Source of the DNA: Thermoproteota archaeon
Lineage (GTDB): Archaea; Korarchaeota; Korarchaeia; Korarchaeales; JAOZGB01
DNA: 64,000 bases
Reading direction: 5' to 3'
Assembly (NCBI GenBank): GCA_037917685.1
Contig: JAVCBU010000012.1
Coordinates: 352,001 to 416,000 of the forward strand
A program made the translations under genes and the position numbers. Below, one piece after another: positions 1-64,000 of this stretch (its first letter is position 1; each line of letters begins with the position of its first letter). The notes beneath the pieces are model-generated. The model searched no databases and was not told where the DNA came from. It saw only the letters and a list, made by a program, of their open reading frames with translations.

Positions 1-1221
1 ATGGTTCTTGAAGGAAAGATAAAGTTCCATCCTGAAAGCTCTAAAGTTATTCTCCTGAACTGGTTGGATTCAATTACAACTGATTGGCCCATATCAAGAC
101 GGAGGTATTATGGGACAGAGTTGCCTATATGGTACTGTAAGTCTTGCAAGAAGCCAGTACTCCCCCAAAAGGGCAAGTATTATAGGCCGTGGAAGGAAAA
201 TCCGCCTTTCGATAAGTGCCCAATATGTGGATCAGACAAGGGTTTTGAGGGAGAAACTAGAACCTTTGACACATGGATGGATTCGAGTATTACGGAAGCC
301 GTCTATTGCGGGTATGATTGGGACATGAACCTCTTTGAAAAGCTTTATCCATGCTCTATAAGGCCCCAAGGGAAGGACATTGTTAGAACATGGCTGTACT
401 ATACCCTTCTCAGGGGATATTTACTTTTTGGGAAGCCAGCTTTTAAAGAAGTGTGGATCTCAGGAATGGGCCTGGACGAACATGGCAGAGCCATGCATCG
501 CCATTTAGGTAACGTAATATACCCATGGCCAATGATAGAAAAGTACGGATCTGAGGCTATAAGATTTTTCGGGGCATTTGAAACTAATCTCGGCTCTGAT
601 TTTAGAATATCAGAACAACGGGTTAGGGGAACGCTCAAGTTCTTGATAAAAGTGTTGAACGTTGCACGATACATTTCAATGTTCCCATATGTTGACAAAG
701 AACCTCAACTGAGAAAGACGGATCTATGGATTCTTGGAGAGGCAAACAAGCTTATTAGAAGATGTATGGTGGGATACAACGAGTTAAACTTCTTCATCCC
801 TGCAAGAGCCATAAAAACATTTGTAAAGGACTTATACGCCCCACACTATATTGAAATGAGCAAGAAACGTGCCTACGAGGAATCTAATGGAGCGGAGTCA
901 GCGTGGTATACTCTGCACCAGACACTTAGGATTATACTCCTTTTGATGGCGCCTATCACACCATTAATCACAGATTACATTTGGAGAAAGATATATGGAG
1001 GTACAATTCACCGCATGACATTCCCGGAACCGGTTGAGAAGTGGGACAGCAAGCTGACAGATCTCACAGAGAAGCTCAAAGAATTTAACCAGCAGGTATG
1101 GAGGATGAAGACTGAAATGAAGTTATCACTTAAGGACGAGATTGAGATAGAAATTCCAAGTGAGCTTAAGCCGTTTGAAGAGGACCTTATAGCCCTTCAC
1201 AATATAAAAAGGAGGGATTAA
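1..1221 (+). CDS. valS: Valyl-tRNA synthetase, C-terminal part (gene starts before the window)
   Basis: DWPISRRRYYGT, ETRTFDTWMDSS and RPQGKDIVRTW motifs of archaeal ValRS; Zn-knuckle CxxC pairs; KMSKS position reads AMHRH. Confidence 0.93.
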   Translation: MVLEGKIKFHPESSKVILLNWLDSITTDWPISRRRYYGTELPIWYCKSCKKPVLPQKGKYYRPWKENPPFDKCPICGSDKGFEGETRTFDTWMDSSITEAVYCGYDWDMNLFEKLYPCSIRPQGKDIVRTWLYYTLLRGYLLFGKPAFKEVWISGMGLDEHGRAMHRHLGNVIYPWPMIEKYGSEAIRFFGAFETNLGSDFRISEQRVRGTLKFLIKVLNVARYISMFPYVDKEPQLRKTDLWILGEANKLIRRCMVGYNELNFFIPARAIKTFVKDLYAPHYIEMSKKRAYEESNGAESAWYTLHQTLRIILLLMAPITPLITDYIWRKIYGGTIHRMTFPEPVEKWDSKLTDLTEKLKEFNQQVWRMKTEMKLSLKDEIEIEIPSELKPFEEDLIALHNIKRRD

Positions 1222-1421
1222 CGCTCTACGAGGAACGTTATTTTGACTCTAGCCCTATACTCCTTTATCTCGTCTCCTTCCACTATTGCGCTATAGCCTA
1301 GCACCTTTATCCTTCGGATATTCCTCAGTGTTTTCTTTGCCTCGTTAAACGCTGCATATACGGCATCCTCCCAGCTTTTTGTTGATGAACCTACTAGCTC
1401 TATGTTTTTGGCTACAGGCAT
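1218..1421 (-). CDS. Dodecin-family flavin-binding protein
   Basis: KNIELVGSSTKSWEDAV...LRNI...EYRARVKITF dodecin signature; ATG at 1421 preferred over TTG at 1430. Confidence 0.88.
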   Translation of the reverse strand: MPVAKNIELVGSSTKSWEDAVYAAFNEAKKTLRNIRRIKVLGYSAIVEGDEIKEYRARVKITFLVER

Positions 1422-1460
1422 TTTAACCAAATATACTTCTCTTTAATATTTTTTATTAAG

Positions 1461-2306
1461 CTATCGTCCAGCAATGTTAAAATATATTTTCTTTAGCTTT
1501 ACTGCGTCCTCGTCGAGAAGGGGGGTTTCACAGATTATGGTGGGGGAGAGGTTCCACTCATGGATTATCTCGGCAAGGGGTTTAAAGTCGGGTCCGTATC
1601 CTGAGCCTATGTCGTGATGCCTTCTTTCTCCATAACCTTTCTTAGTCATTTCTATCTCTGAAAAATGAATTAAGAGGTTATTCACGGTTTTTCCTAGTTT
1701 ATCTTCAACATAGCTTAGTATTCTTTCATAATCTTCCCTTTCTTTGATTGTACCTCCTTCTCTCGCATGTAAATGGGCGAAATCTATGGTGGGAACCACG
1801 TAGTCCAGCTCCATGCTAAGATTTACAACCTCACCTAAAGACCCAAACTGGCTAGGTTTACCTGTAGTCTCGGGGGAAACCTCAATTTTTATTCCCTCCG
1901 CCTTTAAGCGCTCAATAATCCATTCTAGGCTTTCTTTTACCCGTTGGTAAGCTTCTTTACGTGATAGTTTGCCGTAATATCCAGGGTGAAATGTCACATG
2001 ATTCGCCCCTAACCATGTAGCCACGCGGCAAGCATTGAGAAGCCTTTCTCTGCTAGCAGCAAGCTTAGTTTCGTCTTCAGAGCATAGGTTTATTGCATAG
2101 GGAGCATGAAGAGATAATTTAACATCGTGTTCAACCGCGGCTAATCCTATCTTTTGTAAGGGCTCCTTTTTGGTAGGGAGCCTTCTTACAGCCTGGTACT
2201 CCATTGCATCGAGGCCTTTCTCTTTCAGATAAATTATTGCTGCTTCTCCTTTTAGCCCCGACACGGGAAAACCAGCAGGTCCAAATCTAACCCTGCCCAA
2301 GCTCAC
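1461..2306 (-). CDS. nfo: Endonuclease IV-family (AP endonuclease 2) TIM-barrel protein
   Basis: RFGPAG, SLHAPYAINL, FHPGYY, PETTGKPSQFG, IDFAHLHAR, HFS, IICETP metal-binding motifs. Confidence 0.88.
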   Translation of the reverse strand: MSLGRVRFGPAGFPVSGLKGEAAIIYLKEKGLDAMEYQAVRRLPTKKEPLQKIGLAAVEHDVKLSLHAPYAINLCSEDETKLAASRERLLNACRVATWLGANHVTFHPGYYGKLSRKEAYQRVKESLEWIIERLKAEGIKIEVSPETTGKPSQFGSLGEVVNLSMELDYVVPTIDFAHLHAREGGTIKEREDYERILSYVEDKLGKTVNNLLIHFSEIEMTKKGYGERRHHDIGSGYGPDFKPLAEIIHEWNLSPTIICETPLLDEDAVKLKKIYFNIAGR

Positions 2307-3656
2307 CTACCCATATGCTACAAGTTCTACTTCGTCGATGCTTACCCTTCTATTATTATCTCTATCAAACCATCTAACGACAATAATATTTTTCCCTTGA
2401 AGATCATCCCAATATTCTATCAGAAACTTCGTGATGGCCTCAGTTCCATACCGTGTGCATCCCATCAGCATTAGTACGGATCGTCTACCCCAGTTATCAT
2501 AGGCTATTGTTGCAACACCATAATCCCCTTCGGCCCAGTTTGAGGAATTGAATGTGAATGTTTCATTTTCTACTTCAACCCATGATCCTGAACGGTTGAC
2601 GTGTATTAAGCCATAAATTCTAAGCTCTATCTTACCGTCTGATTTATCGAAATCTACAGGTGCTCTTTCTATAAATTGCCTGGATGCTGGATTTGATAAT
2701 GGGCCTCCAATGGCTACGAGGTCGTGTACCCCAGGGTAGGTCCCTACGTATACTCTGCCCTTAAAGTTAAATTTAGCTTGAAAGGTATTAGCCAGCTTTT
2801 CTTCAACACCAGTCGTGCTAATTGAGGCCTCTCTGTGGAACTTTAGGAATCTATACACCGTTTTAACCTCAGCTTCCCCGCAAAGGGAGCATGCCGACTG
2901 TATAACGTATCCGTTTTCGTCATATACTGCTGCAACTGCCCTTAAATTTGAAGGATTTGAATCCTGGGATATTTGCCAGGATCCGTGTAAAATAACTCCG
3001 TTACCTGTTAGAACTGGGATATGCTCCTCTAACGCGAGACCTCGAAATATGGAATCGAAGGTTTTAGTCTCTCTTAGTACATACACATAGTCTTCCACGT
3101 TATCTTCAACTATATATACCACAGCTTGTAGATTATAGATCGCACTGGACTGGTCAAGATCTACATACAAGGTTACGTCCACTTTACCACTCTTAACTTC
3201 AAAGTTTAATCTTAGTCTTACCTTAGGAACCTCTCTTTGCATCGATTTCCAAAGCAGGTATTGGTATTCATCTTTAATATTCTCAGAAGAACCGTCTTTC
3301 CTCTCGTATCCCCCATCAAATAAGACTATCGGGGCTGAAACATCTGAATATCCGCCTATGGCCTTTGCTTTGTTAACTCCATATTCTGTCTCAAGCGAAT
3401 CCTTAATTTCCTCTGAAGTTGAGACCCTATATATTACTAAGTGCCATTCGTGATACTCGTTTTCGCTCCAAAGTTCTTGGATAGCTGGATCACACGAGTT
3501 CATACAATGAGGGCAAGTCTCACTGGTAAACACTTCAACAAGCACGGAATGCGTGGGTTCACCGCCCTCTACACTATAGGAAAACAGAGCTAGAGAAAGG
3601 GTTAAGAGTACTAAAGTTAGCTGTATCGTTAATATTGGATACGGACTTTTATCCAT
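2307..3656 (-). CDS. Secreted thioredoxin-like (CxxC) protein with a C-terminal S-layer-type module
   Basis: N-terminal signal peptide; LVEVFTSETCPHC; C-terminal AIGGPLSNP and MGCTRYGT motifs. Confidence 0.6.
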   Translation of the reverse strand: MDKSPYPILTIQLTLVLLTLSLALFSYSVEGGEPTHSVLVEVFTSETCPHCMNSCDPAIQELWSENEYHEWHLVIYRVSTSEEIKDSLETEYGVNKAKAIGGYSDVSAPIVLFDGGYERKDGSSENIKDEYQYLLWKSMQREVPKVRLRLNFEVKSGKVDVTLYVDLDQSSAIYNLQAVVYIVEDNVEDYVYVLRETKTFDSIFRGLALEEHIPVLTGNGVILHGSWQISQDSNPSNLRAVAAVYDENGYVIQSACSLCGEAEVKTVYRFLKFHREASISTTGVEEKLANTFQAKFNFKGRVYVGTYPGVHDLVAIGGPLSNPASRQFIERAPVDFDKSDGKIELRIYGLIHVNRSGSWVEVENETFTFNSSNWAEGDYGVATIAYDNWGRRSVLMLMGCTRYGTEAITKFLIEYWDDLQGKNIIVVRWFDRDNNRRVSIDEVELVAYG

Positions 3657-3713
3657 AGGTCTTGTATCTCCCTATTATAGTTTAACTGTTGTTTAACGCA
3701 CGTCGAACCCTAC

Positions 3714-4133
3714 TTAGATTCCCCTCTTCTTTGCATCTTCAATGGCAAACCTGCGGTATTCTTCAGGACTCATTAATTCTTTAGTCTCTTGATCTATATT
3801 ACTTGGTTCCAGTACTGCTATCCACCCCTTACCGTATGGATCAGAGTTCAACAATCCGGGATTATCTTCCAAGTCCGTATTTACTTCAATAACTTTACCT
3901 GAAATGGGACATTTAAGTTCTCCCGACCATTTTCCGCTTTCTATAAGGCTTAGGGGGTCTCCTTTGGAGAGCTCATCTCCTTCCATGGGTAGCTCGACAT
4001 ACACTATTTTCTTTGCAAGGTACTGGCCGTAATCTGTAAGCCCTACTCTAGCTTTCCCGTCTTCTATCTTTACCCACATGTTATCTTTGCTATAATATAG
4101 CCCCTCAGGGGTTTTAAACCTGGTTTCCGACAT
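3714..4133 (-). CDS. gcvH: Glycine cleavage system H protein (lipoyl carrier)
   Basis: ARVGLTDYGQ, VYVELP, IESGK (lipoyl-Lys), PISGKVIEVN, NSDPYGKGWI; ATG at 4133 follows a GAAGGTGA SD. Confidence 0.9.
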   Translation of the reverse strand: MSETRFKTPEGLYYSKDNMWVKIEDGKARVGLTDYGQYLAKKIVYVELPMEGDELSKGDPLSLIESGKWSGELKCPISGKVIEVNTDLEDNPGLLNSDPYGKGWIAVLEPSNIDQETKELMSPEEYRRFAIEDAKKRGI

Positions 4134-4186
4134 TTCACCTTCCACCTTGCTTATCAACCCAGGTTTTTTATTAATATGTGTGAGAG

Positions 4187-5851
4187 CTACACTGCTATTG
4201 CGATGATTTGAGAGGAGGAATGTCGGAACTCGCAGGGAGGTAACAGGATTTTTGCTTTAAATATGAAATGGTCATTTTTATCCACGACCGCCGCTATTTG
4301 TCCGGATCTTAGATCCGGATCGTAGTCTTCGACCTGGTTTCCCAAAACTATTCGATCCCTTGGGAGAGTATTCACTATTAATCTGCCAAGTGGGGGCTTA
4401 TTTGTGGATATTAAAATTCTAAATCCTTCATCAGTAAGTATAGGTAGGCCATCAGAGTCTATATACCCTATTTCCCTGTTTTTGAGGATAAATATTATTT
4501 TATTCTCGTGTTTCTTGGTTTTTAAGCCTGCTATGTCTATATTGTAATAGTATTTTAACAGTTGCCTCGCTGTTTCCAGCGGGGTTAGTTCATCTTGAAT
4601 TTTAGATTTTTTAAGCTGTTTGAGTGGATACGTTTGGAGGAGGCCGGCAGGTATCACCCCTAGCCCCTTGACGTAAACATGTTTGCCGGGATACCTTCTT
4701 GGCATTCTAAGTCTTATCCTCGCTATTTCCGGCCTGAGCCAGAACTCTACTCCAGCGTATCTTGGGGGGTTATCTTTAATTATTGGCTCGTATTTCTCAA
4801 TCCATCTAGAATGTTTCCTTAATAGGAGAATTAATGCTTCTAAAAATCGCGGGTGCGATCTAGCTCTTAATTGAACGAGATTTAAGAGCTCCTGGTTTTT
4901 TATGGCAGTCTTTACAATTTTCAACTCTTCAAAAGTTACGAAAAGATTGTGTCTTGCTAGTAACTCCATTCTCTCTTTCTTGTCCATCTCTAAAAGTTCC
5001 TGAGGTGTGTATTTTACACAAACTGGGCAACTGCAAGGAAATTCTTCTATTTCCATTAATTTTAGTGTGCCGAAGGCTGTTAAGTATCTGTCTTGCCTTG
5101 CTGCGATACTGTACATAGCTGAATCAAATAGGTCGCAACCTAAAAATGCTAGCAATGAGAATATCATAGGATGGCCTGCGCCAAAAGCATGTATAATTTT
5201 GTCTGGAATAGTCTTTTTGATAGCTATTATTATGTCGCATATTTCTTTATAGTTGTAACTCATAAGGTAGGGGGCTAGGCCTCCGATAGCATATATATTT
5301 CCCACGTTTCTGAGGGCTATGGCGGATTTTACTCTCAGATCAATATGGGTCCCTCCTTGTAATGGAATAAGGTATTCTCTCCCGCTTGGGATTATTCTTT
5401 TTGAACTTATAACTCTACGTATTGTTTCGTCGACTTTACTCTCTGCTTCTTCTCTACTGTCTTTGGGTAGTACAAAATAGTCTAAAGGAGTAATTATGTC
5501 TGATCCTATCTCTACTTGGAATTTAACGATTGTTTCTGGATCTACACCCTTTATTCCCCTAGAGTACATTTGGTACGCTCCTGAATCGGTCATTATGATC
5601 CCATGAAAGTTCAACATTCTATGGAGCTTCTCTTCCTTAGCTTTTTCCCTCAGAGAAGGAGTATTACCAATTATGTAGGCGTTTGTTATCAGTATTTCTG
5701 CTTTAAACTGGTTTCCAAGCTCTACTGGGCTAATAATCAGCTTATTAGGATTTACGACTATAGCTATGTTTGGCGTTTCAACCTTTTTCCCCGCAACGTT
5801 TAGAACAGAGATTTTCGCAAGTCCATCTCTATATTTTATCTCCCTCTCCAA
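4187..5851 (-). CDS. tgtA: Archaeosine tRNA-guanine(15) transglycosylase
   Basis: ITNAYI, MTDSGAYQ (catalytic Asp), HAFGAGHP, GCDLFDSA, Zn site CSCPVC...HNL, ARSHP; degenerate C-terminal PUA-like region. Confidence 0.93.
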   Translation of the reverse strand: MEREIKYRDGLAKISVLNVAGKKVETPNIAIVVNPNKLIISPVELGNQFKAEILITNAYIIGNTPSLREKAKEEKLHRMLNFHGIIMTDSGAYQMYSRGIKGVDPETIVKFQVEIGSDIITPLDYFVLPKDSREEAESKVDETIRRVISSKRIIPSGREYLIPLQGGTHIDLRVKSAIALRNVGNIYAIGGLAPYLMSYNYKEICDIIIAIKKTIPDKIIHAFGAGHPMIFSLLAFLGCDLFDSAMYSIAARQDRYLTAFGTLKLMEIEEFPCSCPVCVKYTPQELLEMDKKERMELLARHNLFVTFEELKIVKTAIKNQELLNLVQLRARSHPRFLEALILLLRKHSRWIEKYEPIIKDNPPRYAGVEFWLRPEIARIRLRMPRRYPGKHVYVKGLGVIPAGLLQTYPLKQLKKSKIQDELTPLETARQLLKYYYNIDIAGLKTKKHENKIIFILKNREIGYIDSDGLPILTDEGFRILISTNKPPLGRLIVNTLPRDRIVLGNQVEDYDPDLRSGQIAAVVDKNDHFIFKAKILLPPCEFRHSSSQIIAIAV

Positions 5852-7175
5852 TTAACTCCCTCTTTAAGATGGTCTTTAGCCTTTCCACTGCTAGAGGATG
5901 GGCAACTGCTGGTTTAAAACTTTCTTCAACTATCTTACTATAAGTTTTATCGTCGATAACTTCAATTAGTTTTAGCTGTGTTCTTTCGAATGCTATTCTT
6001 ATAGCTTTGATTGTTTCTGAATCAGGCCTAAAATATGCTATATACTTTTTGTAATGGTCTGAGTGAGCTCTAAGATATTTTTCCACCCTTACACTGGTTA
6101 TCTCTATGTATTGCTTTTTTATCTCTTGAGTTTCCCTCCATTCCTCCCAGTCGTAGTGGGAGAATGGATAATATCTTATGTACTCGTATGGAATTACACC
6201 TGGGGAACTCACAGCTACGATATGTATCTTTCTGAAAAAGGGAAAACCAGATATTCCTGATAGTATGGCCTTCCACGTCTTAGACTTTGTGTAGGGTTTT
6301 TTATACGCGCATGGTAGGAAAAGGAGGTATATCTTTCCTTTAGGTGGACTATAAAATCTTAGAAAGTAGTCTTGCCACACTTCATAGTAGGGATGCCTTA
6401 GATACTCTATGCCTACACCTTTGAGTTTTACTCTTTTCTCTGGTGGGAATCTAGGTACAAAAGCAAAATTGTTAAAGTCAAGTTCCACCTTAGGGTTGCT
6501 TCTCCACTTACCTACTAGTTTTTCGAACTGTTCCTTATCTAGCGGCCTCCATGCTCCTCTGATATAATCATTCCAGAGCTCTGAATCTACGTGGGGGTAA
6601 GTGTTTATGATTACAATGCTGTCGGAGTATTTTAATGCTAGTTCAACGGTCCTATGGAGTATCCCTTGTTGTAAATTAATGTCCTTAAATATTGGGTGAG
6701 GGTTAACAAGGATGTATGTTCTTACCCCTAATCCCTTTTCTCTCAGTTTTACGGCTGCTCTTATGTATTCTTCCACTGTTTGACCCTTTTTTAGTAGTTC
6801 AAGAATCTTATTATCTGCGACTTCGAGGCCCATTGCAATGGTGACCTTTAATCCGTCTACTATTAAGTCGTCAAGGCTGTTTTGAAGAACGTGTCCTACC
6901 CTTGACTCAATTACGACCTCTTTAACTCCAGCATCTCTTATTATCTGAAGCATTTCCTTTAGAATCCATCTGGGGAACTGTCTTTTGTCAAGTAGGCTAC
7001 CAGATGAGAATATCTTTAGTTTTTCGACTCCTTTATTTTTATCAAGAAATCTTCGGAGTTTATCTATCAGTTCCTTGGGGGTGACATTTACTTCTCTCTT
7101 CCCCCAACCACAAAAATAGCATTTCCCCCAGCTACACCTGCCACTTTCAAGAATTATGGAAGCTTCATTACTCAA
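5829..7175 (-). CDS. Fusion of a RaSEA-type radical SAM domain and an ArcS-like (DUF5591-type) domain; putative archaeosine synthase
   Basis: N-terminal CSWGKCYFC, KIFSSGSLLD, IESR, AMGLEVAD; C-terminal LFLPCAYKKPY, SSPGVIPYE, YPFSHYDW; overlaps the tgtA start. Confidence 0.8.
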   Translation of the reverse strand: MSNEASIILESGRCSWGKCYFCGWGKREVNVTPKELIDKLRRFLDKNKGVEKLKIFSSGSLLDKRQFPRWILKEMLQIIRDAGVKEVVIESRVGHVLQNSLDDLIVDGLKVTIAMGLEVADNKILELLKKGQTVEEYIRAAVKLREKGLGVRTYILVNPHPIFKDINLQQGILHRTVELALKYSDSIVIINTYPHVDSELWNDYIRGAWRPLDKEQFEKLVGKWRSNPKVELDFNNFAFVPRFPPEKRVKLKGVGIEYLRHPYYEVWQDYFLRFYSPPKGKIYLLFLPCAYKKPYTKSKTWKAILSGISGFPFFRKIHIVAVSSPGVIPYEYIRYYPFSHYDWEEWRETQEIKKQYIEITSVRVEKYLRAHSDHYKKYIAYFRPDSETIKAIRIAFERTQLKLIEVIDDKTYSKIVEESFKPAVAHPLAVERLKTILKRELIGEGDKI

Positions 7176-7763
7176 CTAGACACCTATAAGCCCATTTACC
7201 TTTAACCATGTGCTTGCGCCTTTTAAAATGAGCTCTATTGCTATGGCTGCTAGCAGAAGCCCCATAACTTTCACTATTATTCTGACACCACGCTTACCTA
7301 TTTTGCTGAGTATTTTAGGAGACAATCTCAATATTACATATGAGAGGGACATGCTTATTGCTAGGGCGATTATTACGGTTGTGTGATTGTAGCTTCTCAT
7401 AAGAATGATCGATAATGTTATAGCTCCTGGACCTGCTAGAAGTGGGGTTCCGATAGGCACAGCTGCAAATTCGTCAAGTGAAATCTTAGGCTCCACGTAT
7501 TTGATGAACTCGAGTGCTAAGGATAGAAGCATTATTCCACCGGCGATCATAAAGCTGCAAAGTGAGATGTCAAGAGCCCTGAGCAATATATCTCCAAGGA
7601 TTGTGAAAAATAGTAGAAGACTGAAGGCTACGATAACTGCGTCTCTGGCCACTTGATTAACCTTTCTTCTATCAACCATGGAGAATATTGGCACAACGTT
7701 AAATGGATCTATTATAAGGAAGAGTTGTATGAACACTTTCAAGATTTCAGTCATCATCACCAC
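7176..7763 (-). CDS. MarC family membrane protein
   Basis: LIIDPFNVVPIF, IAGGIML, AVPIGTPLLAGPGAI, KVMGLLLAAIA. Confidence 0.92.
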   Translation of the reverse strand: MVMMTEILKVFIQLFLIIDPFNVVPIFSMVDRRKVNQVARDAVIVAFSLLLFFTILGDILLRALDISLCSFMIAGGIMLLSLALEFIKYVEPKISLDEFAAVPIGTPLLAGPGAITLSIILMRSYNHTTVIIALAISMSLSYVILRLSPKILSKIGKRGVRIIVKVMGLLLAAIAIELILKGASTWLKVNGLIGV

Positions 7764-7783
7764 CGGTCAGGATGAAAGTGAAG

Positions 7784-7913
7784 TGGGGCTGGTGGGATTT
7801 GAACCCACGATTCACGGGTTTCTCCAGCTCCAGAGCGTCTTCATCCCTGGATTGTCAGAATCTGACATAGGGGCTCTGGAGCCCGCCGCCCTACCAGGCT
7901 AGGCTACAGCCCC
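7784..7913 (-). tRNA. tRNA-Trp(CCA) with a 56-nt intron at 37/38 (intron 7820-7875)
   Basis: Acceptor stem GGGGCTG/CAGCCCC; anticodon stem GCGGG/CCCGT around CT-CCA-G^A; T-arm GTGGG-TTCAAAT-CCCAC. Confidence 0.95.
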
Positions 7914-7943
7914 ACTTAAGATATGTATAGATGCGATTAGGAT

Positions 7944-8234
7944 TTAAATTTTATTATCGAGCTTGAATGTGACTATATGGGTAAGATTAGGTTCCTCTTT
8001 GACTTTTAAGATTCTGAATTTTAGATTTGCACGATCTAATAGGTCGTAGATTAGGTCTTCAAAGTAGTCGTATATTCCACAGGTTCTGCAATACGTACCT
8101 GTAAATTTGACGATTATGGTATCCTCAGTGATTCTTAGAAGTTCTGCTTTAGCTTCGGGGCTTCTATACTTGTTATATTCATCTATCCCCTTTTTAATTA
8201 GTTTTTTGAAACGTTCTGAGCTTATGTCAACCAT
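7944..8234 (-). CDS. Small archaeal protein with a NifU-C-like CxxC motif
   Basis: YNKYRSPEA...VKFTGTYCRTCGIYDYFEDL. Confidence 0.6.
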   Translation of the reverse strand: MVDISSERFKKLIKKGIDEYNKYRSPEAKAELLRITEDTIIVKFTGTYCRTCGIYDYFEDLIYDLLDRANLKFRILKVKEEPNLTHIVTFKLDNKI

Positions 8235-8289
8235 TTCTACCTAAACTATTTTATGATAGTGGAATCTCTAAAAATAAGTCATATCGGAT

Positions 8290-10353
8290 ATGAGAGATCA
8301 TGTGCTTATAATCGCTGAAAAGGAAAAACAAGCGGAGCAGATAGCTGGTATACTGTCGAATGGGAAGTATGAGCGCAAGAACATCGGAAGAGTTCGATAT
8401 TACGTATTTAAACGTGATGGGGTAAACATTACGGTTGTACCAGCCAGAGGCCATATATACCAGTTGGAAACAAGAGACAAAGGCTATCCTACGTTTAACG
8501 TTGAATGGGCTCCCACGAGGGGTGTGAGAGGGATCAAATCATATATTAAGGCTATAAAAGGGCTTTACAATGGCGGAAGGATCGTATTAGCTACGGATTA
8601 CGACATGGAGGGGGAGGTTATCGGTGGTAACATTATAGAATTCACACTTGGAATTAGAAACGTCGATAGCATTGATAGGATGATTTTCTCTAGCCTTACA
8701 AGAGAAGAAATTACAAGGGCGTGGGAAAACCCTTCTAAAGTTGATGTAAAGCTTCTGGAGGCTGGCAGGGCAAGGCATGAGATGGATTTCATGTGGGGGG
8801 TGACATTTTCGAGAGCTTTAATGGAAGCTGTTAGGATAGCGGGAGGTCTCAGGAGGCATCCGCTCAGTGTCGGGAGGGTTCAAACCCCAATGCTTGCTGC
8901 AGTAGTCGAATTAGAGAGGAAAATACAGAATTTCAAGCCGGAACCCTACTGGGAGTTGGTGGCTAAGGTTTTGATTAATGGGAAGTGGTACACAGCGCAG
9001 TATGTTGGAAATCCGATTAAAAACAAGGAGGAAGCCGAGAGATTACTAGAAAAGGCAAAGGGAGGGAAAGCAATCGTTAAAGATGTTAAAACTAGTAAGA
9101 GTGTCAGGAAGCCTCCTGTTCCCTTTGACACTACAGAGTTGCAGAAAGAGGCGTCAAGATGGTTTGGCCTATCACCACAACAAACCATTAATCAAGCTGA
9201 AGGTATTTATCTAGAGGGCGCCATCTCATATATTAGAACGGATAGCCAGGTCTATCCTAAGGATTTAGACCATAAAAGCTTGCTATCTAAACTGTCGGGT
9301 ATATCTAAGGAATACAGAGAATTCGCAGAAGACCTACTGTCTAAGGGGAAGCTCAAACCTTCTTCTGGAAAGAAGGGCGGTAAGGAGTCTGCCCACCCAG
9401 CTATACACCCCACCGGGAAGAAACCCAGACAACTTAATAAGAGGCAATGGAAGCTCTACGATCTCATCTGCAGGAGATATTTCGCCACGCTTGGGGACAA
9501 TATGGTTAGGGAAACAAAGAGAATAACGATAGATATAAATGGTTTGACATTTAAACTCTCGGGAACAAGAACTGTGGATATAGGGTGGGGGAGATACTAC
9601 AAGCCATACCTGGATTTACAGGAGATAGACTTTGGCCCTGTAAAAGCTGGCGACGAACTTAGATTTAATGTAGACTTGGTAAAGAAGATGACTAAACCCC
9701 CACCGAGGATGACACCGATGAAACTTGTACTTTGGGCTGAGAAGAATGGTATAGGAACTAAGGCCACCAGGGGAGAGATGATTAAAAAACTGCTTGACAG
9801 GAGATATCTTGAAGTTGAAAAAAGAGCTTTGAAGCCCACAAAGCTAGGCTTCTGCGTAGCGGAGGTCATAGAGGAGAGGATACCTATCCTACTAAGCGTA
9901 GAAATGACTAGAAAGTTCGAGGAACAACTATTCCTTGTTAAAAATGGTAGGATAACGAGAGAAGAGCTTTTGGAAGACGTTAAAGAAGAGATATTAAAAC
10001 TTACTGAGGAATTTAACGAGCATATAGAGAGAATAGGCAAGGACCTGCGCAGAAAATTATCGGAAACTATAGAAAACACAATAGGTGTATGTTCAAAGTG
10101 CGGTAAGCCTTTAAAGCTGATAAGGAGAAGCGACGGAAAACGTTTTATATGGTGCACTACTCTAAATTGCACATATTACCCACTCCCACAGAAGGGTAAG
10201 CTGACAATAATAAACAGCAGAAGGTGTATAAAGTGCGGTCTGAAACCTATAAAGGTATCTCAAAGGGGGAAAAGATCATGGGAGCTCTGCGTAGCCTGCG
10301 GGATCTGCTTCAAGTGTGAGCTTTTCAAAGAATGTATACAACAATCCCGGTAG
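8290..10353 (+). CDS. topA: Type IA DNA topoisomerase with C-terminal Zn ribbons
   Basis: IIAEK, GH, ATDYDMEGE (Toprim), SVGRVQTP, ISYIRTDS (catalytic Tyr), AHPAIHPT, GIGTKATR; Cys-rich C-terminus. Confidence 0.95.
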   Translation: MRDHVLIIAEKEKQAEQIAGILSNGKYERKNIGRVRYYVFKRDGVNITVVPARGHIYQLETRDKGYPTFNVEWAPTRGVRGIKSYIKAIKGLYNGGRIVLATDYDMEGEVIGGNIIEFTLGIRNVDSIDRMIFSSLTREEITRAWENPSKVDVKLLEAGRARHEMDFMWGVTFSRALMEAVRIAGGLRRHPLSVGRVQTPMLAAVVELERKIQNFKPEPYWELVAKVLINGKWYTAQYVGNPIKNKEEAERLLEKAKGGKAIVKDVKTSKSVRKPPVPFDTTELQKEASRWFGLSPQQTINQAEGIYLEGAISYIRTDSQVYPKDLDHKSLLSKLSGISKEYREFAEDLLSKGKLKPSSGKKGGKESAHPAIHPTGKKPRQLNKRQWKLYDLICRRYFATLGDNMVRETKRITIDINGLTFKLSGTRTVDIGWGRYYKPYLDLQEIDFGPVKAGDELRFNVDLVKKMTKPPPRMTPMKLVLWAEKNGIGTKATRGEMIKKLLDRRYLEVEKRALKPTKLGFCVAEVIEERIPILLSVEMTRKFEEQLFLVKNGRITREELLEDVKEEILKLTEEFNEHIERIGKDLRRKLSETIENTIGVCSKCGKPLKLIRRSDGKRFIWCTTLNCTYYPLPQKGKLTIINSRRCIKCGLKPIKVSQRGKRSWELCVACGICFKCELFKECIQQSR

Positions 10354-10373
10354 TAAACTAACGACAGCGGGGG

Positions 10374-10395
10374 ATACTAAAGAATTCTTTAGTAT
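10374..10395. repeat. Perfect 22-bp palindrome between topA and tmk
   Basis: ATACTAAAGAATTCTTTAGTAT equals its own reverse complement. Confidence 0.8.
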
Positions 10396-10528
10396 TCATA
10401 TCGTCTTACCCAAATAGAGCTCAACTGTAGAGGATTAACTGCAACCTGTAACAATTATGAATTAAGCAGTCGATAGACTATATGCACATCATTAATGCAC
10501 CAGCAAGTAACAGTATAAGGTCATAGGA

Positions 10529-11149
10529 ATGTATAACACCAGTAATAATTTTCCCGGAAAGTTTATAGCAATAGAAGGTATAGATGGTTCAGGTACTACT
10601 ACTCAGACGAAGCTTCTTTACAATTGGATGAGAAAAAGAGGATACAGGGTTTATTTTACAAAAGAGCCTACCGGGTTTCTATTAGGGCAGATAATAAGGC
10701 TAGCATTAAAAGGGGAGCTTAAATACAGCGATAAGGTGTTAGCGCTGCTCTTTGCAGCCGACAGGGTGCTCCACACCGAGAAAGTTATAATACCAAAACT
10801 TAGACAAGGTGTACACGTTATCTCAGACAGATATGTTATGTCGTCTATTGCTTACCAGGGTTCCTTAATAGATAAAGAGTGGGTTAAAACCATTAACAGA
10901 TTTTCTCTACTGCCTACCCTAACCATATATATAGACGTTCCTGTTAGAGTCTCACTTGAAAGGATAATGACAAAGAGGCAGAAGCAGAAAGAAATATACG
11001 AAAAGCCACATATCCTTGAGAAAGTAAGGGAAATGTATATCGAAGAATGCATGCGTAATAAGGAAAGATGCATAGTCATAAATGGTGATAGAAACGTAGC
11101 CGACATCCACTCAGATATTTTAGAGGCAGTGAAAACTATTCTAGATTAA
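10529..11149 (+). CDS. tmk: Thymidylate kinase
   Basis: FIAIEGIDGSGTTTQ, TKEPT, LLFAADR, VISDRY, SSIAYQG. Confidence 0.93.
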   Translation: MYNTSNNFPGKFIAIEGIDGSGTTTQTKLLYNWMRKRGYRVYFTKEPTGFLLGQIIRLALKGELKYSDKVLALLFAADRVLHTEKVIIPKLRQGVHVISDRYVMSSIAYQGSLIDKEWVKTINRFSLLPTLTIYIDVPVRVSLERIMTKRQKQKEIYEKPHILEKVREMYIEECMRNKERCIVINGDRNVADIHSDILEAVKTILD

Positions 11150-11210
11150 TGTCATTTGCCGATAGACGTTAAGCTTAACAGCTTACTCCTAAGAGTCTTT
11201 ATAATATTAG

Positions 11211-12752
11211 ATGACACCTTCTATTGCTAGAGCCATGAAATCCCATATAGCAGTGACAACAATCACAATAATATTACTTCCATTCATAGCCACCATAAAC
11301 CAGGGCTACGTAGATCTTGGGAACATAGTAGAAACCCTATCAATAGATGGGTCCATTAGGGTTATGATCATATACGGAAGTACAGCCGCTGAATTAGATG
11401 TTAAATCAGCATGGATGTTATATGACTATTTATCATCTTTCGACGGGGATGTAAAAATTCTAGCTGACAACAACGTAACTGTCGATCAACTTACAAAGTA
11501 TAATCTAATAGTAGTAGGAGGGCCAGTCGCCAATACTATAGCTGCAAAGTTAAACAACGAGTTTAAGAGTGCGAAGTTCGAGTTTACCTCGGGTAAATGG
11601 TATCTAAAGTTTGACGGAGTAAAATACTTCGGGGACGACTATGGATTCTGCGTATTAGAAGAAAATCCATACTCAAACGGACTTTACGCGATCTGGATAG
11701 CCGGCACCACTAGATACGGAACAAAAAACGCTGTATATTTTCTTAAGGACCAGCAAGATTCACGTTTAGGAGTTGGGTTTCTTGTAAAAAGTTTTAGACT
11801 TATAAGGATTATAGTACCTGAGGAAGCAACCGTCGTAATCAAGAAAGATAGAGAAATAAACTTTGTCTTAATCAATAATCCTGATCCACAATTACTCTCC
11901 ATGGAAAATATAACTAAGTGCTGGATAATACCCACAAATCTTTCAGGGTGGAACATTATTGAAGCTCCTAACCTTTCATACTTACCGTTTGCAGGAAAGT
12001 ATAACGCTCTCTATATAATTAGAGGGTTCCAGATAAGGGAAGTATTGGATAATTTAAGCATTACCGTCGGTCTCGGTGTTTATATCATTTGTAACGGTTC
12101 CCAGTGCACATACAAACTGCCTCAAAACAGCCAATTCATATTAGAATACGAAAACAAATCTAGAACTTTCAAATTCGTAGCGGGACCCTACTTCATACCT
12201 ATTAACGAACAATTTGACATTCCTTGGACTCAAAGAAATGTTACCATAACGGTTGACGAGATTTACTCGAACTGCACAGCATTAATTGAGATGAGTGTGA
12301 AAGGGAAACGTGTTGCAAGGACAAAAATCAATGGTTCGGGAGATATAAGCTTTGACTTAGGGGGGGATGGTAACCTGACTACTTTAAAAATTAACATAGT
12401 CAGAGCTACACAAAAAGTTGGAGGCTGGTTTAAATTTACAGTAGAATTTGAAGATACGTCTATTCTGAATTTGACGAACAGAAAGGCCATCGGAGACGAT
12501 TTAAACTTAACATTATATGGTACCTACGTGGAATATAGCAATGGCACCCTTTGGATCCTTAAAACCGACACTCTTGAAGTTCCTGTTTCCACAACGATTT
12601 ACAGATATTACATTGAAATGAAAAAGGCGGAATTTGAGGGTGAATTTGATAAGGTTCAGGAGTACTTGGAGTTAATGACAAAAGAGGTCTCAGAAATTCA
12701 TGTTAAGTTCGACGAGCTGAACTGGCTGGTAGCGGCACTAGTTGAGTTTTAA
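11211..12752 (+). CDS. Exported S-layer-domain protein
   Basis: Signal/TM segment; IIYGSTAAELDV, NLIVVGGPVAN and IAGTTRYGT S-layer-type motifs; many N-x-S/T sequons. Confidence 0.6.
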   Translation: MTPSIARAMKSHIAVTTITIILLPFIATINQGYVDLGNIVETLSIDGSIRVMIIYGSTAAELDVKSAWMLYDYLSSFDGDVKILADNNVTVDQLTKYNLIVVGGPVANTIAAKLNNEFKSAKFEFTSGKWYLKFDGVKYFGDDYGFCVLEENPYSNGLYAIWIAGTTRYGTKNAVYFLKDQQDSRLGVGFLVKSFRLIRIIVPEEATVVIKKDREINFVLINNPDPQLLSMENITKCWIIPTNLSGWNIIEAPNLSYLPFAGKYNALYIIRGFQIREVLDNLSITVGLGVYIICNGSQCTYKLPQNSQFILEYENKSRTFKFVAGPYFIPINEQFDIPWTQRNVTITVDEIYSNCTALIEMSVKGKRVARTKINGSGDISFDLGGDGNLTTLKINIVRATQKVGGWFKFTVEFEDTSILNLTNRKAIGDDLNLTLYGTYVEYSNGTLWILKTDTLEVPVSTTIYRYYIEMKKAEFEGEFDKVQEYLELMTKEVSEIHVKFDELNWLVAALVEF

Positions 12753-12779
12753 ATGAGTTTGAAAACATATTATCATTAA

Positions 12780-14510
12780 ATGTTAGAAAAAGCTAGACAG
12801 CTGGCTAAACAGCTTGCACTGGAGAATGCAGCTAAATATGGAAAAGCAAGTGAAAAAGCAGTTATTGGAAAGTTACTGGCAAGGATACCGGAGCTTAAGT
12901 CTAACATAAAGGAAGCTACCGAGATAACTAGAGAGGCGGTCAGAGAAGTAAATAAGCTTTCTATGAACGAAATCCTTAAGATGGTAAAACCAATGAGGAA
13001 AAAAGTTAGGAAAAGAGAGAGGGTTTGGCCAGAACTTGAGAATGCTGACAAATATGAGAAGATTGTAACTAGAGTAGCCCCCGAACCAAACGGGTACCCA
13101 ACTCTAGGGCATGCTAAAGGCCTCTTAGTTCCATTTATCTATGCAAGGATGTATAATGGGATATTTCAGTTGAGATTTGAGGATACAAACCCGAGGGTAG
13201 AGAAGAAAGAGTACTACGACGCCATACGGGAAGAATTTGCTAAGTTACTTGAGGCAGCTGAAGACGAGTTAGGTATATCACCCGGTAGATGGGATGTTGA
13301 AATAATAGAATCCAATGATTTCCCGGTCATGTACCGTCTGGCTGAGAAACTCATTAGAGACGGTAACGCCTATGTTTGTACTTGTCCTACCGTAAAAATT
13401 AGGAATAATAGAAGATTGGGTATCGAATGCCCATGCAGAAAACGAACTGTCGAAGAGAATATTGAGTTGTGGGAGAAAATGCACTCTGAACTTAGAGAAG
13501 GCGAAGCATGTCTCCGACTCAAAACGGACATGAAGCATCCAAATCCCACAATGCGGGACCCAGCAATATTTAGAATAATCGAGGCCCCCCATCCACTCCA
13601 TGGTGACAAGTACAGGGTTTATCCTACATACGACTTCTCAATCGCCGTAGAGGATTCAAGAACAGGGGTAACCCACGCTTTTAGAAGTAAAGAGTTCGAA
13701 CCACATGTAGAGGTCCAAAAAACAATACTAAAGATGCTGGGATTGAGAACTTACGAGATGATTCAGTTTGGAAGGATAACCATTGAAGGTTTACCACTGT
13801 CAAAAAGATATATAAGACCCCTAGTAAAAACTAAAATTCTATGGGGATGGGATGACCCCCGAATCCTAACGTTAAGGGGTTTATTTAGAAGGGGGATAAC
13901 ACCAAACGCCATTGTAAGATTTATCTATGAGCAAGGTCCAAGCAAAGTCGACGCCACAGTAAGAATTGAAAATATAGCGGCTATCAACCGAAAGCTACTA
14001 GACTTAAAGGCGAAGAGGCTGATGTTTGTCCCGGATCCAATCAAACTAACAATTGAGAACACACCAGAAACGTTAGAAGCTGAAATCTCTCTACACCCCA
14101 CAGCTAAAGAATTGGGTAAACGTAAAATTGTTTTAAAGTCCAAAAACAATGAAATTGAAGTTTATATAACACAGCGTGACCTTAAGTCTTTTAAAGAGGG
14201 TGAAAACATAAGGTTAAGAGACCTTTGTAACATTCAGATACTTAGTATCATGCCGGATATGGCTCGTGCCACGTATCTACCAGGAAAAAACTTGAAGGTT
14301 CCAATAATTCAGTGGTCCCCCCCAAACGGCGTACCTGTAATCGTTTACAAGCCAGAATCAGCATACAGCTATAGAGTGATAGGTGGAATAGGTGAAAACT
14401 ACATAAAAAACCTTAAAATAGGAGAAATTGTCCAGTTTATAAGGTTTGGGTTCGTACGTATAGACAACAAGAAAAACAGCACCGTTGAAGCTATATACTC
14501 ACACCCATAG
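12780..14510 (+). CDS. gltX: Glutamyl-tRNA synthetase (archaeal type)
   Basis: ALENAAKYGKA, RVAPEPNGYPTLGH, RFEDTNP, YPTYDF, LSKR, GWDDPR, VQFIRFGFVRID. Confidence 0.95.
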   Translation: MLEKARQLAKQLALENAAKYGKASEKAVIGKLLARIPELKSNIKEATEITREAVREVNKLSMNEILKMVKPMRKKVRKRERVWPELENADKYEKIVTRVAPEPNGYPTLGHAKGLLVPFIYARMYNGIFQLRFEDTNPRVEKKEYYDAIREEFAKLLEAAEDELGISPGRWDVEIIESNDFPVMYRLAEKLIRDGNAYVCTCPTVKIRNNRRLGIECPCRKRTVEENIELWEKMHSELREGEACLRLKTDMKHPNPTMRDPAIFRIIEAPHPLHGDKYRVYPTYDFSIAVEDSRTGVTHAFRSKEFEPHVEVQKTILKMLGLRTYEMIQFGRITIEGLPLSKRYIRPLVKTKILWGWDDPRILTLRGLFRRGITPNAIVRFIYEQGPSKVDATVRIENIAAINRKLLDLKAKRLMFVPDPIKLTIENTPETLEAEISLHPTAKELGKRKIVLKSKNNEIEVYITQRDLKSFKEGENIRLRDLCNIQILSIMPDMARATYLPGKNLKVPIIQWSPPNGVPVIVYKPESAYSYRVIGGIGENYIKNLKIGEIVQFIRFGFVRIDNKKNSTVEAIYSHP

Positions 14511-14945
14511 GCTCGTACTTCTCTGGATGCTCCCTATAATCATCCTTTATCCTATAATACGCCTCTATAAGCAAATCTTTATCAACAATCCAGTTCCTCC
14601 CATTAAATGCTTTATATATAAGGACATGCGTGCCCCATGTATCCGTCTAGGGTCACAAGATATCTCCATAGAGGAATCGGTGTAATTATGGCCTCTATAA
14701 GGTTTTGTTAGCTATAGAACCTTTTATGAGAAATGTATAAGCTTCTAATCCTAACTTTTCATAGTTTATCTCAGCCCTACAGTCAGGAACACCTGATTTG
14801 TCCAACTTCTTAATCCTGTAACTGACAGTCTGTTGGCTTACACCTAGTTTTTGAGCGATTGAGGAGATGTTTCTTGGATTAGACGATATAAACAGTTTTA
14901 GTATTTTTAAATCTAGAGCATCTAATCCTACAAATTTTTCAAAAA
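14491..14945 (-). pseudogene. Degraded Lrp/AsnC-type wHTH transcription regulator (absent from the ORF track)
   Basis: Minus-strand translation LDALDLKILKLFISSNPRNISSIAQKLGVSQQTVSYRIKKL...RAEINYEKLGLEAY; no in-frame start, premature TAG, further fragments downstream of the stop. Confidence 0.72.
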
Positions 14946-14968
14946 TGTATCCTACAAATTTTCAAAAA
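14925..14968. repeat. Tandem direct repeat (~20 bp, 24-bp period) upstream of the KaiC-like operon
   Basis: ATCCTACAAATTTTTCAAAAA (14925-14945) and ATCCTACAAATTTTCAAAAA (14949-14968), followed by a TTTAAA TATA-like element. Confidence 0.75.
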
Positions 14969-15018
14969 ACTTTAAAAATATTAAAGTCTACACTATAACT
15001 ATCGGTGAAACTTGTACC

Positions 15019-15738
15019 ATGGAAGGGTTGGAGAGAACACCATCGGGCATAGACGGCCTAGATATGGTAATTGAAGGCGGTTTCCCCAGAGGATCTCTGA
15101 TAATTGTCTCTGGAGGCGCAGGTGCGGGGAAAACAACTTTTGGTTTACAATTTGTATTTTATGGTTGTTCGGTTCTTGGTGAAAGTGTATTATATGTATT
15201 ACTAAGTGAAGATTCGGACTCGCTCAGGGCATCAGCTGTAAGATTTGGTTGGAATATAAATGATCTCGAAAAAAGCGGTGTCTTCAATATTTTCGAGCCT
15301 GATGAAGTTGAGCGTGAGAACGCAGGGAGGATTATCAACCAAATTATTAACCGTGCGATATCACTTGAAGCAAGAAGGATAGTAATAGATTCTTACTCCC
15401 CATTCCAACTTGTATTAGATTCTCCCACATCTAGACTACTTGTTCATCTCTTATATAAATTTAGCAAGAAATCAAGATCTAATCTTATGCTTATCATGGA
15501 GGGATTAAACCCCCTGACCATGTCAGAGTCATACGTAGCAGATGGTTTAATTCACCTTGAAGTGGAGTATTCAAGTAATACCAAAAGGCTAATGAAAATA
15601 TTTAAAATGAGGGGAACAAGGGTTAAAAAAACAACACTTAGATTTACTATTGGAAGCAAAGGTATAGAAGTACTCTCTAATCCTGGGGGTGATGGGGTTA
15701 AACATCAAGTTTCATACATAAAAATGTTAAGGAGGTGA
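15019..15738 (+). CDS. KaiC/RAD55-like RecA-superfamily ATPase (single domain)
   Basis: SGIDGLDMVIEGGFP, Walker A GGAGAGKT, RIVIDS, YVADGLIHL, IFKMRGT. Confidence 0.88.
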   Translation: MEGLERTPSGIDGLDMVIEGGFPRGSLIIVSGGAGAGKTTFGLQFVFYGCSVLGESVLYVLLSEDSDSLRASAVRFGWNINDLEKSGVFNIFEPDEVERENAGRIINQIINRAISLEARRIVIDSYSPFQLVLDSPTSRLLVHLLYKFSKKSRSNLMLIMEGLNPLTMSESYVADGLIHLEVEYSSNTKRLMKIFKMRGTRVKKTTLRFTIGSKGIEVLSNPGGDGVKHQVSYIKMLRR

Positions 15739-15744
15739 TGTAAA

Positions 15745-15945
15745 GTGCCTAGAAGCAGGGGGGAACATAAGGAGAGGCTTATTTCCACCAGAGTTACTAT
15801 GAAGATAGCTGAGGCGGTGCAGTCTGCCGCGGACAGTGAAGGTCTAACTATATCGGAGTGGATGAGAAACCTAATAATCAAAGAGCTGAAAGCGAGAAAG
15901 CTTATAGGTGAAGGTGTAAAGCTAGGCCTCCTGAGAGGGAGGTAG
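15745..15945 (+). CDS. Ribbon-helix-helix (CopG-like) DNA-binding protein
   Basis: ISTRVT strand, AVQSAADSEGLTISEWMRNLI helices; GGAGGTGA SD before GTG. Confidence 0.75.
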   Translation: MPRSRGEHKERLISTRVTMKIAEAVQSAADSEGLTISEWMRNLIIKELKARKLIGEGVKLGLLRGR

Positions 15946-15948
15946 GCT

Positions 15949-17352
15949 TTGCAACCACCCGTTTTCCACTTACCACCCGAACTGGAAACCGCCCTTAGAA
16001 CACCGAGATATAGCATAGCGGTCAAGGGAGCACCGGGTACGGGAAAGTCAACGCTAGCCATGGAAATCCTCTCCTTTTTTGGCGGAGAATCAAGCCTGTA
16101 CGTGTCATCACGTGTAAGCGTAGAACAGATATATAGAGACTTCCCATGGCTTAAGGGTAAAATAAAAGGAGATAGTATAATAGACATGACAAGTTCCGAG
16201 AAAACAGAAAAAAGAAGTGAGTTTTTATTTTTTGACAAGCCAAGATTTCTATCTTACTTGCTTTCAAGAGTTAAAAAACTTAAGAAGCCTAGAATAGTAA
16301 TATTTGATAGTATAGAAGCTCTAAGATCGATTTTAGACGTTAGAGGTCAAGAGTTAGCCTTAGAACACTCGTTGATGAGTCTCATAGAGGAAGCAGACAC
16401 GAACGCGGTGTTCGTGCTCGAGAGCAGGACCGAACATAAAATTGAGTATATGGTCGATGGCGTTATCTGTCTGGAGTATAAACTTATAGATGGAAGAAGG
16501 ATTAGAAGACTTACCATAGAAAAACTGAGAGGTGTGAAAATAAAACAATCTACCTATCTATTCACCCTAAAAGATGGTAGACTTTCCTGCCCATCTAGAA
16601 TTACACTTAGGATCCCTGACTTCAAAGAAAAACACAGGGTTGTAATCGATGAGGGTAGATTCGACTTTCAGGGAAGACCCGCATACTCAACTGGTAACAA
16701 AAGTTTCGACAAGTTTATAGGTGGGGGTTACCCAAAGGGAGGCCTAGTTCTTTTTGAACTTTCAAAAGATGCTCCACCAAATATGATTACACATGTGTGT
16801 GGAGCGACGGTAGAGAACTTTTTGATGCAGGATAGACCGGTTGTGGGAATTCCTGCCCTTGTTAACACACCTCAAAAGGTGAAAAGTACTTATGAAGTGA
16901 TGGTTCATCCAGAAAAGCTTAGAAATGCTATTATATTATGGCCTGAAAAAACAGAAGATGAAACAGTTGTCTATATAACGGGCGGCGCTGAGGAGTGGGC
17001 TGAAACTACTATTTCAGAGGTTGAAAGGATTAAGAATAAAACTATGAAGCCTGTTCTGATTGTTTTCTCATGTGACACTATAATATCATCGTTAGGGGAG
17101 GAGGGAGCAAGCGAATTCGTGACAATGGTGTCCAGGTACGTCAAGGATAGGGATGACTTGCTAATACTGGTATCTGTAAAGAACTCCGTCTTTTTGGATA
17201 ACATTAGGAAAATGGCTGATATCTATATAAAGGTTACACGCGATGCAGGAGTACCACTTTTATATGGGGTTTCCCCGTGGACTCCAATTTACATGTTTAC
17301 AATCGATGTTTCCAAGCCTCACCCTGAAATTGTTCTCCTCCCTATTCTCTAA
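15949..17352 (+). CDS. GvpD-like double-domain KaiC-family ATPase (second domain degenerate)
   Basis: Walker A KGAPGTGKS, IVIFDS, YMVDGVICL, IEKLRG, FTLKDG; second domain STGNKSFDKFIGGGYPKG lacks a Walker A. Confidence 0.8.
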   Translation: MQPPVFHLPPELETALRTPRYSIAVKGAPGTGKSTLAMEILSFFGGESSLYVSSRVSVEQIYRDFPWLKGKIKGDSIIDMTSSEKTEKRSEFLFFDKPRFLSYLLSRVKKLKKPRIVIFDSIEALRSILDVRGQELALEHSLMSLIEEADTNAVFVLESRTEHKIEYMVDGVICLEYKLIDGRRIRRLTIEKLRGVKIKQSTYLFTLKDGRLSCPSRITLRIPDFKEKHRVVIDEGRFDFQGRPAYSTGNKSFDKFIGGGYPKGGLVLFELSKDAPPNMITHVCGATVENFLMQDRPVVGIPALVNTPQKVKSTYEVMVHPEKLRNAIILWPEKTEDETVVYITGGAEEWAETTISEVERIKNKTMKPVLIVFSCDTIISSLGEEGASEFVTMVSRYVKDRDDLLILVSVKNSVFLDNIRKMADIYIKVTRDAGVPLLYGVSPWTPIYMFTIDVSKPHPEIVLLPIL

Positions 17353-18000
17353 GTCTTTAATTATCTGTTTACCCACAGAAAAACAGGTAGGACTATCGAA
17401 CTGAAGTGTATCGAATCTCAAAAATTTTTCTAAAGGGACTATCGGCACTCCCTTTGCATTATCCATGTTATAGACCGATAAAATTACAGGATATAATCTA
17501 AAGTGGTTTCCAGCGTATAAATTTGATAAGGCTTTAGCCCTTTCCTCTTGTTTTTCAGCGGCCTGTTTCAACTTGTATTTTCCTTTATGAAACCATTGCT
17601 TACAGTCTATTATATACATGTAGCGGAATTTCCATGCTATAAGGTCTACTTCATATCTTTTCTCACGGTATTTAAATCTAAAATTGAGAACAGTATTGAA
17701 GCCATTTTCAATTAGTATTAATGATGCTAACTTTTCGAATTCGCCCCATGTCAACCACCATGAAGCTTCGTATATGTCTAAGCCTAACTCAACCATGGTA
17801 AGCACAAGTCGAACTATATCTACAACTTTAACGTTATCCCCTACTATTTTTATACATCCATGCTGTAACAATAATTCAATCATATTCGTATCTTCTGGCG
17901 ACTTTACTATGGATGCTAAGGGTATCCATCTACCCCTATCGGCAATCAATTTTCCTAAGAGTACTTTTACTCTGCTATTTACACCATGTATGTTGCCCAC
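17260..18000 (-). CDS. PD-(D/E)xK restriction-endonuclease-like (Mrr/NERD-type) protein
   Basis: WGEFEKL...NGF, EVDLIA, IIDCKQW catalytic pattern. Confidence 0.7.
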   Translation of the reverse strand: MGNIHGVNSRVKVLLGKLIADRGRWIPLASIVKSPEDTNMIELLLQHGCIKIVGDNVKVVDIVRLVLTMVELGLDIYEASWWLTWGEFEKLASLILIENGFNTVLNFRFKYREKRYEVDLIAWKFRYMYIIDCKQWFHKGKYKLKQAAEKQEERAKALSNLYAGNHFRLYPVILSVYNMDNAKGVPIVPLEKFLRFDTLQFDSPTCFSVGKQIIKDLENREENNFRVRLGNIDCKHVNWSPRGNPI

Positions 18001-18410
18001 CCTTCTCTACTATGAGGTTTGATCTCTTTTCGTGGGGGGATACCAATCTGAGGAAGTGGAGGGGGAACACCGATACTTCTGGATATTAACACCGCTTCAG
18101 CAGTCGCTGCATTGATAACGGCAGCTATTATCCTTCTATCGGGAGTTTTCCTCTGCTTTTTCTCTTCGATCAACTTCTGAATCTCCTTTTCTTCTCCCTC
18201 AACAGTTACGGTGCCTTTTACTGTGATTTGCGCAATTGATGGTGTATAGTTTACGACATACACAAAAGGTATATCTACCCTGTTTTTACCTTTCTCTTCT
18301 AGACCCAAAATATTCGCGTTAACGGTTATTTTACCCTCTGCGGGGAATTCATTTGGCTTTGGGAAGAGTCTCTCCCCTGAAAGATGGGTTATGAAAATTT
18401 TAAGTTTCAT
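17979..18410 (-). CDS. Conserved archaeal hypothetical protein (possible SecB-like fold)
   Basis: PFVYVVNYTPSIAQITVKG and IGVPPPLP patterns; coding-like composition. Confidence 0.55.
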   Translation of the reverse strand: MKLKIFITHLSGERLFPKPNEFPAEGKITVNANILGLEEKGKNRVDIPFVYVVNYTPSIAQITVKGTVTVEGEEKEIQKLIEEKKQRKTPDRRIIAAVINAATAEAVLISRSIGVPPPLPQIGIPPRKEIKPHSREGWATYMV

Positions 18411-18493
18411 TAAGTAAAATACACCACGGTAAATAATAAAAGATTGAGATGAGATTAACCTTTAAAACGTGTATAATATAGGAAGGTGGCAAT

Positions 18494-20893
18494 ATGAAGA
18501 ATACAGCTCTAATACTATGGTTTGAGGAGACTGGGAAAGAAGATACAGCCTTAGTTGGTGGAAAGTCAGCGAATCTCGGTGAAATGTTGAAATCTGGATT
18601 CCCGGTTCCACCTGGATTCTCTGTGACCGCCTACGCCTACAAGAAATTCATAGAAGACACCGGAATAAAGGATGAGATATTTCAGATACTAAGCGAGAAC
18701 ATACGACAGGGTAAGCCTGAGGAATACGAAAAAGCATCCAAGACAATAAGAGAGCTCATAGAAACTACAGACATGCCGACAGAAATAAGAGACGAGATCG
18801 TTAGGGCTTACAGACAGCTCAGCAATAGAGTCGAGGTCCCTAACGTTCCTGTTGCAGTTAGGTCTTCCGCAACCGCCGAGGACTTGCCTGGCGCAAGCTT
18901 CGCCGGGCAACAAGAGACATACCTGAACGTTAGAGGGATAGACGAACTTATAGAAACAGTTAAGAAGTGTTGGTCAAGCCTTTTTACACCCAGAGCCATA
19001 TTTTACAGGGATCAGAAGGGATTCGAGCATGAAAAGGTATATTTAAGCGTAGCCATCCAGAAAATGGTGAACTCAAAAGCAGCGGGTGTAATGTTCACGC
19101 TGAACCCGGTCACAGGGGATAGAAATCAGATAGTAATCGAGGCAAGCTGGGGCCTTGGTGAAACAGTCGTCGGTGGGAAAGTAACCCCTGATAGGTACAT
19201 AGTAGACAAAGAAACACTTACTATTATAGATAAGGAGATTGCTGAGAAAACCATTGCCTATGAGAGAGACCCAATAACCGGAAAAACGGTCAAGGTATCA
19301 GTGCCTCCTGAGAAAGCAAATGCACCATGCCTAACAGATCAGGAAATATTAAGGCTTGCGGAACTTGCTAAAAAAATCGAGGAACATTATGGCACGCCAC
19401 AGGATATAGAATTCGCAATAGATAGAGACATGGAGTTCCCGGAGAACATATTCATCGTACAGTCTAGGCCTGAAACAGTTTGGAGCCAGCGTAAGCCTCC
19501 TAAAGCGGAGGAAAAACCAATTACGGTAAGTGAAATGAAAGTAACAATTAAGGGGCTTCCAGCCAGTCCTGGAATAGCATGGGGGAAGGCTAAAGTGGTG
19601 CTCTCCCCCGAAGAAGCTGCTGAAAGATTGAAAGAAAAGGATATACTAGTAACAACAATGACCAATCCAGACTGGGTTCCATATATGAAGAAAGCCTCCG
19701 CTATAGTGACAGACGAGGGAGGAATGACATGCCATGCAGCTATTGTTAGCAGAGAACTTGGAATACCATGTATTGTAGGAACCAAGAATGCAACAGAAGT
19801 GCTCCGTGATGGAGAAGAGTATACGGTGGACGCTAAGTCTGGAGTGGTATACGAAGGCTACGTCGAAGAGCTCGTAAAGCCGAAAGAGGAAGTAGCTGCA
19901 CCCGTGGCGAGGATATCCGAAAGACCGATAACTGCTACAAAGATTTATGTTAACCTTTCGCTACCTGAAATCGCTGAAAAGGTATTCAATGAAAGCCAGC
20001 CAGATGGCGTCGGATTGTTAAGAGCAGAGCACATGATGCTCTCGGTAGGTAAACATCCAAGATTGCTTATAGAAACAGGTGGAGAACAAGAGATGATCGA
20101 AAAATTTGCTGAGGGAATAAGGAGAGTAGCCGAAGTATTCTATCCAAGACCTGTAGTATACAGATTCCTTGATTTCAAACCAGATGAGTTCCTAACGTTG
20201 CCTGGCGGTGAAAAATATGAAAAGGAAGCTGGACATGTTGGTCCTAATCCTCTGATAGGATACCGAGGGTGCTACAGGTACATAAGGGAACCAGACATAT
20301 TTAGGCTAGAATGTAGAGCAATAAAGAAGGTTAGAGAAGAGTATGGTTTAAAAAACGTATGGGTAATGATACCATTCGTTAGAACCATAAGAGAGTTTAG
20401 AATAGCAAAGAGAATAATGGAGGAAGAAGGACTCATCAGAGATCCGGACTTTAAACTGTGGATCATGGTTGAAGTTCCAAGCACTGTAATCCTTATAGAT
20501 AAGTTCATAGAGGAGGGAATAGACGGAATCTCATTTGGTACCAATGATCTTACAATGTTAATAGCAGCAATAGACAGGAATGATGCGATGGTTCAAGGTG
20601 TCACCGATGAGAGGGACCTTGCAGTCCTTAGGGCTATGAGCCATGTCATTAGGGTCTGCCGCAAGCATGGTGTTACGACGAGCATATGTGGCCAAGCGCC
20701 TTCAAACTACCCAGAGGTAGTGGAATTTCTAGTTAGAGAGGGAGCGACCAGCATTTCGGTTAATCCCGACAAGGTCGAAGAGACGAGGAGACTGGTGGCT
20801 GAGATAGAAAGGAGAATCATGCTAGAAGCTGCAAGAGAGATGAAAAGATCTAAGCCTATATGGTCGCCTGAATGGTCGAAGGAACTGGAATAG
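18494..20893 (+). CDS. ppsA: Phosphoenolpyruvate synthase
   Basis: VGGKSANLGEM, AVRSSATAEDLPGASFAGQQ, GGMTCHAAIVSRE (phospho-His), SFGTNDL, SICGQAPS. Confidence 0.96.
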   Translation: MKNTALILWFEETGKEDTALVGGKSANLGEMLKSGFPVPPGFSVTAYAYKKFIEDTGIKDEIFQILSENIRQGKPEEYEKASKTIRELIETTDMPTEIRDEIVRAYRQLSNRVEVPNVPVAVRSSATAEDLPGASFAGQQETYLNVRGIDELIETVKKCWSSLFTPRAIFYRDQKGFEHEKVYLSVAIQKMVNSKAAGVMFTLNPVTGDRNQIVIEASWGLGETVVGGKVTPDRYIVDKETLTIIDKEIAEKTIAYERDPITGKTVKVSVPPEKANAPCLTDQEILRLAELAKKIEEHYGTPQDIEFAIDRDMEFPENIFIVQSRPETVWSQRKPPKAEEKPITVSEMKVTIKGLPASPGIAWGKAKVVLSPEEAAERLKEKDILVTTMTNPDWVPYMKKASAIVTDEGGMTCHAAIVSRELGIPCIVGTKNATEVLRDGEEYTVDAKSGVVYEGYVEELVKPKEEVAAPVARISERPITATKIYVNLSLPEIAEKVFNESQPDGVGLLRAEHMMLSVGKHPRLLIETGGEQEMIEKFAEGIRRVAEVFYPRPVVYRFLDFKPDEFLTLPGGEKYEKEAGHVGPNPLIGYRGCYRYIREPDIFRLECRAIKKVREEYGLKNVWVMIPFVRTIREFRIAKRIMEEEGLIRDPDFKLWIMVEVPSTVILIDKFIEEGIDGISFGTNDLTMLIAAIDRNDAMVQGVTDERDLAVLRAMSHVIRVCRKHGVTTSICGQAPSNYPEVVEFLVREGATSISVNPDKVEETRRLVAEIERRIMLEAAREMKRSKPIWSPEWSKELE

Positions 20894-21348
20894 GGCTTCT
20901 TCTTCCAAAGCACAAAAAATTGATAGAGTACATAGCAAAAAAGTACTGGTGGACAAACAAAATAGCTGAACTTGGAGTGGGGTTTTACCCTTTACCCTCT
21001 TGTTTGTTAGAGAAACTTACGAAGAAACAGATAATGGTAGTAGACAATAACAGGGAAGCCTTGGAGTACGCATTAAAGCACTGTCCGAATTTAGTGGCTG
21101 TCTACGATGACATTGTGAGGCCAAACCTGCAGATTTATCGGGGGGTGGAACTCCTATACTCTATAAGACCGAACGAAGAACTTGTTCCTTATATGGAAGA
21201 TTTAGCCTCTAAGATAAATACAGACTTAATAATTTCTCCCATGGAATATATCGACATGCCTGAGGAATGGAAAATGGTTAGATCGGAAGGATATGTATTT
21301 TACGTGAAGTCATTCTCTAACAATCCAAGTTCCAGTTTTCCCTTCTAA
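20872..21348 (+). CDS. UPF0146 family protein
   Basis: KIAELGVG, DDIVRPNLQIY, LLYSIRP. Confidence 0.75.
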   Translation: MVEGTGIGLLLPKHKKLIEYIAKKYWWTNKIAELGVGFYPLPSCLLEKLTKKQIMVVDNNREALEYALKHCPNLVAVYDDIVRPNLQIYRGVELLYSIRPNEELVPYMEDLASKINTDLIISPMEYIDMPEEWKMVRSEGYVFYVKSFSNNPSSSFPF

Positions 21349-22284
21349 TGCCTCCATAGCCCTATCAAGTGATGTTATAATTGCATATTTTCCCTTCGTT
21401 TTCTCGAGAAATCTTATACATGCCTTTACTTTAGGGCCCATGCTTCCTGGTAAAAAGTGTCCTTCTTCTAAGTATTTCTTTGCTTCATTTACCGTCATCC
21501 TATCGATATCCTTTTCATCGGGTTTACCATAATTAAGCTTAACCTTTTCCACGTCTGTCAGTATAAGGAATATGTCAGCATCGATTACCTCCGCCATTCT
21601 TTCTCCCGCTAAATCCTTGTCAATAACTGCTTCTACACCTTTCAAAAATCCGTTCTCTTCAATTACGGGTATTCCGCCTCCTCCCGAGGCGATTACAATT
21701 ACCCCGTTGTCTACAAGTATTTTAATAGGTTTCTGTTCAATAGTTTTAATCGGGTCAGGAGAGGGGACAACCCTTCTATACGGCTTGTTACCTGTAGGTT
21801 TAACTTTTCTGATGGTGTATCCTTTCTCCTTGACGAGACGCATAGCCGTCTCGTAATTGTAAAAAGGCCCCACAGGTTTATGTGGATCTTTAAAGTCTGG
21901 GTCGTCCTTGTTTACTAGAACCTGTGTGACAACTGTGGCGACAGGTATGTCTAAGCCTTCTTTCCTGAGTATGTTTAGGAGGGTTTGTTGAAGCATGTAT
22001 CCTATTTGACCCTGGGTCATAGCCCCACATACATCCATCGGCTGAGGTGGCACAATATTCTTTGCTTCTTCTTGTTGTATCAGTAGCGCACCGACTTGAG
22101 GCCCGTTCCCATGTGTTATAGCCACCTTATAACCTTTCTTAACTATCCTAACGATGCTCTTGCATGTTTTTCTTATATTTTTCATCTGCTCCTCGTATGT
22201 ACCTTTCTCATCTGCCTGTTTGATAGCATTTCCACCTAGGGCTATTAAAACTTTTTCTCCTGGCATATCGAACACCTTGGCCAT
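21310..22284 (-). CDS. arcC: Carbamate kinase
   Basis: IALGGNAI, THGNGPQVG, KPVGPFY, RRVVPSP, GGGGIPV, EAVIDKD, GSMGPK. Confidence 0.95.
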   Translation of the reverse strand: MAKVFDMPGEKVLIALGGNAIKQADEKGTYEEQMKNIRKTCKSIVRIVKKGYKVAITHGNGPQVGALLIQQEEAKNIVPPQPMDVCGAMTQGQIGYMLQQTLLNILRKEGLDIPVATVVTQVLVNKDDPDFKDPHKPVGPFYNYETAMRLVKEKGYTIRKVKPTGNKPYRRVVPSPDPIKTIEQKPIKILVDNGVIVIASGGGGIPVIEENGFLKGVEAVIDKDLAGERMAEVIDADIFLILTDVEKVKLNYGKPDEKDIDRMTVNEAKKYLEEGHFLPGSMGPKVKACIRFLEKTKGKYAIITSLDRAMEALEGKTGTWIVRE

Positions 22285-22369
22285 CTCTCATCCGTTAAAA
22301 AATTTAATCATTGTCCTCCGCTAAACAACTAGATTTATATGGAACATGGATTAACATTCATGAACCAAG

Positions 22370-23260
22370 TTGAAAATAGGGATTTTAGTTTCTAGCAAGA
22401 GAAGAAGGATATGGCCTGCTAAAGAGCTTAAAAAAACAGCATTGAATATGGGGTACAAGGCTGTAATTTTAGATCCAGCTGAACTGACTATAACTATTAA
22501 GGGAAGTCTAATTGATGTAACCCATAATAGAACAAGAAAAAGCTTAATAGGGGGGGATTCCGTTTTCTTGTTAAGAAGACCTGACTATGCTAATCCTGAA
22601 CTCTTATTTTATAGAATCGACGTTATAAGAGCACTAGAGCTTTCCGGAAAGACTGTAATAAACAAGATCGAAGCCTTTCTAAAGGCTGTAGATAAGATAA
22701 GAACATCTTTACTTCTAGCTAAGTATGGAATTCCAACACCTAACACAGTCGTATCTGAAGAGGAGCCCCCTGCTATGAGAGCACATATAGAATTTGGGCG
22801 GTCTGTTGTTAAGCCTATTTTCGGCTCTCAGGGTAAGGGATCAGTACTCATAGAAAATATAGATAGCGCATGGCGTGTATTTAGGCTGCATAGGTATTAC
22901 AGAGTTCCAATATATGTACAGTCGTTTGTTGAGCATAGAAACAGGGATATAAGGGTGTTTGTCCTAGGTGAAAGAATATTGTCAGCGATGTATAGGGTTT
23001 CAGACAGTTGGAAAACAAATATTTCTCAGGGGGCGAAGCCTATGCCTATAAAGCTGACCAGCGAACTTGAGGAGATAGCTTTGAAGTCGGCTAGGATAAT
23101 TGGAGCTGAAATAGCCGGAGTAGACATCGTAGAGAGTAAGGAGGGGCCTCTGGTTTTGGAGGTTAACGCGTGTCCAGAGTGGAGAGGGCTACAAAAAGTA
23201 ACTAAAGTAAATATTAGTGAGGAAATCATAAGATATGTTATCTCACAAGCTAAAAGATAG
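22370..23260 (+). CDS. RimK-family ATP-grasp alpha-L-glutamate ligase
   Basis: DKIRT, VVKPIFGSQGKG, DIRVFV, WKTNISQG, GVDI, LEVNACP. Confidence 0.85.
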   Translation: MKIGILVSSKRRRIWPAKELKKTALNMGYKAVILDPAELTITIKGSLIDVTHNRTRKSLIGGDSVFLLRRPDYANPELLFYRIDVIRALELSGKTVINKIEAFLKAVDKIRTSLLLAKYGIPTPNTVVSEEEPPAMRAHIEFGRSVVKPIFGSQGKGSVLIENIDSAWRVFRLHRYYRVPIYVQSFVEHRNRDIRVFVLGERILSAMYRVSDSWKTNISQGAKPMPIKLTSELEEIALKSARIIGAEIAGVDIVESKEGPLVLEVNACPEWRGLQKVTKVNISEEIIRYVISQAKR

Positions 23261-23938
23261 AAGAGAAATCTTTCTTTTAAGTATAAAGGTTAAAAAGCGG
23301 AAAGCATCTTTTACTGGGTTTATTTTCGAATCTTTTCTGTCATATATCGTCATGATTTCGACTTCCCTTATCCTCAGATTGTGTTTTTTAGCTTCTATAA
23401 GCAATTCGCTTTCGATATTAAACCTATTTTCCTCGAGTTTGAGTTTTGAGAATGCCTTAGGATTAATGGATCTATATCCACATTGGCTGTCTCTCACCTT
23501 CACATTAAACAGTAAGTCAAGTAAAAATGAGGTTAATTTATTACTTATAACCCTAAATATCGGCATACCCGCCTTTGTGGAGATATTCCTGTACCCGCAG
23601 ACGAGGTCAGCTTCCCTATTTATAATTGGATTTAACAGTTTTGGAATATCTTCAGGGCTATGCTGCCCATCAGCATCCATAAGAATAACTGCTTCAGCAT
23701 CAAATAGTTTGAGTATCTTTTCGAATCCTTTCCTTATAGCTGCACCTTTACCCATATTTTGACGATTAATAAATAGAAAAGCACCCCCTTCCAGTGCTTT
23801 TAAACCTGTTATATCCTTAGAGCCGTCATCTACAACCATAACATAAGTAACATATTTCAAAGCCCCTTCAACTACAGTATATACAGTGTTCTCCTCATTA
23901 TATGCGGGTACCAGGGCAACTGTCTCCATGCCAATCAA
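23243..23938 (-). CDS. GT2 glycosyltransferase (dolichol-phosphate sugar synthase-like)
   Basis: PAYNEE, VVDDGSKD, NMGKGAA, MDADGQH, DSQCGYR. Confidence 0.9.
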   Translation of the reverse strand: MIGMETVALVPAYNEENTVYTVVEGALKYVTYVMVVDDGSKDITGLKALEGGAFLFINRQNMGKGAAIRKGFEKILKLFDAEAVILMDADGQHSPEDIPKLLNPIINREADLVCGYRNISTKAGMPIFRVISNKLTSFLLDLLFNVKVRDSQCGYRSINPKAFSKLKLEENRFNIESELLIEAKKHNLRIREVEIMTIYDRKDSKINPVKDAFRFLTFILKRKISLLSFSL

Positions 23939-24007
23939 CTCCTCTACTAATAAGATCCAGAACTATAATGTTAAAAGCTTGCGTCCGCCAAGAAATATGG
24001 AAAGCAT

Positions 24008-25264
24008 ATGCATGAGTACAGAATCAAAGACATAAGAATGGCTGAGGAGGGTGAAAGACTTATCTATTGGGCTGAAAGACACATGCCTGTTCTAGAAATG
24101 ATAAAAGAAAAGTTCAAAGAAGAGAAGCCTCTCAACGGATTAAAAATAGCTGCTTGTTTGCATGTAACTAAAGAGACAGCTGTATTAATAAAGACACTCT
24201 TAGAAGGAGGTGCAACGGTATCCTTATCTGCGGCAAACCCACTTTCCACCCAAGATCCGGTGGCAGCTGCTCTAGCTTCTATAGGAGTTTATGTGTACGC
24301 ATGGAAAGGAGAGTCCACTGAAGAGTATTATGAAAACATCGATAGAGCTCTCAGCATTGAGCCTGATGTAGTTCTAGACGATGGGGGCGATCTTAACGTT
24401 AGAGTTCATAGTACTATGCCAGAATTGGCTGCTAAGATCATTGGGGGATGCGAGGAGACGACAACAGGAGTAATAAGAGCATTAGCTCTACAGAAAGACG
24501 GACTTTTAAAGTATCCTTTAATAGCTGTCAATGAGGCGACTACGAAATCTAGATTCGACAATGTCTATGGTACAGGACAAAGTACGATTGACGGTATTAT
24601 TAGAGCAACGAATGTATTATTTGCAGGGAAAACAGTTGTGGTTGCAGGATATGGAAGATGTGGATATGGAATTGCATGGAAAGCTAGAGGTCTCGGTGCA
24701 AACGTTGTTGTAACGGAAGTTGATCCTGTTAAAGCTCTAATGGCGGCCATGGATGGATTTAGAGTCCTACCTATGAAAGAAGCGTGTAAGATAGGTGACA
24801 TATTCATAACCGCAACTGGTAATAGAGATGTGATCAGAGGAGAGCATATTGCAATGATGAAAGAGGGAGCAATCCTCGCTAACGCCGGACATTTTAATGT
24901 AGAAATATCGGTTGATGATCTTAACAAGTTAGCAGTTGAGAAACGACGCATAAGACCTTATGTTGATGAGTATTTGCTTGAAAACGGGAGAAAGGTTTAT
25001 TTGCTTACTGAGGGAAGAGTTGTAAATCTAGTGGCTGCCGAAGGGCATCCAAGCGAGGTCATGGATATGAGTTTTTCAAACCAAGCCCTATGTGTAGAGT
25101 ACCTAGTGAAGAATCGTGGTACGTTAAGTGTAGGAGTTCATAAAGTTCCGGTTGAGGTTGATATGATGGTTGCGAAGTTGAAACTTCAAGCTATGAACAT
25201 TGTTATCGATAAACTTTCTGAAGAGCAGAGAGAATACCTTAAAAGCTGGGGCGTCGGAACATAA
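24008..25264 (+). CDS. ahcY: Adenosylhomocysteinase
   Basis: ACLHVTKETAVL, NPLSTQD, EETTTG, FDNVYGTGQS, GYGRCG, NAGHF, AEGHPSEVMD. Confidence 0.96.
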   Translation: MHEYRIKDIRMAEEGERLIYWAERHMPVLEMIKEKFKEEKPLNGLKIAACLHVTKETAVLIKTLLEGGATVSLSAANPLSTQDPVAAALASIGVYVYAWKGESTEEYYENIDRALSIEPDVVLDDGGDLNVRVHSTMPELAAKIIGGCEETTTGVIRALALQKDGLLKYPLIAVNEATTKSRFDNVYGTGQSTIDGIIRATNVLFAGKTVVVAGYGRCGYGIAWKARGLGANVVVTEVDPVKALMAAMDGFRVLPMKEACKIGDIFITATGNRDVIRGEHIAMMKEGAILANAGHFNVEISVDDLNKLAVEKRRIRPYVDEYLLENGRKVYLLTEGRVVNLVAAEGHPSEVMDMSFSNQALCVEYLVKNRGTLSVGVHKVPVEVDMMVAKLKLQAMNIVIDKLSEEQREYLKSWGVGT

Positions 25265-25279
25265 GTTTTACTTAAAGCA

Positions 25280-26062
25280 TTAATTAAGAAAATTTTCAAT
25301 TGATTTTTCAATTAATTTCCTACCATTTTCTGATCTGAATATTGGGGGCTCCCAATCTACTGTCAGTTTTCTCCGATAAGTTACAGCTTCCCTTTTCTCA
25401 AGAGGGTTGTAACCATGTTTTTCCTCGATGAGATATCTTATCAATATTCCCCTTCTCTGCCAAGTGGGTGTATTTGAAAGATTAATACCTGAAGTCTTGT
25501 ATACCAATTCATGTAGCTGGTCTGTTTTTAAGCCTTTAAGCATTCTTGAAGCTTCTTTAGGAGTATAACCTTTATCTATTAAAGTATAGTAGGCGTAGGA
25601 GTTGTTATGATTCCTCCAGGCTTCAGCCTGCCTAAATGTGAGATACGCTGGCAAAAGTTCCCTATTTAGGATTATCATTCTCGCATCAAATGATACGATC
25701 TTCTTTACCTCAAGTTTCTCCCTAAGTCCAAGAGAAAAGGTTGAGGATAGCACACCTGAAACTACAGAGATTATTTTTTCCACACGGCCGTTGAAAGGTA
25801 GCCTTAGAAGTAAAATGTTCACCTCATCCGAAAATATATATGCTAGGCATGGATTAAAGCCGCTTCTAAAAACTTCGACGGTAGCATTAACCATTAACTC
25901 TGCAAATCTTACATCATATGGTTTTCGAAAGCCACATTCACCTGTTAATCTGTGAAAATTGCGACCATCGCATCTTACTACATAAAATCCGTACCTAGGG
26001 AGTCTCAAACCACTAAAGATTTCATGCTCCTTCCACGGATAACCGACTGGTTCTGGTTCCAT
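25280..26062 (-). CDS. tRNA(His) guanylyltransferase Thg1-like protein
   Basis: RCDGRNFH, KPYD, FSDEVN, FNGRVEKI, FDAR, RQAEAWRN, WQRRG. Confidence 0.9.
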   Translation of the reverse strand: MEPEPVGYPWKEHEIFSGLRLPRYGFYVVRCDGRNFHRLTGECGFRKPYDVRFAELMVNATVEVFRSGFNPCLAYIFSDEVNILLLRLPFNGRVEKIISVVSGVLSSTFSLGLREKLEVKKIVSFDARMIILNRELLPAYLTFRQAEAWRNHNNSYAYYTLIDKGYTPKEASRMLKGLKTDQLHELVYKTSGINLSNTPTWQRRGILIRYLIEEKHGYNPLEKREAVTYRRKLTVDWEPPIFRSENGRKLIEKSIENFLN

Positions 26063-26063
26063 T

Positions 26064-27029
26064 TTAAATATAGTTGTTGATTGACTCTAATATATATCTT
26101 AGCGGGTTTTCCAAAATCCCTTTTAGATGCTGTGGGTCAAACTTGTGCTTTGCGGGTTCTCTAAGTATCTCTTTTATTTTGTCCATTTCTAGCCATATTG
26201 GAAATCCTTTAGAGATCAGATAATTTATTGACTTCTCCTCTAACCCTATATATATTGTGGGGGTTCCGCTTAAAGCTGAAGATCTCGCTATCAGAGGATC
26301 AGCTGTTATAGTCAAATCTGAGTAGGCTAATACTGAATATACATCGTATGTGTATTTCTTTTGAATCCTAACTCTTCTCCAGGCTATTAAACCTTGCTTA
26401 CTTGTCGAATCTATAAATATCTTCTCATATAGGCTGAAGTCTCCCATTATTTTCTTTAGTTTCGGGAATAACGTGGATGGCGAGATTGTTATGGTAATAT
26501 TTTCTGGATTTATCCCTAGCTGAGTTATTATTGTTGGACGCAGTTTCCTTTCCAAAATTAGCTCGGGTATGCCGTCATAGGCAATAATTTTTTCTTCAGC
26601 GATATTGAATTTTTCAATTATAGTTTTAAGATAGGATTTAGGTGATATTATCCTGTCGGAAAGGGGAAGTATCATCTTTAACCTTTTTTCAGGGTATCCT
26701 GGAATGAATATTGTTATTATTGGTATCGCTAAGCCGAAAGCTGTTCTAACGGATGAAGGCGAGCTAAAGGCAATGTGTACCTTAGGTTTCTCTCGGCTAA
26801 TTAGTGGTAGTAACTTTTGAACTATTTTTGCGTGTGCTTCTATACTCTTCCACGGGGGTTCATCTACTTCTGGGGGGACTCTGTAAGTCTTCCATCTGTT
26901 TAAAGCCCATATAACCGATTTTTTATTGTCTGCAGTTATAATTATACTCTCGCCTAGCTCTTTCTGCATGTAAAGTGTCATTAAGGCTTGGTGTATGTCA
27001 GAAACGTGTATCCATACTGGTCCTTTCAA
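26064..27029 (-). CDS. DUF354-like GT-B-fold protein (divergent)
   Basis: FSSPSSVRTAFGLAIP, YDGIPE and SALSGTPTI resemble DUF354. Confidence 0.55.
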   Translation of the reverse strand: MKGPVWIHVSDIHQALMTLYMQKELGESIIITADNKKSVIWALNRWKTYRVPPEVDEPPWKSIEAHAKIVQKLLPLISREKPKVHIAFSSPSSVRTAFGLAIPIITIFIPGYPEKRLKMILPLSDRIISPKSYLKTIIEKFNIAEEKIIAYDGIPELILERKLRPTIITQLGINPENITITISPSTLFPKLKKIMGDFSLYEKIFIDSTSKQGLIAWRRVRIQKKYTYDVYSVLAYSDLTITADPLIARSSALSGTPTIYIGLEEKSINYLISKGFPIWLEMDKIKEILREPAKHKFDPQHLKGILENPLRYILESINNYI

Positions 27030-27031
27030 GT

Positions 27032-27757
27032 TTACCCCACATATTCAGGTGGAGTCCTTGAAGATCTCACCATTGACACAATATCTAGCTCACGGATGTT
27101 TCTGTCCAGTGATGAAAAGTCTACACCTAGATTAAGCCACTTGTCAAGTAGATAGAGGATTTTTCTCGTTGCTCTAAGGTCATATACTTCGTTCTCTGTA
27201 ACTGCTGTAAGTGATACATGGCTTATTCCTCTCAACCTAGCTACCGCGAGTATTACTCCTGCAGCCCCGATTATTGATTCTACTATCCTCTCGTCTGTTG
27301 CACCAAGTTTTAACAAGTGTTCAACATACTTTGTTTCACCTGTCACTAAAACTTTGCCGGCAATATCGGGCTTGTAAAATCCGCTTAGACTAACTATTAA
27401 CCTACAGTTGTATCTTTCGAGAACCTCTACTAATTTATCTAATACTGTAAATTGCGCCCAGGGTGCAGGTTGAACACTGCTTGTAACTATTATGAGATTA
27501 TTCTTTTGTCTTTGAATAAGATACGCCTGTATAGAGGGTAGCTCTAAGAGGCCGTTTCCTCTCACTATCACTCCGAGGGATGATCCTGGCAGATATAGGT
27601 GTTCAGAGTATAAATCAAAGATTTTAACCGGTTTAAATACATCAATAAGGTATGTGGCTACGTTTCTTCCTACAGAACCTATGCCAGGGAATCCTAAGAC
27701 TGCTGTTGATTTGTCTACATCTATTTTTTCATACTGCTTTATATGTATCCAGCCCAA
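27032..27757 (-). CDS. PAC2-family proteasome assembly chaperone
   Basis: GFPGIGSVG, VQP, SLSGF, IIGAAG, C-terminal YVG (HbYX-like). Confidence 0.8.
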   Translation of the reverse strand: MGWIHIKQYEKIDVDKSTAVLGFPGIGSVGRNVATYLIDVFKPVKIFDLYSEHLYLPGSSLGVIVRGNGLLELPSIQAYLIQRQKNNLIIVTSSVQPAPWAQFTVLDKLVEVLERYNCRLIVSLSGFYKPDIAGKVLVTGETKYVEHLLKLGATDERIVESIIGAAGVILAVARLRGISHVSLTAVTENEVYDLRATRKILYLLDKWLNLGVDFSSLDRNIRELDIVSMVRSSRTPPEYVG

Positions 27758-27789
27758 AGTATCCCCCTAGTAATTGCCTATTGTTAGTA

Positions 27790-29022
27790 TTAAAGTGGAG
27801 CTATTTCGACGAATTTTTTAATTCTTCCTATACCTTCCCGTATCTTATTTGTTTCTAACACTAAAGGAGCGAAGGATAACCTTGTCCATCCCTCAAGCCC
27901 GAAATCTAATCCTGGCGCCAATGCGATCTGCATTCCTTCAAGGAGCCTTCTACAGAATACCCTGGAATCTCGTATAAATTTTTCATGGTTAAAGAATATA
28001 TAGAAACCACCCATAGGTTTAATAGGGGTGAATATGGGGATTTCCTTTCTAAGAAGTTTATACGTCTCTTCTGCAACGTTCCTGTATAGCTCTCTACCCT
28101 TTTCATAGAAACTGCGAATCTCGTTAAGGGATTGTTCATCTAGTAAAAGGGTGGCTAAGACTTCTTGCTGAAGGCTGGCGGGTGTAAGATTCCGGGCTTG
28201 TTCTACGGTTTCTACAGCTCTTACTAACTCTTCGTCGGCTATCATATATCCTACTCTCCATCCTGGGATCCTAAGTTCTTTAGAGAACGTGCAGATATGT
28301 ACTTCGTTTTCAGACGGTGGAGAGTGCAGGTATTCAGGGTCTAACTCGTATGTAAACATTCTGTATGCTTGATCTAGAATCACAAGGATCGATTTCTCAG
28401 ATGCTAATTCAACTATCGCGTTATACATTCGTTGATCAAATATCTGGCCGTCGGGATTGCCTGGTGAGGTTAAAATTAGGGCTTTAGTTTTAGCACTTAT
28501 AAGGTTGTATAGTCGTTCAAGCTGGGGGTTAAATTCATTGTCCTCTATTATACTCCAATATTTCACCTTAACTTTAAGATTTGTTTCTATTTCAATTTGC
28601 CTTTTATAATTCAGATAGCCGGGGGAAGTTATCACTATTTCGTCTCCCTCATCTAGAATAGATTTGAGTAAAGCTGACGTGAGGTCTGTGCTGCCTAACC
28701 CTACGATTATCTGCTCTTTAGATATTTTTCTACCTAAAATCTTGTCTTCATAGTTGACAATCGCATCTATAAATTCGGGGATCCCTCTAGTAGCCCCATA
28801 CCTTACCGAAATAGTGAACTTCTCTTCGTCATCGAGCACCTTAAGCATGGCGTCTTTTAATATCCCAGGGGGGTTGTCTTGAGGCCAACCTCCGCCTAGG
28901 TATATTAGTTCTCTAGGATATTTTTCAGGATGCAATTTGTAGTCTGTGACAACTGTCATTATTTCTCTTATAGAACTTGGGTTATCTACTGCGAATTTAG
29001 CAACAGATGATAATTGAACCAT
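27790..29022 (-). CDS. PLP-dependent aminotransferase, class I/II
   Basis: SSIRE, YGATRG, SPGNPDG, LDQAY, TFSK (PLP Lys), PGWRVGY, GGFY; ATG at 29022 preferred. Confidence 0.88.
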   Translation of the reverse strand: MVQLSSVAKFAVDNPSSIREIMTVVTDYKLHPEKYPRELIYLGGGWPQDNPPGILKDAMLKVLDDEEKFTISVRYGATRGIPEFIDAIVNYEDKILGRKISKEQIIVGLGSTDLTSALLKSILDEGDEIVITSPGYLNYKRQIEIETNLKVKVKYWSIIEDNEFNPQLERLYNLISAKTKALILTSPGNPDGQIFDQRMYNAIVELASEKSILVILDQAYRMFTYELDPEYLHSPPSENEVHICTFSKELRIPGWRVGYMIADEELVRAVETVEQARNLTPASLQQEVLATLLLDEQSLNEIRSFYEKGRELYRNVAEETYKLLRKEIPIFTPIKPMGGFYIFFNHEKFIRDSRVFCRRLLEGMQIALAPGLDFGLEGWTRLSFAPLVLETNKIREGIGRIKKFVEIAPL

Positions 29023-29082
29023 CCGAATCATAGAGGATTAAGAAGGGTAAATGTAAAATATTTTTCCGTAGATGTACTCTTT

Positions 29083-29808
29083 GTGAAGCTAAAAAGTATA
29101 GTTTCGAAGGTAGCCGTGACGGGCGAAAATGTCCAACTGGGGGTTGCTTCGATTATTTTAGGGAGAAGTAAAATTGGAGGCGGATGTTACATCGGGTCCT
29201 TTAGCATTATAGGATACCCTCTGCGGAAAACTCTTATAGAATCATTTGAAAAAGGTATTGATATCTTTGAAAGATACGTGAACGGCGAAGGTCTAGGCTC
29301 AGTCTTAGGTGAGAGTTGTATTATTCGAAGCCACTCTATAATCTATGAAACCGTTGTTATCGGAGATTACGTTGAGACAGGTCATTCGATTATGATAAGG
29401 GAAGGGGTTAAAGTGGGATCTAACTCCAAAATAGGTTCACATACCATTATTGACGGCAATAGCTCTATAGGTAGAAACGTAAACATCCAATCCGGAAACT
29501 ATATCCCTCCGGGATCTAATATAGAGGATGATGTTTTTATGGGACCCTGTGTCACTGTAACTAACGATAAGTATCCCGTTAGTAAAAGATTAGCAGGTGT
29601 ATCAATAGGTAGGGGTGCAGTCATAGGGGCAGGCTCTGTGTTAATAGCTGGAGTCACAATAGGTAGGGGTGCAGTCATAGGGGCAGGCTCTGTAGTTACA
29701 AGGGATGTCGATGATGAAACCGTTGTTTATGGTTGTCCAGCTAGGTTTAGGTGTACACGGGAGGAGTATGACCTAAAAAGATCGTTGTACGAATCCGGAG
29801 AATCCTAA
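29083..29808 (+). CDS. Hexapeptide-repeat (LbH) N-acetyltransferase, WbpD-like
   Basis: Repeated IG hexapeptides, VFMGPCVTVTNDKYP, IGAGSVVTRDV, YGCPAR; start uncertain (29014 or 29083). Confidence 0.82.
   Translation: MKLKSIVSKVAVTGENVQLGVASIILGRSKIGGGCYIGSFSIIGYPLRKTLIESFEKGIDIFERYVNGEGLGSVLGESCIIRSHSIIYETVVIGDYVETGHSIMIREGVKVGSNSKIGSHTIIDGNSSIGRNVNIQSGNYIPPGSNIEDDVFMGPCVTVTNDKYPVSKRLAGVSIGRGAVIGAGSVLIAGVTIGRGAVIGAGSVVTRDVDDETVVYGCPARFRCTREEYDLKRSLYESGES
29603..29693 (+). repeat. Perfect 37-bp direct repeat with a 54-bp period inside the LbH acetyltransferase
   Basis: CAATAGGTAGGGGTGCAGTCATAGGGGCAGGCTCTGT at 29603-29639 and 29657-29693. Confidence 0.85.
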
Positions 29809-29815
29809 TGAAGGC

Positions 29816-30802
29816 CTATGCTTCGATTATTCCCTTCTCCGTTATCAATACCTCTACTTCGCCTTCAGGTAGATATGGGCTTTTCATAAGCCTTATCACT
29901 CTAACCCCTTTCTTACCCTTTCTTATGTAGAGTCTCATTGTCACACCGTGACCAAGGATATGTCCACCCGCTGGTCTAGTCGGGTCTCCATAGAAAGTTG
30001 ACGGGTCAGCTAACACTTGATTTGTTACAAGTACCGCGGCATTGTAAACAGTTGCAAGCTTTAGGAGCTTATGCATGTAAAGGTTGAGCTTCTGCTGCCT
30101 TACAGCAAGCGTTTCTCTCCCTACATATTCCCCCCTAAAATGGCTTATCAAAGAGTCTATTATTACTAATCCTATGTTTTTAGGTCTCATCAGCGCTTCA
30201 GCCTTTTCTGTTATCAGCATTTGATGGTCTGAAGTGAAAACTCTTGCATACCAGATCTTTTTCAGTGTTTCAATCGGGTCTAGGCCGAACGCCTCAGCTA
30301 TTTGTGCTATTCTCTCAGGCCTAAACGTGTGTTCGGTATCTATATAGAGAACCCCCTTTTCATACCCGCCTTTTTCTATCGGAAGCTGTGTTGTAACAGC
30401 AAGCTGGTGAGCGAGTTGTGTCTTCCCTGAACCATATGGGCCGTATATCTCTGTTATTGTTTGAGTTTCTATCCCTCCTCCAATAAGGGAATCCAAAGAG
30501 CGGACTCCCGTCGTTATCTTAACTATGTTTTTCCTTTTCAGGTAGTAGTCATAGGCTGTTTCTACTCCTATTTTCAATCTTTTCCTCGCGGAAGCTATTA
30601 TCTTTGAAGCTGTTGTCTCGCTTACTCCTATGGATGCCGCTAGTTCAGCGGGAGACGCAACCGCTATAGATTCAAAGGTGGCATAACCCATAGAAGCGAG
30701 TTTTCCAGCTGTTTGAGGGCCCACTCCTTCAAGTTCTGTAAGATCAACCGTCGTAGGCTCAGTATCAGCCTCAAGATCCTCCACAGATTTTTTCCTGGGC
30801 AT
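29816..30802 (-). CDS. radA: DNA repair and recombination protein RadA
   Basis: N-terminal HhH, GGGIETQ, GPYGSGKTQ, YIDTEHTFRPER, HFRGEYVGR, RQQKL; no intein. Confidence 0.96.
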   Translation of the reverse strand: MPRKKSVEDLEADTEPTTVDLTELEGVGPQTAGKLASMGYATFESIAVASPAELAASIGVSETTASKIIASARKRLKIGVETAYDYYLKRKNIVKITTGVRSLDSLIGGGIETQTITEIYGPYGSGKTQLAHQLAVTTQLPIEKGGYEKGVLYIDTEHTFRPERIAQIAEAFGLDPIETLKKIWYARVFTSDHQMLITEKAEALMRPKNIGLVIIDSLISHFRGEYVGRETLAVRQQKLNLYMHKLLKLATVYNAAVLVTNQVLADPSTFYGDPTRPAGGHILGHGVTMRLYIRKGKKGVRVIRLMKSPYLPEGEVEVLITEKGIIEA

Positions 30803-30842
30803 AAACTCACTATAATATTAGGCCAGTATAGAGTTATTTAAT

Positions 30843-32129
30843 TTACCTGTTGTAATACATGCGATACATACGAGGCTTTGAAGACGTTTTAATGCCATAC
30901 TCTTCCGCCCGATCAGCCGCATCTAGGACTAAGGGCATGATGTCTAATCCTCTAATGAATCCTAACCCACCCATGATTGCAGATACCTCATCAAAGCTTT
31001 TAACTTCGTCAACCCTGACTCCCCCGTGGAAGAGTATTGGAACAGGATCTCCAGTATGCATTCCAGTGATGCATGACGTCGAATGGTCGCCGGTTAGCAC
31101 GATTAATACGTCATCAGAACTAATATTATTTATGATTTCTATCCCCCGATCTATTTTTTCAATTAATTCTACTTTTAATAGTGGTTTCATATCGTGAGAG
31201 GCTATGTCTGTGGCCTTGATATGAACAAATACAAAATCGTATTCTCTGACAATCCTCGCAGCATACTTAAATTTAGAGTTGAAGTTACTGTTCACCCTAC
31301 CAGTTGCTCCTGGTACATTCACAATATCCATCCCCAACGCTGCCGCTACACCTTTGTAGAGAGGCCCCCCAGCTATGCAGGCCGCTTTGAAACCCCATCT
31401 CTCATGAAAACTTTCGAGAGAAGGTTTTACTCCTGCGCCACGGATAATAATGATGTTAGCAGGGGGTTTCCCTTTTATAATTCTATTTTTATTTACCTCA
31501 GATTTGTGTAGCACATCTTTGACATGTTTCAGATATTTATTAATGGCCTCTGCTGTTCTAATGGCATTCTCAGGGTTAGAAGCAGCCTCAAGAGGTTTAC
31601 ATTTTAAAGGTGGAACGCCTGTAACGTGAGGGTCAGTGTCGGTGATCTCAGATGATACTTTCGATCCGGAAACTAGAAGAATACCCCTGTGATCTAATGT
31701 ATTTATCAATTTAAATTTGAAACCGTCTATGGTCCCTATTTTCATGTTTACTTCGTCAGCAAGCTGTGAAGCGTACTCACTTTCTATTCTACCAGCTCTT
31801 CTATCAATTATAACATCTCCAGATAATGTTGCGAAGTTGACTCTAAATGCGATTGTCCCCTCTTCGATTTTTATCCCATACCCTAGAGCTTCTAAACTAC
31901 CTCGGCCGGGGTTTTCGATGTTTGGATCATATCCGAAATATGATAAATGAGCGCTGTCACTACCTGGTGGGACCCCAGGTGAGATTGGATGCACTAATCC
32001 AACAGAACCTTCTGAGGCTAGCATGTCAATATTAGGCTTAAGAGCTGTTTGAAGTGGGGTTTTATAACCAAGATCAGTGATGGGTCTGTCCCCAAGACCA
32101 TCAAGGATTATAAAGATTACTCTTCTCAA
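30843..32129 (-). CDS. apgM: 2,3-bisphosphoglycerate-independent phosphoglycerate mutase
   Basis: LDGLGDRP, PGSDSAHL, GRGSLEALG, AFRVNF, DRRAGRI, HIKATDIASHD, TGDHST, HTGDPVP. Confidence 0.93.
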   Translation of the reverse strand: MRRVIFIILDGLGDRPITDLGYKTPLQTALKPNIDMLASEGSVGLVHPISPGVPPGSDSAHLSYFGYDPNIENPGRGSLEALGYGIKIEEGTIAFRVNFATLSGDVIIDRRAGRIESEYASQLADEVNMKIGTIDGFKFKLINTLDHRGILLVSGSKVSSEITDTDPHVTGVPPLKCKPLEAASNPENAIRTAEAINKYLKHVKDVLHKSEVNKNRIIKGKPPANIIIIRGAGVKPSLESFHERWGFKAACIAGGPLYKGVAAALGMDIVNVPGATGRVNSNFNSKFKYAARIVREYDFVFVHIKATDIASHDMKPLLKVELIEKIDRGIEIINNISSDDVLIVLTGDHSTSCITGMHTGDPVPILFHGGVRVDEVKSFDEVSAIMGGLGFIRGLDIMPLVLDAADRAEEYGIKTSSKPRMYRMYYNR

Positions 32130-32139
32130 TTTAGAGACC

Positions 32140-34170
32140 TTACGGTGTCTTTATAACTTCGAAGATTGCTACCCTAGGGGCTGTCTGCCCTGTCAAATTG
32201 CCTGGAAATACTAGCCTGAAGTATTTAAGAACATGATAATTATAGCCAGCTTCAATCCCCATCTTAAACAGTGTAACGTTGAGAGCGGTCATGTAGTTAA
32301 GCGTAATTTGGAAATCCCTCACTTGGAAGTACCTCCTAAAGTCATACTGGTAGAATTGCCGAACCGTCTTGGGGGAGTAGGGATTATATGTAAATTTCTT
32401 AGCTATCCATCCAATTGCAACCCACTTGCCATCTCCGCTGAAAAGCTGGCCGGAGTTTCCTGCGAGTTCTCCTAATAAGTCGACCACCACATAGCTTATG
32501 TTGTATCTCATGCAGATATCGTAAGCTTCCTCCTCACTACCCATAAACGCTGTTGCTATTACTCTTATCTGTGTGGAATTAATTGTAAGCCCGTCTGCCA
32601 TTGTAACCCTCATAGACCCGTTAACTATCCAGTAGCCGTAATCCCACCATGACATTATTACATCGTTGTCATTAGCATTTTCCCTGAGCCATTTGAACGC
32701 AGCCTGCCATTGAGGATCTAGTGGGTCACTATAGGCTAAGCTCGGAATCAAATGGTATGTTTGAACAGATGAACCGACGAGGCATGTCATAACAAGTAGG
32801 GCTAACAGCAGTGGACTTATCAGAAGGTCGTATCTTGTTTTCACTTTTCTTCTCTTCTTGGCACGGACTTGCTTGATTCTTTGAATGGTTTTTATTCTGT
32901 CCTTAAGTATCTTATAGCTCTGTGACCATGTTATGCCAGATGCCACTGCCACAAAAGGTGCCGCTAGAGGGGGAAGCCTAGCCATAGACCACGCGAAGTA
33001 TAATGAGGTTAAAGTTGCCAGTAGGACTAGTAAGGAAGGCTCGTCATCCCATTTTTTAGCAAAAAAGATTAAACCTACAAGCGCGATGGGAAGTAGGAAG
33101 TTGAAATCGAAAAACAGACGACCTGTAGAATGTTCCGCAACTGTGTAAACTACTGAACCTCTTTCAAACTCTGTGAAGGGGTTTACCACTCTAAGCAGTC
33201 TACCTCGTAGGGGTGTACCGAGGCCTAGGTAGGGGAAAAGCATTATTACTATAGATAGAAGGATAGAAAATAGACTTCTATACTTCACTTTCAGCTTTAA
33301 GCGAGGTAGAAGCTCATATATAACTGCTGAAAGTATCGCCCCGTAAGCTATGTAAGCTTCAAGGTCGTCGGGGAAGAATGTATAAGCAAGGTTTGGAAAC
33401 CATAGTGTTCCCGCAATGGTATACAGCATGGTTATCGACAGTGAAAGTTCACTTTTCAGATCTATCCTCCCCAAGAGCCCTAGTAGTAACATAAACAGAG
33501 CATATCCATCAAGCAGGAACCTAAAACCTTTCCACATCCCAGCTACATATATGGAAGCAAAGCCGGATAACATAGAATAAATTATCGTTTTATAGAGCTC
33601 TTCTGATCTGAAAGCTTTTATGAGTAAATACAAGGACAACAATATTCCAGGAATTGCGAATTGTTCATGTCTATAAAACGATGAAAATGTTCTTTCATAG
33701 TATGCCAGAACTGTAGCTAACCCAAAGGCTGCAAAAACCCCGGAGGATTCATCCCATACCTCTCTTCCTATTAAATATACAAGAGGTATCGCAAACGAGG
33801 AGAAAATGGCTGGGATGTATACACAGAAGTTATGGATCGAAAGTTCTGGCATAAAGATTTTAGAAAGCTTGTAAAGGTATGCCCCTACATAATAGTGCAA
33901 AACTGGCAAAACATAATTTGGATTATAACTCCAGGGATGCCAAGCATAAGGGTCTCTACTTGGTAAAGTTCCATTATTAACAACATACTCTGTCATTCGA
34001 TAATGTAGTAAGGGATCATCACCAGGCAGATGCTCCCCATACCTTAAGGCAGGTAGGATTCTAATATACACAGATAGGGTAAACGCTCCTAGAACCAATA
34101 AGATAATTACAAATCTCCTTATAAGTGGTTTCTGAAAGATCCCGGTTAGCGCCTCCAATCTTATCAGCAC
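32140..34170 (-). CDS. aglB: Oligosaccharyltransferase AglB (STT3 family)
   Basis: Multi-TM N-terminus with DPLLH, TVAEH, SWWDYGYWI, ADG. Confidence 0.9.
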   Translation of the reverse strand: MLIRLEALTGIFQKPLIRRFVIILLVLGAFTLSVYIRILPALRYGEHLPGDDPLLHYRMTEYVVNNGTLPSRDPYAWHPWSYNPNYVLPVLHYYVGAYLYKLSKIFMPELSIHNFCVYIPAIFSSFAIPLVYLIGREVWDESSGVFAAFGLATVLAYYERTFSSFYRHEQFAIPGILLSLYLLIKAFRSEELYKTIIYSMLSGFASIYVAGMWKGFRFLLDGYALFMLLLGLLGRIDLKSELSLSITMLYTIAGTLWFPNLAYTFFPDDLEAYIAYGAILSAVIYELLPRLKLKVKYRSLFSILLSIVIMLFPYLGLGTPLRGRLLRVVNPFTEFERGSVVYTVAEHSTGRLFFDFNFLLPIALVGLIFFAKKWDDEPSLLVLLATLTSLYFAWSMARLPPLAAPFVAVASGITWSQSYKILKDRIKTIQRIKQVRAKKRRKVKTRYDLLISPLLLALLVMTCLVGSSVQTYHLIPSLAYSDPLDPQWQAAFKWLRENANDNDVIMSWWDYGYWIVNGSMRVTMADGLTINSTQIRVIATAFMGSEEEAYDICMRYNISYVVVDLLGELAGNSGQLFSGDGKWVAIGWIAKKFTYNPYSPKTVRQFYQYDFRRYFQVRDFQITLNYMTALNVTLFKMGIEAGYNYHVLKYFRLVFPGNLTGQTAPRVAIFEVIKTP

Positions 34171-34238
34171 TCAACTATAGAAAGCTATATCATATAAAGT
34201 TTGCATATTCTCCTCCAAGACCATGCAAATAAATTGAT

Positions 34239-34358
34239 CTATAAATTAGCAGTTGAAGTAGCAACTTTGGTCTCATATAGTAAACTGCTGCTTACAAAAT
34301 AGAACACAAAGATAATACCAAGCATTAAACTCGCAATTACGCGGCTCCTCTTATACAA
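34239..34358 (-). CDS. Putative 39-aa small membrane/signal-peptide ORF (absent from the ORF track)
   Basis: TTG start; MYKRSRVIASLMLGIIFVFYFVSSSLLYETKVATSTANL, a basic N-region plus hydrophobic stretch. Confidence 0.25.
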   Translation of the reverse strand: MYKRSRVIASLMLGIIFVFYFVSSSLLYETKVATSTANL

Positions 34359-34404
34359 TATATCGAATTAAACGGTTAAATGTTTCCAAAAAGTAGAGGT
34401 AAAT

Positions 34405-35901
34405 GTGGATCGGCGAAGAGTAGCACTAATCACCCTAATTCTACTCCTATTGCTTATTTCTCTCTATAAAGGTGAGAAATGTATAATAAATGCAAAAATT
34501 CGTATAGTGAACACAAAGCTTGAGAATCTCAGGTCACAGAGGGATTCTATTATGGAAGACATCCTATTTAGCTCAGATTCGGATTATGTCAGTAAGGCTA
34601 TGTTTGATTATTCAGAAATAGTAAGGGAAATTTGCAGACTAGAGGAAGAGTTGAGTAATCTTGAATACAGTTTAAATCCTGAAGAAGGGCGGAATAAACT
34701 CATTGAAGAAATGGAAAATCGAATCGAAGGTGAGCTTAAAGGTCATTTAAATGCTATTATCAAAAATTACCCTGATGTAGTGCCCTTCGACGATGAAAGA
34801 ATAGCCTTAGTGCTCTATGATACCGAGGAAGGTAAAAGACTCTGTTATAACCCGGAGACTATTTTCTGGATGGGACAAGCAACGTACCTTGACTATATTG
34901 AAACAGGAGAGCCTTTTTATAGAGATTTTTTTATGAGAGTTTTGAACTGGTCTTTAAAACACGCTGTCTGGAGAGCATGTATGGAAGATCAGGATATCCA
35001 CATGCCATTGAGAATTTTACCCTCACCAGGGTGGTCCCAACCATTTGTCGATAGAAATGTAAGCTTTAGATATCTCATCCCCAACAGAGAGGCAAGAATA
35101 CATGTTGAAAATATCTCAGGTAGGGGTAAACTTATCATCGAATATTCGGGTGGAGGTGGAAAATTGGATTTGGATTACGGATACGGGAAAACTAGAATTT
35201 CTATTCCAAAAAGTGCCAACGGAAAGATTGAAGTTGAACTTGCCATGTTTAAGCGTGAGTTAAAGTTAAAATACAAGGGGGGAACCATTCAGGTTGATAA
35301 AGTAAGCTTAAGAACAGAGTTTGAAACTTTTGTATTGGACGTCGGTAGAAATTCAAGACCGTATATTTCCCATGAGTATGGATTTCTCTTCCCCTACTCC
35401 GGAGTAGAACCGCCTTGGATTTCAGCTATGGCCCAGGGAGTCTTGCTTGAAATATTATCCTATGGATATAACCTTACCGGATTAAAGATTTATTATGAGA
35501 TAGGTATAAGACTGCTTCCGGTATTTGATGTCCCTTCATACATGGGTGGAGTCAGAGAAGTAGACTCTAACCATGAATGGTGGTATGCAGAATATCCTGG
35601 GTCGAAAAACTACGTGCTAAATGGTTTTTTAACCAGCCTTAGAGGATTACACATGTTCTACAAAGTTACAGGTAGCATAGAATCATACATACTTTTTATG
35701 TATGGTTTGAATGAGGCCAAGAGACATCTTAACGAGTACGACACTGGCTCTTGGACGTTCTATGACGCTAAGGGAAACAGAGCTAATATTGGATACCACA
35801 GGTATCACATTAAACTCCTCAGATACCTGTTAGAGGTTACTGGAGACAAAGACATAGAGATTATCCTAAAGAGGTGGGAGTCATATCTTACAGGAGACTA
35901 G
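34405..35901 (+). CDS. Membrane-anchored D-glucuronyl C5-epimerase family protein
   Basis: PPWISAMAQG, WYAEYP, YVLNGF, YDTGSWTFYD, GYHRYHI, RWESY match the C5-epimerase C-terminal domain; N-terminal TM plus coiled coil. Confidence 0.82.
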   Translation: MDRRRVALITLILLLLLISLYKGEKCIINAKIRIVNTKLENLRSQRDSIMEDILFSSDSDYVSKAMFDYSEIVREICRLEEELSNLEYSLNPEEGRNKLIEEMENRIEGELKGHLNAIIKNYPDVVPFDDERIALVLYDTEEGKRLCYNPETIFWMGQATYLDYIETGEPFYRDFFMRVLNWSLKHAVWRACMEDQDIHMPLRILPSPGWSQPFVDRNVSFRYLIPNREARIHVENISGRGKLIIEYSGGGGKLDLDYGYGKTRISIPKSANGKIEVELAMFKRELKLKYKGGTIQVDKVSLRTEFETFVLDVGRNSRPYISHEYGFLFPYSGVEPPWISAMAQGVLLEILSYGYNLTGLKIYYEIGIRLLPVFDVPSYMGGVREVDSNHEWWYAEYPGSKNYVLNGFLTSLRGLHMFYKVTGSIESYILFMYGLNEAKRHLNEYDTGSWTFYDAKGNRANIGYHRYHIKLLRYLLEVTGDKDIEIILKRWESYLTGD

Positions 35902-37214
35902 CCTGGCACGACTTTAATGATTACAAATCCTCTCCTATCTCTAAACTCTATTAAACAGGGGTAAAACTTGAAATGGTCATAAACGTATTTAGGAGTAGTT
36001 TTTTCATAGCTGTCAATTATGATTATTGAGACATTCATCTCCTTTATATATCTATCAACTCTTTCCTCTTCGGGAAAGTAATAGGTTACCTTTCGGGAAA
36101 AGAAATGTACCTGCCTGTAGGACTGAGCTAAGATTGTTGTATTGTCTACCGAATGAGTTCTTATCCACATTCCGGCGTCCTCAATTAGGGAAAAAGTCCA
36201 GTTATGACTATACGTTAAACCTAACCCAGATTTACATTGGAACACCACACATATCAGAAATATACAGAATAACACTTTCTTGCTAAACTTTTTGATAGAA
36301 TAAGAAGCCGCTATCAAAACAGATGCATGTGCTATTAACAAGTATCTGAGAGTTGGATGATACCACAATATATTTGCAATAACAGGGAGAAGGAACAGCA
36401 GAAAACTTCTTTGATTCCACCTACTTTTACATTCAGATCGCCAACCAGCGATCGATAGTAAGAAAATCGGTAAAGGTAAGTACATGTAGAATCTTAAGAG
36501 AACTACTCTCAGTGAATATTCTACATTTCCACCTATATACCTCACGAGATAAGCTGAGTGTGAGACTAGTGGAGTCCCATGGTTGGCCATTGACCAGTAT
36601 ATCCACGGGGAAATCAGTGCCACGGTTAAGCCGAGTTGAAATATGCACCGTTTAGGGTGGATGCCATCCTTCACACGTTCATATAGAAGTGGCAAGAGAT
36701 ATACAGCTGCGCTATACTTTGTAAGAAATGCAGCGGCGGCAGGTATAACGGAGAAAGTCCTTAATAGTCCACCGAGATCGTTTAGTATATACGTTAGAAG
36801 CGTCAAGAAAAGCAAGAGAGTGTCAGGTGTAGTTCTTGTGGCAACTTCCATATAGATGGGACTTAACCCTAAGAGAAGAACGGATAGTATAGCTATAGCA
36901 GGATTTGACTCTTTACTAATAACATAGTATAATAATAGAAGAGTTAAAACAGCAAACAACGGGCTGACATATCGATAGCCATCCATTCCTAGTACCCCCA
37001 TAAAAACAGCCATAGTTATGGGATATCCCGGGGGAACGTCTCCTGGCATGTTATTAAAGCTGTAACTTCCGTTTTTTATCAGTGAGTATGCAAGAGAGGC
37101 GTATAGACCTCCATCGTAAATCAATCCTGAATAGCTTGCAAAATAAAAGTACAAGAAGGAAAATAGACATGATATTATATATGAATAAATCCTTCGCTGG
37201 TCCATTTTAATCAA
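35898..37214 (-). CDS. GT-C (ArnT/PMT-like) membrane glycosyltransferase
   Basis: YDGGLYASLA, PPGYP, PD, AFLTKY, LRYL; about 11 TM segments plus a small soluble C-terminal domain. Confidence 0.78.
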   Translation of the reverse strand: MIKMDQRRIYSYIISCLFSFLYFYFASYSGLIYDGGLYASLAYSLIKNGSYSFNNMPGDVPPGYPITMAVFMGVLGMDGYRYVSPLFAVLTLLLLYYVISKESNPAIAILSVLLLGLSPIYMEVATRTTPDTLLLFLTLLTYILNDLGGLLRTFSVIPAAAAFLTKYSAAVYLLPLLYERVKDGIHPKRCIFQLGLTVALISPWIYWSMANHGTPLVSHSAYLVRYIGGNVEYSLRVVLLRFYMYLPLPIFLLSIAGWRSECKSRWNQRSFLLFLLPVIANILWYHPTLRYLLIAHASVLIAASYSIKKFSKKVLFCIFLICVVFQCKSGLGLTYSHNWTFSLIEDAGMWIRTHSVDNTTILAQSYRQVHFFSRKVTYYFPEEERVDRYIKEMNVSIIIIDSYEKTTPKYVYDHFKFYPCLIEFRDRRGFVIIKVVPG

Positions 37215-38587
37215 CTACGGACCTTTATAGATGCAAGTAAGATTGCTATAGAAACCGCGATATAGACATATACATTTAAGTCAAGCAACCCTGTTTCTAC
37301 AGCTACGATTGTATACGCCACAAGCGTCGAGTAAGGACCAAGCAGGGTTTTGCAGTTAGGTTTGATAGAAAGACCATAGCTTAGACCTATCACGAAGCCG
37401 TACATGAAAAGTACAATGACAGCACCTATAAGGCCGAAATCTACTATTAACGGACCATATAGTGTTGAGGTAATAGAAATATAGGGTGTCCCTCTTAATA
37501 GAAATGCCACAATTCTCCGCGGTGCAATTTTTGGGCCAGGAAGAGATCTAAACATCGAGCTTAAGACAGCCCAGTGTAGGGATCCCTTTGTTAATCCTCC
37601 AATTCCATACTTTTCTATTAGAAGGTCAAGGTTAGAGCAGGTGACCGTATTTCTTATCAGTACTGTTTGAAGGGGAGAAAAAGCTACACCTATAAGCCAA
37701 TATCTCAACACGCTTATGCCAAGGTACAGGAGAATTGAAATTATGGCTGCTATCCCTATTTCAATGAAATTAATGAGTTCCAGGTAGTAAGCAACAACTA
37801 GATAGCCAACAAGGAGTGCTACAACCTCTGTCCTATAAGCCAGAAGCATCACAACAATTACTGCTGGGATAAGGATTAACAATGAATTAAGCCTAGCTTT
37901 AGCCATTTCTTTGACGTCTCTCGACACTTTAAGGCTACTTATAGTGTATAGACTCCCAGGAACTATGGACCATGACAACATTGTATATAGGGGTAGGAGC
38001 CTTCTTCTGACATCCTCGCTAAATAGCGGGACGCCTCCCGCGATCCTGATCTGATATATAAATGCTACATATCCTATAAAAAGCATCACTAAGCCTATTT
38101 TAAACACTATTTTAGGTTTGACGTTTACTGCCACGCTGTTTGAGTCCTTATATCCAATTAATGCCCCTAATACGAAGCTTAACGAGCAACATGCAATTAC
38201 TGTTAGAGTTCTAGCAGAAAAATGGGTTTTTGCAGACGAAAAAAATATTAGTATAGTCAACATAACGATAAGAGGACTCATGAAATGTTTTATCGTCCAG
38301 CTTCTCCACTTAATTTCTGGAAGTAGATCTGTCCAAATCATGTATATTCTATGGTGGAGCCTTTCGAGGTAAGTATAGAGTGTTTTTATAAGTCTAAACG
38401 CAAGTGACTCGTATACAAGAGTTTTCCAATCTGTTATGGTTCTCCCCGTTCGAATCTTTTTTCGAAGCTTTTCTACAAGAAAACTTTGGTATATCGAGTT
38501 TCTAACGAAGTTAAAGGATATATCAAGAGCTTTGTAGGATATGCTCATCGTAACTATTCTTTTTAGGTTTTGTATCATGTTGAACAC
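37211..38587 (-). CDS. Oligosaccharide repeat-unit polymerase (Wzy-like) membrane protein
   Basis: GGVPLF, LLAYRT, PRR, SITSTLYGPLIVDFG, AVETG; about 10 TM segments. Confidence 0.7.
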   Translation of the reverse strand: MFNMIQNLKRIVTMSISYKALDISFNFVRNSIYQSFLVEKLRKKIRTGRTITDWKTLVYESLAFRLIKTLYTYLERLHHRIYMIWTDLLPEIKWRSWTIKHFMSPLIVMLTILIFFSSAKTHFSARTLTVIACCSLSFVLGALIGYKDSNSVAVNVKPKIVFKIGLVMLFIGYVAFIYQIRIAGGVPLFSEDVRRRLLPLYTMLSWSIVPGSLYTISSLKVSRDVKEMAKARLNSLLILIPAVIVVMLLAYRTEVVALLVGYLVVAYYLELINFIEIGIAAIISILLYLGISVLRYWLIGVAFSPLQTVLIRNTVTCSNLDLLIEKYGIGGLTKGSLHWAVLSSMFRSLPGPKIAPRRIVAFLLRGTPYISITSTLYGPLIVDFGLIGAVIVLFMYGFVIGLSYGLSIKPNCKTLLGPYSTLVAYTIVAVETGLLDLNVYVYIAVSIAILLASIKVRS

Positions 38588-38589
38588 CT

Positions 38590-39462
38590 TTAGGGTGTTG
38601 GCTGTATCGTCAGATGGTCTTTATCTATTATTTTTGAAAGTTGAATTGCATTTCTCTGTATCTCTCTTGAAGCTCCTGGAGCGGATAACCCTTTCGTTGT
38701 TCCTATATAAAGCTTTAACTCACCTGAGAGGACTCCTTGAACTTTTATTCTGAGTTCATCCATGATTTCGTCGATGACGTTAAGGCTGTCAATGCTCCAT
38801 CCCGGCGGCTTAACGCTGATGGATATGTACCCGTCACCGACTGAAACGTAGAAATCGCTCATCGGTATCTTATTCTCAATCATGGACCATACTGCCAGTG
38901 TGTTTTTAGGCGAGGACTCGAGTTCTGGTGTATCAAGAATTATGAGACCTACGAATTTTATCGTTGAAACCCCGTATTCTCCTGCTATTATGCTGGACGC
39001 ATTGTAAATTTTAGAATACATATCTGAAAGAGAGGTGTAAGAAGCCGGGTACATGGTTACTCTTACAACAGAGGAGGATAAGGGTGTAAACTTAATGCTG
39101 GAGGCTGCTATGTTCTCAATATAAGCAGTGGATCCACCTACCGATATTAATACCCCATCTACTATTATATATAGCCTGTCTTGTTCGGCTTTCGCTACTA
39201 TTCCTTCCACTGTGACCTTACTGTTATTTAAGGTCCATTTTCCTTCTACCTCGGCTCTGACTATGAAACCTGCATTCGCTAGCCAACTATATTTGAGGCA
39301 TGCTTTGCTTATGTCGTATCCGGAAAACGTGGTTGATGATGTGATTCTATAGTTTGAGTAAAAGTATAGTAGAGATCCTATTATAGCTATAACTAACAGT
39401 AGGTCGAAAAAATTGATGCCAGCTATTTTTCCTTGTTTCAAATCTACGACTTTCATCCTCAA
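38590..39462 (-). CDS. Single-TM anchored extracellular hypothetical protein
   Basis: N-terminal KIAGINFFDLL plus TM segment; co-oriented 2 bp upstream of the Wzy-like gene. Confidence 0.6.
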   Translation of the reverse strand: MRMKVVDLKQGKIAGINFFDLLLVIAIIGSLLYFYSNYRITSSTTFSGYDISKACLKYSWLANAGFIVRAEVEGKWTLNNSKVTVEGIVAKAEQDRLYIIVDGVLISVGGSTAYIENIAASSIKFTPLSSSVVRVTMYPASYTSLSDMYSKIYNASSIIAGEYGVSTIKFVGLIILDTPELESSPKNTLAVWSMIENKIPMSDFYVSVGDGYISISVKPPGWSIDSLNVIDEIMDELRIKVQGVLSGELKLYIGTTKGLSAPGASREIQRNAIQLSKIIDKDHLTIQPTP

Positions 39463-39511
39463 TATTGTATACTGGATAAGATTAAAAACTAACAGCTTAA
39501 CTATTTGAGGG

Positions 39512-40642
39512 TTGATGAGTGTAGAAAATTATTTCAGGCGAGAAGACAAAGTCGAAGCGGAGGTGTACGGAGAGGTTTATAGGATAATTAGAGGAATAGT
39601 TGGAGATGAAGATCTTAAGTTTCTGAGATATGTTGGGTTTATAATTTTTAAACCTGACACTGTGGCCAGAGGTATTGTTGGAGAGGTTGTTTCAGAATTC
39701 AGGAGGAGAGGGATATATATTTGGAAACCTAAGAAAGTTAGTTTAACCGGAGAAAAACTTGACAAGCTATACTTGTTTGTTAAACAAAAGTACGCGGATA
39801 CTTGGTGGGTGATGGAAAAGGTGTTTAGGCTAGCCCCATGTATTGTCAGCTTATGTATAGGTAACCCTAAGAATTTCCCCCATCTCCCCGGCCGTATAAG
39901 GTTTGAGATAGGACCTACTACTCCAGCAGCTGGAGAACCCGGGAAAATCAGGTATGATTTTTCCGGGTCTAACCGGATATTTAACGTGGTTCATGCAACC
40001 GATGACCCAGCGGCTTGTGTTAGAGAAGCGTTAATCTTTTACACAGAAGAGGAGATGAAAGAAGTTATTAGAGATGCAAAACTTTACCATCTAAGGGGGG
40101 TAACCCCCAAGTATGAGGTTAGAGATGAATATGATAAAACTGATATTGACATTTTCAAAATTATGGTAGCTTTTAAGAGAAGAATCTGTAACAAGTTAGA
40201 AGATTTTCATGAGTATAGGGATAACATCGGTTTATTCACCAACCTTTTAGACGAAGAGGAGAAAGTGATCCGGAAGGTAACTGAGATAAGAAAAAGACGT
40301 GGGAGCCTTTCCCCAATTTACAAGAAAGAGCATGAACTGTCTATCAGGATGGAAGAGGAATTTGAAGATATCGTCAAGGAATATGCAAGGAAACCTGGAG
40401 AATATGAATTAAAAGTTAGATTTGGAAGCTTAATTGGAAAATTAGGGTCTCTTATCACCGCCCTGAAAATCTTAAGCTCAGAAAGCGAGATGGCTAAGAT
40501 AGATATGGATCGCCTCTTATTAGAGATGATGTCCCTAGGAATAGTTAAGGGGGGCTGGGAAGAAACACTACTCCACACAACATGGGCTGTCATGCCCCAA
40601 ATGATCAAGGACATGGAAGAGAATGGAACAATAGTCTTGTAG
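39512..40642 (+). CDS. Nucleoside-diphosphate-kinase-like protein with a long helical C-terminal extension
   Basis: IIFKPDTVARG, PGKIRYDF, NVVHATD (phospho-His position), RE..IF. Confidence 0.7.
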   Translation: MMSVENYFRREDKVEAEVYGEVYRIIRGIVGDEDLKFLRYVGFIIFKPDTVARGIVGEVVSEFRRRGIYIWKPKKVSLTGEKLDKLYLFVKQKYADTWWVMEKVFRLAPCIVSLCIGNPKNFPHLPGRIRFEIGPTTPAAGEPGKIRYDFSGSNRIFNVVHATDDPAACVREALIFYTEEEMKEVIRDAKLYHLRGVTPKYEVRDEYDKTDIDIFKIMVAFKRRICNKLEDFHEYRDNIGLFTNLLDEEEKVIRKVTEIRKRRGSLSPIYKKEHELSIRMEEEFEDIVKEYARKPGEYELKVRFGSLIGKLGSLITALKILSSESEMAKIDMDRLLLEMMSLGIVKGGWEETLLHTTWAVMPQMIKDMEENGTIVL

Positions 40643-40650
40643 GGGAGAAA

Positions 40651-41502
40651 ATGAGAAATTTGTTTCCTTTGCTAGTAACAATTTCGGTGTGCATTCTGTT
40701 ATTCATGAATAGGTATGAGTATAAGCAGCCAGCCAACAATGAGGAAGATGTATTAAGTACAGTTTTCACCCCAAGTTACGGCCTCAGATTTTTCCTAGAA
40801 AAAGACCCTGTAGGTATAGAGTTTTCTAGATGCGAATCTCTGCTTGTAACAGTGAGACTTGGGAAGATTTCAGGAGAAGCTCTAGGGCTTTATGGTTTTA
40901 GAAAGGCAGTGGGTAATTATTATTGCTGGAGTCTTCATGTTTCATCCAAATGTAGAGCGTTACCTTGCAAGGTAGTTGTACTCATCGATGATGGTAGGGT
41001 TCTCGTAGATGACTATATTTCGAAAAAAAGAGGATATAACGCGTGTTTAAACCTTACTGCAAGGAATCTAACCCTAAGAATAATTTCTGTAGTTGAAGCT
41101 GTATCCGAAGTTAAGAAAAGAGGAGAATGGAAAAAAGTAGAGGATGCAATCCTGAATATCAAGAGGAGATATGGAGAAGAGGGTATAACTACAATAGGAA
41201 CTGAGAGATTCTATTTCTCGACTGATGGTTTTGTACTTGAGAAGAGTCTCAACATTTGTATTAAGCATTTAGACCCAAGCTATGCTGAAAGAGGTAGCCG
41301 AAAAGGGAGCGAGCTACACAGAATCGACGACTTGGATTTCATGGTTAACCTGGCTCAAATGGTAGAATGGAGGGAAGCCGCTGGCTCCGGGAAGTATGTT
41401 ATCGTATATGCAACTTACTACCCTTTCACGAGGGTTCTATGGGTGGAAGTTGCGGAGGCGTATCCAGTAAGTGTGGTTAAGGAGTTTGTTTTCAATTTAT
41501 AA
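40651..41502 (+). CDS. Exported hypothetical protein
   Basis: ATG at 40651 after GGGGAG; N-terminal signal/TM segment; no recognised motif. Confidence 0.55.
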   Translation: MRNLFPLLVTISVCILLFMNRYEYKQPANNEEDVLSTVFTPSYGLRFFLEKDPVGIEFSRCESLLVTVRLGKISGEALGLYGFRKAVGNYYCWSLHVSSKCRALPCKVVVLIDDGRVLVDDYISKKRGYNACLNLTARNLTLRIISVVEAVSEVKKRGEWKKVEDAILNIKRRYGEEGITTIGTERFYFSTDGFVLEKSLNICIKHLDPSYAERGSRKGSELHRIDDLDFMVNLAQMVEWREAAGSGKYVIVYATYYPFTRVLWVEVAEAYPVSVVKEFVFNL

Positions 41503-41617
41503 AATAAGTGCTATGATATTTGCAGCTGTTGCCATTTTACACGGATTTTTTAGACCCGTCTTAATATGTTTGAATCCTTAAGTTATAAACTGACCAGTAA
41601 TCCAATCTTATCGAAAA

Positions 41618-43786
41618 ATGAGGCTTGAATTTATAGTTTCAGAGGTTTTGAGACAAGATGACATAGGAAAGAATGTGGTTAAAATAGACCCTCTCATCTT
41701 TGAAAGGGAAGGCCTTAAAGTCGGTTCTTATGTTTCAATACAAGGTAACAAAGCTACCCACGCAAGGATATACCCTTCAACCCAAATAGATGTTGGCTCT
41801 GGAGTCGCGAGGATGGATAAGTATATCAGAATGAACTGTGGTGTCACCACAGGAGATAGAGTTTTCATAGAACCTGTAGAGTTTACAAAAGCCAAAAAAG
41901 TGATAGTCGTTCCCCAAGAAGGCGCCATCCTCGCAGACGAGGTTAGCACTTGGATTAAACATAAGCTTCTAAACAGAGCTCTAACTAAGGGAGATTTCAT
42001 ATCGGTAAGCGGTTTCGTCGGATCTCTACATCTTAAAGTTATGAGTGTTCAGCCAGATGGGTGGGGGGTCGTGTGCAACGACACTATAATAATATTAAAG
42101 GAGTTCATAGAGGAACCTGAACATGTACTTACACCCATAACATATGAAGATATAGGCGGGCTTGCGGAGATAATAGGAAGAATAAGGGAGATGATAGAAC
42201 TTCCTTTGAAGCATCCTGAGCTCTTCAAAAAACTAGGCATTAAACCTCCTAAAGGAGTACTACTATATGGACCTCCGGGAACCGGTAAGACCTTAATCGC
42301 CAGAGCCGTAGCCAATGAAAGTGGGGCGCATTTCATATCAATAAATGGACCAGAGATAATGAGCAAATACTATGGAGAATCTGAGAAAAACCTTAGAAGT
42401 GTTTTTGAAGAAGCATCGAAGAATGCTCCATCGATAATATTTATTGATGAAATAGATTCTATAGCCCCAAGGAGAGAAAACATCTCTAGGGACGTTGAGA
42501 GAAGGGTTGTCGCAACGTTACTATCTTTAATGGATGGATTAGAACCGAGAGGAGATGTTATCGTAATAGGAGCGACTAACATGCCTGAAATACTTGATCC
42601 AGCGTTAAGGAGACCTGGACGTTTCGATAGAGAAATTGAATTACCAACCCCTAATTTTGAAGGAAGAAAGGAAATACTTAAAATACACACTAGAAACGTA
42701 CCACTGACTGAGGATGTTGACCTCGACAAGATAGCAGAAGTAACGGTGGGATTTGTAGGTGCAGATCTAGAAGCATTAGTCAGAGAAGCAGCGATGATAA
42801 GGCTACATAAGGTAGCACCGAACATTGGCGATGAGGGAAAGGTACCAGAGAGTATACTCGAAAACCTGAGAATTAGCATGTCTGACTTTATAGACGCGTT
42901 AAAAATCGTTCAACCATCAGCTCTAAGAGAGATAAGCTGCGAAATATCAAAGGTGAAATGGAGGGACATCGGCGGTCTAGACGAGGCTAAGAGGCTTCTC
43001 AGAGAGGCTGTGGAGTTACCATTCACAAGGCCTGATGTATTTAAGCGGTTAGGGATTAAACCTGCTAAAGGCGTACTCTTATATGGTCCACCTGGGTGTG
43101 GGAAGACACTATTAGCAAGAGCTGCAGCAGGTGAAAGTATGGCTAATTTTATCTCAATAAAAGGGCCAGAGATCCTTAGCAAATGGGTTGGCGAATCCGA
43201 AAAGGCTATCAGGAGAATTTTCAAGAAGGCAAGACAGGTTGCCCCGGCAATAATATTCATCGATGAAATAGACTCGATAGCTCCTAGAAGAGGAATGTTT
43301 GATAATTCCGGAGTTGTTGAAAGGGTTCTAAGCCAGCTTCTCACAGAGATTGATGGTATACACTCACTAACAGGAGTAGTTGTGGTTGGTGCAACAAACA
43401 GGCCTGACATCGTTGATCCAGCTCTTTTAAGACCGGGAAGGCTTGACTTGTTAATATATGTCCCACCGCCGGATTATCAAGATAGGGTTTCGATCTTGAA
43501 AATACATACTAGAAATATGCCCTTATCAGAAGACGTAGATTTCGAAAAAATCGCCAAACTAACAGACGGGTATTCAGGTGCAGATTTAGAAGCGTTAGTC
43601 AGGGAAGCTGCGATGAACGCAATAAGGAGAGATATAAATACTGAGCTTGTCAAGATGGAAGACTTTATGCTTGCGTTAGAGAGGATAAAGCCTAGTTTAA
43701 CGGGTGATGTAATAAAGTATTATACGAATGTCGAGAGACAGATGAAATCTTACATCTCAGATGACAAGACCTCATATTTCACATAA
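41618..43786 (+). CDS. cdc48: Cdc48/VAT AAA+ ATPase
   Basis: N-domain plus two AAA modules (GPPGTGKT, GPPGCGKT; IFIDEIDS; ALRRPGRFD, ALLRPGRLD). Confidence 0.95.
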   Translation: MRLEFIVSEVLRQDDIGKNVVKIDPLIFEREGLKVGSYVSIQGNKATHARIYPSTQIDVGSGVARMDKYIRMNCGVTTGDRVFIEPVEFTKAKKVIVVPQEGAILADEVSTWIKHKLLNRALTKGDFISVSGFVGSLHLKVMSVQPDGWGVVCNDTIIILKEFIEEPEHVLTPITYEDIGGLAEIIGRIREMIELPLKHPELFKKLGIKPPKGVLLYGPPGTGKTLIARAVANESGAHFISINGPEIMSKYYGESEKNLRSVFEEASKNAPSIIFIDEIDSIAPRRENISRDVERRVVATLLSLMDGLEPRGDVIVIGATNMPEILDPALRRPGRFDREIELPTPNFEGRKEILKIHTRNVPLTEDVDLDKIAEVTVGFVGADLEALVREAAMIRLHKVAPNIGDEGKVPESILENLRISMSDFIDALKIVQPSALREISCEISKVKWRDIGGLDEAKRLLREAVELPFTRPDVFKRLGIKPAKGVLLYGPPGCGKTLLARAAAGESMANFISIKGPEILSKWVGESEKAIRRIFKKARQVAPAIIFIDEIDSIAPRRGMFDNSGVVERVLSQLLTEIDGIHSLTGVVVVGATNRPDIVDPALLRPGRLDLLIYVPPPDYQDRVSILKIHTRNMPLSEDVDFEKIAKLTDGYSGADLEALVREAAMNAIRRDINTELVKMEDFMLALERIKPSLTGDVIKYYTNVERQMKSYISDDKTSYFT

Positions 43787-43794
43787 TGGAGGTA

Positions 43795-43879
43795 CGCCGC
43801 CGGCCGGACTTGAACCGGCGACCACTCGGTCTCTACATTTATTAACAGCCGAGCGCTCTACCAACTGAGCTACGGCGGC
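43795..43879 (-). tRNA. tRNA-Asn(GTT) with a 12-nt intron at 37/38 (43831-43842)
   Basis: GCCGCCG/CGGCGGC acceptor stem; CTCGG-CT-GTT-A^ATAAATGTAGAG^A-CCGAG; T-arm GCCGG-TTCAAGT-CCGGC. Confidence 0.95.
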
Positions 43880-43890
43880 ATAATAAAGTA

Positions 43891-43979
43891 TAGCCCCGGC
43901 CGGATTCGAATTCGCCGCTTGAGGCTCCGGCGTCAGCGGGTCCAGAGCCCGCTGTGCTTGGCCACTACACCACGGGGCT
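43891..43979 (-). tRNA. tRNA-Gln(CTG) with a 16-nt non-canonical intron at 53/54 (43911-43926)
   Basis: AGCCCCG/CGGGGCT acceptor stem; GCGGG-CT-CTG-GA-CCCGC; T-arm GCCGG^AGCCTCAAGCGGCGAA^TTCGAAT-CCGGC with a bulge-helix-bulge. Confidence 0.93.
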
Positions 43980-44005
43980 ATCAATATAATAGAAGGATTA
44001 GATTA

Positions 44006-44767
44006 TTAAGTTTTAGCTGCACTGTTAATCTCAGATCTAAATTCTCTTATCCATTCTTCAACGTCTCCCACTTCCTCTATGGCTGTGCCAACGACTACAA
44101 TATTAGCTCCGGCCTTGAATTTTTCAGCAGCTATTTTCCCTGATTTAATACCTCCGCCAACGATTATTCCTAGGTTAGTGTTTTTTCTGATAATAGTTAT
44201 AGTCTTTAGTGGGATAGTCTCTTCAGCTCCGCTCCCCGCTTCTAGGTATATCCACCGCATACCTAGAAATTGAGCTGCTAAGGCGTAGGCTAGACCTATC
44301 TCAGGCCTATCCCTTGGTATAGGGTTAGCATCACCTACCCATCCTGCAGATGTACGCCCTCCAGGCTCGAAAATCATATATGCTGTGGGTATAGCCTCAA
44401 GCTTGTACTTCCATACTATTGGGGCGGCTAGGGCTTGGGCTTTAATTATCCAATAGGGGTTTGTAGAGTTTATAAGGCTCATGAATAGTACAGCATCCGC
44501 GTATGGCGAGACGCCGTCAACATTACCAGGGAATAGGATAACAGGTATATTCACCTTTTCCTTTATTAGACGCACAGTTTGGTTAAGAGAGATGCCGGCA
44601 CCTACTGATCCACCGATTAGGATAATATCTGCACCGCCTAGCGAAGCTTTCCGTGCTCTTTCAGCATTGATTTCTGGATTGTCTTTGAAAGGATCTATGA
44701 GAGCTGCAAGTAAAGGTCTTTTACTAGAGGCTTCATATAGGTAGCTTTCGACTTTACCGATTCGCAT
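44006..44767 (-). CDS. Geranylgeranylglyceryl phosphate synthase
   Basis: LIDP, ILIGGS, PVILFPG, ADAVLFMSLINS, YLEAGSGA, IVGGGI, VVVGT. Confidence 0.92.
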   Translation of the reverse strand: MRIGKVESYLYEASSKRPLLAALIDPFKDNPEINAERARKASLGGADIILIGGSVGAGISLNQTVRLIKEKVNIPVILFPGNVDGVSPYADAVLFMSLINSTNPYWIIKAQALAAPIVWKYKLEAIPTAYMIFEPGGRTSAGWVGDANPIPRDRPEIGLAYALAAQFLGMRWIYLEAGSGAEETIPLKTITIIRKNTNLGIIVGGGIKSGKIAAEKFKAGANIVVVGTAIEEVGDVEEWIREFRSEINSAAKT

Positions 44768-44770
44768 ATG

Positions 44771-46450
44771 TCACAATCTACTCAGCTCTGATTTTAATTT
44801 TTCTACGTCGATCTTTGTGAAGAGAGGCTTGGATCTCCTTATTTTTTTACCTGGACTAATTGGGAGGTGAGCATCGAGCCAATTAAATGTGTGGATGTCG
44901 CCAGGCATATTAAGAGTTTCCCATATTTTTTCCCCGGTATCTGGAAGAAACGGTTCTATTATTACTGCTATCGTCTTTATTGCAGACGCTAAGATGTATA
45001 AAGATGTTGCAGCTTGCCCTCTATCGTTTTTCACTAATTTCCACGGTTCTTTCATGTTAAAATATGAATTACATTTTCTGGCAAGATTTAAAACCTCTAC
45101 TAATGCATCTCTGAACCTAAACTCATCTATTTTCGCTGATACAACCCCAGGTGTTTCTTTTATGCATGTCAGTAGCATTGTATCCTCCTCTGACATTTCT
45201 GATGGAGGGGGTATTTCTGAATCGAAGTACCTATTTATGAAGCTTAGTGTTCTATGAATTAGGTTGCCTAAAGTATCATTTAACTCATTATTTATTTTAC
45301 GCTGAAAGTCACCCCATGAAAAATTAGAGTCACTTGTCTCTGGTCTTATGAGGGTAAGATAAAAACGCCAGTAATCTGATGGAAGGATCTTTATAGCTTG
45401 GTCAAGCCATATACCAACTCTTCTACTCTTTGAGAATTTTTGACCTTCATACATTAGGAATTCAGTTGAAGATACCTGCCACGGCAGTGGATAGCCGTCG
45501 CCGGAGGCTAGTAGCAAGGCAGGAAATACTATTATATGAAATGGTATGTTGTCTTTTCCTATGAAATACAGTGTTTTTGTGTCTTTAGATAGCCAAAAAT
45601 CCTTCCATCTTTCAGGGTTGCCTTTCTGCTCAAAGTACTCAATCACAGCGGATATATAGCCAAGTACAGCCTCCATCCATACGTATATTGTCTTGTTTTC
45701 CGCACCAGGGAACGGTGCGTTTATACCCCATTTGTTATCACGTGTAAGGGATCTTGGTTTAAGCCCTTCTCTTATCATTGATAAGCTCATATTCTTAACA
45801 TTAGGTGGAAGCCTCGGGTGATTTTCTATATAGGTTTTAAGCTTATTTTCGAATGCTGGAAGATCAAAGTACCAGTGCTTAGATTTTTTAAACGATGGTT
45901 TTGACCCGCAAAACGTACATTTAGGGTTTATGAGGTCTTTAGGATCTAGGAGTCGGCCGCAATTCTCACACTGATCTCCTTTGGCATATTCATACCCACA
46001 GTGTGGGCATTGACCTTCAACAAAACGGTCTGGAAGGTAAATATTACAGTTATTGCAAAAGGGAATTATTTCGTCTTTGGTAAAAATGTAACCTCTTTCG
46101 TATACTTTTCTATAGAATGTCCTCACAAATTTTTTGTGTATTTCACTTTCTGTCCTAGAATAGTTATCAAAGGATATCCTAAATTTTTCAATAAGCTCTT
46201 TAACGATCTTATGATATCTATCCGTGAGTTCCCGAGGCTCTATACCCATTTTCCTGGCTTCAACCTCTATCGGAGTTCCATGTTCATCAGAACCCGAGAC
46301 GAATATTACTTCGTTATCAGGGTTGTGCCTTAGGTATCTCGCGTATATATCCGCTGATAAAAGTGAACCTATCAGGGTACCTAAATGCGGAACTGCATTT
46401 ATATATGGCCAGGCACAGGTTACGACCCACTTCGCCTTGAGTTTTACCAC
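44771..46450 (-). CDS. metG: Methionyl-tRNA synthetase (no C-terminal dimerisation domain)
   Basis: AWPYINAVPHLGT, GSDEHGTPI, Zn knuckles, YVWMEA, GKDNIPFH, KFSKS. Confidence 0.95.
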   Translation of the reverse strand: MVKLKAKWVVTCAWPYINAVPHLGTLIGSLLSADIYARYLRHNPDNEVIFVSGSDEHGTPIEVEARKMGIEPRELTDRYHKIVKELIEKFRISFDNYSRTESEIHKKFVRTFYRKVYERGYIFTKDEIIPFCNNCNIYLPDRFVEGQCPHCGYEYAKGDQCENCGRLLDPKDLINPKCTFCGSKPSFKKSKHWYFDLPAFENKLKTYIENHPRLPPNVKNMSLSMIREGLKPRSLTRDNKWGINAPFPGAENKTIYVWMEAVLGYISAVIEYFEQKGNPERWKDFWLSKDTKTLYFIGKDNIPFHIIVFPALLLASGDGYPLPWQVSSTEFLMYEGQKFSKSRRVGIWLDQAIKILPSDYWRFYLTLIRPETSDSNFSWGDFQRKINNELNDTLGNLIHRTLSFINRYFDSEIPPPSEMSEEDTMLLTCIKETPGVVSAKIDEFRFRDALVEVLNLARKCNSYFNMKEPWKLVKNDRGQAATSLYILASAIKTIAVIIEPFLPDTGEKIWETLNMPGDIHTFNWLDAHLPISPGKKIRRSKPLFTKIDVEKLKSELSRL

Positions 46451-46534
46451 CCCCGAAGTATCACCGTATCTTGATATAAAGTTTAGTTAATGTTATTAAA
46501 ATTTGATGGATAGAACGGGATAGAGGTGTGGGTT

Positions 46535-47236
46535 ATGACTGACATTAGTGACATCTTGGAAAAAGCTAAGGCGGAAGGAAGAAATTATCTCCTAGAACCT
46601 GAAGCTAAAGAGGTCATCGCAAGATACGGGATACCGGTAACGAAAATAAAGGTTGGTAAAGATCTAGATGAGGTTTTAAAGTACGCCGAAGAAATAGGTT
46701 ACCCGGTTGTCCTCAAGATAGTTTCACCCGATGTTATACATAAATCTGACATCGGAGGGGTTAAAATTAACCTCAAAAACGAGGAAGAAGTTGAAAAAGC
46801 ATATAAAGAAATTATCTCTGCTACTAAAAAATTCAAGCCGAACGCTAGGATAGTAGGAGTACTGGTACAAGAATTTGTACCGCAAGGAACAGAGGTTATC
46901 ATTGGGGTAAGTAAAGATCCCCAGTTCGGGCCTACCATTATGTTTGGATTAGGTGGAATATTTGTTGAAATATTGGAGGACGTCTCATTTAGGATAATTC
47001 CAATTACGAAACGGGATGCTAAGGAGATGATTAGTGAGATAAAGGGATACAAGGTTTTGATGGGTGCTCGTGGGAGAGAACCTTGCGATATGGAGGCTAT
47101 CATAAACGCCCTCCTTTCTGTATCTAAGCTTGCGTGGGAACACCAAGAAATTAAAGAGTTAGACCTTAATCCTATAGAGGTTTATAGTAAGGGTTTAAAG
47201 GTTGTAGATGCAAGAATAATCCTTGAAGGGGAGTAG
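46535..47236 (+). CDS. ADP-forming acyl-CoA synthetase beta subunit
   Basis: LLEPEAK, GYPVVLKIVSPDVIHKSDIGGV, DPQFGPTIMFGLGG, ELDLNP, VDARI. Confidence 0.9.
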   Translation: MTDISDILEKAKAEGRNYLLEPEAKEVIARYGIPVTKIKVGKDLDEVLKYAEEIGYPVVLKIVSPDVIHKSDIGGVKINLKNEEEVEKAYKEIISATKKFKPNARIVGVLVQEFVPQGTEVIIGVSKDPQFGPTIMFGLGGIFVEILEDVSFRIIPITKRDAKEMISEIKGYKVLMGARGREPCDMEAIINALLSVSKLAWEHQEIKELDLNPIEVYSKGLKVVDARIILEGE

Positions 47237-47237
47237 T

Positions 47238-47444
47238 ATGCCTATAAGAGTTTCTGCCATGTATGATAAAGAAGTTTACTCGATGGACGGGAGGAAAATC
47301 GGCATTGCAGTCGACTTTATCTATGACGATGTTGAACATAGGATTGCCGGAATAGTGGTTAGAAGACCAAATAAGGAAGAGGTTACAATACCTTATGAAA
47401 GTGTTAGAGCGTGCAAAGATATATTCATCATCCAGTTTGAGTAG
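47238..47444 (+). CDS. PRC-barrel domain protein
   Basis: KEVYSMDGRKIG..VD, IPYESVRACKDIFII. Confidence 0.8.
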   Translation: MPIRVSAMYDKEVYSMDGRKIGIAVDFIYDDVEHRIAGIVVRRPNKEEVTIPYESVRACKDIFIIQFE

Positions 47445-48567
47445 ATTCAAAAGCTTCAACCATTTCTTCAAACACTGTGAAGGACTGAGTGAAATAATCC
47501 ATTGTGATTTCCTGCTCGCGATTTTTGTACAGCTTTGTCGTTGAAAGGAATAGTAATAAGTTTATGATACGTGAGGCGGTTGTGGAGTGCTCGAATAAAA
47601 GATTCCTGCGATTGAACTTATGCAGCAGATAGCTAATTAATTCTTTTTTAAGCTTGAGAATGAGTTCCATGTATTCCTGGCTAACCTTTACTTTCTGGAT
47701 GTAAAGTTGAAAATCCCTGAGGTTTTTTACATCTAATCTAAGAAGTTTTAACAGCAGGTTCGAATATATCTCGAAATCTAGTACATTGACTATGGGTTTG
47801 TTTAAAACCAGGTAAAGGAGTGTTTCGAAACCATAGTAGATAGAGTATCTACCACCATCTTGCCTGAAACTCTCTCTTATATCACCTGATGGTACGGATA
47901 ACTCCCCACGAATTTCCCTTAGTATCCTTGATAGTTCTGGTTCGCATTTGTAACTCGGTATCTTTGGGATAAGCTCTAATAAAATTCTACGGTAAGCTGT
48001 AAGGGCTTTAAGTATGTTTAAATCTATCGAATACAAACTTTCCAATAGTTGTAAAGCTTTGGTTACGTTTCTTTCCGTAATTAGAATTGATTCGGTTAAA
48101 TAAGAGTGGAGTGTGGCCAAAACAAGTATCGTATCTATTATAAGTCTCTCTTCGGAGATCCTAATGTTTGAAACTAGATTGGATATGGTCTCTTCTGCTT
48201 CCTTGCTGATCCTTACCTTATAGATCCATGATTCAAAATCAGGATTCACTAGAACGGATCTTATGTCTAAAAGCTTAATGCCATCATCAAAAAAGGCGAT
48301 TCCTTGTTTATTCGTGAGGGTAGATAATAGAGCGTCTGCAAAATATATCGCTGAAGGATTTATAGATGCCATTTTTGTCCTGTCAGCATATATGGATGCT
48401 ACTCCCATTAAACACCTGTATAAGGATGACTTCGGCCACACTGGTTTTCTCCTAGCCTGAATGTCGATTTTGGACGATATTTGGGCAAGTTGCAGGATCT
48501 CAGGCTTAACACCCTTATATTTGTTAAATGACGTAAAAATCTTCGACGATACCTCCAGTTGTATCAC
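47428..48567 (-). CDS. Hypothetical alpha-helical protein with apparent internal repeats
   Basis: 379-aa ORF filling the gap; recurring helical units; no P-loop. Confidence 0.6.
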   Translation of the reverse strand: MIQLEVSSKIFTSFNKYKGVKPEILQLAQISSKIDIQARRKPVWPKSSLYRCLMGVASIYADRTKMASINPSAIYFADALLSTLTNKQGIAFFDDGIKLLDIRSVLVNPDFESWIYKVRISKEAEETISNLVSNIRISEERLIIDTILVLATLHSYLTESILITERNVTKALQLLESLYSIDLNILKALTAYRRILLELIPKIPSYKCEPELSRILREIRGELSVPSGDIRESFRQDGGRYSIYYGFETLLYLVLNKPIVNVLDFEIYSNLLLKLLRLDVKNLRDFQLYIQKVKVSQEYMELILKLKKELISYLLHKFNRRNLLFEHSTTASRIINLLLFLSTTKLYKNREQEITMDYFTQSFTVFEEMVEAFESTQTG

Positions 48568-48631
48568 CTTTTCAAGGAAATCTTTTTAGAAAGTTCCTCC
48601 GCCACTATTTTAAAAAACAATGTGAGGTGGC

Positions 48632-49507
48632 TTGACAGACATCGAAGAGCTTATAAAGCAACATGACTATCTGAAGAACGAGCTCTTCAAACATTACAAA
48701 GAGAAAGAAAAAAGGCTTGAGAAGTTCAGAAAACTCGTAGAGGAAAAAAAGGAACTATACAAAGAAAAAAACAGTGTTTATGAAGAGATAGAGAGAATTA
48801 GAGAGGAAAGAGACAAACTTATACAAGAAGCCAAGGAAGAACGGTCTAAAGCCAAAGAATACATCGAAACAAGCCGGAAACTGCTTGAAGAGGCAAGAAA
48901 ACTAATGGATGAGTATCGTAATCTCATGAGTGAAGTAGGCCTAAGCCTTAGGGCATTAAAGAGAATGATAGCTGAAAGGGAGAGGAGAATAGAAACTAAT
49001 CCGATGGATCTAGAGCTTGAGAAAAGAGCTGTTATGGAAGTTTTCATGTTGGAAGAAAAGATGAAAAAGGCAAGAAAAGCTCTAGAGATAAGGAGCAAAG
49101 CATTAGAAGTATACACTGAAGTGGCTAAATATAAGTTGCTAGCTAAGACGCATAGGGAAAATGCTGAAAAGCTTTCGGAAAAGATAGACAAGCTGTCGAA
49201 GGCTATTAAAAATAAACTTACAGAGGTTGGCAAGATAAAAGAAAAGATTAAAGAGAAAAATGAAGAGATAAAGAGCGCTGAAAAGGAGCTTGATGAGATT
49301 TCTGCTAAGATTCAACCGTTAAAAGGGAAGATACAGGAGATAAAGAGAAAGATACATGAACTTTTAAATGAGGAGGAGACTAAAAGAGAAATGATGGTAA
49401 AAGAATTATTGAAAGCAAAAGTAGAAGAAGCGAAGAGGAAAATGATGTCTGGAGGTAAGATTTCCCTCGAAGAATTGAGACTAATTTTAGCGGGTTCGGA
49501 AGGATAG
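48632..49507 (+). CDS. Archaeal coiled-coil protein (COG1340-like)
   Basis: E/K-rich heptads, IETNPMDLELEK, C-terminal GGKISLEEL. Confidence 0.8.
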   Translation: MTDIEELIKQHDYLKNELFKHYKEKEKRLEKFRKLVEEKKELYKEKNSVYEEIERIREERDKLIQEAKEERSKAKEYIETSRKLLEEARKLMDEYRNLMSEVGLSLRALKRMIAERERRIETNPMDLELEKRAVMEVFMLEEKMKKARKALEIRSKALEVYTEVAKYKLLAKTHRENAEKLSEKIDKLSKAIKNKLTEVGKIKEKIKEKNEEIKSAEKELDEISAKIQPLKGKIQEIKRKIHELLNEEETKREMMVKELLKAKVEEAKRKMMSGGKISLEELRLILAGSEG

Positions 49508-49509
49508 AT

Positions 49510-50604
49510 ATGAAAAGAGATAAAATCATAGTTCTTTGTGTAGACAGAGATAATGACCTAGGTGAAAAAACAGGGATAGAAGGGCCTGTAATAGGTAGAG
49601 ACGAGAACCTAAAAGCGGCATATGAGCTTGCCATCGCAGATCCAGAAGAGGCTGATGCAAATGCTATATTTGGAGCTATAAGAGAATATGATCGCTTAAA
49701 AAGAGAAAATCCTGACAAGGAGATAGAAATAGTAACGATTACCGGAGACTCTAAGAGCAATTATCGCGCTGATCAAAAAATTAGAGCACAGATAGAAAGC
49801 GTACTTGAGAGATTTAAGACGAACTATGCGATCCTTGTATCGGATGGTGTAGACGACGAGATTGTAATACCCCTCTTACATGAGTATTTTCCCTCCATAT
49901 CTCCCCGTAGAATAATAGTTCAGCAAAGTAAGGATTTAGAGGAGACGTATTTCTTAATGAAGAGATATCTGAAAAAGCTATACAGCGATCCGACTCTTAG
50001 AACAATTACAATTGGTTTACCAGGCCTAATAATGTTCTCTGCAGCGCTTCTAGCGATCTGGGGCTATCAGGGTTACATATGGAAAAGTGTTGCGGGTGTT
50101 TTAGGGGCTTTTATGATGATAAAGGGTTTTGGGGTAACGCCTACAGTTAACGAACTTAAAGGCTGGATCGGGGGAAAGCTTGGGATGTTTACATTTACAG
50201 TTGGGGCGATACTTATCGTTATAGCGGCCGTTTACGTATATTTTAGAGCAATCGAACTTGCGGTAAGATATCCCTCTATCATTGCACTTACTAAAACCCT
50301 TCAAGAAGGCTTAATTCTTGCGGTTCTTGGAATAGTAATATCAGTGACAGGAGGAGTCTTAGAGAAGTACGCATCTAAGGATGCTGGGTTTATAGATAGA
50401 ATCTTTATGATATCTCTAACTATCATCTTATATTTCATAGTATACCAACTTCTAAGGTTCCTTCAAGGAGAAATCTCTATAATCTACCTCTCGTCTCTAG
50501 TAGTTCTAGGTGTTATGATTGCAGCGGGCAGTTTTGCAGCTGCTATGACAGGGAAAAAGAGGATGCTTGAAGAGATGCGTAAAAAGGTGGAAAGTAAACA
50601 ATAA
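49510..50604 (+). CDS. DUF373 family membrane protein
   Basis: VLCVDRDNDLG, GPVIGR, DPEEADAN, VSDGVDDE, IVQQS, EETY. Confidence 0.9.
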   Translation: MKRDKIIVLCVDRDNDLGEKTGIEGPVIGRDENLKAAYELAIADPEEADANAIFGAIREYDRLKRENPDKEIEIVTITGDSKSNYRADQKIRAQIESVLERFKTNYAILVSDGVDDEIVIPLLHEYFPSISPRRIIVQQSKDLEETYFLMKRYLKKLYSDPTLRTITIGLPGLIMFSAALLAIWGYQGYIWKSVAGVLGAFMMIKGFGVTPTVNELKGWIGGKLGMFTFTVGAILIVIAAVYVYFRAIELAVRYPSIIALTKTLQEGLILAVLGIVISVTGGVLEKYASKDAGFIDRIFMISLTIILYFIVYQLLRFLQGEISIIYLSSLVVLGVMIAAGSFAAAMTGKKRMLEEMRKKVESKQ

Positions 50605-50613
50605 AGGTATATA

Positions 50614-51102
50614 TTACTCCACACCAGAATTACTCTGACTATGCAACATTATAACCTTATCTGCAGCATTTCTTAAGGCTACACTAAAACCCGGCTCAGC
50701 ACCAATAACGTAAACTTCCTTCCCAAAATGTTTGGCCTTATATATTAGGGGGAGAAAACTGGCGCTCCTTGTAACAAGTGACATAATGTCTATCTCGGAG
50801 TCATAAATTATGTCCATAGATTCTATTGTAAATTCGACCTCTACCTTCCCCTGGCTTATAATAGCCTCAAAACCAGCGTTGTTTACAGCTTCGACAAGCT
50901 TGGATGGAGCATGCTTGTCAAGAATGACTTTTGCATATCTTATTCTTCCGTAAGCGGATAGTTTCTGTTTAATCTCTAATAGGTCGACGGAGATTTCCTT
51001 TCTCAGGATATTTGGCCCATCAACAATGACTCCTATATGTTTCTGTTTTCTTTTCCTCAAGGATCCTATAACCCTTACCAAATCTCTCATAGTACTTGCC
51101 AT
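50614..51102 (-). CDS. NYN-domain protein (TIGR00288-like), catalytic Asp residues partly lost
   Basis: VDGPNILRKE, IGAEPGFSVALRNAAD; TRSASF in place of TRDADF. Confidence 0.85.
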   Translation of the reverse strand: MASTMRDLVRVIGSLRKRKQKHIGVIVDGPNILRKEISVDLLEIKQKLSAYGRIRYAKVILDKHAPSKLVEAVNNAGFEAIISQGKVEVEFTIESMDIIYDSEIDIMSLVTRSASFLPLIYKAKHFGKEVYVIGAEPGFSVALRNAADKVIMLHSQSNSGVE

Positions 51103-51106
51103 ATAA

Positions 51107-52450
51107 TCACCTGCCAGGTGACGTAAACCTTACGTTTCTAACCAGAATTGGGGGTGTAATGACAGGTATCCCTTGTTCGAGCCACCAGTGATATACCTGT
51201 CTCTTTTCCCTTCCAATCTCAGCCATGTTTCCAAGAATATTAAGGAAGTTATCGCTTAGCCTCAGATTCCTTACGGAAAACTTTATGTTTCCATTTTCTA
51301 CGTAGAAAACACCATCTCTAATTATGGATGAGAACTCTCCTGTCTGATAATTTTGAAACCTTGTATAAGTAGCATTCATAACAACAAGGCCTTTGTTTAC
51401 TAGCGACAGCAGCTCTTCTAAAGAGCTGTCTCCAGCTTTCATTTCTATCTGCCATGCAGAAGGCGATATCCAGCCAGCATTCGCTGTAGTCTCTGTGTTA
51501 AATTCTCTTGCGGTCAACCTGTTATGCAGGAATGTTTTTAGACATCCTTCCTGGACTATGAAAGTCATCCTAGTAGGTACGCCTTCATCGTCAAATTCTC
51601 TCGAACCGAAACCTCCCGGATACAGAGGGTTGTCTATTATCGTCACCTTCTCTGAAGCTATTCTCTGCCCAAGTTTATTTTTAAAGAATGAGAATCCTGC
51701 GGAAACATTGAATGCTGATGCTGCCATTGCCACGTTATTAAGAATGTTAGCGATAGCTGCATGGCAAAATATAGCGTCGTACACGCCAGGTTCTATTTTA
51801 CCCTTTTTTAATGACATCTTCGCTGTTTCACCTGATTCTCTTCCAGCTTCTTCTGGTTTAAAATTGCTAAGTACCCTTGAACATCTATCTCCATGTCCGG
51901 TGGCTTCACCGTTTGCAAACGCTCTAACGTCCACATAGATAAAAGTTTCTTTGGTGTTGGCCTGTACGTTCTTGGAAGTTGATAGGCAAATCTCGTTTAA
52001 CCCCCATCTGAGACTCCCGGCCACCCTTTTAGCACCGGAATCTAAGGCAGAAGAGACAGTAGAGTATACCATATCCACGGCCTTATCGCCGAGTTCAGTT
52101 AGGTTAGGGTCGTATAAACCTTCGATCTTCCTGTAGTTAAACGGTCCTTCCGGAAGTTGTACATAGTTTTTATGAATAGGCAGAAGTTTTATGTAGGAAT
52201 GAAGTTTTTCGAGAGAACGCTTTGCAACCTTCACATCTTCAAATGTGGAAACTGCCATCCTGCCATCTTCAGCAACGAAAATATTAATTCTATGGGATAT
52301 CCATTTCTTAGCTATATCAATGGAGTTATTAGAAAATCTAATCTGTGATTCCGTGGTCTTAATTATTTCTACAGCTGCTTCGTCGAACCCTATCTTTAAC
52401 GCGTCTACAACTAGATCATTAGCCTGGCTAACTATGTCTTCTTCACCCAT
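51107..52450 (-). CDS. pmbA: PmbA/TldE family protein
   Basis: QIRFSNNSI, FDDEGVPT, TTANAG, YTRF, NLRLSDN; no HExxxH. Confidence 0.85.
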   Translation of the reverse strand: MGEEDIVSQANDLVVDALKIGFDEAAVEIIKTTESQIRFSNNSIDIAKKWISHRINIFVAEDGRMAVSTFEDVKVAKRSLEKLHSYIKLLPIHKNYVQLPEGPFNYRKIEGLYDPNLTELGDKAVDMVYSTVSSALDSGAKRVAGSLRWGLNEICLSTSKNVQANTKETFIYVDVRAFANGEATGHGDRCSRVLSNFKPEEAGRESGETAKMSLKKGKIEPGVYDAIFCHAAIANILNNVAMAASAFNVSAGFSFFKNKLGQRIASEKVTIIDNPLYPGGFGSREFDDEGVPTRMTFIVQEGCLKTFLHNRLTAREFNTETTANAGWISPSAWQIEMKAGDSSLEELLSLVNKGLVVMNATYTRFQNYQTGEFSSIIRDGVFYVENGNIKFSVRNLRLSDNFLNILGNMAEIGREKRQVYHWWLEQGIPVITPPILVRNVRFTSPGR

Positions 52451-53867
52451 TTATATACACCCCTTTGAGAAGGATGTCAGGTCCCCCGGTCCATACGGGC
52501 ACCCCTTGGGCAGGATCGCTTTTGCCACATGTAGCTGCTTTAAAGATAAGGTTTTTCCCAACTCCAGCTATGCACTTATGGAATGATGGAGTGGTTATTT
52601 CCAGTATAGGTTTCAATACCGGTTTCTCTAGCCGTCCGGATTTTATCAAATAAGCCTCAGAACCTACAAATCTCATGTTGTATCTCCTATCATCTATGTT
52701 CCACTCCATAAATTTCTTCATGTAGATTCCATGGGAAACCTGTTCGATCAGTTCCTCAAGGCTCATGTCGCCAGGTGCCATGTACGTATTTGCCATTCTT
52801 ATTATGGGTTCTCTATTATAGTTTGATGCTCTAGCAGATGCGTTGCTTTTAATACCGAAGGTTGCAGCCGTTTCCCTATTATGAAGGAATTCATTTATCA
52901 CCCCATTCTTTATAAGATACCTTGGCCTAGCCTTTACCCCTTCGTCATCATATAGGTAGTAGCCGTATGAACCATTTATAGTAGGATCATCAATTACTGT
53001 ATCCATTTCAGATCCTATTCTAGAGCCTAGCATTTCTCTAGATATGAAGGATTCTCCTGCCTGAGCAGCCTCTCTGCCGAGTATCCTGTCCGCCTCATAC
53101 GGGTGACCTACAGACTCATGAACAGCGAGACCTACGACGTCCCCCCCGAGAACTACATCCATTACACCAGTCGGTGATTTTTCGCCTTCGAGAAGACTTC
53201 TAGATAGAGAGGCTACCATGTTATTTGCCAATGCTAGGGGGTCCTCCTTTTCGATAAGCTCCCACCCACCTGACCCCCCTATCTGCTCCATGTCTTGGAG
53301 TATTTTTCCGTTATGGAGGGCGGTGAATGCCATGAAGATTAGGATTCTAGGTATTTGCGAAGATACTTTGCTTCCTTCACTGGTTAAAATATGTTTACTC
53401 TGCATATCAGTATTTAAGAATATATATCTACTTGATATCTTCACTTTAGAGTTGCTTGCTATTTTATCGATGTCCAATAGTAACGATAACATGTCAGAAA
53501 TATCAATATTTACGAGCGGCTTAGCCTCGTTCACGGCATATTTAGCTTCGTGGATATCTTCTTCGCTAAGTTTAACATGGCTACCTGTTTTAAAACTTAT
53601 ATTTTTAGCCATTGAAATGGCTTTTCCCATCTCGCTTCTGAGCGTGTTTTTATCGTAGCGATTTAGCGAGAAAAAAGACATACCACCTGAAGCAAGCACC
53701 CTAACTCCTACGCCCTCTGTCTCTGTAGTAAGCAAGCTCTCAACATTACCATTTTTTATGACTAGACTTCGGCTTATATGGTGTTCTAATCGGACCTCAA
53801 CATAGTCGGCACCCGAATTAACGCCTTCCTCAACGATGTACTCAGCAATGTCTATGTCAAATTCCAT
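52443..53867 (-). CDS. tldD: TldD family metalloprotease
   Basis: HESVGHPYEADR, YDDEGV, PIIRMANT, CGKSDP. Confidence 0.92.
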   Translation of the reverse strand: MEFDIDIAEYIVEEGVNSGADYVEVRLEHHISRSLVIKNGNVESLLTTETEGVGVRVLASGGMSFFSLNRYDKNTLRSEMGKAISMAKNISFKTGSHVKLSEEDIHEAKYAVNEAKPLVNIDISDMLSLLLDIDKIASNSKVKISSRYIFLNTDMQSKHILTSEGSKVSSQIPRILIFMAFTALHNGKILQDMEQIGGSGGWELIEKEDPLALANNMVASLSRSLLEGEKSPTGVMDVVLGGDVVGLAVHESVGHPYEADRILGREAAQAGESFISREMLGSRIGSEMDTVIDDPTINGSYGYYLYDDEGVKARPRYLIKNGVINEFLHNRETAATFGIKSNASARASNYNREPIIRMANTYMAPGDMSLEELIEQVSHGIYMKKFMEWNIDDRRYNMRFVGSEAYLIKSGRLEKPVLKPILEITTPSFHKCIAGVGKNLIFKAATCGKSDPAQGVPVWTGGPDILLKGVYING

Positions 53868-53942
53868 CAGGCTGAAATAGTATAGCAGAATTTAAAACTA
53901 TATGCTATAACGCCTTCGACAAAAAGTTAAAAGTTTACGGTT

Positions 53943-54413
53943 GTGTCTACCCATGTGAAGTTTCTATTCGACTCAATGCTATCCAAGGCAGGAAGAATGT
54001 TTAGAATCATGGGCTATAACGTAAAGATTGCCAAAAGTAGCTCTAAAGATGAAGAAATATTACAAGATGCTAAAATGGAAAATAGGATTCTAGTTACAAG
54101 GGATAAATCGCTCTATAGAAAAGCTGTACTGCAGGGCTTAAACGCTATATTTACCCCACATTCTGATCAGCATTCTATACTGCAAGATATAGCTCGCATG
54201 TCAGGAGTTAAATTAAGAATTGACTTAACAAAAACGAGGTGCGCAAGGTGTAACCAGCGTTTAAAGGTGAAACTTGTAGAGGAAATACCAGCAGATGCCA
54301 GGATGCTAGTCCCTGAAAACTATTGGACTGTCTTTTACTGTTGTAGATGCAAGCGCCCCTACTGGCTTGGAAGCCACTATTCAACATTAATTAAGATACT
54401 TGAAGTAACCTAA
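53943..54413 (+). CDS. Mut7-C (PIN-like) RNase domain protein
   Basis: FLFDSML, RILVTRD, RCARCN, CCRCKRPYWLGSH. Confidence 0.85.
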   Translation: MSTHVKFLFDSMLSKAGRMFRIMGYNVKIAKSSSKDEEILQDAKMENRILVTRDKSLYRKAVLQGLNAIFTPHSDQHSILQDIARMSGVKLRIDLTKTRCARCNQRLKVKLVEEIPADARMLVPENYWTVFYCCRCKRPYWLGSHYSTLIKILEVT

Positions 54414-55204
54414 AGAAATGTTAACAAGTGACCTTTCTGGATTACACCTATAGGCTTAACATCTGAAACAACTGGGAGGCCTGGAAGTTTGTTTTGCAAC
54501 ATTATATTAACGGCCTCCCCAACGCTTGTTGTTTGCTCAACAAAAGGCGGATTCTGAATCATTATATCCTCCGCTATTAAAGACCGCACTCTTACATCCA
54601 TTTTGTAAGGATCTTCAATGGTACTCCTTATACCATAAAAAGCCTTAGCGAGATCCCTTTCAGTAACCAAGCCAACAAGCCTGTCTTCCTCACTAACAGG
54701 TACAAGTTTAAGATTATAATTGTGAAGAAGTCTCTTTATATGGACTATCCTGGTAAAAGGTGTAATTGTGAAATCTATCTTCTGGAAAACAGTTGAGATC
54801 GACACTCTTTCTTCGTTTTTAAGCAGCTTAATAAGATCTGTCTTTGTAATTATCCCTACAAGCCTTTTTTGACCGACTACTGGAATGCCTGAGATATTCT
54901 TCTCTAGCATTATGGTAACTGCCTCTTTGATATCCGTGTCGGGGCTCATCGTGATTAAATTTTCACTCATAACTGTTGAGATTCTAATCTTCGATGGTGG
55001 GAGATTCTTAAGCCTTGAAGAACCGAGCCTGTCCATTATGTCTCGAATAGTTACTATACCCACGGGAATGTTATCTTCTACAATTATAAGCCTCGAGATA
55101 CCCTTTTTAAACATGATTCTAAGAGCTTCGTCGACATTTGATTTTTTCTGGATTGTGTACACTTTTCTAGACATAACCTCTGAAACATTCATTTCAGAAT
55201 ACAC
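54410..55204 (-). CDS. CBS domain protein (4 CBS)
   Basis: Repeated GIVT/GIIT/GLVT..D CBS motifs. Confidence 0.88.
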   Translation of the reverse strand: MYSEMNVSEVMSRKVYTIQKKSNVDEALRIMFKKGISRLIIVEDNIPVGIVTIRDIMDRLGSSRLKNLPPSKIRISTVMSENLITMSPDTDIKEAVTIMLEKNISGIPVVGQKRLVGIITKTDLIKLLKNEERVSISTVFQKIDFTITPFTRIVHIKRLLHNYNLKLVPVSEEDRLVGLVTERDLAKAFYGIRSTIEDPYKMDVRVRSLIAEDIMIQNPPFVEQTTSVGEAVNIMLQNKLPGLPVVSDVKPIGVIQKGHLLTFL

Positions 55205-56010
55205 CTAACAATATCTTTTCGAGACACTCCCCCCTCGAGAACATCATGACTTACAACAGGGACGACAACTTTTCCGGGTTGAATAAGTATCTCAGCGGCT
55301 TTTACAGCGTCGCTATCAGGCGATACTCTAGGGTAATCTTTATCCATAATATCTTCTGCTGTTAGTATAGGTAGATATCTATATTCTCTCCCCTCTCTAG
55401 CATAAATACTAATTATCTGCTCTGTTTTTTCAGGATTTATAGAAACGTAGGTTAACGTCTCAGTTGATATAATACCAATGAGTTTTTCAGATGGGTCGAT
55501 GACAGCCACCCAATCAGATCTCTTTTTATTCATCAGTTTTACCACGTGTGCTACTGTGTGGGCAGGTTTAACGCATATGAACTCTTTATTCATTATGTCT
55601 TTAGCCTTATACACGCCTTTATACTGCTCTTGGAAGTATGTACATATCCCAACACGGGTAACAAGCCCGATAACCTTATCACCCTCCAAGAGTGGGATGG
55701 AACCTATGTCTTCTGCGGCCATCAACCGTGCTGCCTCTGTTATTTGGGCGTCTGAAGATAGGGTTTTAAGGTTTCGGGACATTATTCTACCTACAAGTAT
55801 TTCGTCTATGGGACGCCGTCTCCAAGTCGGAGAAGAGGAAAATAGCCTCCTTGATACGTCTTTCAGGGTAAGAATTCCTACAAGTTTACCTTTATCCTCC
55901 ACTAAGAGACTATCCACCTTTCTCTCAATCATGATATTCCTAGCTCGTGCCAGAGTATCGTTAACATTTATAAACAGAGGTTCCTCCATATAATCTTTGC
56001 AGATAACCAT
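55189..56010 (-). CDS. CBS domain protein (4 CBS)
   Basis: LVGILTLKD, IGSIP, IGIIS, PVV CBS motifs; WRRRPID insert. Confidence 0.88.
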   Translation of the reverse strand: MVICKDYMEEPLFINVNDTLARARNIMIERKVDSLLVEDKGKLVGILTLKDVSRRLFSSSPTWRRRPIDEILVGRIMSRNLKTLSSDAQITEAARLMAAEDIGSIPLLEGDKVIGLVTRVGICTYFQEQYKGVYKAKDIMNKEFICVKPAHTVAHVVKLMNKKRSDWVAVIDPSEKLIGIISTETLTYVSINPEKTEQIISIYAREGREYRYLPILTAEDIMDKDYPRVSPDSDAVKAAEILIQPGKVVVPVVSHDVLEGGVSRKDIVRCILK

Positions 56011-56942
56011 TATAGTACACCTACAATAGCTTTAAGTATATCCTTCTCCGTTAGAATTCCGATAAGAGTCTCTCCTTTAACAACAGGCAAGCCCCCAATT
56101 CCATGGTCAACCATTAAATCCACGGCATGCTCCACAGTATCTTCGGGTAGTACTGAAATTACATTTTTAGCCATTATGGTTGCAACAGGTAAAGTTAGAA
56201 ATTCTTCTAACTTTCCCATTTGTAGAGCATTAAAAATCTTACCTGTCGAGATGAACGATATAACATCCCCAGCAGTAGCCATCCCTATAATTTTACCTTG
56301 AGACAGTACTGGCAATCTTCTATATCCTGTAGTGATCATCATTTTACATGCTTCAGCTACGGAGTCGTCAATATTGCAAGTTACTGGGTCAGCAGACATG
56401 TAATCTTTCACTTTTAATCTAAGGTGTTCGCCGTGTAGTTTAACTACGAAGTCTCTCTCAGAGACTATTCCTTTAAGAACGCCTTCCTCATCCACAATTA
56501 GCAATGAGCCCACATTTTTGGAGATCATTTCATAGGCGGCATCTCTAATGCTTGTATTAGGCGGGATCGTTTTCAATCTTTCCAGGGGGGTCATTATATT
56601 TTCTACTGGTGCATTTAACGCCTTTATAATGTCTCCCCGATATCTTTCTGTGATTAATGATGATTTATAACCGCCTATTAGGCTCACTATATCGGTTGCG
56701 GATACTATTCCCTTCAGAAACATTCTTGATGGAACAACAACTGGAAGTCTTCGAAGACCAGTAGAAGCCATCTTCTTAATAACAGTGATAATTGGACAAG
56801 TTGAAGATACTGTTTCAACCTCTAAAGTTGCTATTGAAAATATGTTGCCCTCTTTACCCTTGGATCTACGTTTTGCTTCTCCCCGATAGTAGTTCCAGGA
56901 TCTTGAATCTCTAATAACATGGGACATAGTATTACACACCAA
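56010..56942 (-). CDS. CBS domain protein (4 CBS)
   Basis: RRLPVV, GIVSATD, GIVSERD, RRLPVL, GILTEKD. Confidence 0.88.
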   Translation of the reverse strand: MVCNTMSHVIRDSRSWNYYRGEAKRRSKGKEGNIFSIATLEVETVSSTCPIITVIKKMASTGLRRLPVVVPSRMFLKGIVSATDIVSLIGGYKSSLITERYRGDIIKALNAPVENIMTPLERLKTIPPNTSIRDAAYEMISKNVGSLLIVDEEGVLKGIVSERDFVVKLHGEHLRLKVKDYMSADPVTCNIDDSVAEACKMMITTGYRRLPVLSQGKIIGMATAGDVISFISTGKIFNALQMGKLEEFLTLPVATIMAKNVISVLPEDTVEHAVDLMVDHGIGGLPVVKGETLIGILTEKDILKAIVGVL

Positions 56943-56945
56943 ACG

Positions 56946-57488
56946 CTATGTTTCCCGACAGCTGGGACAAACTAGAAGCCCTCCGGCTTCTATGAGATTG
57001 TCTGAGTACTCCCCACAAACTTCACATATTCCACTGTATCTTCTTCGTCTAAGCCTCTCCCTCCCACGCATTATGTTAAGTTCTTCGTAGAGGATACCTA
57101 TAATATCAGGATATACCTGCAACAAGTCTTTAGATGTGATTATACCAACAATCTTTTCACCTGAAACAACAATGAGCCTTCTGATTCCGTATTGCCTCAT
57201 TTTTTCAGCTGCGTCAGTGAGGCTGTCATTAGGCGATATAGTAACAAGATCCCTCGTCATTATTTTACTGATCGGCATTATTCTGGGATCACTAGACTCG
57301 GATGCAAGAGCACGACAAACAAGATCTCTCTCCGTAACTATCCCCACAGGCTTACTACCAGACACTATCACTATCGAACCAATGTTATTCTCCTTCATAA
57401 GCCTAGCAACTTTTTCAACACTGTCATTTGGTGATGCCGAGACTACCTCTGTCCGCATTACATCCCTTACCCTTAGTTCCTCCCCCAT
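56946..57488 (-). CDS. CBS pair protein with a C-terminal Zn ribbon
   Basis: GIVTERD, GIITSKD, C-terminal CEVCG...CPSC. Confidence 0.88.
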   Translation of the reverse strand: MGEELRVRDVMRTEVVSASPNDSVEKVARLMKENNIGSIVIVSGSKPVGIVTERDLVCRALASESSDPRIMPISKIMTRDLVTISPNDSLTDAAEKMRQYGIRRLIVVSGEKIVGIITSKDLLQVYPDIIGILYEELNIMRGRERLRRRRYSGICEVCGEYSDNLIEAGGLLVCPSCRET

Positions 57489-59400
57489 CTCCGTGTACCT
57501 CTAAAATTTCGTAACCCCCAGGAGGGAGTATCCTCACTAGCTCATCTATCGATAGTAAGTTATTAAGTTTGACCCATGGAAACTTTGATAATGATGATAA
57601 TTTATCATTCAAAGTTTGAAGTATAATTTTAGCCGCCTGATCTTTGGGTATGTCGCCTGGTCGGACGACTATACATAATGGAGAGAGTTTGAGTGCCGAA
57701 GGGGGAGCTGAGACGAGATAAACATCATCATTGTATTCTATAAACCCTATTGCAAGCTTCAGCTCTACAGTAACATAATTTCTTTTCCCTTCGATATAGA
57801 AGGAGCCTTTAGGGATGTAGTGGCCCGGTGGAGCTGATCTCTTAACTTGTTCACCTTTCACATAGTAAACTTTTTCGATAAAGGATTTCTCACGCCATGC
57901 TCTAGAATTACAAGCCGCGTACGTCGCCGCTTCAACGATGGTTTTCTCACCTATTTTATTAGTTGATTTAACTATTACACAAGACCCTCCCGGTCCTTCT
58001 ATGTGAAAGAACAGATCATCTTTCTTAAGATACTTATTTACAAGCTCTTTGTTGGTCTTGTTATCCCTACCGGCAACAACTAGACACCCATCAGATGATA
58101 TAAACCACCTAAACCTCGAAAACCAACGAGCCTTAGGCCTAACAAGCTTTCTCTCAACTTTCTTTACTGGTTCAATTTCTTGTTTAGAAAGTTTAGAGAG
58201 GGCTTTTAAAGCTGACTCTAACTTTCTCTCCATTTTACCCGAGAGCATGTAGTAATAAGCAGCATTCTCATCCACACTGCGGTTAAGATCTATATCAAAG
58301 GCTATGCCAGATAACTCTATCCTTGCCTTCCTCCTTCCTTTATCAAACTCGATAATTTTCACACCGGAGGCGTCTACCTTCTCGTTATTCCATAGTGATT
58401 CAATTACAGCTTCTACTGTTTTATAGTTAGAATATATCGTATCTCCGATTTTTCTACATTGCTCAGTAAGAGTTTTATATCTCTCTATATTTGTTTTAAG
58501 CTCCTCAATAGATTTTCTAAGTCTCTCCCTTTCCTTATCAGTTGAAGACTTTGCCTTAACCTCGGTAGTTAATATATCGTCCAATATTGCTGAAATATTA
58601 CTATAACGCTTACCCTCTAAGGTACTGTAAGCCTTAAGCGGGAAAGGTGAATAGTCAACTGCTTGTTTGGCACTGTCAAGGTACAAGACAGGTTCAGAGC
58701 TCTTCCTAGTTCGCTCGTAAAGCTCCTTAAGGGCTTTTACAATAGCTTCTACTTCACTTGTAGAAAGCTGCTGAATTTTAATCTTGGGATCAATATTTAA
58801 CGGTTTTACGATCTCATCGATGTAGGGTGGCCCGATACCGGCCTTATAAACTAAGAATCTCCAGACCTCGCCTTGGAAAGATATGGCAACATCCCGTATC
58901 TCCTCGAAAGATGAGTTCGGGGATAAGAGTGGATGTTCAGGGGGCTTATATATTTCTCCCCTCCTAATAGTTCTCTTAGAAGTCTGAAAACTTCTAAAAT
59001 TTAGAATTATCATGCCATTAGGGTCTATTAGAAGTATGTTGCCCCGGGCAAACAGTTCAACTATTACCGTCCATATCTCACCTGCCCTTAAAAGTTTGAA
59101 AAATATTATTCTATCAAAGTCTAATTGCTCAACAGCTTTGATTATAGCGTTCTCCGTATATTTCCTCATGGCCATCGCAAACATAGAAGGTTTAGTAGGC
59201 TTCGACCATTCCTTTTTACTAAGATATACAGCTTTTCCCGGAATAATTACCAAGTGGAATTTTCCAGCTCGACTTGAAATCTTAACAAGAAAAGTGTCCT
59301 CTGACACTTGGTAGGTTTTCCCCCACCTTGAGCCTTCAATCTCCTTAAACTCGCTAATAAGAAACCTAAGGTCTATACTAGTTAAACCCCTCATAGTCAT
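57424..59400 (-). CDS. rqcH: Rqc2/RqcH (NEMF family) ribosome quality control protein
   Basis: TSIDL, FAMAMRK, FDRI, ELFARGN, WFSRFRWFISSDG..VVAGRD, GSFYIEGKRNY. Confidence 0.9.
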   Translation of the reverse strand: MTMRGLTSIDLRFLISEFKEIEGSRWGKTYQVSEDTFLVKISSRAGKFHLVIIPGKAVYLSKKEWSKPTKPSMFAMAMRKYTENAIIKAVEQLDFDRIIFFKLLRAGEIWTVIVELFARGNILLIDPNGMIILNFRSFQTSKRTIRRGEIYKPPEHPLLSPNSSFEEIRDVAISFQGEVWRFLVYKAGIGPPYIDEIVKPLNIDPKIKIQQLSTSEVEAIVKALKELYERTRKSSEPVLYLDSAKQAVDYSPFPLKAYSTLEGKRYSNISAILDDILTTEVKAKSSTDKERERLRKSIEELKTNIERYKTLTEQCRKIGDTIYSNYKTVEAVIESLWNNEKVDASGVKIIEFDKGRRKARIELSGIAFDIDLNRSVDENAAYYYMLSGKMERKLESALKALSKLSKQEIEPVKKVERKLVRPKARWFSRFRWFISSDGCLVVAGRDNKTNKELVNKYLKKDDLFFHIEGPGGSCVIVKSTNKIGEKTIVEAATYAACNSRAWREKSFIEKVYYVKGEQVKRSAPPGHYIPKGSFYIEGKRNYVTVELKLAIGFIEYNDDVYLVSAPPSALKLSPLCIVVRPGDIPKDQAAKIILQTLNDKLSSLSKFPWVKLNNLLSIDELVRILPPGGYEILEVHGDGGGTKGKGCNADRGSLGITK

Positions 59401-59447
59401 CCTATTCTATGGAAACCAATATAAGATAATAAGGGTTCTATGGATCT

Positions 59448-60377
59448 GTGAATTTAGAGTTAAGTAAACTTTTATACGTAGCACACTGCATAGCAGGCTT
59501 CATAGCTGGCACCATATCTGGGGTGTTACTGCTACCAGGATACTCGGCTTTGGCGCTACTAGCATTCCTGTACAGTCTTACTTCTGCGCTATCGTTAACC
59601 ACCATTATATGGAAAAAAGGCGCAATGCCACCTATGAGCAAACTATATAGAGAGGGCTTATTTACAACACTTGCCATATTTATAGCGGTTTGGGTAGTCT
59701 CGTATAATCTTGGAGGAGCCCATCCTATAATCGTTAAAGCAGAAGTTATGATTGAGAAACCACAGATCTTAAAGTGGACAAATGGTGAAATGCTATCACC
59801 CAACGAGAATGTGAGCTATGGGTACAATTCATGTTATATGGTAGAGCAATATCCAAATGGAAGTTTTAAATTGATACTTGGCAAGTACTACGAACAAGCA
59901 ACAGGAGTGTTCGAGTTCTCCAATCCTGTAAACGGTGAGATACTGGTTTGTGACATTAACAGGCTGTCATTTACTCTAGTATCGATCTTAAATACTTGTA
60001 AAAGTGGTATTTTATGGGGGTCTATTAATATCACAGCTGAAGTAGGAGACAACGCTGCAATAGTCAGGTTAAAACTTGCTGAAAGCGAAGTTTCTGAGAG
60101 GATATCAGTTGGGGATATTAAAAGTCTTTATATCGAAAAATTGGATATCAGTCTTAGAATTGAGGTTTTAGGAATAGACGGAAACTGTACACGTTTAAAG
60201 ATATATGGAGAAGAATTTAAAGGTTCCACCATCAATCTGAGCATGGGGAAATTAAACTATAATGTTGCAAGTCTTGTCGTTTTTCATGACGGCAAACTTT
60301 ATGTCTTCTATTCTCAGCCATACATTGTTAAGGACCTGCTTAAAATCGATGATGCCTATTTGGTGATTGAAAGTTGA
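59448..60377 (+). CDS. Membrane protein: three-TM EMC6/Rab5ip-like N-terminus plus a beta-rich soluble domain
   Basis: AGFIAGTISGVL...KLYREGLFTTLAIFIAVWVVSYNL resembles the EMC6-family pattern. Confidence 0.5.
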   Translation: MNLELSKLLYVAHCIAGFIAGTISGVLLLPGYSALALLAFLYSLTSALSLTTIIWKKGAMPPMSKLYREGLFTTLAIFIAVWVVSYNLGGAHPIIVKAEVMIEKPQILKWTNGEMLSPNENVSYGYNSCYMVEQYPNGSFKLILGKYYEQATGVFEFSNPVNGEILVCDINRLSFTLVSILNTCKSGILWGSINITAEVGDNAAIVRLKLAESEVSERISVGDIKSLYIEKLDISLRIEVLGIDGNCTRLKIYGEEFKGSTINLSMGKLNYNVASLVVFHDGKLYVFYSQPYIVKDLLKIDDAYLVIES

Positions 60378-60736
60378 ACTACAAGCTCATGGAAGACTCT
60401 AAAACTGAGAAGTTCAAGATGGACCCACAAGATCTTCTCTACTATGTCGTTAAAGCAGTCGAAAAAATGGGGTACGAGTACACCATCAGCACTGAGGGGT
60501 TTCCAGGAGCTGGCCTACTTCGGATTGTAAAAATCAAGGACTCAGATGTTAAATTTGTCATATATGGATTCGGCGAGGACACATGGATAGAGATGGGGCC
60601 TGTTTCAAAATACACGGAGATGATTTCAAGGTTTATGTTCGAGCTAATAAGTATTCTCCCCAAAAAACCGTGGAATAGAATAACTCGAAGATTTTGGGTG
60701 AAAAGATGGCCCATACTTAAGGATTTAGGTGAATAG
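60374..60736 (+). CDS. Hypothetical protein
   Basis: 120-aa ORF translationally coupled (TTGA overlap) to the upstream gene. Confidence 0.6.
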   Translation: MNYKLMEDSKTEKFKMDPQDLLYYVVKAVEKMGYEYTISTEGFPGAGLLRIVKIKDSDVKFVIYGFGEDTWIEMGPVSKYTEMISRFMFELISILPKKPWNRITRRFWVKRWPILKDLGE

Positions 60737-60737
60737 A

Positions 60738-60941
60738 ATGGTTGAGGATCACGCCCATTGTCTGGTATGCGGAAAAGTAATATCTCCAGGGAGAAAGTTT
60801 TGTTCTTCAAAATGTGAAGAAAAATATCTTGAAAGGAAAGCTTCACTTGAAAGGTCTAGAAGGATGATCAATATATTAATGCTACTTACACCGGTCTTAC
60901 TTGTAATATACATAGTAATAGTGAGGCTGTGGGGGGTATGA
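60738..60941 (+). CDS. DUF2116-family Zn-ribbon membrane protein
   Basis: HAHCLVCGKVI...FCSSKC plus a C-terminal TM segment. Confidence 0.85.
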   Translation: MVEDHAHCLVCGKVISPGRKFCSSKCEEKYLERKASLERSRRMINILMLLTPVLLVIYIVIVRLWGV

Positions 60942-61318
60942 AACTCGGTAAAAGAAAGGGGACCACGACAATAGATAGAGCTAAACTCCTGTCGTTAAAG
61001 CCTAAACCATCAAGTAATGTTAAGTGGGAAGTTTACGATACGGGTGAAGTGGCGATAATCATAGAGAGGAAGTACAGAGGTAGACTTGGAGAGATACTGG
61101 CGACAATATTTATGCAACCCAAAACGAGGAAAATAGTATTAGATGAAATAGGCTCCTACGTTTGGAAATTGCTTGATGGTAAAACCTCAATAAGAGAAAT
61201 GATAATAAAAATCTCCGAGAAATTTAAGATGTCAAAAAGAGAAGCAGAGGTCTCTCTAATAGCCTTCCTGTCGGACCTAGAAAAAAGAGGGGCGATAACT
61301 GTCGCAGCCCTACCCTAA
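60938..61318 (+). CDS. PqqD-family (RiPP recognition element-like) protein
   Basis: KIVLDEIGSYVWKLLDGKTSIREM...FLSDLEKRGAI. Confidence 0.85.
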   Translation: MKLGKRKGTTTIDRAKLLSLKPKPSSNVKWEVYDTGEVAIIIERKYRGRLGEILATIFMQPKTRKIVLDEIGSYVWKLLDGKTSIREMIIKISEKFKMSKREAEVSLIAFLSDLEKRGAITVAALP

Positions 61319-63129
61319 TATGGTGTTGCCCATATTAGTCTCGGGTAGAACATTAAGGCAAGGTAGAGTATCTGTACTATTGAAACCCCTGCAAAGATGC
61401 CTGCAGCGATGCTAACCACGTACCTGTTAACCCATTCTTCTCCGAACACCTTAGCCATTATTTTCTTTGAAATTATAGCAGCTAGATATGTAAACATAAA
61501 GAGGGGCGGGCTTCCAAGCCCAGCGTACAATCCTATAGCAAACAGGTAGGTTTTAGGCCATACGCTTAAAGCAAACCCTACTATGAAGCTTGGTATTATC
61601 AAGGAGGGCTTCAATATAAGTTCAAGTTTCTTTGTAATCCATATATTTTGAAGTATCAGCTGTGGTATCCAGAATGGAACCGGGAACACGTCGCTAGGAA
61701 TATTATACAGCCTCCAGAATATGGATATTATTAGGAGACCCATTATAGTACCAATCCCCCATCCCAGAATGTCTGCTTTCAGTATACTTGTAGGCTTTGT
61801 TCTAGTGATCTCGGCTGCTTTAAATCCAATACCAAGCGTTAATCCGGCAGATGTTATAAAACTAGGGGCTACAAACCATCCAGCAACTCCATCGTAGAAT
61901 TTAACTCTCATGAACTCTGTTAGGTAAGGTATATCTACAACAACGAGGGCTTGGCCAAAAGTATATCCGGAGATAAGAGTGAAGAATATTGAGTATCCGA
62001 TAGCCGCTAAAGCTAGCCAAACCGGGTAATCCGGAGCAAGGACTTTTGTTATAGCTATCGAGTATGCGTAGCCTCCTGCAAGCATCAAAATAATAATGTT
62101 TAACGGAACTAGACCACTACCCTTAATGGATGAAATTCTTTTTATACTTCTAACGCCTCTTGGTAAAAGTTTTACAGAAGTTATAAGGGGAGGTATAGCC
62201 AGTGCAATTGCAAATCCTATATTTGGACTTACCCAGAAATGAAGCATGCTATCCCTCAGCAACATGGTCCAAGATTCTTGCGGAATCCAGGGTATTATCC
62301 CCTTACTGACGAGTAACGGATTAAATATGAGTTGTGATATTAAAGAAGAGATTATATAGCCGATCATGTAAGGTGTTCCAAGCACGAGTGCCACCGCATA
62401 ATCTAGTGCGGTGGGGTAAAAGGTGATCATGGCCCCTGGAAGCCGTGTACTAAGCGTAGGGGTAAGGTCAAGTGCTGGTTGAAGTCCCATTATCACCGTT
62501 ATAATTAATGTATAGGCTGCTGAGGCTGAAGCTGCTATGGAGAAGATTCTGAACCTCGACGGGTCTCTTCTCCCGCTCATATCCAATGCTAGTTGGCCTG
62601 CGATAGCACCAGTAGGCCATGGAAGCTTCTCTTCAACGATGAATATTTGCCTTACAATTAACCCTATTCCCCATGACGTTAGAAAACCAAACAGACCAGA
62701 TAATATTATGAGCGCTATTGGGATTAAAAAGTCTTCATGGAATAATGTCCTAGATAATACTGCTTCGGACGATGGAAGGGGGGCAACCCAGTCTGGTATT
62801 TTATCTGCTATCCCCATCATTGCAGTAATAGGACTGGACCTGAAGAAAACGTAGTACATGAGGCCTGTACCTGCTAAACTTGTTACTGCTGCTGAGGCGC
62901 TCCATCTTATAGTTGCTAGTTCCTGAGCTGTTAGCGATCCCCCGAATATTCTAGCTATCTCTCCAAATAGTACCATTGCCATGAATGCCGCGGCTATACC
63001 GAATGCTCCTATTCCCGCCAGGATTGCCCACACCATTACTGGGGCTAGAACTATGCCTGTCACTATCGTGATTAGTATAACTCTATACGTGAAGCCTTCC
63101 CTATATATTACTTCTTCATTACTATTCAT
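61315..63129 (-). CDS. OPT/YSL-like oligopeptide transporter
   Basis: More than 14 TM segments; EGFTYR, LTAQEL, IVEEKLPWPTG, IPSDVFP; ATG at 63129 after GAGGTG. Confidence 0.7.
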   Translation of the reverse strand: MNSNEEVIYREGFTYRVILITIVTGIVLAPVMVWAILAGIGAFGIAAAFMAMVLFGEIARIFGGSLTAQELATIRWSASAAVTSLAGTGLMYYVFFRSSPITAMMGIADKIPDWVAPLPSSEAVLSRTLFHEDFLIPIALIILSGLFGFLTSWGIGLIVRQIFIVEEKLPWPTGAIAGQLALDMSGRRDPSRFRIFSIAASASAAYTLIITVIMGLQPALDLTPTLSTRLPGAMITFYPTALDYAVALVLGTPYMIGYIISSLISQLIFNPLLVSKGIIPWIPQESWTMLLRDSMLHFWVSPNIGFAIALAIPPLITSVKLLPRGVRSIKRISSIKGSGLVPLNIIILMLAGGYAYSIAITKVLAPDYPVWLALAAIGYSIFFTLISGYTFGQALVVVDIPYLTEFMRVKFYDGVAGWFVAPSFITSAGLTLGIGFKAAEITRTKPTSILKADILGWGIGTIMGLLIISIFWRLYNIPSDVFPVPFWIPQLILQNIWITKKLELILKPSLIIPSFIVGFALSVWPKTYLFAIGLYAGLGSPPLFMFTYLAAIISKKIMAKVFGEEWVNRYVVSIAAGIFAGVSIVQILYLALMFYPRLIWATPY

Positions 63130-63140
63130 AAGTCGCACCT

Positions 63141-64000
63141 CTACTTAGATTCTGCTCTTTCCCTTTTTACCTTATAAACTACTCCTGTGTATCTTGATTT
63201 CTGCTCAGGGGTTAAGCTTCTCCACACTAGACACTGTTTTCTTATCTTGTCTACGAACTTTTGCACCGCGTGTTTCCATGGTGACGTAAGCCCTCCAAGC
63301 CTTCTCACATAGACGTCCATGGAGCAGGTTCCCTCCTTCGGTATTCTGACATTTATCTTTATAATGTTCATTATTCCCTGATCCCACGGTCTGTGCCTTG
63401 TATACGCCACTATTGTTTTAATACGTTCTGTTTCTGTTTTTTTCTCCTCCATCCATAGCTTATCTGACGTGAATTCCTCCTCTTTTTCTGTCCTGTGTAC
63501 CTCAAGGTATTCGTAGATATAGTTCATAAGTCCGTCAATCTCTATTCTTGCTGGTGCAAATGGGAGAGGAATGAACCATTCGTCCCCTTTGGGTGGTGGG
63601 ATCTTCCATTTCCTCATAACTCCTGGAGTTACAAGTTTTGATGCTACTCTCATCGGATATAGTGTTGAAGCGAGGGTTGTTAGGAGGACGATTAACATGG
63701 AACCTGGTATCCATCCAGATGTGAAGTTGGGGTGCAATGTTTGGAGGATGTTCAGGGCATCGAATATTATATGGAGTCCTGTGCCCAGTATATATCCTAG
63801 CATTCCTCCTATCAGGCCTACAGTTACTGCTTCGGCTATGAACAGTCCTGAAACGTGGGTCGGTGAGAGGCCTACCGAACTATATGTGAATATCTCAGGC
63901 TTCCTTTCATAAACTGCTGTTATCATCGTGTTGAGCACTGTAATTATTAGTATTCCCATTAAGACAGTTAACATTGGGAGCCCGAGGGTCATCTGTTCGA
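63141..64000 (-). CDS. FtsX/MacB-like ABC permease, C-terminal part (open to the window edge)
   Basis: NTMITAVYERKPEI..YSSVGLSPTHV..LFIAEA, YPMRVASKLVTP; frame stays open through 64000. Confidence 0.8.
   Translation of the reverse strand, partial: EQMTLGLPMLTVLMGILIITVLNTMITAVYERKPEIFTYSSVGLSPTHVSGLFIAEAVTVGLIGGMLGYILGTGLHIIFDALNILQTLHPNFTSGWIPGSMLIVLLTTLASTLYPMRVASKLVTPGVMRKWKIPPPKGDEWFIPLPFAPARIEIDGLMNYIYEYLEVHRTEKEEEFTSDKLWMEEKKTETERIKTIVAYTRHRPWDQGIMNIIKINVRIPKEGTCSMDVYVRRLGGLTSPWKHAVQKFVDKIRKQCLVWRSLTPEQKSRYTGVVYKVKRERAESK

Follow-up and report, generated by a model that had tools for sequence, protein, structure and literature searches.

The window, a 64,000-nucleotide stretch of the genome of a Thermoproteota archaeon, carries a gene for a single polypeptide in which a radical-SAM domain nearest to RaSEA is joined to the core domain of ArcS, and we consider this fusion to be probably a self-contained archaeosine synthase, the substrate of which would be preQ0-tRNA that TgtA has produced with salvaged preQ0. 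The evidence lies in the identity of the two domains, their conservation, the linkage of the genes and the absence of alternative enzymes. In the window's organism preQ0 would be imported rather than made and inserted by TgtA at G15 of the tRNA, the DUF5591 domain would, like ArcS, attach lysine to the preQ0-15 nitrile, and the radical-SAM domain, in which C14/C19/C22 would hold a [4Fe-4S] cluster, would, like RaSEA, cleave the lysine adduct so that the archaeosine formamidine remains. We infer that both chemical steps, acting on this substrate, take place in one chain with two active sites and a handover between them. Three routes from preQ0-tRNA to archaeosine have been described, namely ArcS-RaSEA, QueF-like and Gat-QueC.

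The first-pass annotation had proposed the fusion, and both the ORF and every motif which it quoted were found in the sequence and its translation (Table 1): CSWGKCYFC (C14, C19, C22), IESR (88-91) and MGLEVAD (115-121) in the N-terminal half and LPCAYKKPY (287-295), SSPGVIPYE (322-330) and YPFSHYDW (336-343) in the C-terminal half. The protein contains only four cysteines (14, 19, 22 and 289). Its TTG start, read from the sequence, is located immediately 3' of the TAG with which the upstream MarC gene ends. Counts of promoter-like (15 vs 11.7 expected) and terminator-like sites (2 vs 4.1 expected) between 3500 and 8400 were obtained with bacterial consensus sequences and are uninformative for an archaeon. 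An AF2 model of the protein had a mean pLDDT of 93.2 and a pTM of 0.86, and the chain is predicted to be a confident single-body fold.

Table 1. Positions in the window of the fusion gene, its domains and motifs, and the neighbouring tgtA
Feature	Position	Strand	Details
tgtA (archaeosine tRNA-guanine transglycosylase), 554 aa	4187..5851	(-)	TIGR00432 422 bits, cut-off 350
Overlap of fusion 3' end and tgtA start, 23 nt	5829..5851	(-)	Read from sequence
Fusion gene, 448 aa	5829..7175	(-)	TTG start; RaSEA-like core and ArcS C1/DUF5591 core
Radical-SAM partial barrel, residues 1-239	6459..7175	(-)	Nearest family RaSEA
Connecting segment between domains, residues 240-264	6384..6458	(-)	pLDDT block means: 241-250, 89; 251-260, 94
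ArcS C1-type domain (DUF5591), residues 265-444	5844..6383	(-)	PF17884 and 2q07 fold match
C14-x4-C19-x2-C22, W16 between	7110..7136	(-)	Predicted [4Fe-4S] ligands
KIFSSGSLLD (54-63), glycine-rich	6987..7016	(-)	Common to RaSEA; putative SAM-binding role
P288-C289-x3-K293-P294-Y295-x2-S298-x2-W301	6273..6314	(-)	ArcS motif, Trp for His
SSPGVIPYE ... YPFSHYDW (322-343)	6147..6212	(-)	Second conserved block of ArcS core

Profile searches bore out the assignment of the N-terminal half to a RaSEA-type domain and of the C-terminal half to the ArcS core. Pfam Radical_SAM matched residues 13-157 (E 3e-10) and the RaSEA equivalog model TIGR01210 matched residues 5-163 on model positions 16-183 of 313 (E 2.3e-27) with 96.1 bits, which falls below the curated cut-off of 212.15 bits. 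The runners-up, MnmL and Elp3, were far behind at 2.5e-6, and RaSEA is by far the best family for this half. Other members of the fusion family scored 82-138 bits against TIGR01210 (0/26 above cut-off). When aligned with five RaSEAs which pass the cut-off, the fusion was found to share C14, W16, C19, C22, G23, K54, S58-S60, E90, G116-E118, K130 and G131, and thus has the C-x-W plus C-x2-C cluster site and the SSGS and GLE core motifs in common with them. The CX4CX2C spacing had been taken as typical of RaSEA and this was not the case, since the five bona fide RaSEAs contain either CX7CX2C (four) or CX9CX2C (one); in this comparison only the fusion family has CX4CX2C. An N-terminal extension and a four-cysteine C-terminal tail (C-x2-C ... 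C-x-C) are present in all five aligned RaSEAs and absent from the fusion, where the DUF5591 domain stands after the barrel in the place of the Cys-rich tail, and the RaSEA part is a trimmed core. Foldseek searches with the model returned radical-SAM matches. The top structural match to residues 1-238 was the queuine lyase 6p78 (Z 18.5, rmsd 3.1, 211 aligned, 16% identity), tied with viperin 5vsl (Z 17.8, within 1 Z) and followed by biotin synthase (Z 17.0). Queuine lyase is, by its PDB entry title, a radical-SAM C-N lyase on a 7-deazaguanine; by sequence, however, RaSEA is much nearer to this half.

In the C-terminal half Pfam DUF5591 (PF17884) matched residues 267-407 with 51.9 bits (cut-off 26). 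Two ArcS models, NF053620 (E 1e-13, 50.7 bits, cut-off 600, model positions 205-368) and NF040592 (E 1e-12, 47.4 bits, cut-off 440, model positions 261-412), matched far below their cut-offs across residues 245-416, and DUF5591/ArcS is the sole family matched by this half. Identity to a bona fide ArcS which passes the cut-off (P0264) was 33% over 127 aa, in an alignment which covers the PC..KPY..S and SP-G..P.E..YP..YD blocks. The ArcS motif is given as PC-x3-KPY-x2-S-x2-H in the available parts of bioRxiv 10.1101/2023.04.13.536721 and PMC5699537; P288, C289, K293, P294, Y295 and S298 are present in the window fusion, but the final His is Trp301. The best solved match to residues 265-444 of the model was AF0587 of Archaeoglobus fulgidus (PDB 2q07; Z 15.4, rmsd 2.6, 139 aligned, 21% identity), a split-ArcS-like protein with a DUF5591-like domain, whose motif region also aligns with the fusion by sequence (E 2e-4). 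AF0587 was deposited as uncharacterised and, unlike the fusion, has no radical-SAM domain. ArcS2 of Vibrio phage nt-1 and STSV-2 resembles the fusion in being a minimal C1/DUF5591 core that lacks the TGT-like, C2 and PUA domains, and is described in the available part of bioRxiv 10.1101/2023.04.13.536721 as a stand-alone protein which acts with DpdA on DNA. In contrast, the fusion is joined to a radical-SAM domain and its linked transglycosylase is a TgtA above the TIGR00432 cut-off, so that the stand-alone DUF5591 plus DpdA arrangement of ArcS2 is not found here.

A Pfam search of the fusion protein gave no match to TGT, TGT_C2 or PUA domains. The earlier statement that these domains are lacking holds for the fusion itself but not for the genome, which contains a separate 469-aa TGT-like/C2/PUA paralog without DUF5591. 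This paralog was considered as a general partner of the fusion (a split ArcS) and was rejected on its absence across 26 fusion genomes: there was no full-length match in the 25 genomes with a hit and nothing in the remaining one, the sequences recovered being TgtA only, plus C2-PUA proteins of 150-166 aa in four genomes. In a word-indexed search of 7,998 candidates it matched only itself and two close homologs.

The fusion belongs to an unnamed Radical_SAM + DUF5591 family of about 420-490 aa, whose members keep one domain order from end to end and many of which match it at 96-100% query coverage and 40-87% identity. The architecture was found in 153 of 185 candidate stretches, from at least 153 species genomes, and the best 120 database matches were all of 315-488 aa and all contained DUF5591, 104 of them also Radical_SAM; this recurrence indicates that the fusion is not due to chance. 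Carriers include Thermoproteota, Asgard, Altiarchaeota, many DPANN and the cultured Ignicoccus pacificus. In a tree the window fusion grouped with its closest relative, L008, at 100*, inside a clade of 23 rows at 99*. The Protein Atlas returned only the family's own clusters, which contain 93 and 75 generically named proteins. Across 81 aligned members 26 positions were invariant, among them C14, C19 and C22 with the CX4CX2C spacing, S58, G59, S60 and D63, the GLE motif, C289, K293, P294, Y295 and S298, and S323, G326, P329, P337, F338, Y341 and W343, while W16 was present in 77/81 and P288 in 79/81. Position 301 was His in 62 members and Trp in 19. Judged from this alignment, both sites would be under purifying selection. 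In two further proteins the same domains occur in other orders (P0142, DUF5591 then RaSEA; P0203, DUF5591-C2-PUA-radical SAM), and these are independent fusions.

The overlap with tgtA reported in the first-pass annotation was confirmed as 23 nt, from the tgtA TTG at 5851 to the end of the fusion TAG at 5829, and the downstream ORF passes TIGR00432; D89, D243, C273/C275/C278 and H301 were invariant columns among 19 TgtAs. A purine-rich GAGGGAG is located at 5856-5862, 4 nt ahead of the tgtA TTG, and the two genes may be translationally coupled. L008 has the fusion and tgtA in the same tandem order. Overall tgtA was found within 8 kb of the fusion in 23 of 80 loci and directly adjacent in eight, and the pairs in DPANN were mostly divergent; the linkage occurs in two different arrangements.

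No stand-alone ArcS, RaSEA, QueF-type or QueC/Gat-QueC gene was found in the window's genome, which is 95% complete, as had been predicted. Neither QueC nor QueD was found there, while two importers, a YhhQ/Vut_1 family protein (115.8 bits) and a QueT family protein (54.5 bits), were. In 26 fusion-bearing genomes, drawn from several phyla of the family, TgtA was over the cut-off in 23, just under it in two and not found in one. None of the 26 contained RaSEA over the cut-off, canonical ArcS over the cut-off or a second TGT-type paralog fitting ArcS. Neither Gat-QueC nor QueF-like was found in these genomes or in that of the window, and QueF (PF14489) was over the cut-off in 0/26, a search for which the control genomes gave no validation for archaeal QueF-like. 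Extra DUF5591 matches in ORFs of 533-640 aa (G002, G003, G005, G009, G010) were rejected as canonical ArcS since they scored 496-572 bits with TIGR00432 and are TgtA, the DUF5591 profile hitting their homologous C1 region. Within the window's phylum 41 of 43 genomes contain a TGT-family gene, two the fusion and none a known G+ synthase, so that a TgtA gene is not proof of G+; phyletic complementarity is uninformative here, as neither the fusion nor any known alternative was found in the remaining 41 genomes.

As described in the available part of PMC11298593, ArcS and RaSEA form a complex and G+ is made via preQ0-Lys; the minimal substrate of ArcS is the preQ0 nucleoside 5'-phosphate and the free base is not used, which makes a core domain without tRNA-binding modules plausible. 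Several observations count against the fusion being a synthase. Both halves score far under the curated cut-offs, the RaSEA extension and tail are lacking and the cluster spacing differs, the motif His is replaced by Trp in the window fusion and 18 other members, and the protein has no TGT, C2 or PUA domain with which to reach the buried position 15. Moreover, a stand-alone DUF5591 protein was found alongside the fusion in 3 of 26 genomes, and tgtA was unlinked in 57 of 80 fusion loci, part of which are short contigs. A phage DUF5591-only protein is described to yield dG+ in E. coli without RaSEA (bioRxiv 10.1101/2023.04.13.536721, available part), and DUF5591 chemistry therefore need not involve a radical-SAM step. 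None of the papers listed by our literature search was found to report archaeosine from an organism with this fusion as its sole synthase.

The chemistry could be the same and the fusion a catalytic module which docks on a tRNA-binding partner to reach position 15, the partner being TgtA in most lineages or the 469-aa paralog in the window's genome. We regard this as rather unlikely. In its favour, the fusion has no RNA-binding domain, it overlaps tgtA and adjacency of the pair is recurrent, and the window's genome encodes an ArcS-like scaffold missing exactly the DUF5591 part. In addition canonical ArcS has Nt, C2 and PUA domains (bioRxiv 10.1101/2023.04.13.536721; PMC5699537) and is sped up by the D-arm (PMC11298593), as far as the available parts of these sources go. 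On the other hand a nucleotide alone suffices for ArcS in the same account, the paralog was missing from the other fusion genomes examined and most tgtA genes are unlinked.

It is less probable still that the fusion is a 7-deazaguanine enzyme with another outcome, such as a product other than G+, a stop at or reworking of a lysine-type adduct, or a salvage reaction on a nucleoside or nucleotide rather than on tRNA. The divergence of both halves from the curated families, the missing Cys-rich tail, the Trp at 301, the salvage enzyme queuine lyase as top structural match and an organism that depends on salvage would all fit, as would Sulfolobus virus STSV-2, which has DUF5591 and is described to contain dCDG and not dG+ (bioRxiv 10.1101/2023.04.13.536721, available part). 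In all 81 members, however, the residues of both parental catalytic motifs are invariant, the fusion is linked to tgtA, a search of the 26 genomes gave no alternative enzyme for making G+, and the queuine lyase match, tied with viperin, extends only to the general radical-SAM fold. Very unlikely in our opinion is that one half only is catalytic, for example with DUF5591 amidating preQ0 directly with ammonia or glutamine and the radical-SAM half having a regulatory role or an unrelated reaction, or the reverse. Such a reading can draw on the first description of ArcS with Gln, Asn or NH4+ in vitro (PMC5699537, available part) and on phage ArcS2, which alone gives dG+ in the preprint cited above, but both sites are invariant in all 81 members from distant phyla, the same two domains have been fused independently in other orders, and ArcS and RaSEA are known partners (PMC11298593, available part).

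The synthase reading makes the fusion a variant of the ArcS-RaSEA system of Euryarchaeota (Thermococcus kodakarensis; NF040592 'subunit alpha' plus TIGR01210), uncharacterised as far as the literature was searched. Both consist of the same two catalytic families, share the cluster cysteines and the SSGS/GLE and PC..KPY..S motifs, and follow TgtA in the pathway. In both the partners are physically associated, in ArcS-RaSEA as a complex of two proteins (about 575-600 and 330-350 aa) and in the fusion as one chain of 448 aa. The fusion differs in lacking the TGT-like Nt domain, C2 and PUA, in its CX4CX2C spacing where RaSEA has CX7-9CX2C, and in the Trp for His. QueF-like and Gat-QueC, which carry out the same step in Crenarchaeota without ArcS (PMC5699537, available part), are non-homologous synthases with folds and chemistry unrelated to those of the fusion. 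The earlier remark that crenarchaea use Gat-QueC or QueF-like is incomplete, as many Thermoproteota carry the fusion; the remark that no characterised RaSEA-ArcS fusion is known agreed with our search, in which none of the listed papers described one. Taken as a whole the first-pass interpretation was supported, the enzymatic function being probable from sequence.

With TgtA in 25 of the 26 fusion genomes and no known route found in them, the family would fill a synthase gap. We suggest, tentatively, that the fusion may be the main archaeosine synthase outside the well-studied Euryarchaeota, replacing ArcS plus RaSEA, QueF-like and Gat-QueC in DPANN, Altiarchaeota, Asgard and many Thermoproteota. 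It could be a self-sufficient enzyme with no TGT/PUA module which passes the lysine adduct between sites in one rigid body, and, if preQ0 is scavenged from neighbours in most carriers, tgtA, the fusion and an importer could make up the whole pathway. The fusion joins a putative minimal lysine-transfer domain to a trimmed core of RaSEA within a single chain that folds well (pLDDT 93), and could provide a structure for the two-step machinery, still missing according to the available part of the 2024 ArcS paper (PMC11298593). Reliance of most carriers on preQ0 import would bear on metabolic hand-outs between symbiont and host.

The translated 448-aa open reading frame contains every motif quoted for it in the first-pass annotation, which had read the gene as a RaSEA-ArcS fusion coupled to tgtA, and profile searches agreed with a RaSEA-like N-terminal half and an ArcS-core C-terminal half. 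Pfam placed Radical_SAM at residues 13-157 and DUF5591, with a score of 51.9 bits (cut-off 26), at residues 267-407. Among NCBIfam models RaSEA (TIGR01210) was the top family for the N-terminal half with E 2.3e-27 and a score of 96 bits (cut-off 212), and the next-ranked families appeared only at E 2.5e-6. Two ArcS 'subunit alpha' models matched residues 245-416 with E values of 1e-13 and 1e-12, both far under their cut-offs. With 24 family members as input, AlphaFold2 gave a very confident model (mean pLDDT 93.2, pTM 0.86), which predicts that both halves make up a single body. Residues 1-239 resembled radical-SAM barrels, with queuine lyase 6p78 as best match (Z 18.5, rmsd 3.1, 211 residues aligned) and viperin (Z 17.8) tied with it to within one Z unit. 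Residues 265-444 matched AF0587 (2q07; Z 15.4, rmsd 2.6, 139 residues aligned), which was also the top sequence match among solved structures.

A word-indexed protein search with the fusion returned 246 matches, the best 120 of which were 315-488 aa long, all contained DUF5591 (with Radical_SAM too in 104) and bore only generic names ('DUF5591 domain-containing protein', 'radical SAM protein'). Exhaustive searching of 50%-identity representatives gave 27 matches at E <= 1e-30 and set apart stand-alone DUF5591 proteins, stand-alone RaSEAs and canonical ArcS. A fusion relative was encoded in 153 of 185 candidate stretches of species genomes, and 80 of these loci were taken for closer analysis. 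The Thermoproteota sources were Methanomethylicia, Culexmicrobium, Thermofilaceae, Thermoproteaceae, Acidilobaceae and Desulfurococcales, with Ignicoccus pacificus DSM 13166 represented by its complete genome; Asgardarchaeum, Altiarchaeota and many DPANN groups supplied the others. The fusion tree (80 rows, with locus L020 left out as too short) grouped by taxon label, with 17 label changes versus 30.6 in shuffles, and paired the window fusion with its closest relative, L008 (node value 100), within a mainly Thermoproteota clade (node value 99).

Twenty-six positions were invariant across 81 fusion sequences, including the three cluster cysteines, S58/G59/S60/D63, E90, G116/L117/E118, K130, C289, K293/P294/Y295 and S298, and the CX4CX2C motif was likewise found in all 81. 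The window fusion has only four cysteines, each at a cluster-cysteine or C289 site, and is one of the 19 sequences with Trp as the last residue of the ArcS motif, the other 62 having His. Three database proteins are arranged differently: P0142 (680 aa) carries DUF5591 ahead of RaSEA, the fragment P0203 has the order DUF5591-C2-PUA-radical SAM, and in P0128 (635 aa) an insert separates the two halves. Judged from these arrangements, the DUF5591 and radical-SAM domains have been fused more than once.

As reference enzymes, the representative search supplied five stand-alone proteins that exceed the RaSEA threshold, at 267-358 bits, and a single protein that exceeds the ArcS threshold, at 443.5 bits. 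When the five RaSEAs were aligned with four fusion members, C14, W16, C19, C22, G23, K54, S58-S60, E90, G116-E118, K130 and G131 were common to both. The cluster spacing differed, being CX7CX2C in four RaSEAs and CX9CX2C in the fifth as against CX4CX2C in the fusion, and the RaSEAs carry a 25-45-residue N-terminal extension and end in a four-cysteine tail, both of which the fusion lacks. The C-terminal half of the fusion was 33% identical to this one bona fide ArcS over 127 residues, spanning the PC..KPY..S and SP-G..P.E..YP..YD blocks.

The fusion gene belongs to a run of four minus-strand genes (window 3714-7763). Its TTG start codon immediately follows the MarC stop codon, TAG, and its 3' end reaches 23 nt into tgtA, so that the overlap reported in the first-pass annotation can be read directly from the window sequence; tgtA itself starts with TTG, with GAGGGAG four bases upstream. 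The MarC stop and the fusion start (window 7173-7178) share one frame, for which reason one tool returned an open frame of 645 aa interrupted by a single TAG; the N-termini of homologs speak against such a MarC-fusion read-through. Elsewhere in the window, on the minus strand at 43794-43980, ARAGORN placed a tRNA-Gln(CTG) directly beside an 87-nt tRNA-like gene with a two-base 'anticodon'; the latter could be a tRNA with an intron or of unusual form.

Genes around the fusion in the window and related genes elsewhere in the same genome (G000)
Feature	Location	Strand	Remarks
MarC/NAAT-family membrane protein	7176-7763	-	gene adjoining fusion
Fusion ORF, 448 aa	5829-7175	-	Radical_SAM + DUF5591
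tgtA	4187-5851	-	overlaps fusion 3' end
Glycine-cleavage H protein	3714-4157	-	same-strand gene beyond tgtA
YhhQ/Vut_1 and QueT family proteins	L101 (C1:9779-10243), L102 (C14:244858-245343)		own genome G000
469-aa TGT-family paralog	G000:C6 (L007:787-2196)	-	TGT_C2 and PUA, plus part of a TGT domain (covering only model 229-356)

Linkage to tgtA was observed within the examined flanks at 23 of the 80 fusion loci. At L008 the two genes are in tandem and overlap as in the window, and at 22 DPANN-type loci tgtA lies on the opposite strand, in seven cases head-to-head with the fusion within about 100 nt. At the other 57 loci tgtA was unlinked, several of those contigs being only 2-6 kb long.

Genomes carrying the fusion were searched for another enzyme of the archaeosine (G+) step. 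In the window's own genome, which is 95% complete, profile searches found a single DUF5591, that of the fusion gene itself, neither QueF nor QueD, and no RaSEA besides the fusion, with one weak 28.6-bit match in a 535-aa ORF; the QueC-profile matches were really ThiI and NadE. The expectation that no stand-alone ArcS, RaSEA, QueF or QueC would provide an alternative was thus borne out in this genome. Across the 26 other fusion-bearing genomes, neither RaSEA nor QueF passed its cut-off in any, the best RaSEA match always being the fusion itself, and no second TGT-type paralog was found; TgtA was over its cut-off in 23, just under it in two and not found in one. QueC passed Pfam's low cut-off in 20 of the 26, with a strong score (168-249 bits) in four; the remaining 16 score <=32 bits and are read, by analogy with the window's genome, as other PP-loop enzymes. 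A stand-alone DUF5591 protein was present in addition to the fusion in three of the 26. In the cultured archaeon I. pacificus DSM 13166 (G001), a stretch of about 41 kb (C1:832031-873731, L077 region) takes in the fusion, QueC, a 273-aa stand-alone DUF5591 protein and a TgtA that scores slightly below its cut-off. Four fusion genomes (G002, G003, G009 and G010) encode a TgtA of 533-551 aa plus a separate 150-166-aa C2-PUA protein; in such TgtAs the DUF5591 profile picks up the C1 region, scoring as high as 53 bits in G010.

The own genome encodes a YhhQ/Vut_1-family protein (115.8 bits) and a QueT-family protein (54.5 bits), families which import queuosine precursors. Since neither QueC nor QueD was found there, preQ0 is most likely imported, and the genome looks dependent on an imported 7-deazaguanine precursor. 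The 469-aa TGT-family paralog, whose gene adjoins that of F420-0:gamma-glutamyl ligase, had ArcS as its top NCBIfam match (114.7 bits) and gave no DUF5591 match in the profile search. A protein-database search turned up just two close homologs, at 74% and 71% identity, and the 26 other fusion genomes had none, so the paralog cannot be a general partner of the fusion; it may serve as one in its own genome.

Among the 43 species genomes of the window's phylum, the full fusion was found only in the window's genus (two of two genomes) and was lacking in the other 41, a distribution that marks gain or retention at genus level. A TGT-family match was present in 41 of the 43, and ArcS, RaSEA, QueF and QueC were over cut-off in none, so the presence of TgtA alone does not prove G+ production.

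In a published account, ArcS puts lysine on preQ0-15 and will take a preQ0 nucleoside 5'-phosphate, though not the free base, as substrate, and ArcS-bound RaSEA turns the adduct into G+ (PMC11298593). Correspondingly, the DUF5591 half of the fusion would transfer lysine to preQ0 and the radical-SAM half would cleave the lysine adduct, both on tRNA already modified by TgtA. By analogy with QueF, C289 may act as the nucleophile on the nitrile. A Radical_SAM + DUF5591 fusion was not described in the literature searched, which did not cover the primary RaSEA and ArcS papers. Our results uphold the interpretation of this real ORF as a RaSEA-ArcS fusion, and it probably functions as an archaeosine synthase. 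It represents a new form of the ArcS-RaSEA system that is widespread and uncharacterised.
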